A stretch of DNA of 64,000 bases from Archaeoglobus sp. JdFR-37. GTDB taxonomy: Archaea; Halobacteriota; Archaeoglobi; Archaeoglobales; Archaeoglobaceae. Below, piece by piece: positions 1-64,000 of this stretch. The stretch's first letter is position 1. The number at the start of each line of letters is the position of its first letter. The notes beneath the pieces were generated by a model. That model was not told the origin of the DNA. It saw nothing but the letters and a program-made list of their open reading frames with translations, and searched no databases. The translations under genes were made by a program, and so were the position numbers. The stretch spans positions 1 to 64,000 of the forward strand of contig MTMY01000003.1 in assembly GCA_002010215.1 (NCBI GenBank). The letters are read 5' to 3'.

Positions 1-2
1 TT

Positions 3-110
3 GCAGGTGCTACGAATGAGGCGAGGCTTAGGATTTTGAATGAAGCTTTGAGCAACGTGGTGAGGGTTCTGAAGGGGGAGGAGGCGAGGAATGTGGTGAA
101 TGCTAATTAA
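3..110 (+). CDS. 3' end of D-2-hydroxyacid/phosphoglycerate dehydrogenase family gene (partial, window edge)
   Basis: Manual translation AGATNEARLRILNEALSNVVRVLKGEEARNVVNAN* resembles the segment after the TPH(I)AG motif of this family. Confidence 0.6.
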   Translation, partial: AGATNEARLRILNEALSNVVRVLKGEEARNVVNAN

Positions 111-132
111 ATTTTACATCGAAGTGCCAAAC

Positions 133-774
133 CTATGTTTCAACAATAGTACCTCGCTTAATTCTGTAGATTCTGTCCGCAATTCCTTTGACATGAGTAA
201 TACTTGATTCAGCCATTAAAATCGACTTTCCCTCTTCTTTCATCTGGTAAATTCCTTTAGCAAGTCTTGATCTAACAATAGGCGCTAAACCCTCCAAAGC
301 CTCGTCAAGAAGAATTAGTGAAGGATCAGTAGCAATAGCCCTAGCAATAGCCACCATTTTCTGCTGCCCCCCACTTAATGTTCGTGCAAGTCGATGAGTT
401 TGATATTTCAGTTCTGGAAAAATCCTAAAAATCCTCTCTTTAACCTGATTTTCGTCCATGTCCATTAATCTTGCTGGAAATAGAAAATTCTCTTCAACGG
501 TGAAATCGGGGTATAATCTCCTATCTTCAGGAGCATATCCGATTCCGAGCTTTGCACGTTGATAAGGATTCATTCTCGATATATCCTGCCCTTTAAATGT
601 GATCTTTCCTGATGATACTGGAAGTATTCCCATTATACTCCTAAGTGTGGTTGTTTTTCCTGCTCCATTTGGGCCTACTAGACAAACTATTTCACCCTCA
701 TCTACTTCCAAGGACACGTTTCTCAGAACTTGTACTTTGGCCACAAACGTGTTTACTTTTTCGAGTTTTAACAT
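133..774 (-). CDS. livF: Branched-chain amino acid-type ABC transporter ATP-binding subunit
   Basis: GPNGAGKT, YAPEDRRLY, LSGGQQ, LLDE; ATG at 774 follows AGGTGA (ORF track starts at 783). Confidence 0.9.
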   Translation of the reverse strand: MLKLEKVNTFVAKVQVLRNVSLEVDEGEIVCLVGPNGAGKTTTLRSIMGILPVSSGKITFKGQDISRMNPYQRAKLGIGYAPEDRRLYPDFTVEENFLFPARLMDMDENQVKERIFRIFPELKYQTHRLARTLSGGQQKMVAIARAIATDPSLILLDEALEGLAPIVRSRLAKGIYQMKEEGKSILMAESSITHVKGIADRIYRIKRGTIVET

Positions 775-775
775 A

Positions 776-1507
776 TTAATCACCTATCAATATTTTTCGG
801 ACTTCTTCGTTATCCAAGATCTCCTTTCCACCTTCTTTCAAGACTTTGCCGTCATTCATAACAACGATTCTATCTGAGTGCTCCGCTACTACTTCCATAT
901 CATGCTCAACAACAATAGCAGCAATTTTTTGTGATCGAAGAACTCCTACTATAGTGTTTATCACTTCATCCCTTTCTTCAATGCTAATCCCGGCTGTGGG
1001 TTCATCCAGCAAAACCAGTTTTGGTTTAAGTGATAGTGCCATAGCCACATCAAGAAGCTTTCTGTGTCCATGTGGCAGTTCTCTGGCCACTTTTATGGGT
1101 ATTCCGAATATCTCAAGTAAGTTTATGGCTTCATCTCTAACCATCTCATATTTTTTAGAGTCTTTGTAAAAAACATTCGAAAATCCATTTCTCGAAAATA
1201 TGGAAACCATTATGTTGTCGAGTGACGTGAGATTCTCGTAGATATATGGTATCTGAAAACTTCTGGCAATTCCCAGCTTGACTCTTCTATGTGGTGGTAA
1301 TTTTGTTATCTCTTTATTTTCAAAAAATATTCTCCCTGAGTCGGGTATCAGTGCCCCAGATATCAGGTTCACAAGTGTTGTCTTTCCGCTTCCGTTCGGA
1401 CCGACTACAGAGACTAGCTCCCCTCCCTCTATAGCCATTGTTATGTCATCAACTGCGTGGACTTCACCGAAGTATTTTTTCAGATTTTCAACTTTTAGAA
1501 GCCCCAT
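776..1507 (-). CDS. livG: LIV-type ABC transporter ATP-binding subunit
   Basis: GPNGSGKT, GIARSFQ, LLDEPTAG, VEHDM; likely start MGLLKVE at 1507. Confidence 0.9.
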   Translation of the reverse strand: MGLLKVENLKKYFGEVHAVDDITMAIEGGELVSVVGPNGSGKTTLVNLISGALIPDSGRIFFENKEITKLPPHRRVKLGIARSFQIPYIYENLTSLDNIMVSIFSRNGFSNVFYKDSKKYEMVRDEAINLLEIFGIPIKVARELPHGHRKLLDVAMALSLKPKLVLLDEPTAGISIEERDEVINTIVGVLRSQKIAAIVVEHDMEVVAEHSDRIVVMNDGKVLKEGGKEILDNEEVRKILIGD

Positions 1508-2442
1508 CTTACCATCCTCTTGACCATTTCCCCGACTATTCCTGTGGGCATACAGATGACGAGACCAACTATTAATGCCCCGAAGACCAGATACCAATAT
1601 ACAATAGCAGAAGAGATGAAAGCTTTAAGAAATGTAAACGCGAATGCACCTACAATTGGCCCAATAAAAGTTGTATATCCTCCTAGTATTGTCATGGCCA
1701 CAAACTCTCCAGATAGCAATATGCTTAGTGTGTCGTCAGGTGAGACATGACCAATGAGCGGGCCGTAGACTGCGCCAGCAATTCCTGAAAAGACTCCGGA
1801 TATGACAAACGCCATAAGTCTGTACTTCATCACCTCAATTCCGGCAAATTTCACCCTATTATCGTTGTCCCTTATAGCCTGAATCGTCAATCCAAATGGG
1901 GAATGTAGAATTGTTCTAAGGATGATGACCGATAGAAAGAATGTTAAAAGAATGACATAGTAGTACTCACTAATCGACGATATTTCGTATCCAAAGAGAG
2001 ATATTTTTGAAATCCTAATCCCATCATCACCACCTGTTATCGATCTGAGCTTTAATGCAAGTGCGTAGAAAAGTTCTGAAATTGCTAGGGTTAACATGGT
2101 GAAATATACCCTTGTGTGCCTGACACAGATAAGGCCTACCGCCAATGATAAGAGTGCCACGAAAATTATGCCAACCGGAAATAGAACTTCAGCGGAATAA
2201 ATTCCATAATGTTTCATGAGCAATGCAACAGAATACGCTCCTCCTCCGAAAAAAAGAGCATGACCAAATGAGAGCAACCCGCTGTATCCTAAAAGAACGT
2301 TTAAAGCCAAAGCGGCAATACCAAATAATAAGGCTAACCCTATAAGATAAGTAATGTATTCTCCCATAAACGGGACAATGATAAGGAGTACAATCCCTAA
2401 ACTCAGCAATACGATTTTTTTAATGTCTCTCAATATCAGCAC
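1495..2442 (-). CDS. livM: LIV-type ABC transporter permease
   Basis: GLLSFGHA, TGGDDG, IRDN motifs; multiple TM segments. Confidence 0.9.
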   Translation of the reverse strand: MLILRDIKKIVLLSLGIVLLIIVPFMGEYITYLIGLALLFGIAALALNVLLGYSGLLSFGHALFFGGGAYSVALLMKHYGIYSAEVLFPVGIIFVALLSLAVGLICVRHTRVYFTMLTLAISELFYALALKLRSITGGDDGIRISKISLFGYEISSISEYYYVILLTFFLSVIILRTILHSPFGLTIQAIRDNDNRVKFAGIEVMKYRLMAFVISGVFSGIAGAVYGPLIGHVSPDDTLSILLSGEFVAMTILGGYTTFIGPIVGAFAFTFLKAFISSAIVYWYLVFGALIVGLVICMPTGIVGEMVKRMVRWGF

Positions 2443-3292
2443 CTCCGAAGAGACCCGTTGGCTTTATGAGTAAAACAATGACCATTATCAAATATATTAT
2501 GGCTAGCTCTATTTTGGGAAACAGTGATATCCCAACTGCCCTTGTGATTCCTATCAGTATCGACGCTACAAGTGCTCCTTTTATACTTCCCATCCCTCCC
2601 ACAACTAATACTACCAGTGCAAGTACAAGGATTTCAAGGTCTGAACCGATCCATCCACCGGTAATTGGGAGCATCAAACCTCCCGCAAAACCAGCCAGAA
2701 AAGATCCGAGAAAGAACGTTAGAGTGTAAACTCTCTGAACGTTAACACCGAGGGCACTCGTAACTTCAGAATCATGAGAAGTTGCCCTGATTATCATTCC
2801 GGCTTTGGTTTTGTAAATCAAGAACCACAAAACCAAGGCAATGATTGCAGCCGTAACTATGAGGAAGATGTTGTAAATCGGAATTATCAAGCCCCTAATT
2901 GAAATTGTCCCGAGAGTAAAAGTTACTGTGGGGTCTGAAATGGGCATACTGCCCCATCCAATCCTGAAAATATCCATAAAAACGAAGATCATTCCGAAAG
3001 TGAGAAGAAGTTCGAAGAGCTCACCTCTGCCATAAATTCTTCTAAGCAAGCCGATTTCAAATAAAATGCCAACGAATCCTACTATTATGGCGGCAATAAA
3101 TGGAGATAAGAGATGTAAAATCAAATTTTTTGTAAGCCTTGTAATTGTGTATGTGATGTATATCCCAAGTGCGTAGAAACTGCCATGAGCAAAATTGACG
3201 ATTCGAAGTATTCCAAAAATTATCGATAACCCTGCAGTGACTAAAAATAAAATGGAAGCGAATATCAAACCATTGAGGACCTGAGGGATCAT
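2420..3292 (-). CDS. livH: LIV-type ABC transporter permease
   Basis: NFAHG, GMIIRATS..ALGVN, VGGMGS motifs; likely start MIPQ at 3292. Confidence 0.9.
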   Translation of the reverse strand: MIPQVLNGLIFASILFLVTAGLSIIFGILRIVNFAHGSFYALGIYITYTITRLTKNLILHLLSPFIAAIIVGFVGILFEIGLLRRIYGRGELFELLLTFGMIFVFMDIFRIGWGSMPISDPTVTFTLGTISIRGLIIPIYNIFLIVTAAIIALVLWFLIYKTKAGMIIRATSHDSEVTSALGVNVQRVYTLTFFLGSFLAGFAGGLMLPITGGWIGSDLEILVLALVVLVVGGMGSIKGALVASILIGITRAVGISLFPKIELAIIYLIMVIVLLIKPTGLFGGADIERH

Positions 3293-3302
3293 GTTATCAC
3301 TT

Positions 3303-4643
3303 TTACCAAGTTGCAATCCAGTCAGTTCCTTTTGTTAAAGCCGGCGGTTCTTGCTTTGAGGGCTCAAGATGTATCTTCGGTTTCACGGTATATGGCAACC
3401 ATTCATGTTTTGCCGTCAATCCAGTATTGATTGGCCAAAGAACCCTGTGATCCTCTTTTCTCATGATGCCTGTGCCGTAGAAAGTTTCCACCTTACCCAG
3501 ATTTTCCATTGCATCTCTTATTTCATCATTCGTTGGAAATTCCCCCTTCTCTTCGTATGCTTTCTCTATTGCTGCCTTCCATGTGTAGAATGCACTAACT
3601 GCATCTACTGCCCCTGCCTGAGGCCACCTGTCATACCTCTGCTTAAATTCCTTTATGTATCGTTCATATTCTGGAGAAATCTCATCTAGTTCCGCCCAGT
3701 GGCCTTGAATTCCCTGTTGAGGATGGCCATAAAGAGGCAGATCCCTGCCTAACGCAATATAGAAGTCCCAGTACCCACATAGATAAGTGTTACCTCCAGC
3801 ACCTTTAAGAAGCTGGTATGGTATGAGCTGGTCAATGAAACGTGTTGCATCTGTACCCCAGAGGCTTGTGAAGATGTAGTCCGGTTTTGCATTCACCAGA
3901 TCGGTAATGTACGGTGTGTAGTCTGGAGTGAAAAGCTTTGGATATAATGGCTCGAGAACTTCTACATCAGGTTTCAGCTTTTTAATCGCCGCGGTAAATA
4001 CTTCATAGTTATCGTAACCCCAAGCATAGTCAGGATGTACTTGGGCAACTACCTTGGCATCCGGGAAGAATTCAGCAAGCAGATAAGCTGCCTGGACCGC
4101 ATGCGAAACAGCCGAGTTATTTGTCTTGAAAACCCAGTCCATTCTCCCTTTGGACGGGTCTTTGGGGTCATTCCAAGTTACATAAGGTATCCTTGCCTGA
4201 CAGCTCAAAAACAGCGTACTATTCTCCTCAGCAACAGGAGCGGCAGCCATTGAATTTGCAGTAGAAGCTAAACCCATTATCACATCTACCTTTTCATCTA
4301 AGCAGAGCCTCTTGAACTTTTCAACGACTTCGGCTGGTTTCCCTTCATCCTCATGTATAACCTTTATTTTTGCCCCAGCGATTCCTCCAGAAGCATTTAC
4401 CCAATCGACAAGTAGATCAATACCTTGATGTCCTGGTTCACCAAAAGCAGCAGCAGGACCTGTTCTGTAGGCCACATATGCAAGTTTTAACTCCTTTGTT
4501 GGTTTAGGGGTTGTTTTAGGTGTGGGTGTCGGGGTTGGTGTAGGTGCTGTAGGTGCTTGTTGCTGAGCACAGCCCATCACAGTTGTGGCAATACCGGCAC
4601 CAACTAGCTTCAAAAAGTCTCTACGGGATAGCACAGCTTCCAC
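3303..4643 (-). CDS. LIV-family substrate-binding lipoprotein with Tat signal
   Basis: SRRDFLK twin-arginine motif, VMGC lipobox, PT-rich linker, PDYAWG; first gene of the liv operon. Confidence 0.85.
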   Translation of the reverse strand: MEAVLSRRDFLKLVGAGIATTVMGCAQQQAPTAPTPTPTPTPKTTPKPTKELKLAYVAYRTGPAAAFGEPGHQGIDLLVDWVNASGGIAGAKIKVIHEDEGKPAEVVEKFKRLCLDEKVDVIMGLASTANSMAAAPVAEENSTLFLSCQARIPYVTWNDPKDPSKGRMDWVFKTNNSAVSHAVQAAYLLAEFFPDAKVVAQVHPDYAWGYDNYEVFTAAIKKLKPDVEVLEPLYPKLFTPDYTPYITDLVNAKPDYIFTSLWGTDATRFIDQLIPYQLLKGAGGNTYLCGYWDFYIALGRDLPLYGHPQQGIQGHWAELDEISPEYERYIKEFKQRYDRWPQAGAVDAVSAFYTWKAAIEKAYEEKGEFPTNDEIRDAMENLGKVETFYGTGIMRKEDHRVLWPINTGLTAKHEWLPYTVKPKIHLEPSKQEPPALTKGTDWIATW

Positions 4644-4906
4644 CTCAAAATGCCATTAATAATAATTATATTTAAGCATTTCGATGAAGTTTCGTAAAAT
4701 ACGAATGAATATGGATTATTATTTGATTTAGCAATATAATTTTAAAATTAGATTTCATCTGACACGCCATATAAATTAAAGGAAAGCGTAACCGATTTAA
4801 ATTAAAAAGATACTGGCTATTGTGGAGGAAATGTAATGGAGTACCATCAACCATTAATTATCTGCATCATTGAGCAAGCTTCAGACAGACTCAAAAGAAG
4901 TGGGAA

Positions 4907-5749
4907 GTGATAGACGTGCTCGGCATCCTTTTTTCATTAATTGCTTCTCTCTTATGGGGTATAAACGGCATTTTCTTGAGAAAAGGACTTGAAAAAGCAA
5001 ATGTTATATCAGCAACATTCACAGTAGTTTCCATTGTAACTCTAATCACCTTTATTTTTTCTATCAAGAACATACATGAAACACAGTTCAGAGCTGACAA
5101 AGCTATAATGCTCGCATTAGCTGGAATATTTTCCTATTTCATAGCGAGAGTGACAACCTATATGTCCGTAACATCTATAGGATCTTCTAGAGCATTCTCA
5201 GGTACCTCTACAAGAATAATGTTTTCTGCAATTTTCGGTGTCTTTTTCCTACATGAAATTCTCAATATGCTGATTCTAACCGGTACAATTCTCATGATAT
5301 TCGGGCTTTACATTTTCTCAACTGAAGAGATTGATAGGCGAGGGATTTATACTGCCACCATAAGCGGGTTTTTCTATGGTCTCGCATCTCTCCTGATAAA
5401 AGCAGGAATGCTCGATAATATTTTTTTAAGCACCTTTATTGCATCAATTTCTGGTCTTTTGGTTCTGGGCATCTATGCTTCAACTAAAAATTGTCTGAAG
5501 TTCGTGAACAACAAATACCTATTAGTTTCTGCCACTTCACTTGCGATAGGGAACATATCTTATTATTTCGCATTGTCTCTCGCACCGCTAACCGTTGTCG
5601 TTCCAATTTCAAATCTGTATCCTCTAATAACAACAACTCTGTCCTATTTATTCATTCAGAAGCTGGAGTCAATAGGAGTTAAGACTTTTTTAGGTTCTCT
5701 CCTAGCAGTTCTAGGATCAATCTTGATTGCTATTGGTATAAACCCATGA
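4907..5749 (+). CDS. EamA/DMT family transporter
   Basis: About 10 TM segments in two repeats; LWG, FLHE and PISNLYP motifs. Confidence 0.8.
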   Translation: MIDVLGILFSLIASLLWGINGIFLRKGLEKANVISATFTVVSIVTLITFIFSIKNIHETQFRADKAIMLALAGIFSYFIARVTTYMSVTSIGSSRAFSGTSTRIMFSAIFGVFFLHEILNMLILTGTILMIFGLYIFSTEEIDRRGIYTATISGFFYGLASLLIKAGMLDNIFLSTFIASISGLLVLGIYASTKNCLKFVNNKYLLVSATSLAIGNISYYFALSLAPLTVVVPISNLYPLITTTLSYLFIQKLESIGVKTFLGSLLAVLGSILIAIGINP

Positions 5750-5790
5750 TAACCCATATTCCTAACCTAATAGTTGGTACAGGTGAAAGT

Positions 5791-6231
5791 TCACCCATCT
5801 TTTTTAACAGCTATTTTGTAATAACAGTTTAAAACAACTTCTCCTTTTTGATTTACAGCTTTTATCTCATAGGTTACTAATCTATAATTCTTCCTTTCAG
5901 CTATCTGTATAACTTCTCCTCTTACTTTTATTGTATCTCCTACGAACACGGGTTTCAGAAACCTCACTTTATCAATACCATATAGGATAATGGGTGATCT
6001 GTCTGTTCGTCCAAGTCTAGCGAGTAAGCCGCCAACAATGGTTAAAGTCAGCAGTCCATGCGCTATTATCTTCCCAAAATCTGTACGTTCAGCGTATTCA
6101 GCATCAGTGTGAATTGGATTCCAATCCCCCGAAAGATACGCATAGTTTACTATGTCTGCTTCGGTTATAGTTCTTCCAGGAGTTTCAAAATTCAATCCTA
6201 ATCTTAAATATTCCAGATTGTTATCTACCAC
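5791..6231 (-). CDS. MaoC/PaaZ-like (R)-specific enoyl-CoA hydratase/dehydratase
   Basis: SGDWNPIHTD, IAHGLL, RFLKPVFVGDTI; probable GTG start at 6231 after GGAGGG. Confidence 0.85.
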   Translation of the reverse strand: MVDNNLEYLRLGLNFETPGRTITEADIVNYAYLSGDWNPIHTDAEYAERTDFGKIIAHGLLTLTIVGGLLARLGRTDRSPIILYGIDKVRFLKPVFVGDTIKVRGEVIQIAERKNYRLVTYEIKAVNQKGEVVLNCYYKIAVKKDG

Positions 6232-6489
6232 GTAGCTCCCTCCCGTGATTGCCAAATTCCTCCTATTACCTGGTTTTTCCTTTCCCACAACTAATGAGCA
6301 TACTCGCCTAGACCTCAGCTCCAATTTGTTTCATTCAATATTTCTAGAACCTATTTAAAATTTTTCGTCTTTTGCGAATCATCACTGACAATAGTTCTTA
6401 TTATATGAATGATCCACGACTAATTAATACTGGTTTACTCGAGCAACTCCCAAAAACGTTATATTTCATATTATGTGAAATTACTTTCG

Positions 6490-7464
6490 ATGATTGAAAA
6501 AGTCGTAAAGAATCTTTACAGAATTAAGATTCCATTACCACGAAATCCATTGAAATACGTGAATTCATATCTAATTAAAGACAAGACACGCTCCCTCATT
6601 GTTGATACTGGATTCAACATGGATGAATGTTATATGGAGATGATTGATGCATTGAGAGTGCTACATGTAAAACCTGATAAGACTGATTTCTTCATCACTC
6701 ATTTACACGCTGATCACTTTGGCTTAATTGACAGAATTGCATCCCAATCCAACGTTTTGGTAAGTAGTGTTGAAGCTCCTATCGCGGTGGAAGCCATTGA
6801 AAATCCAGACTACTGGATTGAAATAGCTAATTTCCTAGAAATGAATGGTTTTCCTTCGGAGGAACTCACCAATATTCTGAAATATCATCCTGGTATTCGA
6901 TACAATTCGACAAGAACAGAGCTCCAGCCAGTGAGCGATGGTGAAATGCTGGAATATGGAGACTTTTCACTCTCCGTCATTCTAACGCCTGGCCATTCTC
7001 CTGGGCACGTGTGTCTCTATGAGCCTGAAAAAAAGCTGTTCTTTTCTGGCGATCACATACTTTTTGATATAACCCCAAACATCACTTGGTGGCCCTCTCT
7101 TGACAATTCCCTTGAAGAATACCTCAAGAGCCTTGAAAAAGTCTATGAACTCGATGTAGTCGCCACTCTTCCAGGTCATAGAAATATTTATCGCAATCAC
7201 AGAATGAGGATTAAAGAGATTAAAGAACACCACAATCAAAGACTTAGTGAGGCGCTTAATGCACTTAGAAAGGGGGCTAAGACGGCGTGGGAAGTGGCAC
7301 CCCACATAAGCTGGGATATAAAGTTTAAGGAATGGGATGAACTTCCGATCACCCAAAAGTGGTTTGCTGTGGGAGAAACAATCGCTCATTTGATTTATCT
7401 TGAGAAAAAACGGATTGTGGCCAGAGAAGAAAGAGATGGAAGCTTTCTGTTCTTTCCAGTATAG
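6490..7464 (+). CDS. MBL-fold metallo-hydrolase
   Basis: THLHADH, TPGHSPGH, GDH and PGH motifs; C-terminal winged-helix-like segment. Confidence 0.85.
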   Translation: MIEKVVKNLYRIKIPLPRNPLKYVNSYLIKDKTRSLIVDTGFNMDECYMEMIDALRVLHVKPDKTDFFITHLHADHFGLIDRIASQSNVLVSSVEAPIAVEAIENPDYWIEIANFLEMNGFPSEELTNILKYHPGIRYNSTRTELQPVSDGEMLEYGDFSLSVILTPGHSPGHVCLYEPEKKLFFSGDHILFDITPNITWWPSLDNSLEEYLKSLEKVYELDVVATLPGHRNIYRNHRMRIKEIKEHHNQRLSEALNALRKGAKTAWEVAPHISWDIKFKEWDELPITQKWFAVGETIAHLIYLEKKRIVAREERDGSFLFFPV

Positions 7465-7467
7465 CTA

Positions 7468-8085
7468 CTATTCAACATTTATCTTTTGATTTTCAGAGCC
7501 TAATTGATTTGTCACAATGTCTTTAGTTATGATCAATATATATCCCTGAGAACGGAGTTTGTATTCAACTGAGACATCGAAGTACTGTTCAAAGAGGTAC
7601 TTTAGCTGCCTACAGAATAATTCATCGATCTTTTTACTTTTTAATGTAGAGTGAAAAATCAAAACAATAGAATTATCTTTATTAACTGTTTCAATTTTTC
7701 TAACTCTATTGCAGGCCAGCCAGATGGTTTTTATCCCTTCAACCACCTCTTCTAATGTTAATTTATCAATGGGCCTTGAATAAAGCCATTCAATTGCGAA
7801 TTCGTTTGCATTGGTTGTTATCGCGTCATCCACTCTTCCCTCAACCAGCACTTCCAACTGCTCTTTACTGATTATGCAGACGTCTAGCTCGCGAAATGCT
7901 TTGATGATTAAATTTTCAATATAATTCAGTTGGCGTATCCCGTCTGTTCCCAGCTCTGTATCAATTGAACTTATGAGTTCGTCAAGAATTCTGCCAATTG
8001 GTTTCCCGGTTTCCTTCCTTAGCTTGTTTAACTTCTCAAAAGTTTCAGAATTCACTGTGGTGTGGAGGTGCCTCCTGACTTTCAT
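7468..8085 (-). CDS. Putative transcriptional regulator, N-terminal ribbon-helix-helix plus probable ligand-binding domain
   Basis: HLHTTVNSETFEKLNKLRKETGKPIGRILDELI fits the RHH pattern; divergent from the ech/CoA-transferase operon. Confidence 0.5.
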   Translation of the reverse strand: MKVRRHLHTTVNSETFEKLNKLRKETGKPIGRILDELISSIDTELGTDGIRQLNYIENLIIKAFRELDVCIISKEQLEVLVEGRVDDAITTNANEFAIEWLYSRPIDKLTLEEVVEGIKTIWLACNRVRKIETVNKDNSIVLIFHSTLKSKKIDELFCRQLKYLFEQYFDVSVEYKLRSQGYILIITKDIVTNQLGSENQKINVE

Positions 8086-8142
8086 TATTAATTACGAATA
8101 GTTAACCCCATAAAAATTGTTTTCCTCGATCAATTAAGAACT

Positions 8143-8158
8143 TGAACAAATTTGTTCA
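8143..8158. promoter_or_regulatory. Perfect 16-bp palindrome TGAACAAATTTGTTCA, candidate operator
   Basis: Lies in the divergent intergenic region; extra half-site TTTGTTCA near 8182. Confidence 0.5.
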
Positions 8159-8205
8159 CAGGTGCGGGCAACGCTTATTATTTTGTTCATGATTAATAAT
8201 TTAAC

Positions 8206-9051
8206 ATGGAATATGCCGATTATAAAAATATAATTTGTGAAAAAGATGGGAGAATACTGGTAATAACGATCAACAGGCCAGATGTGCACAACTGTATAGA
8301 CCCGGAAACAAACTTCGAACTGGCCGATGCATGGAGAAAATTCTCCGAGGATGATGACCTATGGGTTGCCATCATTACCGGAGCTGGAGACAAAGCTTTT
8401 TGCACTGGCGCAGACCTCAAAAAATGGCACAGGTTCTTGCTTGAACAAAAAGTCAACTATTTCAGAAAGAATGCATTTTATGGGCCAGGTTTTGGGGGGT
8501 TAACTAGAGGTATACAGATATTCAAGCCAATTATTGCTGCAATCAATGGCATGTGTTATGCCGGAGGTCTGGAGCTGGCGCTTGCAGCTGATATCAGAAT
8601 TGCCAGCGAAGATGCAAAATTTGGTGTACTGAATAGAAGATGGAATGTTGGGCTTGGAGACGGAGGTACGCAGAGATTATGGAGGGTTGTTGGACTTGGC
8701 AGAGCATTGGAACTCATACTGACTGGCAAAGAAATCGACGCCCAGGAAGCGTACAGAATAGGGCTGGTTAATGAAATTGTACCAAAGAGTGAAGTCCTCG
8801 AAAGAGCTAAAGAACTGGCAGAACTGATTTGCTCGTTCCCCCAAGGCTCTATAAGAACGGACAAAGAGGCCTTGATTAGGGGAATAGGGACACCGCTTGA
8901 AGAAGGGCTCAGAATAGAGAGTATGCTTTTCTGGAACTTGTTGCTCAACAATGACTTCTGGGAAGGACCGAAAGCATTCAGAGATAAGCGGAAACCCGAA
9001 TACACGATGGAAAATGAAAAATTAAAAGATTCGATAAAATATAGGTGGTAA
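8206..9051 (+). CDS. Enoyl-CoA hydratase/crotonase family protein
   Basis: AFCTGADL, KPIIAAING..AGGLELALAAD, GGTQRL. Confidence 0.9.
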   Translation: MEYADYKNIICEKDGRILVITINRPDVHNCIDPETNFELADAWRKFSEDDDLWVAIITGAGDKAFCTGADLKKWHRFLLEQKVNYFRKNAFYGPGFGGLTRGIQIFKPIIAAINGMCYAGGLELALAADIRIASEDAKFGVLNRRWNVGLGDGGTQRLWRVVGLGRALELILTGKEIDAQEAYRIGLVNEIVPKSEVLERAKELAELICSFPQGSIRTDKEALIRGIGTPLEEGLRIESMLFWNLLLNNDFWEGPKAFRDKRKPEYTMENEKLKDSIKYRW

Positions 9052-9053
9052 AA

Positions 9054-10010
9054 ATGAGTGATAAAATCGTAAGTTTGGAAGAGGCCGTGAGAGAGATTCA
9101 GAATGGAGATATAGTTTTCATAGGGGGTGTGCTTGATTCCAGGGTCCCTATGGCGGCTATTTACGAGATGATCCGGCAAGGAAAAAAGGATTTAATAGGT
9201 CTTTCAATACTCGCTCTTGAAGATCCGGCTGTTGGTGCGGGCTGTATTAGTGCGTTTATCGGTTGCTACGCATGGCTTGGAGCTTTTGGGAAGGCCCCAT
9301 GTATCGCCAGAAAGTACGAAAATGGCGAGCTAATAATAGAAGACCTCGGACACAATGATTCTTTGTTGATCTACATGTCTGCTTTTGGCCTGTCCAGCGT
9401 TGCTTCGAACTACAGCATTGGGTCAGACCTGCTAAATCTCAAGTATTCAAAGCTGGATAAAATCAGAGAAATTGCCAGAAATAAGGAAAAAATACCAAAG
9501 GTAAAGTATGCAAAAATCGAGGATCCATTTTTTGGAGGAGAAAGGGTATTGCTACCAACGATTAAACCCGACGTGGCAGTAATACATGTCCAGCAAGTGG
9601 GAACAGAAGGTACATGCAGAATATTTGGTGTTGAAGGTGTGGATACCCTGGCGGCCTTTGCAGCGGATAAGGTCATTGTGACTGCCGAAGAGATAGTTCC
9701 AGAAGATTATCTGAGAGAGGATCCGAACAGAAATTCCATTCCATGTACCCAGGTGGACATGATAGTAGAAGTCCCCTGGGGTGCCCATCCATCAGTAGTG
9801 TCGCACTACTATGATCTCGACATCGAGTTTATCATAGATTACGTAAAGCGTGCATCCACTCAGGAAGATTTTGAAGAATGGCTGGAAGAATGGGTTTTCT
9901 CTGTCGAAAATCATGAAGGCTATCTGAACAAACTGGGGATAGAGCGGCTTGAAAGCCTGAGGGCTGTAAAGGGCTACGGATTCAGACCAAGAACTTGGTT
10001 GAGAAGATAG
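9054..10010 (+). CDS. CoA-transferase alpha subunit (glutaconate CoA-transferase A-like)
   Basis: SLEEAV..GD, PDVAVIHVQ, VTAEEIV, PWGAHP. Confidence 0.8.
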   Translation: MSDKIVSLEEAVREIQNGDIVFIGGVLDSRVPMAAIYEMIRQGKKDLIGLSILALEDPAVGAGCISAFIGCYAWLGAFGKAPCIARKYENGELIIEDLGHNDSLLIYMSAFGLSSVASNYSIGSDLLNLKYSKLDKIREIARNKEKIPKVKYAKIEDPFFGGERVLLPTIKPDVAVIHVQQVGTEGTCRIFGVEGVDTLAAFAADKVIVTAEEIVPEDYLREDPNRNSIPCTQVDMIVEVPWGAHPSVVSHYYDLDIEFIIDYVKRASTQEDFEEWLEEWVFSVENHEGYLNKLGIERLESLRAVKGYGFRPRTWLRR

Positions 10011-10026
10011 AAATGGAGGTGAAAAT

Positions 10027-10824
10027 TTGACTGAAGCCGTTAAAGCTGAAGAGTATACTCCGCTTGAAGCAGCAGTGGTTTACGTGGCAAGGGAATTGAA
10101 GAAGTACGATGGTAGGAGCGTCATAACTGGCATAGGCCTTCCTGTGGTTGCCTCACTCCTCGCCAAAAGACTATACGCTCCAAAATTAAAGATAAACATA
10201 GAAAGTGGCTCATTCGATATCCAGCTTCCTGAGATTCCAATATCTCTTTTCGGGCCCAGAATATCATATAAGTGCTCTGCACAGCTCAACAATCTTCATT
10301 CGCTGGCAGGTACTGCAAGAGGTGATTACGACATCGGATTTATAGGGGGTGCCCAAGTCGACAAATATGGAAATGTAAATTCTACAGTTATAGGCGATTA
10401 TCTTGGAGGTCACAAAAGGTTAGCTGGTAGCGGAGGAGCTGTTGATATCGGTTGTTTTACGAATACGATAATCATTATGCCCCATAGAAAGGAAAGGATC
10501 GTTAATTTCGTGGACTACATAACCACTCCTGGCTGGAAGTGTAGAAAGCCATTCTCTGATGAAATTGTTGATCGACAAGAGCTGGGCCTTCCAGGCGGAC
10601 CGATCATGATTGTCACAAATCTCTGCATCATGCGCTTCGATAAAGAGAGCAAGGAGGCGTATGTGGACACAATATTCCCCGGTGTTTCTAAAGAAACCAT
10701 AATCAGTAATACAGGGTTTGACATTGACTTGAGCAGAGCTCGAACAGGTGAACCCATTCAAAAAATCGAGATTGAAACTCTAAGAAAAGAGGTTGACCCT
10801 TTGAACATCTACAGACTCCGATAG
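10027..10824 (+). CDS. CoA-transferase beta subunit (glutaconate CoA-transferase B-like)
   Basis: GIGLP, IESG (catalytic Glu), GGAQVDKYGNVNST, LAGSGGA. Confidence 0.85.
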   Translation: MTEAVKAEEYTPLEAAVVYVARELKKYDGRSVITGIGLPVVASLLAKRLYAPKLKINIESGSFDIQLPEIPISLFGPRISYKCSAQLNNLHSLAGTARGDYDIGFIGGAQVDKYGNVNSTVIGDYLGGHKRLAGSGGAVDIGCFTNTIIIMPHRKERIVNFVDYITTPGWKCRKPFSDEIVDRQELGLPGGPIMIVTNLCIMRFDKESKEAYVDTIFPGVSKETIISNTGFDIDLSRARTGEPIQKIEIETLRKEVDPLNIYRLR

Positions 10825-11037
10825 GCACTTAACTCTGAAAGTTGGTTGATGAAAAATCGCAATAGTTATCCTTTCAAAACTTTTTTGGTAGTTTATACCT
10901 TCCAGCTTTTGATAGTGGTTAGACAGATTCATGGATGTTTCTTATGGGCAGGTCTTGAGAGGAATACCTTCAGGTAAGTTCTCGAAGCTCATTGGGAGCC
11001 TTAAATAACGAATAATAGGATGTAACGATGGCAAAAA

Positions 11038-11838
11038 TCATCCAATAAGCCTTCTCAGCCTTTCAATGTCGTATTCCTCAGCTTTCTCCTCAATCTCCCT
11101 GTTTATCCTCTCCAAGTACTCCCACGCTTTTCTGACTTCAGGTGCCAGGCTCCACTCTTCTGGCTTTGTGACGTATTCCTGGCCTTGGTTTATGAACCTG
11201 TACATGTAAACCACGCAGCCCCTGTATTCCCTGTTACCCCCAGCCCACCTGGTGAACCTGCCCGGAAATATTCCCGCAATCTTCCAGCCCCTCCTTATGC
11301 AGAGCTTCTGAGTTATATCGTGCCAGGTTTCAAGAAAAGTTGTCATGTACTCCGCTCCGCTTTCCGCTATTTTCTCGGCTATGGCAAAACCTATTCCCAG
11401 CGGTATGTGCTGCCTCCTGTAGTCCGGGTGGGTAGTAATCATGGAATACTCTATTTCCAAATTCTTGTCATCTTTTCTCAGTAATGCTGCTCCAACGAGC
11501 TTTGAAGCCTCAAGCTCTTCCGCAATAACCATGCAGTACTCCTTCTCAAACCTGTCTCGCTCCCAGTTTTCTTCAAGCACAACCCTCTCCCTTATCTGCT
11601 CCGGATAAAGAACAAAATCGTAGTTCGACCCGTAAACCTCAGGATAACCTGCCCTCCAGAGCTCGGCAGCCTTTTCCACATCTGCCTCCCTCAGTATTCT
11701 GGCCCTATATTTCTTAAAGTACGATTCCAGATGGAACTTCGGCCAGACAACTCTCTTTTCTCCGATCTCTCTGGTTTTGCATGTCCTTGCCATCTCCCTG
11801 AAGGGTCTGTATTTGCTCATGTCTATCTTATCCATCAT
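11038..11838 (-). CDS. GNAT-like acyltransferase domain protein
   Basis: THPDYRRQHI resembles GNAT motif A; RRGWKIAG; start trimmed to MMDKID. Confidence 0.55.
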   Translation of the reverse strand: MMDKIDMSKYRPFREMARTCKTREIGEKRVVWPKFHLESYFKKYRARILREADVEKAAELWRAGYPEVYGSNYDFVLYPEQIRERVVLEENWERDRFEKEYCMVIAEELEASKLVGAALLRKDDKNLEIEYSMITTHPDYRRQHIPLGIGFAIAEKIAESGAEYMTTFLETWHDITQKLCIRRGWKIAGIFPGRFTRWAGGNREYRGCVVYMYRFINQGQEYVTKPEEWSLAPEVRKAWEYLERINREIEEKAEEYDIERLRRLIG

Positions 11839-11870
11839 GATATAATCTTCGCTATCAAAAAACCTAAGCC

Positions 11871-11885
11871 TATCGGTTACCGATA
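11871..11885. promoter_or_regulatory. Palindrome TATCGGT-T-ACCGATA, candidate operator
   Basis: Between the divergent GNAT-like and DUF6125-like genes. Confidence 0.35.
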
Positions 11886-12057
11886 TATGTGGAAAGGATC
11901 GACATCGATCTGTATAGTGAACGGCAATCGATGGCTGCAGCGGAATTGTCATACCTTCTCTCTCACGAAGAGGAAATTTGAGATACGGCAAGAAGGTAGA
12001 TCTCTGGAAATCAAAACCGCTTTAAAGGTTTATCAGAGCAATCAAAAAGTGGTCAAC

Positions 12058-12552
12058 ATGAAGCTGGATTTGAAGGAAGAAGAGAAAGAGGAGTACATAC
12101 ATTTCTTGCTGAGGCAATATAGGCTTGTTGACGCTTTGTGGTTTCTTGCCGTGGAGGACAAATTTGGATTAGACGCAGCCGTAGAATTGAACGAGAGGGT
12201 TTGGGAGGACATGGGTCGAAGGTCGGCTAAAGAGATCAAGAGAAGATTTAAAATTGATGAGAAGGGTCTGAAGGGATTCGTCAGGGCTTTGAAGTACTTC
12301 CCCTGGAGCACCATCATCGGTTACGAGGTAGTGGAGAAAAAAGGTAAAGTCATTATTTCCGTCCCGCACTGCCCTCCTCAGGAGGCGAGGATTAGGATGG
12401 GGAGGGGTGAGTTTCCCTGTAAGGAGATGCACTTCAGGGAGTTCAGGTTCTTTGCGGAGGAGATCGATGAGAGAATAGTGGTTAGGTGCATATTTGCCCC
12501 TCCAGACGAGCGGCAGGACTGCTGGTGCAGGTGGGAGTTCGCAGTTGAGTGA
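12058..12552 (+). CDS. DUF6125-like / V4R-related protein
   Basis: VDALWFLAVE..G.DAA..NERVW, CPPQ..R...G..EFPCK, C.FAPPD...CWCRWEF. Confidence 0.65.
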   Translation: MKLDLKEEEKEEYIHFLLRQYRLVDALWFLAVEDKFGLDAAVELNERVWEDMGRRSAKEIKRRFKIDEKGLKGFVRALKYFPWSTIIGYEVVEKKGKVIISVPHCPPQEARIRMGRGEFPCKEMHFREFRFFAEEIDERIVVRCIFAPPDERQDCWCRWEFAVE

Positions 12553-12606
12553 CTTCTGCCACTCTCAAATTTGAGAGATTTGATGAATTTACCTCGTGAG
12601 AGAGAT

Positions 12607-13053
12607 ATGAAAGGTTCTGAATGGCTCAGGAATTACGTCAGAGAGAGAGGCATTAAAGCGGAGGTTATAGAGGTTGGCAGAGCCTCAACAGTGGCTGAGG
12701 CTGCGAAAGCGTTAGGTTGCAGCAAGAGGGAGATAATCAAGTCCATCGTTCTCGTTGCGGGGAATGAGGCTGTTATTGCAATTGTGGATGGCACCTCATC
12801 CGTTGACCTGAAGAGGGTTGAAGAGCTGATTGGGAAAGCGGTGAGGATAGCAGAAAGAGAAGAGGTACGACGCTTAACAGGCTTTCAGGCTGGCGGCGTC
12901 CCGCCCGTTGGGCACGGCTGCAAAGCGTTCGTGGATGAGAGGGTTTTGAGGAGCGAGAGAGTTTACGGCGGTGGGGGAGACGAGAGGCACCTCCTTTTGA
13001 TTTCCCCGGCTGAAATTGCAAGGGAGGCGGTTGTTGCCAGAATAAGGAAGTAG
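12607..13053 (+). CDS. ybaK: YbaK/EbsC aminoacyl-tRNA editing family protein
   Basis: IIKSIV, TGFQAGGVPPVG, YGGGG. Confidence 0.85.
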   Translation: MKGSEWLRNYVRERGIKAEVIEVGRASTVAEAAKALGCSKREIIKSIVLVAGNEAVIAIVDGTSSVDLKRVEELIGKAVRIAEREEVRRLTGFQAGGVPPVGHGCKAFVDERVLRSERVYGGGGDERHLLLISPAEIAREAVVARIRK

Positions 13054-13104
13054 GATTGGAGTTTAGTCAAGTGGCTGGAACAGCTGCATTCTGGAGTACT
13101 CCAA

Positions 13105-13209
13105 GCTCCGGCGCTCCGAGTTTCTGCAGGCTTCGAGGTTGCTTCGGCGCCACCACTTCTCCCTTCTGCGCCCCCCGCAGCCGAACCTCTGCGAGTTCCG
13201 AACCGGAGC
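13105..13209. ncRNA. Candidate GC-rich structured RNA/DNA element
   Basis: 80/120 G+C over 13101-13220; nested complementary stems; not matched to a known family. Confidence 0.3.
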
Positions 13210-13293
13210 CTGCGCTAGGTAAGTGGCACTGCCATAAATTTGGCAGCAGCGGGAGCAAGAGATCGGGCAAAAGTTGAAGGTATTAGGCACAGC

Positions 13294-13569
13294 ATGATGG
13301 GAAGAGGCAACAGGCTTAGGAGGCTGTATGCCTTCAAGGTTCAGATAGTTGTTGATGACGAGCTCCAAAGAAAGCTGGAGTTCATTGCCAGAAGGATGGT
13401 TGAGCTTGAGAGGCTGCAAAAGGAGAAGCTCGAAGAAATTGAACGGCTCAGACAAGGGGTTGCAAGGCTGAGGATGGGGGGCCCGAACGCAGCTCTCCCG
13501 CCGCCGGATTGGATGGCGGAGCCGGTGAAGAGGTTGCTGAAGCTGAAGAGTCTAATAGCGCGATCGTAG
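13294..13569 (+). CDS. Hypothetical protein with RHH-like N-terminus and coiled coil
   Basis: KVQIVVDDELQRKLEFIARR pattern; purine-rich codon usage like neighbouring genes. Confidence 0.45.
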   Translation: MMGRGNRLRRLYAFKVQIVVDDELQRKLEFIARRMVELERLQKEKLEEIERLRQGVARLRMGGPNAALPPPDWMAEPVKRLLKLKSLIARS

Positions 13570-13632
13570 CCAATTTTGGCAGGTAGCTTAACGGGGTAAC
13601 ATTCATATACAATATTTGTTAAATTCAAATGT

Positions 13633-13854
13633 ATGGGACACGTGAACATGACAATCACAATTCCCGAGGAGTTGAGAAAAAGGATCAGAAAGATAAAGGG
13701 TGTGAACTGGAGCGAGGTTGCAAGGAGGGCGTTTGAGGAAGAATTGAAGAGGATAGAGAGGCAGATTGCCGCAGAGGAGATGGACAGGTTGAGGACGAAG
13801 AGCAAGGGCTGGAGTGGCGTGGAGGAGATAAGGAAATGGAGAGACTCGCAATAG
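13633..13854 (+). CDS. vapB: VapB-type antitoxin (RHH)
   Basis: NMTITIPEELRKRI..VNWSEVARRA, EEIRKWRD; overlaps the PIN gene. Confidence 0.8.
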   Translation: MGHVNMTITIPEELRKRIRKIKGVNWSEVARRAFEEELKRIERQIAAEEMDRLRTKSKGWSGVEEIRKWRDSQ

Positions 13855-14264
13855 ATTCGTCCGTTGCTGTCAAGTGGTTCAGCCAGGAGGATGATACAGA
13901 TAAAGCCGTTCAGATACGGGATGCCCACGTGAGGGGCGATTTCGAGCTGATAGCTACACCCCTTCTCTACTGCGAGGTGACAAATGCCCTGAGGTTCAAG
14001 CCGGACTTTGGAGCAGAAATGTTGAGGAGGGCTGTGGAGGCTTTATTCAAGCTCCACATGGTTGTGGAAGAGATTGATGAGTCTATTTTAAAGAGGAGTG
14101 CAGAAATAGCCTTTGACAGCGATATAACTATCTACGATGCCTTGCCGGTTGCTGTTGCGGAGAAGAACTCCACGGTGTGCGTCACGGCGGATGAGAGGAC
14201 ACAGTACAACAGGCTGAAGGGAAAATATCCTGTAAGACTTTTGAGAGATTTCCCATTCGAATGA
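13836..14264 (+). CDS. vapC: VapC PIN-domain toxin
   Basis: IDSSVAVKWF, EVTNAL, TIYDA, VTAD acidic residues. Confidence 0.9.
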   Translation: MERLAIDSSVAVKWFSQEDDTDKAVQIRDAHVRGDFELIATPLLYCEVTNALRFKPDFGAEMLRRAVEALFKLHMVVEEIDESILKRSAEIAFDSDITIYDALPVAVAEKNSTVCVTADERTQYNRLKGKYPVRLLRDFPFE

Positions 14265-14392
14265 GATAGCAGTTGATTCCGCTGGCTAGCTGGCAGAATT
14301 TAGCTAAGTTCAAAATCAGGTTTTGAAATGAAAGGTACTCGCTTAAATTTTTTCAAGACTTTCATTCAAATTAAAAAATAAAAAATAAAGAG

Positions 14393-15541
14393 TCAAAACT
14401 CAATCTCAAGGCTTGTTGGATGCAGGCAGTCCTTGGTAAGCGCCATCTGCCTGTATTTGCCCATCTGAAAGATCATCATATAGTCATCAAGCACCATCTC
14501 AACAATCTCATCCTCATCCAGCTCATCTGCCCTCCTGAACCTCAGGGGGCGATGGATGTCCATGTAGGCATACGGCTGCCCGAGCTTTCGCACAACTGCC
14601 CTAATCACATTTTCCGTGAAAGAGTACTTCACCATCACTGACGGGCTGTCTTCCCCCTTCCCAACTGGTTTATACTTCGCTCCATTGAACTCGATGTCCT
14701 CATAAGCTATATTCACAACTTCACGCTTCAGCTCGTGATAGTAATCTAATACGTAGTACTCTTTCACTGCTAGAGTGTTCCAGAGCCCGCCCAGGTAGAT
14801 CTTCAGCGCTTCGTTGAAGCTTTTTACAACGTCGAGCTTCCTGTATTTGATAACTCCAGTGAAGACATTCCAGAGCTCAGCATCAACGCTGATTTCTGCA
14901 TCAACCTCCCTGCTGTCATTCAGCACTTCTTTATCAGGAGGCTCTGGATGCTTGGTCTGCCTTTCCTTCGCTTCAAATCCCGGAGGAACGCCCAGCTCTA
15001 TGTAATCCTTTTCGAAGTATGCTCTTCTCAGATCGAGGAGCTCTTTCAGGGGGTCCTCAGCTTCCTCTTCTCTGAAGTACTCCATCGTAACAGGCTCATC
15101 GCTATAAACGTGGTTTGCTATGACGTTGGGGTATAGGTAATCGCAGCAGTAATCTTCGCTTTGCCTCACCAACGCCCCTCTTCTCCTTCGCGTTACAGTA
15201 ATGCGGATCTTGTAGGGCCTGCCGTCGCAGGGCTTGACAACGTAGGGGGCGACGATGTGAACGAACCTCTTTATGACCTTCGAGGGAAAGCTTCCGTAAA
15301 GGGGTTCGAAAGTATAGCCAGCAGCATCTTCAAACTCAAGCTGGCTTACATCAACAACGTCGTAATAATCTCCATCGTGTCTCAGGACGAGGGTGTTGTC
15401 AAGAAGGGCCAGATAGGTTATGAGAGCATTCTCAACGTGCTCTTTCATGCCATTTTTCTCGCAGATTTTTTCAAGCGGAAGCCAGACTCTCGCCTCGACA
15501 CCCACCTTAACCGCTTTCGCGGCCGCACTCATGCCAACCAC
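14393..15541 (-). CDS. Hypothetical protein with two internal repeats, each starting with an RHH-like segment
   Basis: 382-aa ORF; internal duplication seen by eye (see findings). Confidence 0.6.
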   Translation of the reverse strand: MVGMSAAAKAVKVGVEARVWLPLEKICEKNGMKEHVENALITYLALLDNTLVLRHDGDYYDVVDVSQLEFEDAAGYTFEPLYGSFPSKVIKRFVHIVAPYVVKPCDGRPYKIRITVTRRRRGALVRQSEDYCCDYLYPNVIANHVYSDEPVTMEYFREEEAEDPLKELLDLRRAYFEKDYIELGVPPGFEAKERQTKHPEPPDKEVLNDSREVDAEISVDAELWNVFTGVIKYRKLDVVKSFNEALKIYLGGLWNTLAVKEYYVLDYYHELKREVVNIAYEDIEFNGAKYKPVGKGEDSPSVMVKYSFTENVIRAVVRKLGQPYAYMDIHRPLRFRRADELDEDEIVEMVLDDYMMIFQMGKYRQMALTKDCLHPTSLEIEF

Positions 15542-15596
15542 TCGGGATCGATCTGAGTGGTGTTATTAAAATTTATTCAACGTTTTAATTGCCACT

Positions 15597-15869
15597 TTAG
15601 TTCTCGTTCCAATTCTGATCGTTCTCCTCTCTCCTCCTCTTGGCCTTCTCTGCCACCTTAATCTCCCTCTTCAACCCCTCCTCAAGCTCTTCAACCACGT
15701 CATCCACTATGTCCACCACTCCGTACTCTATGGCTATTTCCGCCTCAGCCTCTATGCCTGCAAGCATGAGCCTTGACAGTATTATCAGCACCGCCAGGTT
15801 GTGAATCTCCTCGTATAGCATGGAAGGCTTTGTCGTGCCTGCTATTGACATCCATGATGCATGATGCAA
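15597..15869 (-). CDS. Small hypothetical protein or gene fragment
   Basis: Acidic, helical C-terminal half with typical codon usage; start uncertain. Confidence 0.35.
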   Translation of the reverse strand: MHHASWMSIAGTTKPSMLYEEIHNLAVLIILSRLMLAGIEAEAEIAIEYGVVDIVDDVVEELEEGLKREIKVAEKAKRRREENDQNWNEN

Positions 15870-16059
15870 AGGGAAAATTTAATCGGCAGCTAACCCTGCC
15901 TGAATAAGTTAACATCTCGGAACGAACAAAGGGCTGATCAAAGAGTTAATTGAGGCGCCTCCATGGCATTCTTGCACCCAACATCTCGCAGATTGTGATC
16001 TCGACTTTTGATTAGAAATGATTAAAAAGCTGAGACTGTTAAGTTTAATTACATGCAGT

Positions 16060-16521
16060 TTAGAGCAGGCTCTCGATAATCTTGATGTGGCTAGCCTCGG
16101 ATGCAACGAGTTCTTTCAATATATCCCTGACTTTTTTAGCCACTTCATCACCCAATTCTTCGCTTATTTCCGAGAAGTTGAATCTCAGCAGGTATCTATA
16201 ATATCGCAAAGCCCAGCGCTCCCATCTGAGTAAGATGTTTAACATATCCGGTGTTAAATCCTCTGAAAAGTCAAAGCTCTTTATCCCCATCCTTTCCTCT
16301 GCATACTCCTTTAAAGTTTCAATGCCAAATCCGAGGGCTTCGACAGCTCTTCTAAGCATAATTTTATGTTTTTCGTTATCTACCATTATATTGCAAATAG
16401 AATTGAAAATGCTTTCATCTTCGCAACACACCATCATCTCTGCAAGTCCTCGTGCTACTGAGGCTTCGATAGAATATGCTCTTGCAAGTAAGGAGGCTAA
16501 GACTTCGACAGAATCTTTCAT
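16060..16521 (-). CDS. Ferritin-like (rubrerythrin-type) protein
   Basis: Paired E...E-x-x-H-like motifs (IE..DNEKH, WE..EASH). Confidence 0.7.
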   Translation of the reverse strand: MKDSVEVLASLLARAYSIEASVARGLAEMMVCCEDESIFNSICNIMVDNEKHKIMLRRAVEALGFGIETLKEYAEERMGIKSFDFSEDLTPDMLNILLRWERWALRYYRYLLRFNFSEISEELGDEVAKKVRDILKELVASEASHIKIIESLL

Positions 16522-16846
16522 ATTATAATTTTAAAGTCTAGAGGTGTATATTATTTTCGGTTTTCGATATCGATTAAAAAGACTAAATTATTTTCCAAAC
16601 TCTCATTTGATTTATCTTTAAGAACTTGAAGTAAGTTTAAAACTACAGTGTTCCTAACTTCTTTTCCTGGTTTTCTTGGCGTTTCACTTTCGCCGTTGTG
16701 CACTGTATCAGCTTTGAGTCCACGCGAAGAGAATAGGCAGTCGAGAATGATTTTAAGAGAAAAATTGCCAGTGTTTTCACGAATTTGAGAGAAATAGTTC
16801 AGGAGTTAAATACGAAAGATTGCAAAATAAATAAAAATAATATATA

Positions 16847-17374
16847 TTATTCAATCTTTATTTTCCTCTTGTCCTCTCTTTTGGGGTGTTTCTTTTTGAA
16901 TACAACTTCAAGGACGCCGTTGTTGTATCTTGCTTTCGCTGAATCTGGCACGACTTCGGCAGGCAGGCTTACAACTTCGTAGTACTTCCTGTTTTCACCT
17001 TCAGCCTTTATTTCCAAGCTTGTTTCATCTGCATTCAGCTCTATATCATCCTTATTAACGCCGGGCATCTCTGCAATCACGTGAACTTCCTCATCGCTCT
17101 CCATCACGTCAATGAGGGGTTTCCTTTCTTCAATGCCCTCACTTCTAATAGCCTCTGGCTTGGTTCCAAACTCCTTGATCTCGGGCTTGCCATCCGGGCC
17201 AATTCTTATTGAGAAGCCCTTTATGAATGGCTTGCCTTCCCCACTTGATGCAATTCTGAAGAACTCGTCTATGTCCCTGAACATCTTCTCCATGAGCTCA
17301 TCAATGAACTCGAATTCTCTGCCGAAGAATTCCTCAAATATATCATCCCAATCTCTCCTTCTCCTTCTCCACAT
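16847..17374 (-). CDS. hsp20: Archaeal small heat-shock protein Hsp20
   Basis: GFSIRIGPDGKP, PLIDV, AEMPGV, AKARYNNGVLEV, terminal IKIE. Confidence 0.95.
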   Translation of the reverse strand: MWRRRRRDWDDIFEEFFGREFEFIDELMEKMFRDIDEFFRIASSGEGKPFIKGFSIRIGPDGKPEIKEFGTKPEAIRSEGIEERKPLIDVMESDEEVHVIAEMPGVNKDDIELNADETSLEIKAEGENRKYYEVVSLPAEVVPDSAKARYNNGVLEVVFKKKHPKREDKRKIKIE

Positions 17375-17430
17375 TTTAATCACCTCCTCCTAACATTCCT
17401 CCTAACATCTCCACATTCCATAATTCACCT

Positions 17431-19632
<2,202 letters not shown>

Positions 19633-19653
19633 TTATCTTCAAATATCTAATAC

Positions 19654-20262
19654 TCATATTCTCAATCTCCATACGTAATCACCGTCCTTCTTTACTTTCT
19701 CAACAAATCCCATTGATTCCAGCTTCTCGAGGACTGCGTAGACTTCTCTGAAAGGCATTCCGAAACTCTCGGAAATCTCCTCAGGAGTCTCTGCTCCTTT
19801 TATCAGCGATGTCACCACTGCCCTCTCTATGTTATCACTGAACATTCTTTCTATCTCGTCCATAGCTCTCTCTATTGCAGCAGTCATCTTGGCAAATATC
19901 TCATTCTGACGCCTCGAAATTTCATCAAAGGCTTTCGCCGCTTCTTTGAACAACCTAAAGGCGTTTCCTTCCAGTCCACCCCTTGCTTCGCTGTCACTTA
20001 CCCTCGTCATGAAGACGTGGGGAGAGATGTTGATCTCTATCCTTATGTTTCTATCGATGTAATAGTATCTCCTCCGCCCCTCCTCAAAGCATCTGATGAG
20101 TCCAGCCTGCTCCAGTTTTTCAAGATGTTCCAATACTGCTTTTGGTGCCATTTTGAGAGTATATGCTATCTCGCTAACGTAGCAAGGCTTTATCGAGAGG
20201 AGCTTCAGGATTCTGCGGCGGTTCTCATTCCCGATGACCTCGAGAAGCTGGTCAGTATCCAT
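19654..20262 (-). CDS. ArsR-family heat-shock regulator (HSR1/Phr-like)
   Basis: GNENRRRILKLLS..PCYVSEI, HLEKLEQAGL; leads the regulator-cdc48-hsp20 operon as in Archaeoglobus fulgidus; ATG at 20262 after AGGTGA. Confidence 0.9.
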   Translation of the reverse strand: MDTDQLLEVIGNENRRRILKLLSIKPCYVSEIAYTLKMAPKAVLEHLEKLEQAGLIRCFEEGRRRYYYIDRNIRIEINISPHVFMTRVSDSEARGGLEGNAFRLFKEAAKAFDEISRRQNEIFAKMTAAIERAMDEIERMFSDNIERAVVTSLIKGAETPEEISESFGMPFREVYAVLEKLESMGFVEKVKKDGDYVWRLRI

Positions 20263-20283
20263 GAAATCACCTTTTATTAAGGT

Positions 20284-20317
20284 TACTAACCTTTGGTTAG
20301 TAAAATTAGTATATAAA
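20284..20317 (-). promoter_or_regulatory. Heat-shock operator CTAAC-N5-GTTAG downstream of the TATA box
   Basis: TACTAAC-CTTTG-GTTAGTA at 20284-20302; TTTATATA with A-rich BRE on the minus strand near 20310-20317. Confidence 0.85.
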
Positions 20318-20440
20318 TTTTTCGGCAAATGACTACATTGTGGTGCAGTAGTATCCCAAAATAACATTGAATCTGGAAGTGGCCTTTTGTCTCACACCCT
20401 ACTCTACTAGCTCTCCAAGTTCAATTGTGTGTATTAATCT

Positions 20441-21259
20441 TCAACTTTCAGCCAAACTATCAACAACCACTTGCAAAACCTTGCTGGTGATTTTGGGATC
20501 AGCCCCACCGCCGTGTATGATGACATAACGTCCTTCACAAACCTCCTCCGCAAAGTCCTTGACCTCAGAGGCTATGGTGCCGAAGAATTCGGTGCTCAGA
20601 CCGAGGCTACCATACTCCCAAGCGTGGGTGTCATGGCCGAGGAAATGAATCACTATGTCGGGCTTGAAACCCCGAAACTTCTCCAGAGTTTCCCTCAGCC
20701 TGCTGATGTACGCTTCCTCGTCTCTCAGATAATTCGAGTTTACGCAGAGCTTTCCAGCACCATAGTTGTTTGAGCTGCAGAAGCAGACATGAACAACTTC
20801 ACTGAAATCTGAAAGAATTTCTCTATCACCGTCTCCATGATGGGCGTCAGTATCCAAATAAAACATTCTTCTCAAACCCAGATCTCTCAATTTGAGATAC
20901 AATGGCCCAATAATGTTCAGGTATGTGCCTCCCCAAGCACTCTCCTTTCCTGCGTGGTGTCCTGCGGCTACATTCAGAGTGAGGGCATTGTTAATCTCAT
21001 TTTTCCACACCTTCACCGCCGCTTTTATTGAGCCTCCAACACTGAGTTTTGCTGCCTGATAGTACCACTCCTTCCTCTGAACTTCCAGAAAATTCCTGGA
21101 GTGGATTTTTTCAAGCAGAGATTCCTCTACAGGTTCTGCAACATCCAATTTAACTTTCTTTTCAACTTCACCCAGAATTTTTCTGAACTCAGCGTAGCGA
21201 TCTCCCACCACTGGCCAGTTGTTCCCGAAAAATTCATGGTGATATACCAAGAGAGTCAT
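20441..21259 (-). CDS. Divergent histone deacetylase/acetylpolyamine amidohydrolase family protein
   Basis: GHHA, DTDAHHGDG, GHD zinc motifs. Confidence 0.75.
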   Translation of the reverse strand: MTLLVYHHEFFGNNWPVVGDRYAEFRKILGEVEKKVKLDVAEPVEESLLEKIHSRNFLEVQRKEWYYQAAKLSVGGSIKAAVKVWKNEINNALTLNVAAGHHAGKESAWGGTYLNIIGPLYLKLRDLGLRRMFYLDTDAHHGDGDREILSDFSEVVHVCFCSSNNYGAGKLCVNSNYLRDEEAYISRLRETLEKFRGFKPDIVIHFLGHDTHAWEYGSLGLSTEFFGTIASEVKDFAEEVCEGRYVIIHGGGADPKITSKVLQVVVDSLAES

Positions 21260-21375
21260 CCGGTATCCCCCTTTATATTACCCTTTATACTATCATGATT
21301 AGAGTATTAAAGGTATGTGGTGTAAAAAAATTAATAAACTTGTGTTTACAGAAGTAAACTTAAAGGGTGATCAAT

Positions 21376-21522
21376 ATGACATTGTCAACAAGGTGTCTCA
21401 ACTGCAGAAAGAGATTTGACGTTGAGAGGAGAGAAGAGGTGGCAACCTGCCCGCATTGTGGAAGTAAATGGAGGATTTCGTGGGTTGATGCTGACCAGCC
21501 TAAGGTTCAGGGGCCAGCATGA
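21376..21522 (+). CDS. Unannotated 48-aa zinc-ribbon protein
   Basis: MTLSTRCLNCRKRFDVERREEVATCPHCGSKWRISWVDADQPKVQGPA; GGTGA RBS; heads the AOR operon. Confidence 0.75.
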   Translation: MTLSTRCLNCRKRFDVERREEVATCPHCGSKWRISWVDADQPKVQGPA

Positions 21523-21574
21523 GGTCAACACATGATCATATGAGGTCTACATGAGAGTTATATGAGGTGAAAGA

Positions 21575-23476
21575 ATGGTGCTCAAAAGAAAAGTTGCTTT
21601 TGTGGATTTAAGCAAGCAGAAAAGCGTTATTCAGGAAATCCCTCTTGAATTGAGAAGAAAGTATCTGGGTGGGAGGGGGTTGAATTGGTACTACCTCTAC
21701 AACAACGTCCCTCCCCAAGTCAAACCCTTCGATGCCGAGAATATCCTAGCTGTTGGTGCTGGACTGCTTTCAGGCTTTCCCGCACTGGGTGCCGGCAGAG
21801 TTCAGATTTCCACAAAGAGCCCTATCACAAATGGTGTTGGAGATGCCAACATGGGCGGAGCCTTCGGGCCACAGCTAAAGTATGCAGGCTTTGACCATGT
21901 CATAATAAGGGGCAGGGCAGAAAAGCCTGTATACATCCTTCTGAAGGATGGTGAGGTTGAGATAAAAGATGCTGAACACCTCTGGGGCCTCAGCACCCAT
22001 GAAACCCAGAAAGTCATCAGAGAAGAGGTTGAAGATGATAGGGCCGAATCTATGGTCATAGGGAAGGCTGGGGAGAATAGAGTTGTTTATGCCAACGTTA
22101 TGAACGGAGTAAAGAACTCTGGTGGCAGAAGCGGTGTTGGAGCAGTTATGGGCTCCAAAAACCTGAAAGCCATTGCAGCAAGTGGAAGCGTTGATATCGA
22201 GCTTTTTGACCCCGATGCACTTCTGGATTACGCACTTGAAGTTGATCAGAGAGCCAGGTCAACGAAATGGGCAAAGACTCTTGGCAGACTCGGCACACCG
22301 CTCCTTTACGACGTTTCATACACCACCGGCTTTATAGGTACTCTCAACTGGCAGTTCAACACACCGGGAGAAGAAGGCAAGCCTCTAGAGGCGGAAAACC
22401 TAGAGAAGTACAGCGTGAAGATGGTGGCATGCATAGGCTGCAGCGTTCACTGCAGGCACCGCGTCAAGATAAAGAGCGGAAAGTATGCAGGAATTTTCAC
22501 AGAGGGGCCGGAATACGCTGCAAGCGGAGCTTTTGGTACAGGAGTTGGAGTTTACGACTGGGAGTTCGTCATCAAGGGCAATGAGATGTGCAACAAGTGG
22601 GGTGTGGACATAATCTCTATGGGAACCACCATTGCCTGGGCCTTTGAACTGTATCAGCGTGGGATTATTACAGAAAATGATACTGGTGGCCTGAAACTTG
22701 AGTGGGGAGATGAAGAGGCTGTTTTAGGTCTAGCAAAGATGATAGTCGAGAGGGAAAAAATAGGCAATATACTTGCTGATGGTATGCTCAAGGCTGCGGA
22801 ACACTTCGGCGAGGATTCAATTTACTACGCAAATCAGACGAAAGGGCATCCAAATCTGCTGACCGACGAAAGAGGTATCCCCAGCTTTGCCCTTGGCATC
22901 GCAACTTCAACGAGGGGTGCTGACCACCTCAGGAGTAGGCCCGGTATAGACCTTTTCCAGCTCCCCGAAGAAATTCTTGAAAGCATCTACGGCCACAAGA
23001 TAAAGAGCGACTTCACCGCTTACGAGACCAAGGGAATAATGGTGTGGTGGCATGAGCTTCTTTACAACATCGTGGACAGCCTAGGTATATGCAAGTTCCA
23101 GACCGTCTTCAATTCTGCAAACTCGCCCAAATTCGAGGACTACATCCCCATGATTAAATACGCCACAGGAATGGAGTTTACTAAAGAGGAGCTTATGGAA
23201 GTGGGAGAGAGAAACTACACTCTGGAGAGGCTGTTCAACGTCATGAACGGTTACAGCAGGAAAGACGACTACCCGCCAAGACGCTACTTTGAAGAGGCGA
23301 CGCCAAGAGGCCTGCCTTTTATGCGGGGTAGGAAGCTGGACAGGAAGAAATACGATGAAATGCTGGATGAATACTACAGGCAGCACGGTTGGGATTCCAA
23401 TGGAGTTCCCAAAGAGGTGACACTGCAAAAACTCGGCATAGGGAAACCAGAAAAGAACTTCCCGGAGGTGGAATGA
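21575..23476 (+). CDS. aor: Tungsten aldehyde:ferredoxin oxidoreductase family protein
   Basis: YLGGRG, KSP.T.G, GRSGVGAVMGSKNLKAI, CIGCSVHC, RGADH, DSLGICKF. Confidence 0.92.
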   Translation: MVLKRKVAFVDLSKQKSVIQEIPLELRRKYLGGRGLNWYYLYNNVPPQVKPFDAENILAVGAGLLSGFPALGAGRVQISTKSPITNGVGDANMGGAFGPQLKYAGFDHVIIRGRAEKPVYILLKDGEVEIKDAEHLWGLSTHETQKVIREEVEDDRAESMVIGKAGENRVVYANVMNGVKNSGGRSGVGAVMGSKNLKAIAASGSVDIELFDPDALLDYALEVDQRARSTKWAKTLGRLGTPLLYDVSYTTGFIGTLNWQFNTPGEEGKPLEAENLEKYSVKMVACIGCSVHCRHRVKIKSGKYAGIFTEGPEYAASGAFGTGVGVYDWEFVIKGNEMCNKWGVDIISMGTTIAWAFELYQRGIITENDTGGLKLEWGDEEAVLGLAKMIVEREKIGNILADGMLKAAEHFGEDSIYYANQTKGHPNLLTDERGIPSFALGIATSTRGADHLRSRPGIDLFQLPEEILESIYGHKIKSDFTAYETKGIMVWWHELLYNIVDSLGICKFQTVFNSANSPKFEDYIPMIKYATGMEFTKEELMEVGERNYTLERLFNVMNGYSRKDDYPPRRYFEEATPRGLPFMRGRKLDRKKYDEMLDEYYRQHGWDSNGVPKEVTLQKLGIGKPEKNFPEVE

Positions 23477-23970
23477 TGGGTGATGGAAGCGGCGAGAAAT
23501 TCCTGATGGTCTTTCCGGAGCTCTGCACGGGTTGCAGGGATTGCGAGATTGTCTGCACGATAAAACATGAGAAGGTTATCAATCCTGAGAGGGCAAGAAT
23601 AAGGGTGATTAGAGATGTGTTCGAGGGGCTTGAGTTGCCCGTTGTCTGCATGCAGTGCATCGATGCACCTTGCGTTGAAGCGTGCAGGGTGGATGCCATC
23701 TATGAAGATGAACGGGGAGCCAAGATCATAGACTACGAAAAGTGCATTGGATGCAGAAGATGCATAATAGCCTGCCCACTGGGGGCTGCTTTCCTAGATC
23801 CTGTCACCAAGAAGCCCGTCAAGTGTGACCTCTGCAATGGCGATCCTGTATGCGTCAAGTTCTGCTCTACTGGTGCTGTGAGGCATGTTGATGCCGAAAC
23901 GCTGAACAGAGAAAAGATGAAGCTCTCTTCTGAGAAATATATGGAAGTTATAAAGCAGGAGGAGAGATAG
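23473..23970 (+). CDS. 4x[4Fe-4S] electron-transfer subunit (AorA/CooF-like)
   Basis: CTGCRDCEIVC, CMQC..APC..AC, CIGCRRCIIACP, KCDLC..P.CVKFC. Confidence 0.9.
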   Translation: MMGDGSGEKFLMVFPELCTGCRDCEIVCTIKHEKVINPERARIRVIRDVFEGLELPVVCMQCIDAPCVEACRVDAIYEDERGAKIIDYEKCIGCRRCIIACPLGAAFLDPVTKKPVKCDLCNGDPVCVKFCSTGAVRHVDAETLNREKMKLSSEKYMEVIKQEER

Positions 23971-24041
23971 AGTATAGAACAATAGGTCCAGTTCACAACA
24001 AATTCAGAAACCATTAAAGCACTGGCAGATGGGGAGAGAGT

Positions 24042-25007
24042 ATGAAGATAAAGTTCATCGGACTGCTGGCCAGTAAAATAGGCAAAGAAGTGGAGATTGA
24101 ATTAAGCAAAGAGATTACCCTCACTGAATTAATAGAAGAACTTGTAAGACGATTTCCACAGGCAAAAGATGAGTTGTCTGACCCTCACTTCTACAACTTT
24201 TCCGTCAACGGAGTTCTCATCAAACACGATGACGTTCCAAAGACTCGTGTTAGTAACAACGACACAGTCGTGTTTATACCGGCCATAGCCGGCGGTTCAA
24301 AGTCGGTAAAGGTGAAGGGCGTCATAAAAAAGAATTTCGATGAAAGTTCAACCACCTACACAATGTTCGAGGAGAAGTATGGATTTTTCACATCCCTTGC
24401 CAAGGACATGGTAGAGTTTGCCAATTTTAAGAAGGGTTTCTGTCTGGATGTGGGCTGCGGAACCGGGATACTCAGGAATGTACTCCCCGATTCCGAAATC
24501 GTGGGACTTGATATATCAATTGGAATGCTGAAAGAAGCGAGAGATAAACTCGACCATGTACTGGCAGGGGATGCTGAACACCTTCCATTCAAAGATGATA
24601 GCTTTGATGCTGTCCTCTTCAACGCATCAATTTTCCTGATTCCCAACGCTGATCTTGCCCTCAAAGAGTCCCTCAGAGTTGTCAGGGATGGTGGAGTTGT
24701 GGCGGGCTCATATCTGGTTGGTTTCTACCATAACGGCAGGAATGCCTTAGAAACGATTGGGCTAAAACATAGAGAAGTGTTCCCATCCAAAAAGCTGGAT
24801 GAGCTCGTTGAGGAAATGGGGGGAGAAATTGAGCCATTCAGCTATTCTGGACATAGAGACGTGGCATTGGATTTCTACTCCGTCCCTGCCATGTCCAACG
24901 CCCTTTTTCCAGGCTTGAGCTACGAAGAGAGACTTAGGCTTGTCAGAGAGAAGCTATCAGAGCTGCCGGATGAAATAGAGTTCGTGTGGAAAATGTTCAG
25001 GATTTAA
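24042..25007 (+). CDS. MoaD/ThiS/SAMP ubiquitin-like domain fused in frame to a class I SAM methyltransferase
   Basis: aa1-85 beta-grasp ending PAIAGG; then LDVGCGTG, GLDIS..ML, GDAEHLPF..SFD. Confidence 0.8.
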   Translation: MKIKFIGLLASKIGKEVEIELSKEITLTELIEELVRRFPQAKDELSDPHFYNFSVNGVLIKHDDVPKTRVSNNDTVVFIPAIAGGSKSVKVKGVIKKNFDESSTTYTMFEEKYGFFTSLAKDMVEFANFKKGFCLDVGCGTGILRNVLPDSEIVGLDISIGMLKEARDKLDHVLAGDAEHLPFKDDSFDAVLFNASIFLIPNADLALKESLRVVRDGGVVAGSYLVGFYHNGRNALETIGLKHREVFPSKKLDELVEEMGGEIEPFSYSGHRDVALDFYSVPAMSNALFPGLSYEERLRLVREKLSELPDEIEFVWKMFRI

Positions 25008-25135
25008 CATTTAAATCTGACGAATTATTGAAATTGACCGGCTTTTCTTTTACAACTTCAACAGTAAGATATTTATAGTGCTTACTTTGTAATTTTCCAT
25101 AACTATCAATGATTGAAAAATATTGTGGAGGTGGG

Positions 25136-26434
25136 ATGTTGTACTGGAACCCTGCTGTTGAAAGGCTTTCTGCTGAGGAACTGAAGCAGCTTCAGGGGAA
25201 AAAGCTCAGACAAACCGTAGACTTCGCATATAATCATTCGCCCTTCTACAGAAAACTCTACGACCAAGCAGGAATTAAGCCGGATGATATAAAGAGCATT
25301 GAGGATGTAACAAAGCTCCCCTTCGTGAAGAAGCAGGATTTGAGAGACAATTATCCTTTCGGAATGTTTGCAGTTCCGCTGTCCCATATTGTAAGGCTGC
25401 ACGCCTCAAGTGGAACCACCGGAAAGCCAACTGTAACGGGTTACACTTTCGGCGACCTTGACCTATGGACTGAAAGTCTAGCAAGGGGAATGTATGCAGC
25501 TGGTGTGAGGAAAGAGGATGTTGTGCAGAACGCTTATGGCTACGGCCTATTCACCGGCGGTTTGGGTTTCCATTATGCTGCAGAGAGGCTTGGAGCTACA
25601 GTCGTTCCTGCCTCGTCTGGCAATACTCAGAGGCAAATAGAACTGATGATGGATTTAGGCTCGACGGTTATATGCTGCACACCGAGCTACATGGTGTATC
25701 TGGCCGAGTATGCTGCAAAGATGGGAATAGACATAGAAAAGGATACCAAGCTCAGGATTGGTTTCTTTGGAGCTGAACCATGGAGTGAGGAGACCAGAAA
25801 GAGGATTGAAGATAAAACAGGGCTGGATGCCATAAACGTTTACGGCACGTCTGAGATAAGTGGACCAGTTGTGTGTGAGTGTAGCGAAAAGACGGGCATA
25901 CACTTCTGGTCAGATATCTTCCTCATAGAGGTCATTGACCCCGACACGGGAGAGCAGCTTAGTGAAGGGGAGAAGGGAGAGCTTGTTGTGACAGTGCTTG
26001 GTAAAGAGGGGCTGCCAATGATCAGGTGGAGGACTGGAGATATAACCAGCATAATCGAAGAAAAGTGCAACTGTGGCAGATACCATCCGAGAATCGAAAG
26101 GATAATGGGCAGAGCAGATGATATGTTCATAGTTCGTGGCGTGAATGTATTCCCCAGTCAGGTTGAGTATGCACTGATGCAGGTTAATGAAGTGAGCGAA
26201 CATTATCAGATCATTCTTGAGAGGGATGAAGCTGGGCTTGACGACATGAGGATTCAGGTTGAGATAAAGCCCGAGTTCCACAATAAGATGGATGTAAATC
26301 AGCTCACAAAAAAGGTTGCCGACACTCTGAAGAGTTACCTCAACGTCACACCAAAGGTGGAGATAATGGAGCCTGAAAGTCTACCAAGGTTTGAAGGGAA
26401 GGCTAAGAGGGTGATTGACAGGAGGAAAGTTTGA
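25136..26434 (+). CDS. paaK: Phenylacetate-CoA ligase family
   Basis: HASSGTTGKP, YGYGLFTGGLG, GAEPWSE, YGTSE, GRADDM..RGVNVFPSQ, GKAKRVID. Confidence 0.92.
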   Translation: MLYWNPAVERLSAEELKQLQGKKLRQTVDFAYNHSPFYRKLYDQAGIKPDDIKSIEDVTKLPFVKKQDLRDNYPFGMFAVPLSHIVRLHASSGTTGKPTVTGYTFGDLDLWTESLARGMYAAGVRKEDVVQNAYGYGLFTGGLGFHYAAERLGATVVPASSGNTQRQIELMMDLGSTVICCTPSYMVYLAEYAAKMGIDIEKDTKLRIGFFGAEPWSEETRKRIEDKTGLDAINVYGTSEISGPVVCECSEKTGIHFWSDIFLIEVIDPDTGEQLSEGEKGELVVTVLGKEGLPMIRWRTGDITSIIEEKCNCGRYHPRIERIMGRADDMFIVRGVNVFPSQVEYALMQVNEVSEHYQIILERDEAGLDDMRIQVEIKPEFHNKMDVNQLTKKVADTLKSYLNVTPKVEIMEPESLPRFEGKAKRVIDRRKV

Positions 26435-26447
26435 AGGTCTGGTAAAG

Positions 26448-26978
26448 GTGAAGGCAGCACTGATAGTCATAGATTTGATAAAGGGTAATGAACCCTTCTT
26501 CAGAGAGGAGCACAGGAGAATCATACCAAAAGTGGCTAAAGTAATAAGGGGGTGCCGGGAAAGGGGCATTCCCATTATTTTTGCCAACGATAGCTACCTT
26601 GAAAACGACTGGATCTTCAATTTCATGAAGAAGCATGCAGTCAGAGGGACTGAAGAGGTCGAAGTCATTAACGAGCTCAAGCCGGAAGATGAGGATATTG
26701 TGGTGGAGAAAAGGAGATTCAGCGCCTTCTTCCGGACAGACCTTGACATAACGCTAAGGGAATTGGGTGTTGAAGTAGTGGCTCTTGCAGGGATAAATAC
26801 TCATGTATGCGTTCTTGCTACCGCCTTTGATGCAATAAGCAACGATTTCAGAGCCATTATTCTGAAGGATTGTTGTGCCTCTCATTCTAAAGAGCTGCAT
26901 GATTTTATAGTGGAGAAGTTTAAGGGTATGCCCGCCTTTGAGGTAATGGAGGGTAAGGAGTTTCTATCTAAGTTTTGA
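26448..26978 (+). CDS. Isochorismatase-family cysteine hydrolase
   Basis: ALIVID, KRRFSAFF.TDL, GINTHVCV. Confidence 0.88.
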   Translation: MKAALIVIDLIKGNEPFFREEHRRIIPKVAKVIRGCRERGIPIIFANDSYLENDWIFNFMKKHAVRGTEEVEVINELKPEDEDIVVEKRRFSAFFRTDLDITLRELGVEVVALAGINTHVCVLATAFDAISNDFRAIILKDCCASHSKELHDFIVEKFKGMPAFEVMEGKEFLSKF

Positions 26979-27192
26979 TTTTGAAAAAGATGTAAGTAAA
27001 GGTAAAGACTATGACTGAAAATACAGAAAATGAAAATAATAAAGATAAAACTACAAAAGACGGGAGAGTTGTAAAGAAATTGAAAGAAATTTCAGATAAA
27101 TTGGGTAATGAGGCTACTTGGGGGTTTGTTTGCAGGTCAAGATAGGTGCCAGATGTGATTAGTATTCCTCCTTGATTTCTAGAGCCAAGCTT

Positions 27193-27529
27193 TTAGAGTC
27201 CAAGAGCAATTCTGATCAGAACTATCAGACTAACAAATAGGTTTGCAATGACAAGGACTCCCAGAATCCCCAGACCCAGTTTGATGTAGAAGCTATTTTC
27301 CGAGATAGAATCAAGAATTGCCTGATTGCTGTTGAGGGACCTGTCAACACTCACTTTCCAATCTGGCTACTGTCTCGCCCAAGATGGCGGGTGTCGTCCT
27401 GGCGCTCTCTGCTATATCTTCCACAGCATCTCCTGCTGCCTCAGCTGCCTTACTGGCTTTATAGACTGTTTTACCAATGTTATACAGCCCACCTGTTAAA
27501 ATTCCAAAAACCCAGTCATCCCACGCCAT
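27193..27529 (-). pseudogene. Frameshifted small membrane protein gene
   Basis: MAWDDWVFG...ARLESEC* continues in a shifted frame as VDRSLNSNQAILDSISENSFYIKLGLGILGVLVIANLFVSLIVLIRIALGL*. Confidence 0.5.
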
Positions 27530-27805
27530 TTTCAACAGCTCCTTTTAGTCGGATTTCCGCTTCCAAAATTGTTTTTGCAAAATTATAAATCAATTTAGAA
27601 TACTTAAATTTTACTAAACATAATTCACTTCAATTAATTTAAAATTTGGTGAATTTTTTACGTGACAATTACCTCCAAATCCGAAGTTAAAGAGTAAAAA
27701 GATGAAATTAGAATCCAAATAGGATTTGAGATTAATTGCTTGAAGATTCACCTATGATGGTTCACAATCATAAAATCAAAAAAGTATGGAGAGGGGGATA
27801 GAAGA

Positions 27806-28975
27806 TTATCCGGCTACAAACTCCTCCATCCTGTCCATTGCTTCCTCAAGCTTCTCCATTGAAGTGGCATAGCTTATCCTGAAGAATCTCTCATTATTCT
27901 CACCGAAGGGCATCCCTGGAGTTAAAGCCACACCTTTTTCAAGTATCAACTTCTCAACAAACTCTGCAGCGTTTCCATTGTAGGCAGGGAAGAAGTAGAA
28001 GGCACCCTCAGGCTTAACAATGTCGAAGCCCATATCCTTCAGCCTAGTATAAACGTAGTCTCTCCTCCTCCTGAATTCCTCAACCATCTCTTTGGTAATC
28101 TCCCTGTCTTTACCTTCCACCATCACATCTGCAACAGCCTTCTGGGCAAAGGCTGGAGCACAAACACCATTGATCTGGTGTATTCTCAGCATTTTCTCTA
28201 GCAGCTCTTCGCTGCCAACCGCAAATCCAATCCTCCAGCCAGTCATTGCAAGGCTCTTGGAGAAGGCGTTTATCACAACAACATTCTCGAATCCAGCCAG
28301 AGTTCCAGGCTCTTTATCGTAATATATGGCATCATAAACCTCATCGCTGACAACAACTGCATTATAGTCTGCAGCGATTTCAGCAATTGCCTTCAATTCG
28401 CTGTCATCCATCACGATCCCCGTTGGGTTATTGGGATAATTTAGGAAGATCACGGATACATCCTTACTCATAACTTCATTCAGCATGTCTGCATCCACAA
28501 GAAAATCATTTTCATGGGTGTTGAGGTTGATAACACTCGCCTCACAGAGCTTCGCATATGTATAGTAAGCAAGGAAGGATGGGCTTGGGATTAGGACCTT
28601 GCTGCCCCTCTCGATGAAAGCCAAGCTTGCGTTTATCAGAGCCTCACATGCTCCTGCAGTAACCATTATGTTCTCCGGCCCGATGTTGCGGCCCCTCTCC
28701 TCATAGCGCTTTGCAATTTCTATGCGGAGCTCTTCTATACCAAAATTGGAGGTGTAATGGGTATACCCATTCTTCATAGCCTCACTGGCCTTCTCCACAA
28801 TAAGGGGATGAGTATCAAAGTCAGGCTCGCCAATTGAAAGATTGATAACATCCAGCCCTTTTTTCCTTGCAGTTTCAACAATTTCAAACATCCTCCTTAT
28901 TGTGCTGGTGGAGATTTCCGATATTCTTCCAGCCTCCTCAACTTTCACACTCTTCACCCCTCTTCTCCCACTCAC
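27806..28975 (-). CDS. Class I/II PLP aminotransferase (AspC-like)
   Basis: LSIGEPDF, NYPNNPTG, SDEVY, FSKSLAMTGWRIG, FRISYA; true start may be near 28948. Confidence 0.92.
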   Translation of the reverse strand: MSGRRGVKSVKVEEAGRISEISTSTIRRMFEIVETARKKGLDVINLSIGEPDFDTHPLIVEKASEAMKNGYTHYTSNFGIEELRIEIAKRYEERGRNIGPENIMVTAGACEALINASLAFIERGSKVLIPSPSFLAYYTYAKLCEASVINLNTHENDFLVDADMLNEVMSKDVSVIFLNYPNNPTGIVMDDSELKAIAEIAADYNAVVVSDEVYDAIYYDKEPGTLAGFENVVVINAFSKSLAMTGWRIGFAVGSEELLEKMLRIHQINGVCAPAFAQKAVADVMVEGKDREITKEMVEEFRRRRDYVYTRLKDMGFDIVKPEGAFYFFPAYNGNAAEFVEKLILEKGVALTPGMPFGENNERFFRISYATSMEKLEEAMDRMEEFVAG

Positions 28976-29308
28976 ATTGATACTGTGACACGCAGTAGCA
29001 AGATATTTAAAGTTGTTGCTGGTGAGGTTGAAGAAATACGATATTAAAAGGTTGCTTGATCATTTGAATCCCAGTTATAATGCAGTTATGATCCGGATGC
29101 ATCACTTAACACCCTATATCCTCCTTACAAGTTCTTCTACATATCTCATTACGTGCCCGTCAGTTCATATATGAAACCGCACCAATCAGCTAATAGAAGA
29201 GATCAGGCAGGGCTACAAAGATCTTTGTCGAAATAAAAAATGCATCGCTTTGCAATGGTGTGCACGAACTCCGTTCGGGGACTGTTGGAGGTAATTATGC
29301 TGACACTA

Positions 29309-29959
29309 TCAGGCATCGGGTCTCTGAACTTCTCTTTGTATCCTATTCCTCTTTTTGATGAGCTTCAAAGAAATTGTAATAATCACAAAAATAAACAAAA
29401 AGGCCAGAATTGCTGCCGCTATGGAAGAAGTGGTGGAAGAATACGTGACTGTTTCAGCACCATATCCGGTTTCCGGTAGATCTGGTAGATCTGGTAAAAA
29501 TCCACCTGCAGGTCTGGGGGCAGGAATGGGTGTAGGCGTTGGAGGCGGGGTTATAACTGGGGATTTGACTGCAGGAGTCACTGCAGGCACCGAAATGGGT
29601 GCTGGAGCAGGAGATGGAAGTTCCAGCAGAGGCTCTGAAACTCCAGACAGCCTGTAAGCGGATAAATATGCAATTATTGAGCCTGTAAATGCTATAACAG
29701 CCGATATTATGAGTTCAAGAATTTCTCTGCCCTTCTGGCTGAGTTTATAGTACACAAATCTGTTTCCGTTCTCAATCCTTCTGACAATTCCTTCAGCTTG
29801 AAGGATTACAAGATGTCTGAAGAGTGTGGCCTTGGACAGTCCAAGCTCCTTGGACAGCTCAGACAGCGTTTTATTTCTCTCTTTTAAGGCCTTTAGAATT
29901 TCAACTCTGGTCTGACTTAGAGCTTTCATTACTGTCATTTCTGCTGTCTCTTTCTCCAT
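29309..29959 (-). CDS. Membrane-anchored ArsR/wHTH regulator (wHTH-TM-Pro-rich-TM)
   Basis: TRVEILKAL..TLSELSKELGLSKATLFRHL..L; two hydrophobic segments around a Pro/Thr-rich linker. Confidence 0.75.
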   Translation of the reverse strand: MEKETAEMTVMKALSQTRVEILKALKERNKTLSELSKELGLSKATLFRHLVILQAEGIVRRIENGNRFVYYKLSQKGREILELIISAVIAFTGSIIAYLSAYRLSGVSEPLLELPSPAPAPISVPAVTPAVKSPVITPPPTPTPIPAPRPAGGFLPDLPDLPETGYGAETVTYSSTTSSIAAAILAFLFIFVIITISLKLIKKRNRIQREVQRPDA

Positions 29960-30200
29960 CTCTCCCCTTCACGAGCAGGTTGATGATATAGATGGCTAGT
30001 ATCAGCACGGCTAAGTTCAGCAGAGCTTTATAGACGGGGGCAAGCTTATAGCCTATCCAGAGGCGGATGACATCGTTGAGGGCTGAATACACTCCCCATG
30101 CTGAGAGAATGAGGAATACTACTGCTATTCCAAGAAATATTTTCTTGAGTATGTCTTCGAGGCTGTATTTTTCCGTCGTCTTCATCATCTTCTCCTCCAT
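29901..30200 (-). CDS. Small two-TM membrane protein
   Basis: Two hydrophobic helices; overlaps both neighbours. Confidence 0.7.
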   Translation of the reverse strand: MEEKMMKTTEKYSLEDILKKIFLGIAVVFLILSAWGVYSALNDVIRLWIGYKLAPVYKALLNLAVLILAIYIINLLVKGRDGERDSRNDSNESSKSDQS

Positions 30201-31162
30201 AAAATCGCACCTCCAATGGCCAGCATGGCCAGCAGAATCTCAAATCCGGGTGCTTTCGGCTGCACTTTAGCGTATTCAGGTGTAGGAGTCGGCGTTGGTA
30301 CAGGTAGAGGTGTTGGAGTGTACATTGGCATGGGTGTCTTCACAAACTGGCTCACTTCAAACTTGACCCTCTCCTCTGTCACGTTCTCTGGCACTCTTTT
30401 TGTCGGAGCGAGGTTCAGACCCTTACCCCACGTTTTAAGCAGAGCATCGTTCCTCCAGACCTCAAGCTTTACCAGATAGTTGTAGTCTTTGGGAACTGTC
30501 AGATTGCTCTCCACCAGAAGAGTTTTGCCTTTCTCAACGCTGACTTCCATCCACCTCTCATCCGCCAGCACATTGGACTCAAACTGGATGGCTTTGATGT
30601 GGAAGACCGCATCATCGTAATCCTCCATGGCCTCAACATAAAATCTGGCCCTAATGGTGGTTACATTGTCAAAGACATTTAGAATCTGGAAATCAACATC
30701 CTTTAACGTCATTTTAAGCTCTTTCTCCTTTGGCAGCAGTGTATCAAGACCTCTCAGACTCATCCATCTGGTATCGACTATTCTCTTATCCTTTTCCAGC
30801 CTGAATCCGATGTTGTACCTCTTGTTCTTTTCAAAGGAGATGGTGGTGTTCAGCTCTTCCAGACCCTCGCCACCCTTCTCTGGTATCTGAAGTTCCACCT
30901 TTCTTAGCAGCAGGTTAGTTCCCATGTCATACACGCTTACGGTCAGCGAGGCGTTGGTGACGGTTTTTGAGCGGTAAATGCTAATTAAGAATTTTATATT
31001 GGCATGACTCTCGTTAATCTTCTCGGCTTTGATCTCTATGTCTCCCATGCGGACGTATTCTCGTCTAGGAACTTCTTCTGCTGGAATTTTTACAAAGAAT
31101 GGGAGCAGAACAGCGATGGCAAATAGCAGAATAATGCTGATAGCAACAACTTTGGCATTCAT
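30185..31162 (-). CDS. PGF-CTERM (archaeosortase A substrate) surface protein
   Basis: Signal/TM N-terminus, two repeated beta-rich domains, PT linker, APGFE + TM + RRR. Confidence 0.85.
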   Translation of the reverse strand: MNAKVVAISIILLFAIAVLLPFFVKIPAEEVPRREYVRMGDIEIKAEKINESHANIKFLISIYRSKTVTNASLTVSVYDMGTNLLLRKVELQIPEKGGEGLEELNTTISFEKNKRYNIGFRLEKDKRIVDTRWMSLRGLDTLLPKEKELKMTLKDVDFQILNVFDNVTTIRARFYVEAMEDYDDAVFHIKAIQFESNVLADERWMEVSVEKGKTLLVESNLTVPKDYNYLVKLEVWRNDALLKTWGKGLNLAPTKRVPENVTEERVKFEVSQFVKTPMPMYTPTPLPVPTPTPTPEYAKVQPKAPGFEILLAMLAIGGAILWRRR

Positions 31163-31491
31163 ACCATCTGAAGCACTTTTGAATTCGTATTTAACTTTTT
31201 TCAATTTGTTAGTTTTAATATTAAAGCTGATAGTTTGAGTTTTAAAAGTATGATTAGAGATAGCGTTAGTCAAGAATTCTGTAAATTATGTAACGGTATG
31301 GCAGTAGTAGCAGATTGGAGGCAAAAACCAAACATGCATTAAAATACGTTTAGCGCCTTACCACTTCCTTTCTTTTTTATTATTTTATATAAATAATTGA
31401 ATTAGAAATTTCTACAGTTTAATGGCTTTAACTCCTGATTATTTAGATTAATAACTGAGCAATAACTCAGCAGAGCTGACTCCTATCCACA

Positions 31492-32142
31492 TCAAACTCT
31501 GAAAAACCGTTCCAGCAGTATTTCGAACTGAGTATTCATCTCTTCAATGCTGCCAATCCCTGAGAGTAGATTCTGCCTTTCATCCTCGCTGATTCCCTCA
31601 TCCTTTGCCCAGAGTTTGAGAAGCTCTTCTGTCACTTCCATATGAAATTGCAGAGCTACAAGCTTACCAAGTCTAAATCCCTGGTTTAGGACCTCGTCTC
31701 CCCTGAACAGAAGTTTTGCCCCTTCGGGAATGTCAAAGGTGTCGTTATGCCACTGGACGACCTTCAGCTTGCTTGGCAATCCATTGGTAAGCTCATCCTC
31801 TAGCCTTTCAATTTCAAACCACCCAACCTCCCTCCTGAATGGATACACTGCTTTTCCAAAGGAGCTAGCAATTAGCTGAGCCCCCAGGCAGATTCCAAGA
31901 ACCCCTTTGCCCTCTTTGTAGGCATTTCTTATCAGTTCCTTCTCCTCTCTGATGAAAGGATAAACGTCATCCTCATAAGCTCCCATAGGGCCACCCATTA
32001 TCACGTAATGCGTGAAGTTGCCCTGGGGAAATTCACCCTCGTAAACGCGGAAGTATTCGTATCCCATGGAATTTTTCTGAAGGAAAGTTTCTATGGAGCC
32101 TGCTGGCTCATGTTTTACGTGCTGAATAATAGCAACCTTCAT
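31492..32142 (-). CDS. Type 1 glutamine amidotransferase (GMP synthase-like)
   Basis: MGGPMG, LGICLGAQ, WHND, LQFHME. Confidence 0.9.
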   Translation of the reverse strand: MKVAIIQHVKHEPAGSIETFLQKNSMGYEYFRVYEGEFPQGNFTHYVIMGGPMGAYEDDVYPFIREEKELIRNAYKEGKGVLGICLGAQLIASSFGKAVYPFRREVGWFEIERLEDELTNGLPSKLKVVQWHNDTFDIPEGAKLLFRGDEVLNQGFRLGKLVALQFHMEVTEELLKLWAKDEGISEDERQNLLSGIGSIEEMNTQFEILLERFFRV

Positions 32143-32212
32143 GTGCTCAGCTTAAATATCTCTGATAAATCCTTTTCCCCTAAAATGTGGGCTAATGGTA
32201 TCTCTGAGCTTT

Positions 32213-32383
32213 TCACAATTTCATTCTTTTACCCAGCATTACTCCAAAAACGTACATGACGGCCATTATCAGTCCTGTCACCAGTATGTACTCGATGCTC
32301 AGGGGAAGGAAAAGTATGGCGAAAAAAAGCATTCCTCCTATCAGTATCAGCCCAATCAACAATTCTTCAGTTGTGTTCTTCAT
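32213..32383 (-). CDS. Unannotated 56-aa two-TM membrane protein
   Basis: MKNTTEELLIGLILIGGMLFFAILFLPLSIEYILVTGLIMAVMYVFGVMLGKRMKL; AAGGAG RBS. Confidence 0.65.
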   Translation of the reverse strand: MKNTTEELLIGLILIGGMLFFAILFLPLSIEYILVTGLIMAVMYVFGVMLGKRMKL

Positions 32384-32493
32384 TTTTCTCCCTTTTTACT
32401 TTTATTGTTTTGAATATTATCTGGGAAGATTCAAAATCCTATTTAAAGGTTTGTGGTGAAGTTAGATAGGTCAGAAAGATAAAAATTAAAAAA

Positions 32494-33174
32494 TTAAACC
32501 ATTAGTGCAAAGATGACAGCAAAGATGCCCGTCAGAAATATTCCATCGAAGGTACCTGCCCCACCGATACTGACAACACCGCTGCCTATCCTTTCTATAT
32601 CCTTCAGATGCAAAATGTCGGCTCCGAAAAGCGCTCCCAAAACTCCTGAGGTAAAAGCCAGCTTCGGTATTAAGACGGGGGGAAGAGAGAAAAAAGTAGC
32701 AGCTAGGTAACTTGCCAAGGCAGAAATTGCGGGGGGAATAAACATGGGAACAGCGATTCCCAGTCCTTCAATAGGTCTGGCGAAGAAATATATGACGGCA
32801 CTGGAAATTGCGAAGGAAATGGCGAAGGGGAGTGCTGGAAGCTCTGTCAGCAGCTTAAGGGCCAGAATGGATGGCATTACGCAACCACCAAGGTTTACAG
32901 CGATGGTAATGTGGTTTCTGTATCTCACGTAATAAAGTAGGCCGAAGAAGCTGTATTTTCTTACGACTTCTCTGCCCTCTTTTTCATAAATTGGAATGTT
33001 GATGAAGCTCCCTATTACGATAAGAGCGAAAAGGGTGATAGCAGCCTCATAATCTATGCCGAAAAGAATCTGAAATGTGGTTGAAGATGCCAGCAAAAGT
33101 GTTAATGCAAAGAGAGGGAGAATTATCAACAGGAAAAGAGGGAATAGCAGAGGTGGGAAAAGATAGTCCCTCAT
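32494..33174 (-). CDS. DUF1614 membrane protein
   Basis: GSFINIPI, IAVNLGG..P, GALFGAD, SIGGAGTFDGIFL. Confidence 0.8.
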   Translation of the reverse strand: MRDYLFPPLLFPLFLLIILPLFALTLLLASSTTFQILFGIDYEAAITLFALIVIGSFINIPIYEKEGREVVRKYSFFGLLYYVRYRNHITIAVNLGGCVMPSILALKLLTELPALPFAISFAISSAVIYFFARPIEGLGIAVPMFIPPAISALASYLAATFFSLPPVLIPKLAFTSGVLGALFGADILHLKDIERIGSGVVSIGGAGTFDGIFLTGIFAVIFALMV

Positions 33175-33410
33175 TTCTTGATCAGCTTTCTGTCAACCAC
33201 GATATAATCCTTAATAGCCCTCACACTTTCAAAGGGGATTACGTAAAGACCGTCATCTTTTTTAAGTTCCGAGATCTCGTTCTGCGGCTTCACAAGGAGA
33301 TTGAGCAGAACTCCAGTCCTCAGATCAGCTGTAACGTTATATACCACTCCAACCACTGTCCCATCACTCAGTAAAACCTGCTTTCTGGCAAGGCTTTTGG
33401 CAAATATCAT
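33171..33410 (-). CDS. PRC-barrel domain protein
   Basis: L..KQV...DG..VG.V.N...D..TG, IPFESVRAIKDYIVV. Confidence 0.85.
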   Translation of the reverse strand: MIFAKSLARKQVLLSDGTVVGVVYNVTADLRTGVLLNLLVKPQNEISELKKDDGLYVIPFESVRAIKDYIVVDRKLIKK

Positions 33411-33481
33411 GTTACCACCTGAGTTAAATAAATTGGAGAATATATAACGTTTGCCTATCTGTCAACCTTTACGTTAGCCAG

Positions 33482-35914
33482 TTAGCCATATCCGGTGAGT
33501 GTTCTTGCTGTAATTTTCGCAGCCCTTTCTTGTTTTGCTTTCTCCTCGAAACGCTCGTAGAAGGCCAGCATAGCGTCAGTGAGACTTGGCTTAATCTTCT
33601 TGAGTCCTTCCAGGAAGTGTCTCATCTCTATTTTCTCCACTTCCATATTTTCTCTGAGAGCAAGCATAACAGCCTCTCTGCAAACTGCTTCAATGTCTGC
33701 TCCGACATATCCCTCCGTCATCTCTGCAAGCTCACTAAGATCCACATCCTCTGCCAGAGGCATACCCTTGGTGTGAATGCGGAAAATCGCCAGTCTGCTC
33801 CTTTTGTCTGGTGGCCTAACGTACACGAGCCTGTCAAACCTGCCTGGTCTCAACAGGGCGGGGTCGATTATGTCAGGCCTGTTGGATGCCCCTATAACTA
33901 TAACTCCCTCCAGCTCCTCAAGCCCGTCCATTTCAGTCAGAATCTGGTTCACAACCCTCTCAACAGCTCTGCTACCCTCATCAATTCCACGCATCTGGGC
34001 TATTGCGTCTATCTCGTCGAAGAACACTATACATGGAGCAACCTGTCTGGCTTTCCTGAAGATCTTTCTGACGGCCTTTTCGCTCTCTCCAAGCCACTTG
34101 GAAAGGAGTTCACTTCCCTTAACGCTTATGAAGTTAGCGTCGCTCTCATTGGCAACCGCTTTCGCTATCAGCGTCTTTCCGGTGCCAGGTGGGCCATAAA
34201 GCAGCACGCCCTTGGGCGGCTTTATGCCGAACTTCTTGAACTTCTCAGGATATTTAAGGGGCCATTCTACCGCTTCCACAATCTCCCTCTTGACATCCTC
34301 AAGTCCACCAACATCTTCCCATGTGACTTTGGGAACCTCCACCAGCACTTCCCTCATTGCTGAAGGCTCAATGCCTTTCAACGCTTCTTTGAAGTCGTCA
34401 AAGGTAACTCTTATTGATTCCAGTATTTCTGGCGGAACTTCATCCTCATTGAAGTCTATCTTGGGTATGTAACGCCTCAGGGCTTTCATTGCCGCTTCCT
34501 TAGATAGGGCTTCGATATCTGCACCAACAAAGCCGTGGGTTTGATCTGCGAGGTGCTTTAGCATCTCTCGGATTATCTCCCTTTCAAGGTCCTCAATTAT
34601 CTCCGGTGGCAGGGATCGCTCGATTGCTTCCTTTACTTCCTCCTTTTTCTCGCACTCTCGCACTTCATCAGCGGCGAATTCCAGATATCTGAAGTATTCA
34701 TCGTTCTCATCCTCAATATACCTCTTCCTGAGATTATCCAGAGCCCTCAACACAAACTCCCTGTCATATTCGGGTTCAAGAGGCATATTTCTGGTGTGAA
34801 TCTGGAGAATCTCAAATCTACCCTCTCTGTCCGGCACACCTATCTCTATCTCCCTGTCAAACCTGCCTGGGCGTCGCAATGCTGGATCAACGGCTTCAAT
34901 CCTGTTGGTTGCACCTATGACTATGACTTGCCCTCTCTCTTCAAGCCCGTCCATCAGTGTTAAAAGCTGAGCAACAACTCTGCGCTCAACTTCTCCCGTC
35001 ACCTCCTCCCTCTTTGGAGCGATTGAGTCAATTTCATCTATGAAGATAATAGAGGGAGCATTCTCTTTAGCCTCTTCGAATATTTCACGGAGCCTTTGTT
35101 CTGATTCGCCATAGAACTTACTCATGATTTCGGGACCGTTTATGGTATAGAAGCTCGCTCCAATCTCATTGGCCACAGCTTTAGCTATCAATGTTTTACC
35201 AGTACCGGGAGGACCGTAGAGCAGTACGCCTTTAGGTGGTTCTATTCCTAAGCGTTGGAATAGTTCAGGATAGCGGAGTGGGAGCTCTATAACCTCCCTA
35301 ACCTTCTGAAGCTCTTCCTTCAGCCCACCTATATCTTCGTATGTAACTCCAGCTCTGCCCAGTCTTTCAAAGCCCTTGGCGGGGCGATCACGATAAACAA
35401 CCTTTGTATCCTCATCTATGATGACCGGTCCCTTGGGCTCGGTTTTTATGGCAACGAATAGCACTGCCTGATTCTGAGGAGGATAGCGCCCGAAACCTGT
35501 AATGGCTGGAGCACCTACCAAGGGGATTATATCTCCTTCCATCAGGGGTCTCTTCAGGAGCTGGTGCTTCAGGTACTCTCCAACATCCATTCCGTAAACC
35601 TTCAGATCCATCTTTCGAAGGGGAGCAAGAATAACGCTTCTGGCCTTTGAGTATTCCGCTTTCCTCACCTTAACGCTGTCTCCAACTCCCACTCCTGCAT
35701 TCTCTCTGATAAACCTGTCAATCCTTATGATGCCTTTGCCCCAATCCCGCTTGGGGGCCCTCCAGACCTTGGCAACGGTGCTTCTTTTTCCTTCTATCTC
35801 GATTATGTCTCCAGGTGAGATGTGAAGACGAAGCATTGCATCAGGATCAAGCCTGGCAATGCCTCTACCCGAATCACTTGGGTAAGCCTGATTGACTTTC
35901 AAAATGATTTCCAT
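33482..35914 (-). CDS. cdc48: Second CDC48/VAT AAA+ ATPase with helical insertion in D1
   Basis: Two AAA modules; charged insert after HTRNMPL absent from the other copy. Confidence 0.95.
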
Positions 35915-36000
35915 ACCATCACCATGAATACTTTTAACCGAACCGTATAAAAAGGCTTGTGGTGTTGGGAGATTGAAGAAATAAATATTGAGGGACGAAG

Positions 36001-37158
36001 ATGAAGCTTGCTATATTTGATGCCTTCAGTGGTGCAGGCGGAGACATGATTGTGGCGTCTCTGCTGGATGTTGCCCTTGATCAGGATGATCTTGTCAGAA
36101 TACCGGAAATTCTGGGGATAGAGGTTAGAGTAAAGGCATCGAAAGTCATGAAGAAGGGAATTTCTGCCTGGCACGTAGATGTAGAGAGCAAGGGCGGAGA
36201 TACTGAGAGGACATTCAGAGAAGTGAGGGAAATTTTATCTTCTTCAGAACTGGATGATCAGATAAAGCAGGATGCTGCAGCTATTTTTGAAATTCTTGCC
36301 AGAGCAGAGGGAAGGATTCATGGCAGGGATTACAGGGAAGCTGTTTTCCACGAGGTTGGGAGTGATGATGCAATCTTCGATATCGTCGCTGCTGTTACGG
36401 GAATCAGGAAGTTGAAGGAGAGAGGGTATAGAATTTTCACAACTCCTGTAAGGCTTGGCAGCGGGTTTGTGGAGTTTTCTCATGGGAAATATCCAGTTCC
36501 TGCTCCTGCAACCCTTGAAATAATTTCAGAAAGCAAGATTGAAGTTATTCACGGTGGAGAAGGGGAACTTCTTACTCCTACGGCAGCAGCCATACTTGCT
36601 TATTACTCAGAAGGAACATTCAGACAGCCATTCACCGTCGAAAAGGTGAGCTATGGGGCTGGAGATAGAGAAGGCGAGGTTCCAAACGTTTTAAGGCTGA
36701 TTCTTGCCAGCGCTGCCCTGCATGATTCCATTGTTGTTATTGAAACCAATGTGGATGATGCAACCGGGGAAGTTATTGGCTACGCCTTGGAAAAGCTTGC
36801 ATCTCTCGCATACGATGTGGCAGCAATTCCTACCTATGGAAAGAAGGGGAGACCATCGATAATTCTGAAGGCAATTTCCAGCCTTGAGAGAAGTGAAGAA
36901 GTTGCAAAAATCATGATGGAGGAGACAGGGAGTCTGGGAGTCAGAATTATCCCGATTCACCATCGCGTGAAAGCCCACAGGAATGAGGAAATCAAAGAGG
37001 TGAAAATTGGAGGCAAGAAGTTTTCGGTGAGGGTGAAGAGGAGTTTTCCAGACGGTGAGGTGGTGAAGGCTGAATTTGAGGATGTTAAGAGGATTGCTGA
37101 GGAAACAGGCCTACCACTAAGGAAGATTTACGAAATGATCAGGAGATGGATTGAATGA
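36001..37158 (+). CDS. larC: Nickel pincer cofactor biosynthesis protein LarC
   Basis: [13 protein letters not shown]...[45 protein letters not shown]. Confidence 0.9.
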
Positions 37159-37823
37159 GCTACATGAAGCTCCCCACAGGCAGCAGATGCCTTGACGCAT
37201 TGCTTGGAGGAGGAGTGGAGACGGGGACCATCACCCAGATATACGGGGGGAGTGGAACTGGAAAAACGTCAGTCTGTCTGATGCTTGCATACAATACCGC
37301 AAAACATTTCGGAAAGGTTGCGTATCTGGATACCGAGGGCCTATCGGGAGAAAGGGTGCGGCAGATTTTTGTTGATAAGGAAGTTCTGGAGAACGTGTTC
37401 ATTTATGACGTCTTCGACTTCAAAATGCAGAGTTCAGCAATAAAAGAGCTAGGAAAGTTGTGTAAGAAGGAAGAAGTTAGGCTGGTGGTTGTTGATTCCA
37501 TAACTGCTCTCTATCGAAGTGAACTGGAGGATGAGGAGAGGCAGATAAAGGTGAAGAGGGAACTCACGGCTCAGCTAACGTATTTGCTCGGCTTGGCCAG
37601 AAAACATGACCTTGCCGCTGTCATTACCAACCAGATGTTTACGGATATACGGAATGGCATCGATAAGCCCCTGGGTGGCCCTACGGTTGACCACCTCTCA
37701 AAGGTGATAATTGCCTTAGAGAAGCTGAATGGAGATAGGATAGCAACTCTCATCAAGCACAGGTGGAGGAGAGAAGGGGAAAGTTGTAAATTCAGGATTG
37801 TGGATGCTGGGATTGAGCCCTGA
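37155..37823 (+). CDS. radB: DNA repair protein RadB
   Basis: LLGGGVE..TITQIYG..GTGKT, DTEG, VVDS, TNQ, KHR. Confidence 0.93.
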   Translation: MSYMKLPTGSRCLDALLGGGVETGTITQIYGGSGTGKTSVCLMLAYNTAKHFGKVAYLDTEGLSGERVRQIFVDKEVLENVFIYDVFDFKMQSSAIKELGKLCKKEEVRLVVVDSITALYRSELEDEERQIKVKRELTAQLTYLLGLARKHDLAAVITNQMFTDIRNGIDKPLGGPTVDHLSKVIIALEKLNGDRIATLIKHRWRREGESCKFRIVDAGIEP

Positions 37824-37884
37824 GGATTTCGTTTTGTTTTTATCTATTTGTTCTATTTGTTTAATCTCAGCTATCCCTGTTTCT

Positions 37885-38390
37885 TCAGCCATGAACTTGC
37901 CTGAACGAAGTCTCCTTCACGTCAACGGCTCCAGCCTCCTTGAGAGTCTTTAAGTGATAATGGACGATTTTGTAGCTCATCCCAAGGATTTTAGCATATT
38001 CATCCATTTTCAAGCCCCCGTTCTCAACCAGCAACCCCAGAATACTCTGCCTGACATCAGATTTTAGAGTGGTAATCATTTTCAGGTCTTTATCAAGTAG
38101 GATAACCATTAGAAAAACAAGCCTCTCTTTTCCAGTTCTTACAGTCATCTCAGTCAGCCTTCTTTTTCCAGCAGATCAATGTGGTGGCGGAGTGTGCTTC
38201 TGCTGATTCTCAACCCACCTTCAATTTCCTTTAAACTCACTCCCGGATTTGCTGCAAAGTATTTCAATATCCTTACCTTTTTTCTGTTTGCAAGAATGGA
38301 CTTTATTTTGGCAATCACTATGGGCGTAGACTTCCAGATGCTAGGGATACTAGAGATTTTGATCCACAGGAGAGGTCTCAGAAAGAGACC
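37885..38390 (-). pseudogene. Disrupted double winged-HTH regulator (COG3398-like)
   Basis: ...KVRILKYFAANPGVSLKEIEGGLRISRSTLRHHIDLLEKEG* (stop 38154-38156), then a second wHTH in another frame (RQSILGLLVEN..YAKILGMSYKIVHYHLKTL). Confidence 0.6.
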
Positions 38391-38567
38391 TTGACCTCGT
38401 CAGGCGGAGCTTAAGAGCAGTTAGAGCTATTTTGGATGATCTTACAATTAAAGAAGGTGAGATGAGGAAACAATATATAAGATTAAGCATGTCAAAAAGT
38501 GTAAAAACTATATGTTTGATGAATTCATTTTAGATTGATTTAAGAATAGTTCGAGAGTGAGACAAAA

Positions 38568-38843
38568 ATGAACCTGATTGCATATTCCATGTTCAATTTC
38601 CTCATCTGGCTCACGATTCCAGCGTACTGCATCTACCTGTACCTCACAAAGCAATTAAAAGGTGCATTGATAATAGCTACCGGATTTGCGGTGCAAATGA
38701 CTGTGAATTTGCTGTTTCCAGTTCTTACTGACAGCTTCATTCGGGATGCCCAGTTTTTCCTGTTTACGATTCCACTCGTTGGGAAGGTCATTCTGGCTGT
38801 ATTTTTCATCTCCGGGTTGCATCTGCTGGTAGAAGGCAGGTGA
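38568..38843 (+). CDS. Small multi-TM membrane protein
   Basis: Three hydrophobic segments. Confidence 0.6.
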   Translation: MNLIAYSMFNFLIWLTIPAYCIYLYLTKQLKGALIIATGFAVQMTVNLLFPVLTDSFIRDAQFFLFTIPLVGKVILAVFFISGLHLLVEGR

Positions 38844-38847
38844 AACT

Positions 38848-39732
38848 ATGAAAAAGCTGATTGTCGTCTTTACCATTCTGGTCTTCTCTTTCATCTTCCT
38901 CACTTATTCCACTTATTTCTTCCCAGCTCAAGAACAAGACCAGCAAACCAAAGCTTCAACCTGCATTTTTGAAAGACCTATAGGAGGTATCTCCAAGAAT
39001 TACATCTCCATGAGCCCCGGTGAGAGAGGGCAAACCACCTACATCCTCTACTCAGGCAACACGTCAGGGAATGTAAGATTATCAGTTTACAGAGTTGCTG
39101 GAATGTTTGAAACCGAAAAGATACCAATGCCCCAAGGCATTAACGTAACCGTAACCCCATCCGAATTCCATGTAAGGCCTTACGGGAAATACGCGTCAAA
39201 CATAACTGTCAGTGTAAGCTCTGATTTCAAGGTGGGGGGTGAGGAAACAGGAGACACAACTTCAGTCAGATTCGAAAGACTCTATTTGATTGTCAGGGCC
39301 CAGTTTGGAAATGAAACAATAGATGACTGGCTGAGGGTTGCCGTAATGCCTGAAGGAAAACCGGTTCCCGGTCTTTCTCTCATGGACAGAGCCAGCGTGA
39401 CCATAGAGTACAACGAGTCCATAAGAATAAAGAGGGGGGAGAAGAGAGTTGAAACCCTCACCCTCTACACAGGAGAAGCAGGGCCTGGGAAAGTCAGGGT
39501 GTCAGTATACAGAGTTGCCGACATTTACAGCACCGAGAGGGTGAGAGGTGAAGGAGTAAGCCTGATTGCAGAGCCTTCATGCCTCATGGTTAAGCCCCAT
39601 GCCTACTACAGCCTGGGTATGGTCATAAAGGCTGATGATTCTGCTAAGGCAGGGGAGTATGTTTTCCTAATACTATTGCAGTTTGAGGACGGGCGCAGGA
39701 GTGAGGGGTGGGTTAGGGTTGAGGTAGTTTAG
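38848..39732 (+). CDS. Secreted or anchored protein with two internal beta-sandwich-like repeats
   Basis: Signal peptide; repeated LY.G...G.VR.SVYRVA....E and W.RV. Confidence 0.7.
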   Translation: MKKLIVVFTILVFSFIFLTYSTYFFPAQEQDQQTKASTCIFERPIGGISKNYISMSPGERGQTTYILYSGNTSGNVRLSVYRVAGMFETEKIPMPQGINVTVTPSEFHVRPYGKYASNITVSVSSDFKVGGEETGDTTSVRFERLYLIVRAQFGNETIDDWLRVAVMPEGKPVPGLSLMDRASVTIEYNESIRIKRGEKRVETLTLYTGEAGPGKVRVSVYRVADIYSTERVRGEGVSLIAEPSCLMVKPHAYYSLGMVIKADDSAKAGEYVFLILLQFEDGRRSEGWVRVEVV

Positions 39733-39756
39733 ATTGTTAGAGGAGAATAGTGAGAG

Positions 39757-40965
39757 GTGAGGAGTTTGAGGTCTGGGTTCAGGGTTATATGGCCAAACCT
39801 ACCAATCCTCCTGATACTGGCAGCTCTCCTAGAAGGATGCATCCAAGAAAAGCCAGCCGCTGAAGACATTCTCAACAGAATGCATGAGAAATACAGCAGC
39901 ATATCCAGTTATAAGGCAACAATTTACCAGACGGAGATTGGTGAGGGAAAAATCCGGGAAACCCAGTATGAGGTTTTGTTTAAAAAGCCAGATAAGGCAA
40001 GAATGGAGCATGTTTCCAGCGGGACCGTCACCATAACCAACGGCTCAAGAATCTGGATTTACAATAAAACAACTGGAGAGCAGAAATTGGTCATCAATTA
40101 CTCCGACAAGCCAACCTTCGCGGACTTTTTTGGCTTTACACTTGAAATGCTGAAGGGATACAACGCATCACTGGCAGGAGAGGAGAAAGTTGGGGGTAAA
40201 GACTGTTACGTCCTCTCGCTGAAACCTCCACAGGAGATTGTATGGGAGAAAACATTACGACTCGAAAAGCTCTGGGTTGTGAAGAATGAGTGGTATCCCG
40301 CCAGAATTCAAATGAAAATCGAACTTTCAGAGGAGATGAAAGAGAAATTCGGGTTTAATTTCTCAAACTCTACAGTAATCATTGAGTTAAGAGATATAGG
40401 GTTCAACATTAGCATAAATGATGCTGAGTTTCTGCCTCATGCACATGGCAGACAGCTCAACCTCTCTGCTTTGAGCAATGAGGAAGTGGTAGAGCTTGCC
40501 CTGAACACCTCTGAGCTGGAGATTTACAGAGGCTGGAATTACACCATCAGGGAAAAGAGGGTGATGGGCAATTCCCTTTATATCGACATGTATTTTGGCA
40601 AGAACGACTGGAAAACCGCAATTCACGTTAGCTTCTTCGTTAAAGAAAACGGAAACATTTCAGACATTCACATCTATCCATACGTCAAAACCGTCATCCC
40701 GGTGGGTGTGAAGGGTGAGGAAAGGGAAGAGGTTCTCCATAAGGCCTTGAGCAACCCTCAAGTAGAGAGAATCATATCAGGCCAGAGCTATTACATCTGG
40801 CAGATTTCAAAGTTCATTAACGCGATAACAGGGGAAGAATATGGCGAATATTCTGTGTATCTAAGGATAAATGCCACCAACAAAACCTACGTCATCTACC
40901 TCCACGATGGCCAGATTAATGTGAGGAATACCACATGCCCTGGTAAAACGGGCTGGTGGTGCTAG
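39757..40965 (+). CDS. LolA-like (DUF2092-type) lipoprotein with C-terminal extension
   Basis: LLEGC lipobox, FKKPDKARME, NG..IWIYN, GEEKV.GKDCYVL.LKP, WV....WYP. Confidence 0.75.
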   Translation: MRSLRSGFRVIWPNLPILLILAALLEGCIQEKPAAEDILNRMHEKYSSISSYKATIYQTEIGEGKIRETQYEVLFKKPDKARMEHVSSGTVTITNGSRIWIYNKTTGEQKLVINYSDKPTFADFFGFTLEMLKGYNASLAGEEKVGGKDCYVLSLKPPQEIVWEKTLRLEKLWVVKNEWYPARIQMKIELSEEMKEKFGFNFSNSTVIIELRDIGFNISINDAEFLPHAHGRQLNLSALSNEEVVELALNTSELEIYRGWNYTIREKRVMGNSLYIDMYFGKNDWKTAIHVSFFVKENGNISDIHIYPYVKTVIPVGVKGEEREEVLHKALSNPQVERIISGQSYYIWQISKFINAITGEEYGEYSVYLRINATNKTYVIYLHDGQINVRNTTCPGKTGWWC

Positions 40966-40989
40966 CAGGTTCAAGACTCATCCCGAAAC

Positions 40990-42057
40990 TCAAACCGCCC
41001 AGTCCTCGGGCACGTACCTTTTCCCAGTTAACCTCATCACCAGAACTCTGAGGAAAGTTGTGAGGGACAGCATTGTCCACAGCGGGGAGTAGATCAGGAA
41101 GTAGAAGGGCAGCATCGCAAGCAGCATTGCCAGATTCACACCCCATCTAAGCTTTCTGGCCGCCAGAGCCATGAAAATGCACCACGCTAGGAATGTAAAT
41201 GCTAACTGAACGAAGTTTTGCAGAGAATAGAGGTGATGGACGGCAATGAGGATAAAAGTGGAGAAAATAGTGGGTAGGAAGTAAATCAGGGGCACAAGCA
41301 GATATGCGATCTTCAAACCCAGATTGTCCGGCAGAATCAGGTTAATCATCAGTCCAATTAAAGCAGGAAATATCAGTATCATGGCAGGCAGGGTGAGCAG
41401 GGGCTTCTTTAAGAAGTCCCAGAAGTAGTTTAGCACGATCTCCGCCCCTCCAGCCGCCCACCTTTTTCTCTGCCTGAGCCATCCTGTAAAATCCGGAGCC
41501 TTTGTCACAGCTTTACCACCGGTGCCAAAGCGATAGCCATTAAATGCGATTCTGACCCCAAGCTCAGCGTCTTCCGTCACAGTTGAATTGAATCCACCAA
41601 GCTCCTGGATGACGTCTTTTCTGACTATAAAAGCTGCTCCATTAAGGCCCAAACAACCCTTCAGCTTCTCAGCCAGCTTCGCCGCCATAAACATGTTCAT
41701 GTAATCTATATTCACAAGCCAGCTCCAGAAACCGTCCCGGAAAACCTCTTTTCTAATTTCCACAGCATCAAATTCTGTATAGTTCTCAGGAAGACTCTCT
41801 ATCAGAGTGTCACTGTCCAGAAACAGGATGTAGGGATTGGATGCCAGCTTTACGGCATCATTCAAAGCCCTCCACTTCCCTCTCCTCTGGCTGCTTATAC
41901 TGGCCTTCAGACCCTTCTCTGCGATGAGGTTCAGCAGCTCTTCGTCGGGCTCATCTGCTGCAATTATGATCTCAATATTACCGAAATTTCTCAGCTTCTT
42001 CAGATTCTCCTCGATAAGACCTTTAGTCCGGTATGCTGCGATGATAACCGAAAGCAT
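40990..42057 (-). CDS. GT2 family processive-type glycosyltransferase
   Basis: FLDSD, TED, QRKRW (QxxRW); C-terminal TM segments. Confidence 0.85.
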   Translation of the reverse strand: MLSVIIAAYRTKGLIEENLKKLRNFGNIEIIIAADEPDEELLNLIAEKGLKASISSQRRGKWRALNDAVKLASNPYILFLDSDTLIESLPENYTEFDAVEIRKEVFRDGFWSWLVNIDYMNMFMAAKLAEKLKGCLGLNGAAFIVRKDVIQELGGFNSTVTEDAELGVRIAFNGYRFGTGGKAVTKAPDFTGWLRQRKRWAAGGAEIVLNYFWDFLKKPLLTLPAMILIFPALIGLMINLILPDNLGLKIAYLLVPLIYFLPTIFSTFILIAVHHLYSLQNFVQLAFTFLAWCIFMALAARKLRWGVNLAMLLAMLPFYFLIYSPLWTMLSLTTFLRVLVMRLTGKRYVPEDWAV

Positions 42058-42243
42058 TCAGGAAGAGGAGAATGGGACTGAATAAAATATATTTTGGCAT
42101 GATTTGGCAGGATTGTTTGACAAGGCTTCAATATCAGTAGGACACATTTGCCAATCACTCAGTTAATAAAATTGGCCAAACCAAGAACAAACAACAAACA
42201 CGATAAATGATTCAAAAAGAAAATAAAATTGGTGAAACTCTTT

Positions 42244-43200
42244 TTAACCCTTTGCCTCCCTGAGCTTTTCCACCAGCTCTGGAACAATCTCAAATATGTC
42301 TCCAACCACTCCGTAGTGGGCCACACCAAAGATGGGCGCTTCAGGATCTTTGTTTACGGCGATTATCAGTTCGCTGTCCTTCATACCCATTATGTGCTGG
42401 AATGCTCCGCTTATGCCCAGAGCCAGATAGAGCTTCGGCTTCACAGTCTTGCCTGAGATACCAACCTGCCTGTCCTTGGGCAGCCATCCGTTGTCAATCA
42501 CCGGTCTGCTTCCTGCAACAACACCGCCAAGCAGCGAAGCCAGCTCTTCAGCCAGCTCGATGTTAGAAGCATCCTCTATACCTCTGCCAACCGAAACGAT
42601 GATGTCAGCCTGGCTTATATCAACCTCTCCGACCTCTGGTTCTACAAAGCCCACGAACTGCCTTGAGGGAGTAACACTGGGCTTTATTCCCGCATCCACT
42701 ATCCCTCCACTTGCCTCCTGCTCTTCCTTGAAGACACCCTGCCTGATGGTTATAACATACGTGTCGGCTTCTCTCAGCAGAACATCCACCATCAGCTTGC
42801 CCTGGAAGATGTATCTGGAAACCTTAATGCCATTACTCACATCAACGCCCACAGCATCTGTGACTACAGGAGCGTTGAGTTTTGATGCGAGATAGGGGGC
42901 GAATTCTGAACCCATGGCGGTGTTCCCTACGAGAACAATGTCGGGCTTCTCTTTTGAAAAGAGTTGCATGAGCACATCCACGTAGAGTTCTGGATTATAC
43001 TCTGCAAGGCTTTCATCTTCTATTTTCCACACCTTGTCAGCGTATTTTGCCAGTTCCTCTGCATAGGCTGAAACATCGCTTCCTATCACAATAGCTTCGC
43101 TTGTGCCGTCTCCCTTTATTGAGTTGGCAAGATTTAGCAGCTCGATGCTTATGGGGTTAAGCTCACCCCTCCTGTGTTCTGCAACCGCAAAAACCCTCAT
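42244..43200 (-). CDS. etfA: Electron transfer flavoprotein alpha subunit
   Basis: VSVGRG, SRPVID.GW, QVGISGKTV.PKLY, GISGAFQH. Confidence 0.95.
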   Translation of the reverse strand: MRVFAVAEHRRGELNPISIELLNLANSIKGDGTSEAIVIGSDVSAYAEELAKYADKVWKIEDESLAEYNPELYVDVLMQLFSKEKPDIVLVGNTAMGSEFAPYLASKLNAPVVTDAVGVDVSNGIKVSRYIFQGKLMVDVLLREADTYVITIRQGVFKEEQEASGGIVDAGIKPSVTPSRQFVGFVEPEVGEVDISQADIIVSVGRGIEDASNIELAEELASLLGGVVAGSRPVIDNGWLPKDRQVGISGKTVKPKLYLALGISGAFQHIMGMKDSELIIAVNKDPEAPIFGVAHYGVVGDIFEIVPELVEKLREAKG

Positions 43201-43952
43201 TACAGCAACCCCCTCTCCTTGAATATTTCAATCAACTTCTCTGCAACTTCATCAGCACTGCCGGTAATCATGTCTGCCTTCTTGACAGGCGGGAGATACA
43301 TCTTCTCCACTTCAAGGCTCTTCGTTGCTGGTGAAACGCTGACTTCTCTCAGCTCCTTCGTCTTTGCCCTCTTTATACCCATGATGGAGACGTACCTTGG
43401 CTCGTTAATACCTGACTGGATCGTGAGCAGGCACGGCACGGGTAGCGTTACCTCCTCGCTGAGTCCGCCTTCAAGCTCCCTCTTTGCAGCTATCCTGCCA
43501 TCCTCAACCTTTATCTCCGTAACAGCCGTTGCAAATGGAATGTTGAGCATCCCTGCCAGAATGATTCCTGTCAGAGCGTTGTTGTAATCCTGACTCATCA
43601 GGCCGGTGAGTATGAGGTCAAAGTTCTCATCCTTAATTGCCTCCTTAACAACCTCAGCAGTCTGATAGGAGTCAAGCCCGGTATCAACGGGTATCTTTAT
43701 TGCCCTGTCGGCTCCCATAGCCAGGCACTTTCTGAGAGTATCCTCGCATTTGCTGCCTACTCCTACAACCACCACTTCTCCACCATGAGCTTCCTTGAGC
43801 CTGATGGCCTCTTCAATGGCGTAGCGATCCCAGTCGTTGATATCGAAAATCAATCCCCTTTCATCAACGCTCTTTCCATCGCTTCCCACATGAATCTCGC
43901 TTTCTGGGTCTGCTGCATGCTTTGCCAGCACGATAATTTTCAAATCATCCAC
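43200..43952 (-). CDS. etfB: Electron transfer flavoprotein beta subunit
   Basis: INDWD..AIEEAIRLKE, LAMGADRA, RELEGG, INEPRY. Confidence 0.95.
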   Translation of the reverse strand: MDDLKIIVLAKHAADPESEIHVGSDGKSVDERGLIFDINDWDRYAIEEAIRLKEAHGGEVVVVGVGSKCEDTLRKCLAMGADRAIKIPVDTGLDSYQTAEVVKEAIKDENFDLILTGLMSQDYNNALTGIILAGMLNIPFATAVTEIKVEDGRIAAKRELEGGLSEEVTLPVPCLLTIQSGINEPRYVSIMGIKRAKTKELREVSVSPATKSLEVEKMYLPPVKKADMITGSADEVAEKLIEIFKERGLL

Positions 43953-44055
43953 CTCCCCACTGCAGTTGAAATTAACGTTTTAAAATGATTTGCTTTTCAA
44001 TTAAAATTAAAAATAATGTTGTTTTCAACATTTACCGATTTATCATTATCTGCCA

Positions 44056-46029
44056 TTACCTGCCCTTGAACTCTGGCTTTCTTTTCTCGAAGAATGCCTT
44101 GAAGCCCTCGATTACGTCTTCAGTTGACGTGACAATTCCGAAGTATGCAGCCTCAAGAGCCTGGCCAATTTCAACAGGCAGCGTCTGGCCGAAGTTTATG
44201 GCGTATTTAGCTACTCTCTGCGCCACTGGAGCTCCTGCAGCAAGCTGCTTTGCAAGGCTCATCACTTCATCCCAGAACTTATCTGCATCAACAGCCTTGT
44301 TGACGAGCCCTACAGCCTCAGCCTCGTCTGCACTCAGCCTCTTTGCAAGCATAATCAGCTCTTTAGCTTTGGCTATGCCGAGTATCTTGGTCATCCTCTG
44401 GGTTCCACCCCACCCGGGTATGATGCCCAGAGCAAGCTCCGTCAGTCCGATCTGGCCGGCTTTTGACATTATCCTGAAGTCACAGGCCATTGCAAGCTCG
44501 CAACCGCCACCAAAGGCATATCCGTTTATGGCGGCAATCACCGGCTTGGGGAATTTCTCGATGGCCGTAAAGGCTGCCTGTCCCTTGGCTGCCAGCATCA
44601 TGGCCACTGAGGGTACAAGGGCGTTGCTCTGCATAGTTGCCTGGAGATCCAGGCCTGCAGAGAAAGCCCTGTCGCCGGCTCCCGTTATCACCAGCACTCT
44701 AACCTCATCATCGTTTTCAAGCTCCCTCAGAGCCGTCACGATCTCGTCGAGGGTTTCAACTGTTAGAGCATTCAGCCTGTGGGGCCTGTTGATAACGAGC
44801 TTCGCAATACCATCTCCGAGCTTCTCAATGACTATGTTCTGGTAACTGGCTCCAGTATAGCTGTAAAAGCCCTCTCCAGTCTTCTTTCCAAGCTTGCCCT
44901 CCTGAACCATTTTCTTGATTAGTTCAGTGGGCTTGAAGATGTCATATCCCTTCTCCTTCTGCAACTCTTCAAGCTTTGCAACGATGGCATCTATCCCAAT
45001 TTCATCGGCAAGCTCACACGGCCCCTTGGGCATGTTTGTGCCCAGCTTCATTGCGGTATCGATCTCCTTGGCATCTGCAACCCCCATCTCAATCAGACCG
45101 CTGGCTATGTTCACCATTGGGGCAATTAGGCGGAGACCATCGTATTTTCCTGCTAGCTCCTTCAGTATCTGCGGTCTTCCAGCACTCCAGTCGTAGAAGC
45201 CCTTGCCCGTCTTTGCTCCCAGCTCTCTTGCTTCGAACTTCTCCTTCAGAACCTTTGGCGTTGGAACAAGCCCCCACTGCTCGTTGCCCAGATAGAGGAT
45301 GTCAAGCCCAACGAAATCCCCAAGCTCGATTGGGCCCATCGGGAAAGCGTAGTTGTACAACATCGTTGCGTCAATCTCCTCCTTTGTTGCAACACCTCTG
45401 TCGAGATCGTCAACAGCCAAGGCCAGATAGGGAACCAAGCATCTGTTCACTATGAAGCCCGGAACATCCTTCTTAACAACTACTGGCGTCTTTCCAATGC
45501 TCTTCACGAATTCCACGCCGAATTTGATTGTTTCATCGCTGGTCTTCTCCCCCTTTATCACTTCTACAAGAGCCATCACAGGCACGGGGTTGAAGAAGTG
45601 CAGCCCAAGGAACTTCTCAGGTCTGTCTGTGGCGTTACCGATTTCAGTAATGCTCAAACCTGAAGTGTTGGTTGCAAAAATCGCATCCTTTTTGGCATAC
45701 TGCTGAACTTCAGCAAAAACCTGTTTTTTCAGCTCAAGAACTTCCGGAACAGCCTCAATAACAAGATCAGCACCCCCTATTGCATCCTTCATTTCGAGGG
45801 TGAAGTGCAATCTGCCGAAGATTTCATTTGCCTTCTCTTCAGTCATCTTACCCTTCTTTACGGCCTTTTGGAGGTTCTTCTCAATGGCTGCCTTTGCCCT
45901 GTCCAGAAACTCCTGCTTTATGTCCCTAACCCATACCTCATAACCCGCTGCTGCACATACCTGGGCTATTCCATGACCCATTGTCCCAGCACCGAGAACT
46001 GCTATCTTCTTTACCTCCACTTTGCCCAC
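44056..46029 (-). CDS. Bifunctional 3-hydroxyacyl-CoA dehydrogenase/enoyl-CoA hydratase
   Basis: GAGTMGHG, EAVPE, TNTS, HFFNP, PGFIVNR; C-terminal crotonase domain (GGGCELA, PGWGGTQR). Confidence 0.95.
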   Translation of the reverse strand: MGKVEVKKIAVLGAGTMGHGIAQVCAAAGYEVWVRDIKQEFLDRAKAAIEKNLQKAVKKGKMTEEKANEIFGRLHFTLEMKDAIGGADLVIEAVPEVLELKKQVFAEVQQYAKKDAIFATNTSGLSITEIGNATDRPEKFLGLHFFNPVPVMALVEVIKGEKTSDETIKFGVEFVKSIGKTPVVVKKDVPGFIVNRCLVPYLALAVDDLDRGVATKEEIDATMLYNYAFPMGPIELGDFVGLDILYLGNEQWGLVPTPKVLKEKFEARELGAKTGKGFYDWSAGRPQILKELAGKYDGLRLIAPMVNIASGLIEMGVADAKEIDTAMKLGTNMPKGPCELADEIGIDAIVAKLEELQKEKGYDIFKPTELIKKMVQEGKLGKKTGEGFYSYTGASYQNIVIEKLGDGIAKLVINRPHRLNALTVETLDEIVTALRELENDDEVRVLVITGAGDRAFSAGLDLQATMQSNALVPSVAMMLAAKGQAAFTAIEKFPKPVIAAINGYAFGGGCELAMACDFRIMSKAGQIGLTELALGIIPGWGGTQRMTKILGIAKAKELIMLAKRLSADEAEAVGLVNKAVDADKFWDEVMSLAKQLAAGAPVAQRVAKYAINFGQTLPVEIGQALEAAYFGIVTSTEDVIEGFKAFFEKRKPEFKGR

Positions 46030-46039
46030 TCTATCACCC

Positions 46040-46549
46040 CTAGAGGGGAACTATTTCATACATTAAATATCCTTCTTTTTCTCTCCTGCTCACTTCAACC
46101 TTCACCCTCTGGCCTGGTCTCACACTTCTCGGATCGCCCTTTAGCCATCCCGTGATTCGGACACCATCGTCGAGCTTTGCTATCGCAACAGTGTAGGGGT
46201 CGTAGGCTGAGAAGCTTGGCGGGCGGACGAAAAGGACTGTGAGCGTTTCAAGAACTCCTTCTTTCTTGAGCTCCACCCACTCAACCTCGCTGTCCATGCA
46301 GCTGGGGCAGTCCTTCTGGGGCGGGAAGAAGAGCCTCCCACACTCCTTACACTTGGTTGCCATGAGCTTGCCCTCTCTAAGGCCTTCAAAGAAGGGCTTT
46401 ATGTTCTCTATGCAAATGAAATAGCGAAGTCTGAGCTCCCTCAGATCCACCCACTGCAAAGCGTTACTTTTCTCATCCTGCACAACAGGAAAGCCGAATT
46501 CTGCAATATTCTTTTCAACAATCTCTTTAAGCTCTTTCATTAAAATCAC
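46040..46549 (-). CDS. DUF35 Zn-ribbon/OB-fold thiolase partner
   Basis: CKECG...FPP...CPSC followed by OB fold; adjacent to the thiolase. Confidence 0.9.
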   Translation of the reverse strand: MILMKELKEIVEKNIAEFGFPVVQDEKSNALQWVDLRELRLRYFICIENIKPFFEGLREGKLMATKCKECGRLFFPPQKDCPSCMDSEVEWVELKKEGVLETLTVLFVRPPSFSAYDPYTVAIAKLDDGVRITGWLKGDPRSVRPGQRVKVEVSRREKEGYLMYEIVPL

Positions 46550-46563
46550 CTCTTTCTAACGCC

Positions 46564-47745
46564 TCACTTTTTATCCAGCCCGTAGATTGTGATGTATGTG
46601 TAATGGCCAGTTCCACCTACGTTATGGGCCAGCCACCTTCCATTCTTGATGTCTGCCTGCCTTCCGGGTTCCGCCTTGCTCAGGAGCTGCTTGTAAGCTT
46701 CCACAGCCTGGCTGACTCCTGTTGCACCTATTGGATGGCCTTTGGCCTTCAGACCGCCATCAATGTTCACCGGAATTCTGCCGCCTATGTATGTCTGCTC
46801 GTCCCTTATCAGTTGCACACCTTCACCAGGCTTGGCGAAGCGGAGATCCTCATATGCTATGACTTCTGCCGCCGTAAAGCAGTCGTGGACATTTGCGCCA
46901 TCAAGATGCTTGTATGGGGCGTCAACATCAATTCCTGCCTTCCTGTAGGCTATTTCAGCAGCATATCTGGCTGAAGCAAGGGATGTGAACTCCTCACGCC
47001 TGCTCAGGTTTGCTGTGCCGGTCCCAACTCCCTGAGATATGAGCCATATCTTGTCGTCAACCTCCTTTGCCACCTCCTCGCTTGCGAGGATTATGCAGGC
47101 TGAGCCATCGGTGATGGGGCTGCAGTCAAACAGCTTGAAGGGCCAGGCCACATAAGGGCTCTTCAGGGCAGTTTCAACGTCTATCTCCTTCTGGAACTGA
47201 GCCAATGGGTTTTTGGCACCGTAGTAGTGGTTTTTAACAGCTATCTTCGCAAAATCTTCCTCAGTTGCACCATACTTGGCCATGTAAGCCGTTGCGTGCA
47301 GGGCATAGTAGCCGGGGAAAGTCAGGCCGAAGTTCTCAAACTCCCAGAAGTAGCTTCCAAACCTCCCTATCAACTCTATTACGTTGGGATTCGGCGATTC
47401 CTGCATCTTTTCAATACCCAGTACAAGAACTACATCTGCCTCACCGCTCTGAATGGCTGTGTAGGCAACCCTTATCGCCGCATTCCCGGTTGCACATGCT
47501 GCCTCAACCCTCATGGAACCTTTGGGGGCAAGGTCAGCATATTCAGCCATCAAAGCTGGAATTGCAGCTTCGCTACTCCACATCCCCGCATTACCCACAA
47601 CGAAGAAATCAATGTCCTTCTGTTCAACATTGGCGGATTTCAGAGCAGGCTTGATTGCTTCCCAAGCAAGCTCAGGAATGCTGACATCTTTTCTCATTCC
47701 GAACTTGGAATGTCCAACACCTATAACGGCAACGTTCTCCGACAT
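46564..47745 (-). CDS. SCP2-type thiolase
   Basis: VEAACATG, HDCFT, GGLKAKGHPIGATG, HNVGG. Confidence 0.93.
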   Translation of the reverse strand: MSENVAVIGVGHSKFGMRKDVSIPELAWEAIKPALKSANVEQKDIDFFVVGNAGMWSSEAAIPALMAEYADLAPKGSMRVEAACATGNAAIRVAYTAIQSGEADVVLVLGIEKMQESPNPNVIELIGRFGSYFWEFENFGLTFPGYYALHATAYMAKYGATEEDFAKIAVKNHYYGAKNPLAQFQKEIDVETALKSPYVAWPFKLFDCSPITDGSACIILASEEVAKEVDDKIWLISQGVGTGTANLSRREEFTSLASARYAAEIAYRKAGIDVDAPYKHLDGANVHDCFTAAEVIAYEDLRFAKPGEGVQLIRDEQTYIGGRIPVNIDGGLKAKGHPIGATGVSQAVEAYKQLLSKAEPGRQADIKNGRWLAHNVGGTGHYTYITIYGLDKK

Positions 47746-48009
47746 ACACCAAATTTACTCATTTTTCATTATATAAGCCTTTCTCGAATTTTCAGCCTTT
47801 TAAAGCAAAATGGAAACCAGTAAGGTTAATATACTTAGAAAATTGTCATGATTTTTTTTGGTTTCTGAATTCCAACTATTTAAACTTTTCTAGTTCCTCT
47901 AAAAGCTCTCTGTAAATTTATCCACCCCAAAAGAATTTTATACTACTTCACAACATAAAATGCCATGTAAAATCGTGAAATGGCTAACTTGAGGTTGTGA
48001 GGTGGTGGT

Positions 48010-49176
48010 ATGGCTATTGGTTTTACATTTACAGAGGAACAGGAGGATATAAGGAGAGCAGCAAGGGAATTTGCAGAGAAGGAGTTTACACCCGAGCTTG
48101 CAATTGAGTGCGACAGGGAAGAGAAGTATCCCATGGAGCTCGTCAAGAAGTGTGCAAAACTCGGTTTTCACGCCGTAAGCATACCTGAGGAATATGGCGG
48201 TGGAGGTTACGGCCCTATTGAGCAGATGATAGTGATGGAGGAGTTCTCCGCTGTCAACCCTGGCCTCGCTCTGGCCTGTCTGACACCTGTCTTTGGCGTC
48301 GAAATTCTGCTTCTCCATGGAAGCGAAGAACAGAAGGAGAAGTGGGTTCCAAAGCTGTGCAGCGGCGACGCCATCATGGGCATGGCAAATACGGAGCCGG
48401 ATGCAGGAAGCGACTCGGCAAGTATAAAGACGAAGGCGGTTCTGGATGGAGACGAATGGGTGCTCAACGGAACGAAGCAGTTCATAACAAACGGCACTGT
48501 AGCGGACTTCATACTCGTTACCGCAAGGACAAGGGAAGTTGAGGACTGGAACAAGAGGCACAGAGGGATCAGTTACTTCATTGTTGAGACTGACAGAGAG
48601 GGTTTCAAAGCTACGAAGATTTCGGGCAAGCTTGGTATCAGGGCGAGTGATACGGCTGAGATAAGCCTGAGCAACGTGAGGGTTCCAAAGGATAATCTAG
48701 TGGGAGAGGAAGGCAAGGGATTCTACTACATGATGGAGTTCTTTGACATAAGCAGGGTCTGGGTTGCTGCTCAGGCTGTTGGAATTGCAAGAGGTGCTCT
48801 CAAGCTGGCCGTGGATTATGTGAAGCAGAGGAAGGCCTTTGGTGTCCCGCTGGCAGCATTCCAGTACATCCAGTTTAAGCTTGCGGAGCTGGCAACGAAA
48901 ATTGAGGCTGCGAGAACTCTTACCTACAGGGCTGCTGCCGTACAGGTTGAGCAGGGCAGGCCCGACAATGCCCTTTCAGCCATGGCGAAGTGGTATGCTG
49001 GAGAAGTAGCAGTGGAAACCTGCAACTGGGCTCTGCAGTTCCATGGCGGCTACGGCTACATAGACGAGTATCCGATAAACCAGTTCTACAGAGATGCCAA
49101 GATAACCGAGATTTACGAGGGGGCAAAGGAGATCGAGAAGCTGATTGTGGCCAGGAACTTGCTCGGGGTTAAGTGA
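48010..49176 (+). CDS. Acyl-CoA dehydrogenase
   Basis: TEPDAGSD, LNGTKQFITNG, KLGIRAS, HGGYGY, IYEG. Confidence 0.95.
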   Translation: MAIGFTFTEEQEDIRRAAREFAEKEFTPELAIECDREEKYPMELVKKCAKLGFHAVSIPEEYGGGGYGPIEQMIVMEEFSAVNPGLALACLTPVFGVEILLLHGSEEQKEKWVPKLCSGDAIMGMANTEPDAGSDSASIKTKAVLDGDEWVLNGTKQFITNGTVADFILVTARTREVEDWNKRHRGISYFIVETDREGFKATKISGKLGIRASDTAEISLSNVRVPKDNLVGEEGKGFYYMMEFFDISRVWVAAQAVGIARGALKLAVDYVKQRKAFGVPLAAFQYIQFKLAELATKIEAARTLTYRAAAVQVEQGRPDNALSAMAKWYAGEVAVETCNWALQFHGGYGYIDEYPINQFYRDAKITEIYEGAKEIEKLIVARNLLGVK

Positions 49177-49247
49177 TTTTTCTTTTTTATTTATTATTCG
49201 TTATATCAGATTGGTTGGGTTAAAGGCTTCTCTGCCATTCAGTATAG

Positions 49248-49598
49248 TCATAGTGTCTCTGCATCCTTCCTTGCCCTCATCCAGGCAAAAATAGCTCCAA
49301 CCAGGCTCCAGAACATCACAGACATCAGAAAATACACCTGAGGAATCCTCAACGCCCAGGGTATCGTGTGGTGGGCTTGCGGGGAACTGGGGTCGCCGAT
49401 ATAGTCTATGGCCAGATTGTAAACGGCGTCACCGATCCAAATGGGTGGAGCGTTGAGAAGAAAAATAGAATCAGACCCCTTAAGCCAGAAAATAATTGAC
49501 AGTATTCCTGCCACGACTCCGTAATTTAGAAAGAAAAAAATCCCGGATTTCATTAAATTTTTCGGACTTATGGAAGGTGCCATGGACGCAATCTCCAT
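49248..49598 (-). CDS. Hypothetical membrane protein
   Basis: Two TM segments; likely start MAPS. Confidence 0.55.
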   Translation of the reverse strand: MEIASMAPSISPKNLMKSGIFFFLNYGVVAGILSIIFWLKGSDSIFLLNAPPIWIGDAVYNLAIDYIGDPSSPQAHHTIPWALRIPQVYFLMSVMFWSLVGAIFAWMRARKDAETL

Positions 49599-49697
49599 CC
49601 CACACCAAAAAATATTTCTAATTCTGGAAATTAATACATAAAATTCTTATTGGAAGAAGTTTGAAATTATTAATAGTTTAATTTAGGAGGCGAGAAA

Positions 49698-50375
49698 ATG
49701 AACGAAATTGTGAGTGGGACATACTGGGTTGGCGTGCCTGTACCTCCGGCAGGCACTTCCCTGAATGCATTCCTCATTTTGGATGAAAAGACCGCGCTTA
49801 TCGACACCGGATCAATCGGGACGAGAGACGCAATGCTGGAAAACATAAAGAGGGTTGCAGACCCCTCGATCATCAATTACATCATTCTGACGCACAACTG
49901 TATCGACCACTGCGGCGGACTTGCACCAGTTCTTGAAGCTGCAAAGAACGCAAAGGTCGTTGCATCCGAGCTTACCGCTCTGAGGCTTCCGCTGGTATAC
50001 GGAATAAGACCGGAGGTCATGGTTGTGAAGGATGGGGACACTCTGGAGCTTGGAAGGAGGAAGTTGAAGTTCATCTACGCGCCCTATCTGTGCAAACCGG
50101 ATAGCATGTTCGTTTATGATGCAACTGACAGGATTCTGTTCACAGCCGATGCCTTCGGGATATACACCCAGCCCAACGCGGAATGGAGACTGTTTGCCGA
50201 GGGTGATATAATTCAGGCGTTAAAATCCTACAGCAGGATCAATTTCGGGGAGCAATCCAATCTGGCTAACGCAATTAAAAAGATTGAGGGCCTAGAAATA
50301 GATATAATTGCTCCGGGACACGGTCCGATGCTCAGAGGAGAGATTAACAGATACATTGAAGCTCTGAGCCAGTAA
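49698..50375 (+). CDS. Stand-alone flavodiiron-type MBL domain with Cys-substituted ligands
   Basis: NAFLI.DEKTALIDTG, THNCIDH, LCKPDSM, LFTADAFG, APGHG; no flavodoxin domain. Confidence 0.75.
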   Translation: MNEIVSGTYWVGVPVPPAGTSLNAFLILDEKTALIDTGSIGTRDAMLENIKRVADPSIINYIILTHNCIDHCGGLAPVLEAAKNAKVVASELTALRLPLVYGIRPEVMVVKDGDTLELGRRKLKFIYAPYLCKPDSMFVYDATDRILFTADAFGIYTQPNAEWRLFAEGDIIQALKSYSRINFGEQSNLANAIKKIEGLEIDIIAPGHGPMLRGEINRYIEALSQ

Positions 50376-50546
50376 AAAGTTGAAATGGTCGTCAAATGTG
50401 CATATTTCAGCAATCCTCGCATCTTCTCCTGTTCATTGACCTTTCAACCTTCTATAGAGTATAATATTTCGTAATGTTGCCTTTTCTTGGAAGAACCTTT
50501 ACCCTATCGCTAAATGTGACAATAACCACCTTAATCCAACCAATAT

Positions 50547-50900
50547 TTACTGAAATCGGACACTGACTCTCTCTTCTCCCTCTACGACCTGCCAGCTCTT
50601 AGAGCTTATTCTGAACTCGATGGTCTTGTATCCGGCATAGGCCTTCCACCCGTATCTCGGTTCCCATGGAATCGTGTATGTGAAGAGGAAAGGCAGGGCT
50701 TTGAAGCCGGATCGCACCTCAAATCGCACGAGTATAGTTGAATTACCCTCGAATTCCGCATAGACAGGAACTTTTATCCTGTATTTCTCTGAGATGCCTT
50801 TGTCGCTTTCAGTTTTTGAGACTGGTTCTCTTTCAACTACTGGAGACAGAGTTATGTTGGCGTTTATTATGTCGCCTATATCTCCAGAACAAAGCTCAGA
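50547..50900 (-). pseudogene. 5'-truncated gene for a beta-rich (probably secreted) protein
   Basis: Open frame SGDIGDIINANITLSPVV...IKVPVYAEFEGNSTILVRFE...VSVRFQ* without a plausible start; begins at the G-rich repeat. Confidence 0.5.
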
Positions 50901-50936
50901 GACGGCGAAGGGGGGATGGGTGGGCGGGATAAAAAG
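50892..50936 (+). repeat. G-rich dispersed repeat, copy 1
   Basis: AAGCTCAGAGACGGCGAAGGGGGGATGGGTGGGCGGGATAAAAAG. Confidence 0.7.
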
Positions 50937-51039
50937 GATAAAAAGATGGCCACGTAAAGCTGGCGAACAGGGGAATCGGGGAGCATTGTTTTAGAATGAT
51001 TGTTTTAGAATGACTGTATGATTGCTCCATCAACTAATT

Positions 51040-51825
51040 TTATCTCTTAATCGCCCCCCTCAACTCCCTAACCTTCCTCTGAATTTCCTCAGCGGCATCC
51101 TCTCCCAGCCTTTCAATTATCTCAACAATGGCGCTTCCAACCACAACCCCATCAGCTCCCGCATCCATCAGCTTTCTGACATGTTCGAGTTTAGACACAC
51201 CAAATCCAACAGCCACAGGCTTCCTGCAGACTTTCTTCACCCTCTTCAGAGCCTCAAAGGCTATTGGTGGCACCTCGTCTCTCACTCCGGTAACACCGTA
51301 AGTTGAAACAAGATAAATGAACTCGGAAACCTCGTCTATCGCCATGAGCCTCTCGTCTGAAGTATTTGGAGCCGCCAGGAAGATCGTTCCGATCCCGTAC
51401 TTCTCGCACATCTCCAGATACCCGCCAGCTTCTTCCAGTGGCAGATCAACGACAATCATCCCGCTGACCCCTGCTTCGCTGGCATCTCTCACGAATCTCT
51501 CGATTCCCACGGCGTAAATGGGATTGAAGTAGGTCATGAGCACAACAGGCTTTTCTGAATGCTTTCTGAAACTTCTAACGATATCAAAAACGTCACTTAA
51601 CTTAATTCCTGCTTTCAGAGCCCTGTAATTTGCTTTCTGAATCGCTTTGCCATCCGCCATCGGGTCGCTGAAGGGGATGCCTAGTTCTATCACATCCGCA
51701 TACTCCTCCATGGCCAACATGAAATTGAGTGTCGCATTCTTGCTGGGATCACCGGCAGTTATGAAGGTTATGAGTGATTTACCTGATTTACCTATCATTT
51801 CAAAGCCCTCCAGCGAGTCCGGCAT
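51040..51825 (-). CDS. trpA: Tryptophan synthase alpha subunit
   Basis: [41 protein letters not shown]; start may be 51798. Confidence 0.96.
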
Positions 51826-52969
51826 CCATCACCACACCAAGATCCTTATCGCCCCTCCCTGACAGATTGACCACCACAATCTCATCCCTGCTCATCTCAG
51901 CCGCAATCTTCATCGCATAAGCAATTGCATGGGCAGATTCCAGCGCTGGAAGTATTCCCTCAGCCCTCGAAAGCTCAACGAAAGCCTTCAAAGCTTCATC
52001 ATCTGTCACAGCGACGTATTCGGCCCTGCCCTCCTCCATGAGGTAGGCATGCTCAGGACCAACCCCGGGATAATCCAGGCCAGCAGCAATACTGTGGGCA
52101 TCGACTATCTGCCCTTCATCATCTTGAAGGAAGTAGGAAAGCATGCCATGCAGAACTCCTTTTCTGCCCGCATTAAGCGATGCGGAATGCTCTCCCGTAT
52201 CGATCCCCTTCCCGGCCGCCTCAACGCCTATGAGCCTTACGTCATCATCCACAAATGGGTGAAAGATACCTATTGCATTGCTGCCACCTCCAACACATGC
52301 TACAACCGCATCAGGCAAACGCCCCTCAATCTGGAGGATCTGTTGCCTCGCCTCTCTCCCTATGACCGACTGGAAATCCCTGACCATCTCGGGATAGGGA
52401 TAGGGGCCAACGCACGAGCCTATTAAGTAATGGGTCGTCTCGAAACTTGCCACCCAGTCCCTCAGCGCCTCATTTATTGCATCTTTCAGCGTCTTCGTGC
52501 CGCCCTCAACAGGTATGACCTTTGCTCCGAGCAGCCTCATTCTGAAAACGTTCATTCGCTGCCTCTCAACGTCTTCGCTTCCCATGTATATCTCGGTCTC
52601 CATTCCAAAAAGGGCTCCAGCCATGGCTGTGGCAACGCCGTGCTGACCAGCTCCTGTCTCTGCTATCAGCCTCTTCTTCCCCATCTTCCTGGCCAGCAGA
52701 GCCTGGCCTATGGTGTTGTTTATCTTGTGGGCCCCTCCGTGGAGCAGGTCTTCTCTCTTCAGGTATATCTTGGCCCCTCCCACCCTCTCTGTCAAATTCT
52801 TGGCGAAATAAAGAGGGGTGGGCCTGCCAGCATAATTTTTAAGATAATGCTCAAGCTCTCTCTGAAACTCATCATCCTCTCTGATTTCCATATATGCTTT
52901 TTTAAGCTCCTCCAGCGGAGGTATAAGGACTTCGGGAACGAATCTCCCTCCGAATTCTCCGAATTTCAT
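51800..52969 (-). CDS. trpB: Tryptophan synthase beta subunit (TrpB1)
   Basis: [46 protein letters not shown]. Confidence 0.97.
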
Positions 52970-53224
52970 TTCATCACCCTGATAGTCTCACACTTGTCAT
53001 GTTTGCGAATCCCCTTTTATCTGCACAATCCTAAATTTAGAGACTTTTCCCGTATTAAAGGAGAAGGCTATTTAAGTGTTTCGTTGCCATTTTTGTCAAT
53101 CTTATTGGAGAGGGGATAGATGCCCTCTGGAAATTCTGAGCCAATCAAATGTGCGAAATCTCAGAATTGCTAGCCTACCCGCGTCTCAAAGCTAAAGTAG
53201 TTTGACTTAATGAACGCTAAGGTG

Positions 53225-53266
53225 AAGCTCAGGGACGGAGGAGGGCTGGGTGGGAGGGATAAAAAG
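53225..53266 (+). repeat. G-rich dispersed repeat, copy 2
   Basis: AAGCTCAGGGACGGAGGAGGGCTGGGTGGGAGGGATAAAAAG. Confidence 0.7.
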
Positions 53267-53316
53267 TCGTTTTTAATCTCCGTTATTGATCTTTTTTAAC
53301 CAAAATCCAAAACAAA

Positions 53317-53706
53317 TCAAACACGTCGAAGCATGCGTCTTAGGTCTTCTCTGGTTACCTCATTTCTCCTTTTCTGATCTTTCCACAATTTTCTGAACTG
53401 GTAAAAATACTCATAAAGTTCGAGAATGTTTCTGCAAAACACAACTTCATGCCTTTCAATCACTTCCATTTTCATGTACAGCGGAAGTTCCTCAAAAAGC
53501 CAGACATCGTACTTCTTTCCGGCTACATCTACCTGTCTGAAGACCTCCTTTATATCAAAGCCCTCCGGGGCAACTATGCATATGTCAGTGTCTCTACCCT
53601 CTTCACCTTCTATTGCTTTTGAACCAAATATGAGGACTGCAAGAACCCTGTCTTTCAGAAATTCAAAGTCTCTGGCTACTCTGGTTGCACTCTCTCTTTC
53701 AACCAT
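53317..53706 (-). CDS. Minimal nucleotidyltransferase (MNT antitoxin)
   Basis: IFGS..........DTDICIV; FEELPLY. Confidence 0.85.
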   Translation of the reverse strand: MVERESATRVARDFEFLKDRVLAVLIFGSKAIEGEEGRDTDICIVAPEGFDIKEVFRQVDVAGKKYDVWLFEELPLYMKMEVIERHEVVFCRNILELYEYFYQFRKLWKDQKRRNEVTREDLRRMLRRV

Positions 53707-54095
53707 AACTCCATCACCCGGATAAACTCTTCAAGGCACGGAATAATCTCTACTATTGATTCGAGAGCGAGTTTGTCGTTCAACCCGTTATAGTGGTGAA
53801 CCAGTCTATTTCTCAGACCATTAGCAACTTTTAAACAGCCTGAAAGCTCTTCATCCATCAGCTCTCCCCATTTCTGGAGGTTTGTATAGTCGTCTTTAGG
53901 AGGATATCCTGAATCTTTCAGAAACATGGCCACCAAATCGCATGCAGCTTCAACAGCTTCCTGCGCAGCTTTATAAACGGCCAATCTCGACTTCTTATCC
54001 TCTTTGGCCTCATTTATCCAGTTGAGGATGTCACCAATTCTTTCTTCCATGTGTCTGAGTTTGTCCAGATATCGGGCAGCCCTTTTCCCGTCCAC
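53676..54095 (-). CDS. HEPN (DUF86) RNase toxin
   Basis: GLRNRLVHHY (Rx4H-Y), P.DDY.N. Confidence 0.88.
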   Translation of the reverse strand: MDGKRAARYLDKLRHMEERIGDILNWINEAKEDKKSRLAVYKAAQEAVEAACDLVAMFLKDSGYPPKDDYTNLQKWGELMDEELSGCLKVANGLRNRLVHHYNGLNDKLALESIVEIIPCLEEFIRVMELWLKERVQPE

Positions 54096-54284
54096 AATTT
54101 AATTATGCCATTGTTATATAAGGTCTTTTTCGTTTCTCTTCTTTTATGCCGAGATTCAGATGCTTTCAGATGATCTCAACCACCTGATATTTCCCCCCAT
54201 TCTTCCCCCATCCTTTCCCATCACAGAAAAGGTGAACCTCCAACTACAGAAAGATATTAAACCGTGGTTTTGCACTTCAGGGCA

Positions 54285-56297
54285 ATGGATGGATGCTGGC
54301 TCATAATAACTGAAAAGGATAATACTGCCCGCAGGATAGCTTCAATCCTTTTTAAGGATGTTAAGAGGGAGAGAAAATATGGCATAAACATCTACCACTC
54401 TCCATCAGATAACGCTTATGTTCTCGGGCTTAAAGGCCATATTGTTGAGCTCGATTTCCCGAAAGAATATCAGAGCTGGCAGAGAGTTCCACTTCAATCC
54501 CTCCTGAGAGCCGAGCTGGTCAAGGAGGTGAAGGAAAAGGGGATAGCGAGACTCCTGAAGGAGCTGGGCAGGAAAGCTTCGAAAGTCACCATTGCAACGG
54601 ATTATGACAGGGAGGGTGAGCTCATTGGCTTTGAGGCTCTTGAAATCATCAAGGAGGTAAACTCAGCAGTTAAGGTTGATAGAGCCAAATATTCCGCCAT
54701 AACTCCTGCAGACATCAAAAATGCCTTTTCAAATCGCACCAGCGTTGACATCAATCTGGCGAAGGCGGCTGAGACCAGGCAAATCATAGATCTCATATGG
54801 GGTTCAGTTCTCACCAGAATGATCTCTCTGTCCTCAGGCAGACTGGGGAAGGACTTTCTGAGCGTTGGAAGAGTTCAATCACCCACCTTACGCCTTATAG
54901 TTGAAAGGGAGAAAGAAATTCAGAATTTCGTCCCAACACCCTACTGGGAGATTTTTGCAAGGTTCAGGCATGAAAATGGCGAATTCGAGGCGAAGCACGT
55001 TAAGAGGTTTGAGGTTAAAGAAGAGGCACAGAAAGCCTTTGAAAAAATAGGGAAGACGGCAAGAGTAGTAAAATTCGTTAAATCAACCAAAGAGGAGGCA
55101 AAGCCCATACCCTTCAACACAACGGAATTTCTGAGGGAGGCAAGCAAGTTCATGAGTCCGGACAGAGCCATGAGTATTGCCGAAAACCTCTACATGAACG
55201 GTTACATTTCATATCCAAGAACCGACAACACCGTTTATCCAAAAACCCTCAATGTTATTGGGATGGCCAAGCAGTTCTTGAGCCCAAACAGCCCCTTCAA
55301 AAAAGAAGCTGAAATCGTCTTCTCTCAGGAAAAAATAGTGCCATCAAAGGGCAGAAGGGAGACGCAAGATCATCCACCGATATATCCCACTGCCGTTGCA
55401 ACGCAAAATGACCTTGGCAAGGATGAGTGGAGGATATATGAGCTTGTAGTAAGAAGATTCCTAGCAACACTTGCCCCAACAGCTATATGGGATGTCAAAA
55501 CGACTGAGATAGATGCCAACGGTGAGAAGTTCAGAGCTTCAGGCAGAAAACTGATTAGAGCGGGATGGAGAGCTATCTACATCTACTCCAAGGCCGAAGA
55601 ATCTTTTCTTCCCGATATGGCTGAAAATGATATACTCGAAATTCTGAAAAAGGACTTGGTGGAGAAGGAAACGAAGCCTCCCGGAAGGTATTCAACAGGG
55701 AATCTCATCAAAATAATGGAGAGGATAGGGCTTGGCACGAAATCCACAAGGCATGAGATCATCAAGAAGCTTTACAGCCGGAAATACGTTTACGGTAATC
55801 CGCTACGTCCGACGCAGACGGCTTTCGCTGTAATTGACGCTCTGAAAAACAATGCTGAAACCATAACGCTCCCCGACATGACTGCAAAGCTTGAGAAGGA
55901 CATGGACGCAATAGCTGAGGGCAAAATTCAGCAGAACTACGTTGTTGAGGAGTCGGTGAAGTTTCTGGAAGAGATTCTGAAGAGCACGAACCTCAGTGAG
56001 CTGTCAAAGAACCTCAAAGAGGGCGTCAGAAAGGACAACGTAATCGGCAAATGTCCTGAATGTGGCAGAGAGCTGGTGGTGAGAAGGACGAAAGACAAAA
56101 AGAGGTTTATTGGGTGCAGCGGCTTCCCCGATTGCAGGTTTACTTTACCTTTGCCACAAAACGGCAGCCTTTACGTCACAGCAAAGAAATGCAAAGAGCA
56201 CGAGATAAACATGGTGAAGATAAAAACGAAGAAGGGGTACTGGGATCTGGGCTGCCCCTACTGCAATTATCTGGAGTGGAAGGCTAAGCAGAGCTGA
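54285..56297 (+). CDS. topA: Type IA DNA topoisomerase
   Basis: ITEK, GHI, ATDYDREGE, SVGRVQSPT, ISYPRTD, HPPI.PT; C-terminal Zn ribbons. Confidence 0.95.
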   Translation: MDGCWLIITEKDNTARRIASILFKDVKRERKYGINIYHSPSDNAYVLGLKGHIVELDFPKEYQSWQRVPLQSLLRAELVKEVKEKGIARLLKELGRKASKVTIATDYDREGELIGFEALEIIKEVNSAVKVDRAKYSAITPADIKNAFSNRTSVDINLAKAAETRQIIDLIWGSVLTRMISLSSGRLGKDFLSVGRVQSPTLRLIVEREKEIQNFVPTPYWEIFARFRHENGEFEAKHVKRFEVKEEAQKAFEKIGKTARVVKFVKSTKEEAKPIPFNTTEFLREASKFMSPDRAMSIAENLYMNGYISYPRTDNTVYPKTLNVIGMAKQFLSPNSPFKKEAEIVFSQEKIVPSKGRRETQDHPPIYPTAVATQNDLGKDEWRIYELVVRRFLATLAPTAIWDVKTTEIDANGEKFRASGRKLIRAGWRAIYIYSKAEESFLPDMAENDILEILKKDLVEKETKPPGRYSTGNLIKIMERIGLGTKSTRHEIIKKLYSRKYVYGNPLRPTQTAFAVIDALKNNAETITLPDMTAKLEKDMDAIAEGKIQQNYVVEESVKFLEEILKSTNLSELSKNLKEGVRKDNVIGKCPECGRELVVRRTKDKKRFIGCSGFPDCRFTLPLPQNGSLYVTAKKCKEHEINMVKIKTKKGYWDLGCPYCNYLEWKAKQS

Positions 56298-56312
56298 GGT
56301 TCAGTCGTTCGT

Positions 56313-57455
56313 TCAATCGTTTATGCAGAGCATGTGCCCCATCTTATCCTTCTTCGCCTTCAGATAACCAAGATTTTCGCTACAGGGCTCAACCTCGATG
56401 GGCTCTCTGTCCACCACTAGCCCATACATCCTGAGCTCCTCTAACTTAAGGGGATTGTTGGTCATCAGCCTTACTTTCTTCACCCCCAAATCCAGTAAAA
56501 TCTGGGCTGCAATGCCGTAGCTTCTCATATCTGGTGGGAAACCAAGCTCTATATTGGCTTCAACGGTATCCTTTCCCTCCTCCTGCAGCTTGTACGCCAT
56601 CAGCTTGTTTATCAGCCCGATCCCTCTTCCCTCATGCCCCTTCATGTAAATTACAACTCCCTTCCCTTCCTCATCAATTTTTTTAAGAGCTCTTTCCAGC
56701 TGATCACCGCAATCACACCGCAGAGAATGGAACACGTCTCCAGTCAGGCATTCTGAATGTATTCTGACCAGCACATCTCCCTCACCCACATCCCCTTTTA
56801 CAGCTACCATTATCTCGCCCAAGGGAGTTTTATATCCGACAGCTCTGAGCTCTCCGTAGAACTTTGTGGGGAGCGAAGCCTCAACGACCCTCTCCACCAA
56901 CTTCTCGTTCCGAAGCCTGTAGGAGATTAGCTCTTCAATGGAGATGGCTGGAATGTTGCGTTTTGCTGCAAAATCTAGGGCATACTCCTTGCCTGCTACC
57001 TCTCCATCCGGGGTGATAAGATAAGCGTAAACTGCTGAATGGCTCAGCCCCGCCATTCTTGCAACGTCAATTGCTGCTTCGCCAAACCCCGGCCTCTCCA
57101 GAACTCCACCCTCTTTGACCTCCTCCACGAAAATTCTTCCGGGGTATATTATGTTGCCAGCGTTGATTTCCCCACTGACAAGGTCTTTGATGAATCTCGC
57201 CCTCTCTTCAGCAGAAAATCCGTTGGTCTTGATATCGATGGGTATGAAATTCCCTCCATAAAAGCGGAAGCGGTTCAGGCCGAGTCTCTCAATAATCCTC
57301 CAAGGAAGAGCGACTCGCAATTCATCGCAGTTCCTCATAAGGAATGCAACGGCTGAAGGAGATGCAACATCAGCCGGAAATGTCAGAGTAGATTTGGATT
57401 CCTCATAAATTACCGAAACTCCTCCTTTCTTGGCGTGGAGAATGACTTTTTCCAT
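56313..57455 (-). CDS. ribA: GTP cyclohydrolase II fused to a degenerate RibB-like domain
   Basis: RIHSECLTGD..HSLRCDCG, EGRGIG, MTNNP, YLKAKKDKMGH. Confidence 0.9.
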   Translation of the reverse strand: MEKVILHAKKGGVSVIYEESKSTLTFPADVASPSAVAFLMRNCDELRVALPWRIIERLGLNRFRFYGGNFIPIDIKTNGFSAEERARFIKDLVSGEINAGNIIYPGRIFVEEVKEGGVLERPGFGEAAIDVARMAGLSHSAVYAYLITPDGEVAGKEYALDFAAKRNIPAISIEELISYRLRNEKLVERVVEASLPTKFYGELRAVGYKTPLGEIMVAVKGDVGEGDVLVRIHSECLTGDVFHSLRCDCGDQLERALKKIDEEGKGVVIYMKGHEGRGIGLINKLMAYKLQEEGKDTVEANIELGFPPDMRSYGIAAQILLDLGVKKVRLMTNNPLKLEELRMYGLVVDREPIEVEPCSENLGYLKAKKDKMGHMLCIND

Positions 57456-57509
57456 GGAGAACTTGGAGCGATGCGATATAAATAGCTTATGAAATTTTTG
57501 AGAAGCATC

Positions 57510-57701
57510 TCACTTATGCGAATCTCTGTGCCTTTCCCCTTCTTCTCCTTCTATCATCTCTCTGTATTCACCCTCAGTCATCTCAAGCACGTAGCTTCCC
57601 ACATAACCGCACTTCTTGCAGTAGTATTTGCCAGTATATCCGCCAGCATCAAGCTCAATTTCGGTGGAATTGCAAACTGGACAGACCAGGATTCTTCTCA
57701 T
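57510..57701 (-). CDS. Small zinc-finger protein
   Basis: CPVC...CKKCGY. Confidence 0.75.
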   Translation of the reverse strand: MRRILVCPVCNSTEIELDAGGYTGKYYCKKCGYVGSYVLEMTEGEYREMIEGEEGERHRDSHK

Positions 57702-57780
57702 GCTTACTAAATTTTATAATTTTGTATTAAACCTTTCCGGTATCAAGAAAATCATATTAAGTGTTAATGGATGTTAACAG

Positions 57781-57812
57781 TTATCAAAAATTTGATAAGT
57801 AAATTTTATATA
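57781..57812 (+). promoter_or_regulatory. Inverted repeat TTATCAAA-N2-TTTGATAA followed by BRE/TATA (TTTATATA)
   Basis: Palindrome 57781-57798, TATA 57805-57812, directly upstream of the peptide gene. Confidence 0.6.
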
Positions 57813-57844
57813 TTTGCTCCACAACTAATCAGTGGGTGATATGC

Positions 57845-57907
57845 ATGAAGGTGAAAAAAGTTGAGAAGAGAGTGGTCGGAATCTGCAAGTGCAATGTTTC
57901 GTGCTGA
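57845..57907 (+). CDS. Putative RiPP precursor peptide MKVKKVEKRVVGICKCNVSC
   Basis: GGTGA RBS 5 nt upstream; basic leader plus CxCxxxC C-terminus; upstream of the rSAM/SPASM gene. Confidence 0.65.
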   Translation: MKVKKVEKRVVGICKCNVSC

Positions 57908-57940
57908 AGGTCGCATGATGACAAGAGAGTGTTGATTACC

Positions 57941-58129
57941 ATGACAGGAACCAACCATATTGAGCTGATTTGTTATCACTGCGAGTTCTATAAACCGAGT
58001 GATGTGGGGCTGGAGTGTGCAGCCTTTAAAATACTAAGACATCTTATTGAAACTGGGAAGATTACCGAGGAGGACGTGAAACTTGCCGCATCTACGTCTT
58101 GCGGACAGAGTGTTGTTAAGAGTGTTTGA
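57941..58129 (+). CDS. Small Cys-motif accessory protein
   Basis: ICYHCEFYKPSDVGLECAAF; overlaps the rSAM start. Confidence 0.65.
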   Translation: MTGTNHIELICYHCEFYKPSDVGLECAAFKILRHLIETGKITEEDVKLAASTSCGQSVVKSV

Positions 58130-59207
58130 TGGGCCCTACGCCTACAACGCTGCAAACAATGAGCTTTACGAACTGGATGATGAAGCTCTTGATTTTTTGA
58201 AGAGTTGTGATGGAAGGTTTGTTGAAATCGGTAAAGTAGATAAAGATTTTCTCAATTTTTTGATTTCTGAAGGGCTCTTAGTTGAGAGAGGCGAGAGGCG
58301 GGATATTGAAGTAATCTCTGCTGAAGAGCCGTCGCTTCGCTATTTGCTTGTAAATGTAACCTGGCTCTGCAATTTGAAGTGTGAACACTGCTATGTACAT
58401 CAGAGAAGGGAATTTATGAATTTTGAGACGTTTAAAAAGACTGTTGACGATTTTTACGCTATTGGTGGTTTGAAGCTGATGATTTCTGGAGGAGAGCCAC
58501 TTCTCCACCCAAAGATATGGAGTTTTCTGGAGTATGCAAGAAAGAAGCCTTTCAGGATTGTTCTGCTCACCAACGGCCTTTTGATTGGGGAAAAAGAAGC
58601 TGAGAGGCTGAAAGAGCTTGTAGATGAAGTTCAGGTCAGCATTGATGGCATTGAGGGTCATGAAAGGCTGAGGGGTGTGGAGTTCGAAGCAGCAATGAAG
58701 GCTGTGAAAACGCTTGTAAATGCCGGAGTTGACGTTTCCGTCTCCACTATGGTCACAAAATACAACCTAGGAGAATTCGAGAAACTTAGCACCATGCTTT
58801 CAGAATGCGGCGTTATAAGATGGGCAATAGACTATCCAACGACTCTAGAGAATGTTGTCCCTGATTTTAATATTGCGGCTGAAATAATGTCAAAATACGG
58901 GTTTGGGGATCTGGGACATGAGGGTAGTGGCGGTTTTGCATGTGGTGCACATTTCGCATCCGTTTCCCCTTCTGGAATGGTTTCCAAATGTGGATTCTTT
59001 GAGGACGAGGCCGTTGGATCTGTTGGAGATGGACTGAAGACATGCTGGGAAAGGTTGAAAGAGAAATACATCTGGACAATTGATGAACTGCAGTGCCAGT
59101 GCGAGTTCAGGCAGGAGTGCAGAGGGGGATGCAGGTATAGAGCTCTGGTTTACTCAGGTAACTTGTTTGGCGAAGACCCAGTAATGTGCCGGATTTTTGG
59201 GAAATAA
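58083..59207 (+). CDS. Radical SAM/SPASM enzyme with PqqD/RRE-like N-terminus
   Basis: CNLKCEHC, SGGEP; SPASM CGA..V.P.G.VSKC and CQC....CRGGCR...DPVMC; N-terminal AYN..NNELYELDDEALDFL; TTG start after GAGGAGG. Confidence 0.88.
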   Translation: MPHLRLADRVLLRVFDGPYAYNAANNELYELDDEALDFLKSCDGRFVEIGKVDKDFLNFLISEGLLVERGERRDIEVISAEEPSLRYLLVNVTWLCNLKCEHCYVHQRREFMNFETFKKTVDDFYAIGGLKLMISGGEPLLHPKIWSFLEYARKKPFRIVLLTNGLLIGEKEAERLKELVDEVQVSIDGIEGHERLRGVEFEAAMKAVKTLVNAGVDVSVSTMVTKYNLGEFEKLSTMLSECGVIRWAIDYPTTLENVVPDFNIAAEIMSKYGFGDLGHEGSGGFACGAHFASVSPSGMVSKCGFFEDEAVGSVGDGLKTCWERLKEKYIWTIDELQCQCEFRQECRGGCRYRALVYSGNLFGEDPVMCRIFGK

Positions 59208-59227
59208 CGTGGTCAAACCCTCAAAAC

Positions 59228-60469
59228 TCACTCGAAGAGCTCCAGTGTAATTGTGCTCTTCAGGCTCTTTTCGATGCTGTTCAGAATCTCCATTCTGTAA
59301 TCTTCAAGCAGCACCTCTTTCAGAGATTCGGGATCCACATCTATTCTTATCTCCCTCGTCCTCCCATATCTACCCTTGGAGATTATTATGGAGTTTATTA
59401 TGCCCATCATGTCAAGCTCGCTTATGAGGTCACTCACTCTTCTCTGCGTCAGCACATCAAGCCCCACTTTCTTGCAGAGGGAGCGGTAAACTGCATAGAC
59501 CTCGCCAGTGGTAAACTTCCTCTTCCCAATTTCGTTCAGCAAAATCATGCTGTAGAGCAAAACCTTGTTTTGCGTTGGAAGAGTTCTGACAACTTCAATA
59601 ACATGATCCATCTCAATTTTCTTGACAGCTCTCTTCACGTGCTCCCTAGTAACCCTATCAGCATCCTCCTTCTCCGCTATCTCACCACTTACCCTCAGCA
59701 GATCCAAGGCTTTCCTAGCATCTCCATGTTCTTGGGCAGCAAGAGCGGCACAGTAGGGGATAACCTCATCGTCCAGCGCCCCATCAAAGAAAGCAAGCTC
59801 AGCCCTCTGCATAAGAATATCCTGAAGCTGTTCTGCATTGTATGGGGGAAATATTAGTTCCTCCTCGCTGAGAGAGCTCACGACTCTGGGATCCAGAAAG
59901 CTCTTGAACTTCAGGTCATTGCTTATTCCTATAAGGCTGACCCTGGCATTTTCCAGCTCGTAGTTTATTCTCGACAGGTTGTAGAGAACCTCGTCTCCTT
60001 TTCTGACCAGCTTGTCTATTTCATCCAGCACGATTATAACGGTTTGATCTCTCGCATCTATTGCTCTCCTGACCTCCTCATAAACCTGATCTGTTGGCCA
60101 GCCGGTCATGGGCACGTTTTTGCCCAGCGCCTTGGCTAAAGTTGCCAGAACACGGTACTGCGTGTCAATAACCTCGCAGTTGAGATAGTGAATGCAGCAG
60201 TGAACCCCCATCTTAATGCTGGCCTGTTCAAGCTGTTTTCCTACAAACTTGACGGTTGCGGTCTTTCCAGTCCCGGTTTTCCCGTAGATGAGGACATTAG
60301 ATGGAGTTTCACCCTGAAGGGCAGGAACAAGTATGGATGCCAAGGCATTTATCTGCTCATTCCTGTGAGGCAGGTGCTCGGGCGTATAAGAATGCCTGAG
60401 TACATCCCTGTTTATGAAAATCCTGGTCTTCTTTAACATTTTTTCGAAAATATTACCATCATTGTACAT
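59228..60469 (-). CDS. cdc6: Orc1/Cdc6 replication initiator
   Basis: YTPEHLPHR, GKTGTGKT, LDEID, FPPY, GDARKA, GRYGRTR; start MYND at 60469. Confidence 0.96.
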   Translation of the reverse strand: MYNDGNIFEKMLKKTRIFINRDVLRHSYTPEHLPHRNEQINALASILVPALQGETPSNVLIYGKTGTGKTATVKFVGKQLEQASIKMGVHCCIHYLNCEVIDTQYRVLATLAKALGKNVPMTGWPTDQVYEEVRRAIDARDQTVIIVLDEIDKLVRKGDEVLYNLSRINYELENARVSLIGISNDLKFKSFLDPRVVSSLSEEELIFPPYNAEQLQDILMQRAELAFFDGALDDEVIPYCAALAAQEHGDARKALDLLRVSGEIAEKEDADRVTREHVKRAVKKIEMDHVIEVVRTLPTQNKVLLYSMILLNEIGKRKFTTGEVYAVYRSLCKKVGLDVLTQRRVSDLISELDMMGIINSIIISKGRYGRTREIRIDVDPESLKEVLLEDYRMEILNSIEKSLKSTITLELFE

Positions 60470-60539
60470 AAGCCGACACCCTAAGAAGTGATAGGTCAAC
60501 GGATGCATCCTTTAAGAGCTTTACCCTAAATTTATTCGA

Positions 60540-60562
60540 CCCCCTTCATTTCCACTGGAGAT
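60540..60562 (-). promoter_or_regulatory. Origin recognition box (ORB) with G-string
   Basis: Minus strand TCTCCAGTGGAAATGAAGGGGG upstream of cdc6. Confidence 0.8.
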
Positions 60563-60625
60563 TCCCTATAAAAATGTTCAGTGAATTATTTGTTTTTATT
60601 GTCTGGATAAATAGAGATACTTACG

Positions 60626-62281
60626 TTAAAGTGCAATTGAAAGCCAGAGCTCCGGATTTTTGAACTGGTTGCCAAGAACTTTTTTCAGCTCTTCAATACT
60701 CCTGAAAGGTCTTTCAGCCACAATCTTTGCCGCCAGACTTCTCCCTATTCCCGGTACTGCCTCCAACTGTTTCAGAGTTGCTCTGTTAACGTCAAGTGGC
60801 GCCTCCACTGCAGTAATGGAGCGTTGACCATAATCGACGACCCTAGCGTCCAGCCAGGTGTTTCTGTCATATTCACCAATAAGGCCTATGAGAAGGGGAT
60901 AGGTTGCAAGCTGTCTTGCAAAGGTTATTTTACCCTCTTTAACCTCGCACCTGAGGGATGTAATTCTTCTACCGACAGGGACAATTTTCTTCAGCATCTC
61001 TGTGTCTATATCCCTCCTTACCCTCTCCTTGAACCTTCTGAAGTACTTCTTATGTCTCCTTACGTTTTTATCTCCAAAACTCTCCATGGGCGTGCCTTTT
61101 AAAATCTTGACCTGCCTTATGTTTATCCTCCTGAGCAGAAGCCCCCTCTCCATTACCTCCTCCAGAAACCGGAAGTTTTTCTCGAAGGTCTCTTTTGTCT
61201 CGCCTTTCAGACCTATGACGAAATTGATGCCCGGAAGGAGATACGGCAGCCCATTATGGCCGATATATCTGCCGTATTTGTTTACGAGCTCAATGGCCAT
61301 CATAACCTCATCAGGCATAGCTGCCAAGTTGTTTGCTTCTACAACCCCCTCATCAGCACTTTCAAGGCCCATTGCTGCCACGTTGCCTGGTGATTGATAC
61401 ATCACGATGGTTTTGATAACTTCAGCACTCGCCTCCGGATACTCAGCGATGGTTTTGGGATTGACGTTATCTAAATGCAGCGTTTTGATATTCGGGCAGC
61501 GTCTCCAAACTTCTCGGTGGAAGGCAAGCATAAATTCTGGATCAGGCTTTGGAAACTCCTTTGAGAAGTCTCCACCGTAGGTCAGGAAGTCAGTCTGGTT
61601 TCCCAACCTGAAGTGGCGTATCCCGTTTCTGTAAAGGCTCTCTATCTCATCAATCACCGCTTTACCATCTCTCATTTGTGGAACGCTGTGGATTCTCTCG
61701 ATGCAGAAGCTACATCCCCGCCAGTAGCAGCCCTTGTAGGTTTCAATCTCGCAGATCAGGTTTGGAAATTCAGGATGCTGCCTGACAACTTCACTTCCGA
61801 GAACTGCGAAGCGGTTTACGAAGTTTCTTGTAGGGCTGGACGATTCAGATTCTATTTCCCTGTCCTTTTCTCCGGCAATCCTGCAGAGCAGACGGAAGAG
61901 ATGATATTCAAAGGGGAATGGGAGGACTTCATAGTCGAGAGTTTCAAGCTCTCTCATTTCTGTTTCGAGAACGATGGGCCCAACTAGAATCTTCTTTTCA
62001 GCCCTTATGTTCAGTCTGCCCAGTTCTGTTAGAGAAAGAGGTTTACCGCCCAGATACTTGCCAGGAACGGCAATTCCCGCTATGATAATTGCTATATCTA
62101 CCCTGTCGAAATAGGCTTTCGCCTCTCTGCTCCTCCTGAAGTGGTCTATAGTGGTGTAGTATGCAGGAATGCCGAGGTCTTTCAGCATCCCGTAGATGTA
62201 GCGCGGATAAGGGGAGATGTAGGGAGGAACGCCCAGACACGAGGGTTCATCAACGTAGCCATCCAAGATTGCCGCCTTCAT
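60626..62281 (-). CDS. Radical SAM protein with TRAM-like and C-terminal helix-hairpin-helix domains (COG1031-type)
   Basis: DGYVDEP..LGVPPY, GCYWRGCSFC, RRINIRQV, LDVN.AT..QLEAVPGIG. Confidence 0.85.
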   Translation of the reverse strand: MKAAILDGYVDEPSCLGVPPYISPYPRYIYGMLKDLGIPAYYTTIDHFRRSREAKAYFDRVDIAIIIAGIAVPGKYLGGKPLSLTELGRLNIRAEKKILVGPIVLETEMRELETLDYEVLPFPFEYHLFRLLCRIAGEKDREIESESSSPTRNFVNRFAVLGSEVVRQHPEFPNLICEIETYKGCYWRGCSFCIERIHSVPQMRDGKAVIDEIESLYRNGIRHFRLGNQTDFLTYGGDFSKEFPKPDPEFMLAFHREVWRRCPNIKTLHLDNVNPKTIAEYPEASAEVIKTIVMYQSPGNVAAMGLESADEGVVEANNLAAMPDEVMMAIELVNKYGRYIGHNGLPYLLPGINFVIGLKGETKETFEKNFRFLEEVMERGLLLRRINIRQVKILKGTPMESFGDKNVRRHKKYFRRFKERVRRDIDTEMLKKIVPVGRRITSLRCEVKEGKITFARQLATYPLLIGLIGEYDRNTWLDARVVDYGQRSITAVEAPLDVNRATLKQLEAVPGIGRSLAAKIVAERPFRSIEELKKVLGNQFKNPELWLSIAL

Positions 62282-62306
62282 TTTGGTAGGTTATGGAATG
62301 TTACCA

Positions 62307-63308
62307 CTATTCCCCGCGCTGAATCTTTGCGTGCCCACCGATAATGGAGCTGTTCAGCTCCAGATTCCTGATTTCGCACCGCTCATCAATTATGCTTCTC
62401 CACATCTTCACCTTCTTCAGCACAACCTCATCAAAGATGACTGAATCGCTTATGTCTGAATTTTCTATGACGCAGTCTCTGCCCATGTAAACATAGGGGC
62501 CGATAAGGCACCTCCCCTTTATCTGACAGCCTTCCTCAATAACCACCGGTTCGATTATCTTGGATGTGCGGTCAATCTGGATGCCATCTGCAACGCTGTG
62601 CTGGATGTAAAAGCGAAAAGCTTCCAAGTACGAATCGGGATTTCCAACGTCATACCAGTTCCCGTTTTCGAAGCGATAGCCGTAAACCTCGACCCTGCTG
62701 CACAGCCAGCTCAGGAAATCGCCTAAATTGTCTCTTTTCTCCTCACTCTCGCCATATTCCACGAGGAGTCTTGTTGCCTCTTTTGTAAGGGCGTAGATGC
62801 CTATACCCACCAGAGTGGATGGTGGCTTCTCCGGCTTCTCATGGAACTTCAGAATCCTCTCTCCATTCAATTCAGCAACACCGTAACGCTTAGCAAGCTC
62901 ATAATCTCCTACATCATACAATGCAGTAACAACAGCCTTCCTACTTCTGTAATACTCCATAAAGCCGTCAAGGTTGAAGGAGAATAGATTATCTCCAGCG
63001 AGAACAAGTAATTCATCATCCAAGGTTCTAGCTATGTCTGAAAGGGCCTTCACAGCTCCGGGCTTCTCTTCTTCCTTTGTAGAGTCTTCAACAATGATTT
63101 CCACATCCTTTTCCTCTGCCCACCTCTTAAAATCTTCCTCAAAGCGTTTGTTAGTGGAAAGAACGATGGGAAAACCAAAATTGACGACTTTATCATAAAT
63201 ATAATCTACTATCTTCTTTTTGCCCACCGGCAGCAAGGGCTTGGCCTTTGTTTTGGTAATGGGCCAGAGTCTTGTGGCGTAACCCCCAGCCATTATCACG
63301 ATCTTCAT
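62307..63308 (-). CDS. Sugar-phosphate nucleotidyltransferase
   Basis: MAGGYATRL.P.T..KPLLP, AGDN, EKP, WYDVG; left-handed beta-helix-like tail. Confidence 0.9.
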   Translation of the reverse strand: MKIVIMAGGYATRLWPITKTKAKPLLPVGKKKIVDYIYDKVVNFGFPIVLSTNKRFEEDFKRWAEEKDVEIIVEDSTKEEEKPGAVKALSDIARTLDDELLVLAGDNLFSFNLDGFMEYYRSRKAVVTALYDVGDYELAKRYGVAELNGERILKFHEKPEKPPSTLVGIGIYALTKEATRLLVEYGESEEKRDNLGDFLSWLCSRVEVYGYRFENGNWYDVGNPDSYLEAFRFYIQHSVADGIQIDRTSKIIEPVVIEEGCQIKGRCLIGPYVYMGRDCVIENSDISDSVIFDEVVLKKVKMWRSIIDERCEIRNLELNSSIIGGHAKIQRGE

Positions 63309-63666
63309 TAAATCACCAATCAGGATTTTTCATCTCCATTTTAAACTTTTTTGGATGGCTGAAGTGATTGTATTCCCTAGAAATACCCCCCTACCTCAAT
63401 ACTCTTGGGATGGGGGCCGTACCTTGATTTAATCTTACAGATGCACACGGCTATAACTGTCAATTTTAATTATTTTCAGGCCTACCACCCAGCCCACCAT
63501 CCCTATATCCCAATGGTTTTGAATAGCCAATTCTTAAAGCTGCAATTCGATTACTGAGAAAATCAAATCAATGACACCTTACAGGAAATCAACAAGAGAG
63601 CCACAAACTGGAAACCGGGATAAAAAATTTAAATGCTTACTAGTAATTTCTGCTAAAGGTGGTAAA

Positions 63667-64000
63667 ATGGACGAAAAAGCTCTGGAAATTCTCAAGATAC
63701 TTGAAGGGAATTCGAAGCTCACACCTTCAGAAATCTCCGAAATGACAGGTATATTGAGAGAAGATGTTGAGGATATCATTAAGAAGCTTGAAGATGATGG
63801 CATAATTTTGAAGTACAAGACAATTGTAGACTGGGAAAAAGCAGGAGTGGAGGAAGTTTATGCTATAATTGATGTGAGGGTCTCCCTCACCCGTGAGAAG
63901 GGGTATGATGATATTGCAAAAAGGATTGCCAAGTTTCCTGAGGTTCACGCCATCAGGCTTGTCAGCGGAGAGTACGATTTTCAGGTAGTTGTGAAAGGCA
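63667..64000 (+). CDS. Lrp/AsnC family regulator (partial, window edge)
   Basis: MDEKALEILKILEGNSKLT...KKLEDDGIILKY.TIVDWEKAG, IAKFPEV...LVSGEYD. Confidence 0.88.
   Translation, partial: MDEKALEILKILEGNSKLTPSEISEMTGILREDVEDIIKKLEDDGIILKYKTIVDWEKAGVEEVYAIIDVRVSLTREKGYDDIAKRIAKFPEVHAIRLVSGEYDFQVVVKG

Follow-up and report, generated by a model that had tools for sequence, protein, structure and literature searches.

An apparently undescribed three-gene radical SAM system with a 20-residue cysteine peptide in anaerobic archaea and bacteria, and its possible role in metal handling

Organisation of the locus

The window analysed in this study is a stretch of 64,000 nucleotides from Archaeoglobus sp. 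JdFR-37 (contig MTMY01000003.1, positions 1 to 64,000), and all features of the locus described below lie on its forward strand. The locus begins with an operator-like region (57772..57798), recognised in the sequence as TGTTAA followed 18 nt on by TT(G/A)ATAA and situated directly 5' of the BRE, while an 8-bp inverted repeat (57781-57798) takes in its second half. The same pair of elements also occurs, as judged by eye, in the enzyme-linked promoters of several relatives; it is distinct from the CopR box, whose best match in the window promoter carries two mismatches. A purine-rich BRE and the TATA-like box TTTATATA (57805-57812), identified from the sequence and kept in position in relatives, are followed by the Shine-Dalgarno sequence GGTGA (57835-57839), 5 nt 5' of the ATG of the first reading frame; GGTG(A) precedes the start codon in most copies of this gene. 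The frame (57845-57907) encodes a precursor peptide of 20 residues, MKVKKVEKRVVGICKCNVSC, with a basic leader of alternating hydrophobic residues (approximately residues 1-12) and a C-K-C-x-x-S-C core.

The second gene (57941-58129, with an alternative GTG start at 57929) encodes a 62-residue accessory protein with the motif C-x2-C-x-F-Y-K...E-C, followed by two helices. The third (58083-59207), which overlaps the second by 47 nt, encodes an enzyme of 374 residues with RRE-like, radical SAM and SPASM domains. The TATA box, the GGTGA element, the peptide frame, the 62-residue protein and the overlapping radical SAM gene were all found where a preliminary description of this DNA had placed them. 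A divergent zinc-ribbon gene and ribA/B flank the locus on one side, and a convergent cdc6-like gene on the other. No metal gene lies near this copy of the peptide and its promoter is devoid of a CopR box; the peptide gene is probably the first of an operon.

Domains and fold of the enzyme

The radical SAM domain (PF04055, 78.9 bits) carries the CxxxCxxC motif of the SAM cluster (C96, C100 and C103; 58368..58391), whose cysteines are invariant in 40 homologues. The C-terminal part matches the SPASM model TIGR04085 with 37.7 bits against a cut-off of 27, and its seven cysteines (287, 303, 338, 340, 346, 350 and 369; 58941..59189) are likewise invariant, in agreement with the full SPASM domain claimed at the outset. 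They are spaced 287-x15-303 and 338-x-340-x5-346-x3-350-x18-369, and by this spacing three of them would ligate auxiliary cluster I and four auxiliary cluster II. In CteB, the open site on auxiliary cluster I takes the substrate thiolate; an open auxiliary cluster I in the window enzyme would be compatible with thioether formation, but is no proof of it. Three ligands for cluster I and four for cluster II are also described for CrpC in passages of PMC13692751.

No NCBIfam equivalog cut-off was reached by the enzyme, the best score being 108 of 500 bits. StsB (90.9 of 625 bits), AlbA (71.5 of 850) and SbtM (TIGR04082; 58.5 of 350) all remained far from their thresholds, the last value placing the enzyme no nearer to SbtM than to many other SPASM families, and the SCIFF and TIGR04463 models also scored below their cut-offs. 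A Methanoperedens homologue similarly fell below all equivalogs. Below cut-off, the matches of the enzyme include the PqqE and MftC models, and its nearest named homologues belong to the Archaeoglobi.

An AlphaFold2 model of the enzyme (pLDDT 92.5) predicts that residues 1-75 (58083..58307) form three strands followed by helices (pLDDT 84-95). Foldseek ranked CteB, SkfB and SuiB first, and in a wide structure search SuiB (Z 26.9, rmsd 3.9, 342 aligned, model residues 4-374) and SkfB (Z 26.5, rmsd 4.7, 319 aligned, model residues 8-352) were the two entries whose alignment spans the N-terminal domain together with the core. The RRE character attributed to residues 1-75 agrees with the predicted fold and with the way this part superposes on its counterparts in SuiB and SkfB, but finds no echo in sequence profiles, which gave no Pfam PqqD match in 16 N-terminal domains and no match to a PDB sequence. 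A PqqD-containing Atlas cluster (score 0.89, 25% of members) is a lead only.

Conservation of the micro-peptide

Of 17 loci of relatives, a set that excludes the distant paralogue L018, 13 have the same peptide 5' of the enzyme orthologue. In the other four, upstream sequence is lacking once, the peptide sits on another contig once, and the accessory gene is present alone twice. An alignment of 40 enzymes led to 399 loci in GTDB genomes, of which the best 80 were taken; these 80 come from Archaeoglobi, Ca. Methanoperedens, Hydrothermarchaeota, Asgard archaea, Nitrospirota, Desulfuromonas, Chloroflexota, Actinomycetota/Thermoleophilia and Syntrophaceae. The motif caller placed a peptide within 6 kb of the enzyme in 48 of these 80, and in 39 of the 61 loci whose sequence extends 1 kb or more to either side of the enzyme. 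The place of the peptide relative to the enzyme gene varies (upstream, downstream or divergent), and it may also lie in another part of the genome, often in several copies; its position just upstream of the enzyme, as first described, holds for the window but is not a rule. Nor is the system confined to archaea: it extends to Nitrospirota, Desulfuromonas, Chloroflexota, Actinomycetota and others.

Fifty aligned archaeal and bacterial copies yield the consensus M-K-I-x-K-V-x-K-x3-G-T-C-K-C-x-x-S-C. Among 118 distinct peptide genes, selected by a filter that itself fixes the Cys columns, 116 retain the Lys that separates the first two cysteines and 108 the Ser preceding the last one, this Ser being encoded by TCN as well as AGY codons, while two residues within the core vary freely. 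The stop codon is TAA in 68 genes, TGA in 31 and TAG in 19. Retention of Lys and Ser, the use of both serine codon types and the occurrence of all three stops together constitute a protein-coding signature. In the window's own genome (1.97 Mb), the motif caller returned three matches, all genuine family members; the loose DNA pattern by itself is unspecific, with matches in 47 of 61 family genomes. The peptide profile had no match among PDB sequences.

Two recoding schemes were considered and abandoned. Selenocysteine insertion or read-through at the TGA, behind which the accessory frame is in phase in the window, is excluded because TAA, TGA and TAG all serve as stops, and the frame varies among loci. 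A programmed +1 frameshift into the accessory gene was raised by relatives without an accessory start after the peptide stop, and was set aside because an in-frame ATG, GTG or TTG sits inside the peptide gene each time.

The accessory cysteine protein

The accessory protein has 820 homologues, with three invariant cysteines, and its gene is found in 63 of the 80 enzyme loci (best 80 of 399); Asgard, Nitrospirota and Desulfuromonas forms are tandem-doubled or duplicated. No Pfam, NCBIfam or Atlas family accommodates it, and the best structural Z is 3.0; such weak matches do not establish a new fold. The prediction for it is a partial fold with a fixed site of three Cys, and its N-terminus does not resemble a leader. 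We infer that it could be a required partner of the enzyme, binding metal or an Fe-S cluster through its three invariant cysteines.

Co-inheritance of the three genes

Within the family of the window's genome, the enzyme, the peptide profile and the accessory profile occur in the identical 21 of 61 genomes and none of them in the other 40. Fifty distant enzyme-positive genomes were drawn from the 80 loci so as to cover most of those that lacked a peptide close by; a genome-wide search found the peptide in 47 of them, which, with the 48 of 80 loci above, bears out the expectation that homologous enzymes would come with a conserved micro-ORF.

In 151 genomes from the phylum of a Nitrospirota locus, a first profile pass found the enzyme in 67, the peptide in 58 and both in 57, with a single genome possessing the peptide without the enzyme. 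The ten seemingly enzyme-only genomes, at first taken for a clade devoid of the peptide, all carry a divergent copy elsewhere that had been missed (two recovered by a looser threshold and eight by pattern). This brings the peptide to 67 of 67 enzyme-positive genomes in this sample, the looser pattern having been applied to the enzyme-only genomes and not to the 83 with neither gene, and related genomes not being independent. The accessory gene was found at a third locus in all five tested of these ten, and one clade indeed keeps enzyme, peptide and accessory gene at three separate loci. It is almost certain, in our view, that the 20-residue frame is a real gene and that peptide, accessory protein and enzyme form one functional unit.

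Additional peptide copies and their metal-related neighbours

The genome of Archaeoglobus sp. JdFR-37 possesses one enzyme gene, one accessory gene and three peptide genes, the two additional copies, one merA-linked and one copR/copA-linked, being newly found here. The first (G000:C10) lies directly 3' of the mercuric reductase MerA (TIGR02053, 571 bits against a cut-off of 454) and is followed by rhodanese and thioredoxin-like genes. The second (G000:C12) is convergent with the gene for the only archaeal TRASH regulator in the genome, and that gene in turn diverges from one for a Cu-type P1B ATPase that has two HMA domains.

The promoter of G000:C12 contains a perfect Pyrococcus CopR box, TTNNCAWWWTGNNAA, directly before the BRE/TATA; passages of PMC7830388 likewise place this box directly upstream of the BRE. 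As for chance, a match arose in 10 of 200 shuffles of the 9-kb region, and the genome contains six perfect sites. The copA promoter has a two-mismatch box that has 12 of 15 bases in common with the G000:C12 element, a pattern derived from those same two sites. The orthologue of this copy (L146) has a box with one mismatch. Across 120 peptide upstream regions, the box is perfect in one and has one mismatch in seven; one-mismatch boxes weigh little because the genome of the window has 178 of them.

Similar neighbours recur beyond this genome. Stand-alone copies in relatives adjoin CopA/CopR, CadA/ArsR, or DUF411 together with a CCxHH membrane protein, and bacterial ones adjoin YHS/HMBD-type P1B ATPases and YHS-fused reductases. 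Eight of 56 stand-alone copies lie at most 2 kb from P1B, HMA or MerA genes, compared with 1.5% of positions in the window's own genome, and with DUF411 and the CCxHH family added the count becomes 15 of 56 compared with 2.2%; these markers were partly chosen after some loci had been seen, the background is that of one genome, and kin are not independent. Left out before this count were L136, L142 (beside the accessory gene), L217 (degenerate) and L225 (truncated); L217 adjoins a P1B ATPase. In a held-out set fetched afterwards, four of ten unlinked copies lie at most 4 kb from P1B/HMA/MerA genes. The suggestion that the product might be intracellular and metal-related gains genomic support from this enrichment. 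No tested metal marker lies near 41 of the 56 stand-alone copies, and a marker was found near only two of 48 enzyme-linked copies; a further enzyme-linked case, L101, neighbours CopA and CopZ.

A His after the second Cys is present in 18 of 19 marker-adjacent stand-alone copies compared with 27 of 47 others (p 0.003, kinship ignored), an association that weakens to p = 0.085 with the canonical markers only. A loose YHS/TRASH regular expression (23 of 60 compared with a 9% background) was dropped as noisy. Other copies are found beside genes for SOD, rubrerythrin/ferritin-like proteins, MsrB, CMD/AhpD, rhodanese and thioredoxin.

Comparison with known systems

SkfB, CteB/SCIFF, AlbA, StsB, PapB and CrpC (TIGR04463) have the same RRE-like, radical SAM and SPASM architecture as the window enzyme. 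Sactipeptide and ranthipeptide maturases are its top structural matches and have a Cys-containing substrate gene nearby, as is proposed here, but all family models of these maturases and of CrpC fall far below cut-off, and the present system differs in its 20-residue precursor, the absence of an acidic acceptor, of a protease and of an exporter, and its extra Cys accessory protein. The thioether-forming CrpC, as described in passages of PMC13692751, has a seven-Cys SPASM spacing equal to that of the window enzyme. The CrpA of that system is a large repeat protein, unlike the 20-residue peptide.

In the SbtA/SbtM pair (TIGR04081/TIGR04082), likewise of anaerobes, a small Cys peptide accompanies a radical SAM/SPASM enzyme. 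The SbtA motif has a Ser-Cys dyad, as found at the last Cys of the 20-mer, and SbtM provides an O2-independent route to thiooxazole or thio(seleno)oxazole. Membership in this pair was nonetheless rejected: the window enzyme is shorter than SbtM and reaches 58.5 of the 350 bits of TIGR04082, TIGR04081 is touched by one of 50 peptides (E 0.13), and the 20-mer has neither selenocysteine recoding nor a signal peptide. TIGR04083 (with TIGR04165) and TIGR04084, archaeal SPASM enzymes thought to act on small Cys peptides, are absent from the 25 best whole-protein matches (below 58 bits, against cut-offs of 300 and 225), and assignment to either was likewise rejected, as was assignment to SCIFF and to MbnA.

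Bufferins and captophorins are Cys-derived RiPPs, with 5-thiooxazoles made by an MNIO, that protect against copper and, in the passages of PMC11626156 and PMC13097082, rely on the MNIO (DUF692) with a partner and on Sec export. As Cys-rich ribosomal peptides tied to copper stress, they may be functional analogues of the 20-mer. No MNIO (DUF692), partner or export gene is among the recurrent neighbour clusters listed for 98 loci, and whereas bufferins are described there as Sec-exported, the 20-mer is devoid of a signal sequence. The methanobactin precursor MbnA, in passages of PMC3621798 a peptide of 23-35 residues that binds copper after modification, resembles the 20-mer in its Lys/Arg-rich leader and short Cys core. 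The MbnA model matched none of 50 peptides; in contrast to methanobactin, no MbnB/C, transporter or uptake receptor accompanies the present system, whose role would be detoxification rather than uptake.

Proposed product and alternative readings

Taken as a minimal peptide-maturation (RiPP) system, as the preliminary description had it, the locus is supported by these data; of the refutation tests named with that proposal, those on a conserved peptide with homologous enzymes and on the N-terminal domain were run, and neither refuted it. The remark that no protease or exporter is adjacent extends to the neighbourhood clustering of 98 loci, in which none is conserved. Since neither gene is among the recurrent neighbours and the peptide has no signal sequence, a cytoplasmic location is inferred.

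Judging from the fold, the basic leader would very probably bind the RRE-like domain as an extra strand, with the C-K-C-x-x-S-C core entering the barrel. Auxiliary cluster I, with three Cys ligands of its own, would take up a core Cys thiolate, and the 5'-deoxyadenosyl radical would abstract a hydrogen. Thioethers appear to be only one chemical option for the product. An Asp/Glu acceptor is absent from the core. For one or two thioether rings closed on the near-invariant Ser or Lys, the chance is perhaps even; a thiol-retaining Cys oxidation, for example to a 5-thiooxazole, seems less probable, and something else altogether is rather unlikely. The genomic context suggests that each genome's single enzyme serves one to three precursor copies in trans, that cytoplasmic Cu(I)/Hg(II) is bound by the remaining or modified cysteines together with the His that many copies have, and that extra copies have been put under metal-responsive control. 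The peptide is a good candidate for a modified product that helps anaerobic archaea and bacteria handle toxic metals, and with middling confidence we favour a three-gene RiPP system of anaerobes whose unexported, Cys-modified peptide serves against soft-metal (Cu, Hg, Cd) and thiol/redox stress. Thioethers would consume metal-binding thiols, which counts against the metal reading.

The same enzyme could make sacti- or ranthipeptide-like rings on a peptide with a general intracellular role, such as a regulator or a redox or sulfur peptide, the copies in metal islands being secondary recruits. Most copies, that of the window included, have no metal gene nearby, enzyme-linked promoters have a different conserved element in common, and many contexts are oxidative-stress or housekeeping genes, all of which fits such a role. 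Against it speak the CopR box on one copy and the finding that stand-alone copies are enriched about tenfold next to P1B/HMA/MerA genes, across several unrelated lineages and again in the held-out set; we regard it as unlikely, though far from negligible. The favoured metal-stress reading can also be taken further, and here we are speculative: the system might be an oxygen-independent, cytoplasmic counterpart of captophorins and methanobactin common to anaerobic archaea and bacteria, in which a housekeeping RRE-radical SAM enzyme and a new three-Cys partner convert dispersed 20-mers into thiol-retaining heterocycles or a new Cys-Lys or Cys-Ser link. The product would chelate Cu(I)/Hg(II), and its His-containing copies would be wired into CopR, MerA and P1B-ATPase islands. 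If true, this would be an archaeal RiPP metallophore.

A cofactor precursor in the manner of PqqA or MftA, its core excised for client oxidoreductases, would suit the tiny precursor, the absence of an exporter, the retention of dispersed genes, the PqqE and MftC models among the sub-cut-off matches, and the YHS-fused and other oxidoreductases adjoining some copies. This is improbable, however: no peptidase or second tailoring enzyme is conserved in the 98 loci, no single client family recurs, and two core residues vary freely.

It is similarly doubtful that the accessory Cys protein is the substrate of the enzyme, with the 20-mer acting either as an unmodified micro-metallothionein or, as a free leader, by activating the RRE. 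CrpC modifies CrpA, and QhpD modifies QhpC. RRE-SPASM enzymes with protein substrates thus have precedent, also in passages of PMC13692751; in most archaea it is the accessory gene whose translation is coupled to that of the enzyme, 63 of 80 loci contain it, and an unmodified three-Cys peptide could bind metal by itself. The predicted partial fold of the accessory protein, its fixed three-Cys site and its unleader-like N-terminus argue against it as substrate, and an unmodified metallothionein is disfavoured because the peptide is confined to enzyme-positive genomes of the family (0 of 40 enzyme-negative genomes). Finally, a chance or purely regulatory leader frame, to which the first place of the window copy in its probable operon might point, is largely refuted by the sequence comparisons and highly improbable, given protein-level conservation across two domains of life and retention independent of position, including stand-alone copies with their own promoters.

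Novelty and occurrence

The model libraries contain no family for the enzyme, the peptide or the accessory protein, and we found no description of the system in the main texts of the open literature, which agrees with the initial impression that it belongs to no described archaeal RiPP class. The passages of PMC12710340, PMC13635244 and PMC10989515 make no mention of it; the enzyme family may be listed without study in published radical SAM RiPP atlases. The system is real, widespread and apparently undescribed as a radical SAM RiPP system. To our knowledge, a role has been established for few archaeal RiPPs, and the copper-binding RiPPs described so far depend on oxidative enzymes with non-heme iron. 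Because a 20-residue substrate can be synthesised, the chemistry and the metal hypothesis alike are open to direct test.

The peptide gene escapes gene callers and family libraries. Furthermore, precursor genes have left the cluster and appear to have been re-wired to stress regulons, and cluster-based mining would overlook RiPPs of this kind. The family is nevertheless common in the anaerobes sampled, occurring in 21 of 61 genomes of the window's family and in 67 of 151 genomes of one bacterial phylum.

Possible overlap between the peptide and accessory genes

In eight of the fetched loci (L005, L006, L007, L008, L009, L124, L134 and L136), the gene for the accessory Cys protein lacks a canonical start codon 3' of the peptide stop, and its frame (+1) runs open through the peptide gene. 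This frame often opens at a TTG located 47 nt before the end of the peptide stop, accompanied by a GGTGA that codons 2-3 of the peptide gene make up. This arrangement may represent either overlapping genes or a frameshift. In the clade whose genes are dispersed (L246-L250, at about 1190-1810), translational coupling links the accessory gene to a neighbour that, judged by eye, resembles cutA.

Additional peptide copies

Two unannotated paralogous precursor genes are present in the organism's own genome (G000): one lies 3' of merA (contig C10, 23744-23812; L099:3745-3813), while the other adjoins copR/copA (contig C12, 17034-17102; L100:4035-4103). Loci L055, L077 and L181 each carry two peptide copies, those of L077 being identical and 1.4 kb apart. 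At L142:3663-4015, the enzyme gene that follows a second peptide and accessory copy is present only as a short fragment.

Upstream elements and neighbouring genes

A TGTTAA...TT(G/A)ATAA element with 18-nt spacing (57772-57798) precedes the BRE and is retained in the enzyme-linked promoters of relatives. Nitrospirota copies (L079, L090, L093, L095, L176, L251, L252, L254 and L255) share a short candidate hairpin 5' of the peptide gene that spans the Shine-Dalgarno sequence and may serve in translational control.

Divergent from the operon and upstream of ribA/B is a gene for a 63-aa zinc-ribbon protein (57510-57701, minus strand; PF08271 at cut-off), whose synteny is retained only in close relatives. 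A second radical SAM protein (60626-62281, minus strand) carries a helix-hairpin-helix domain at its C-terminus; it matched no family model above cut-off and is unrelated to the operon's enzyme.

Finally, both archaeal and bacterial metal islands repeatedly contain members of a family of membrane proteins that share an A-C-C-x-H-H motif; the L132 member (L132:4539-5072) has no match in Pfam or NCBIfam, and further members lie at L185:319-753, L191:2828-3319 and L182:4671-5258.
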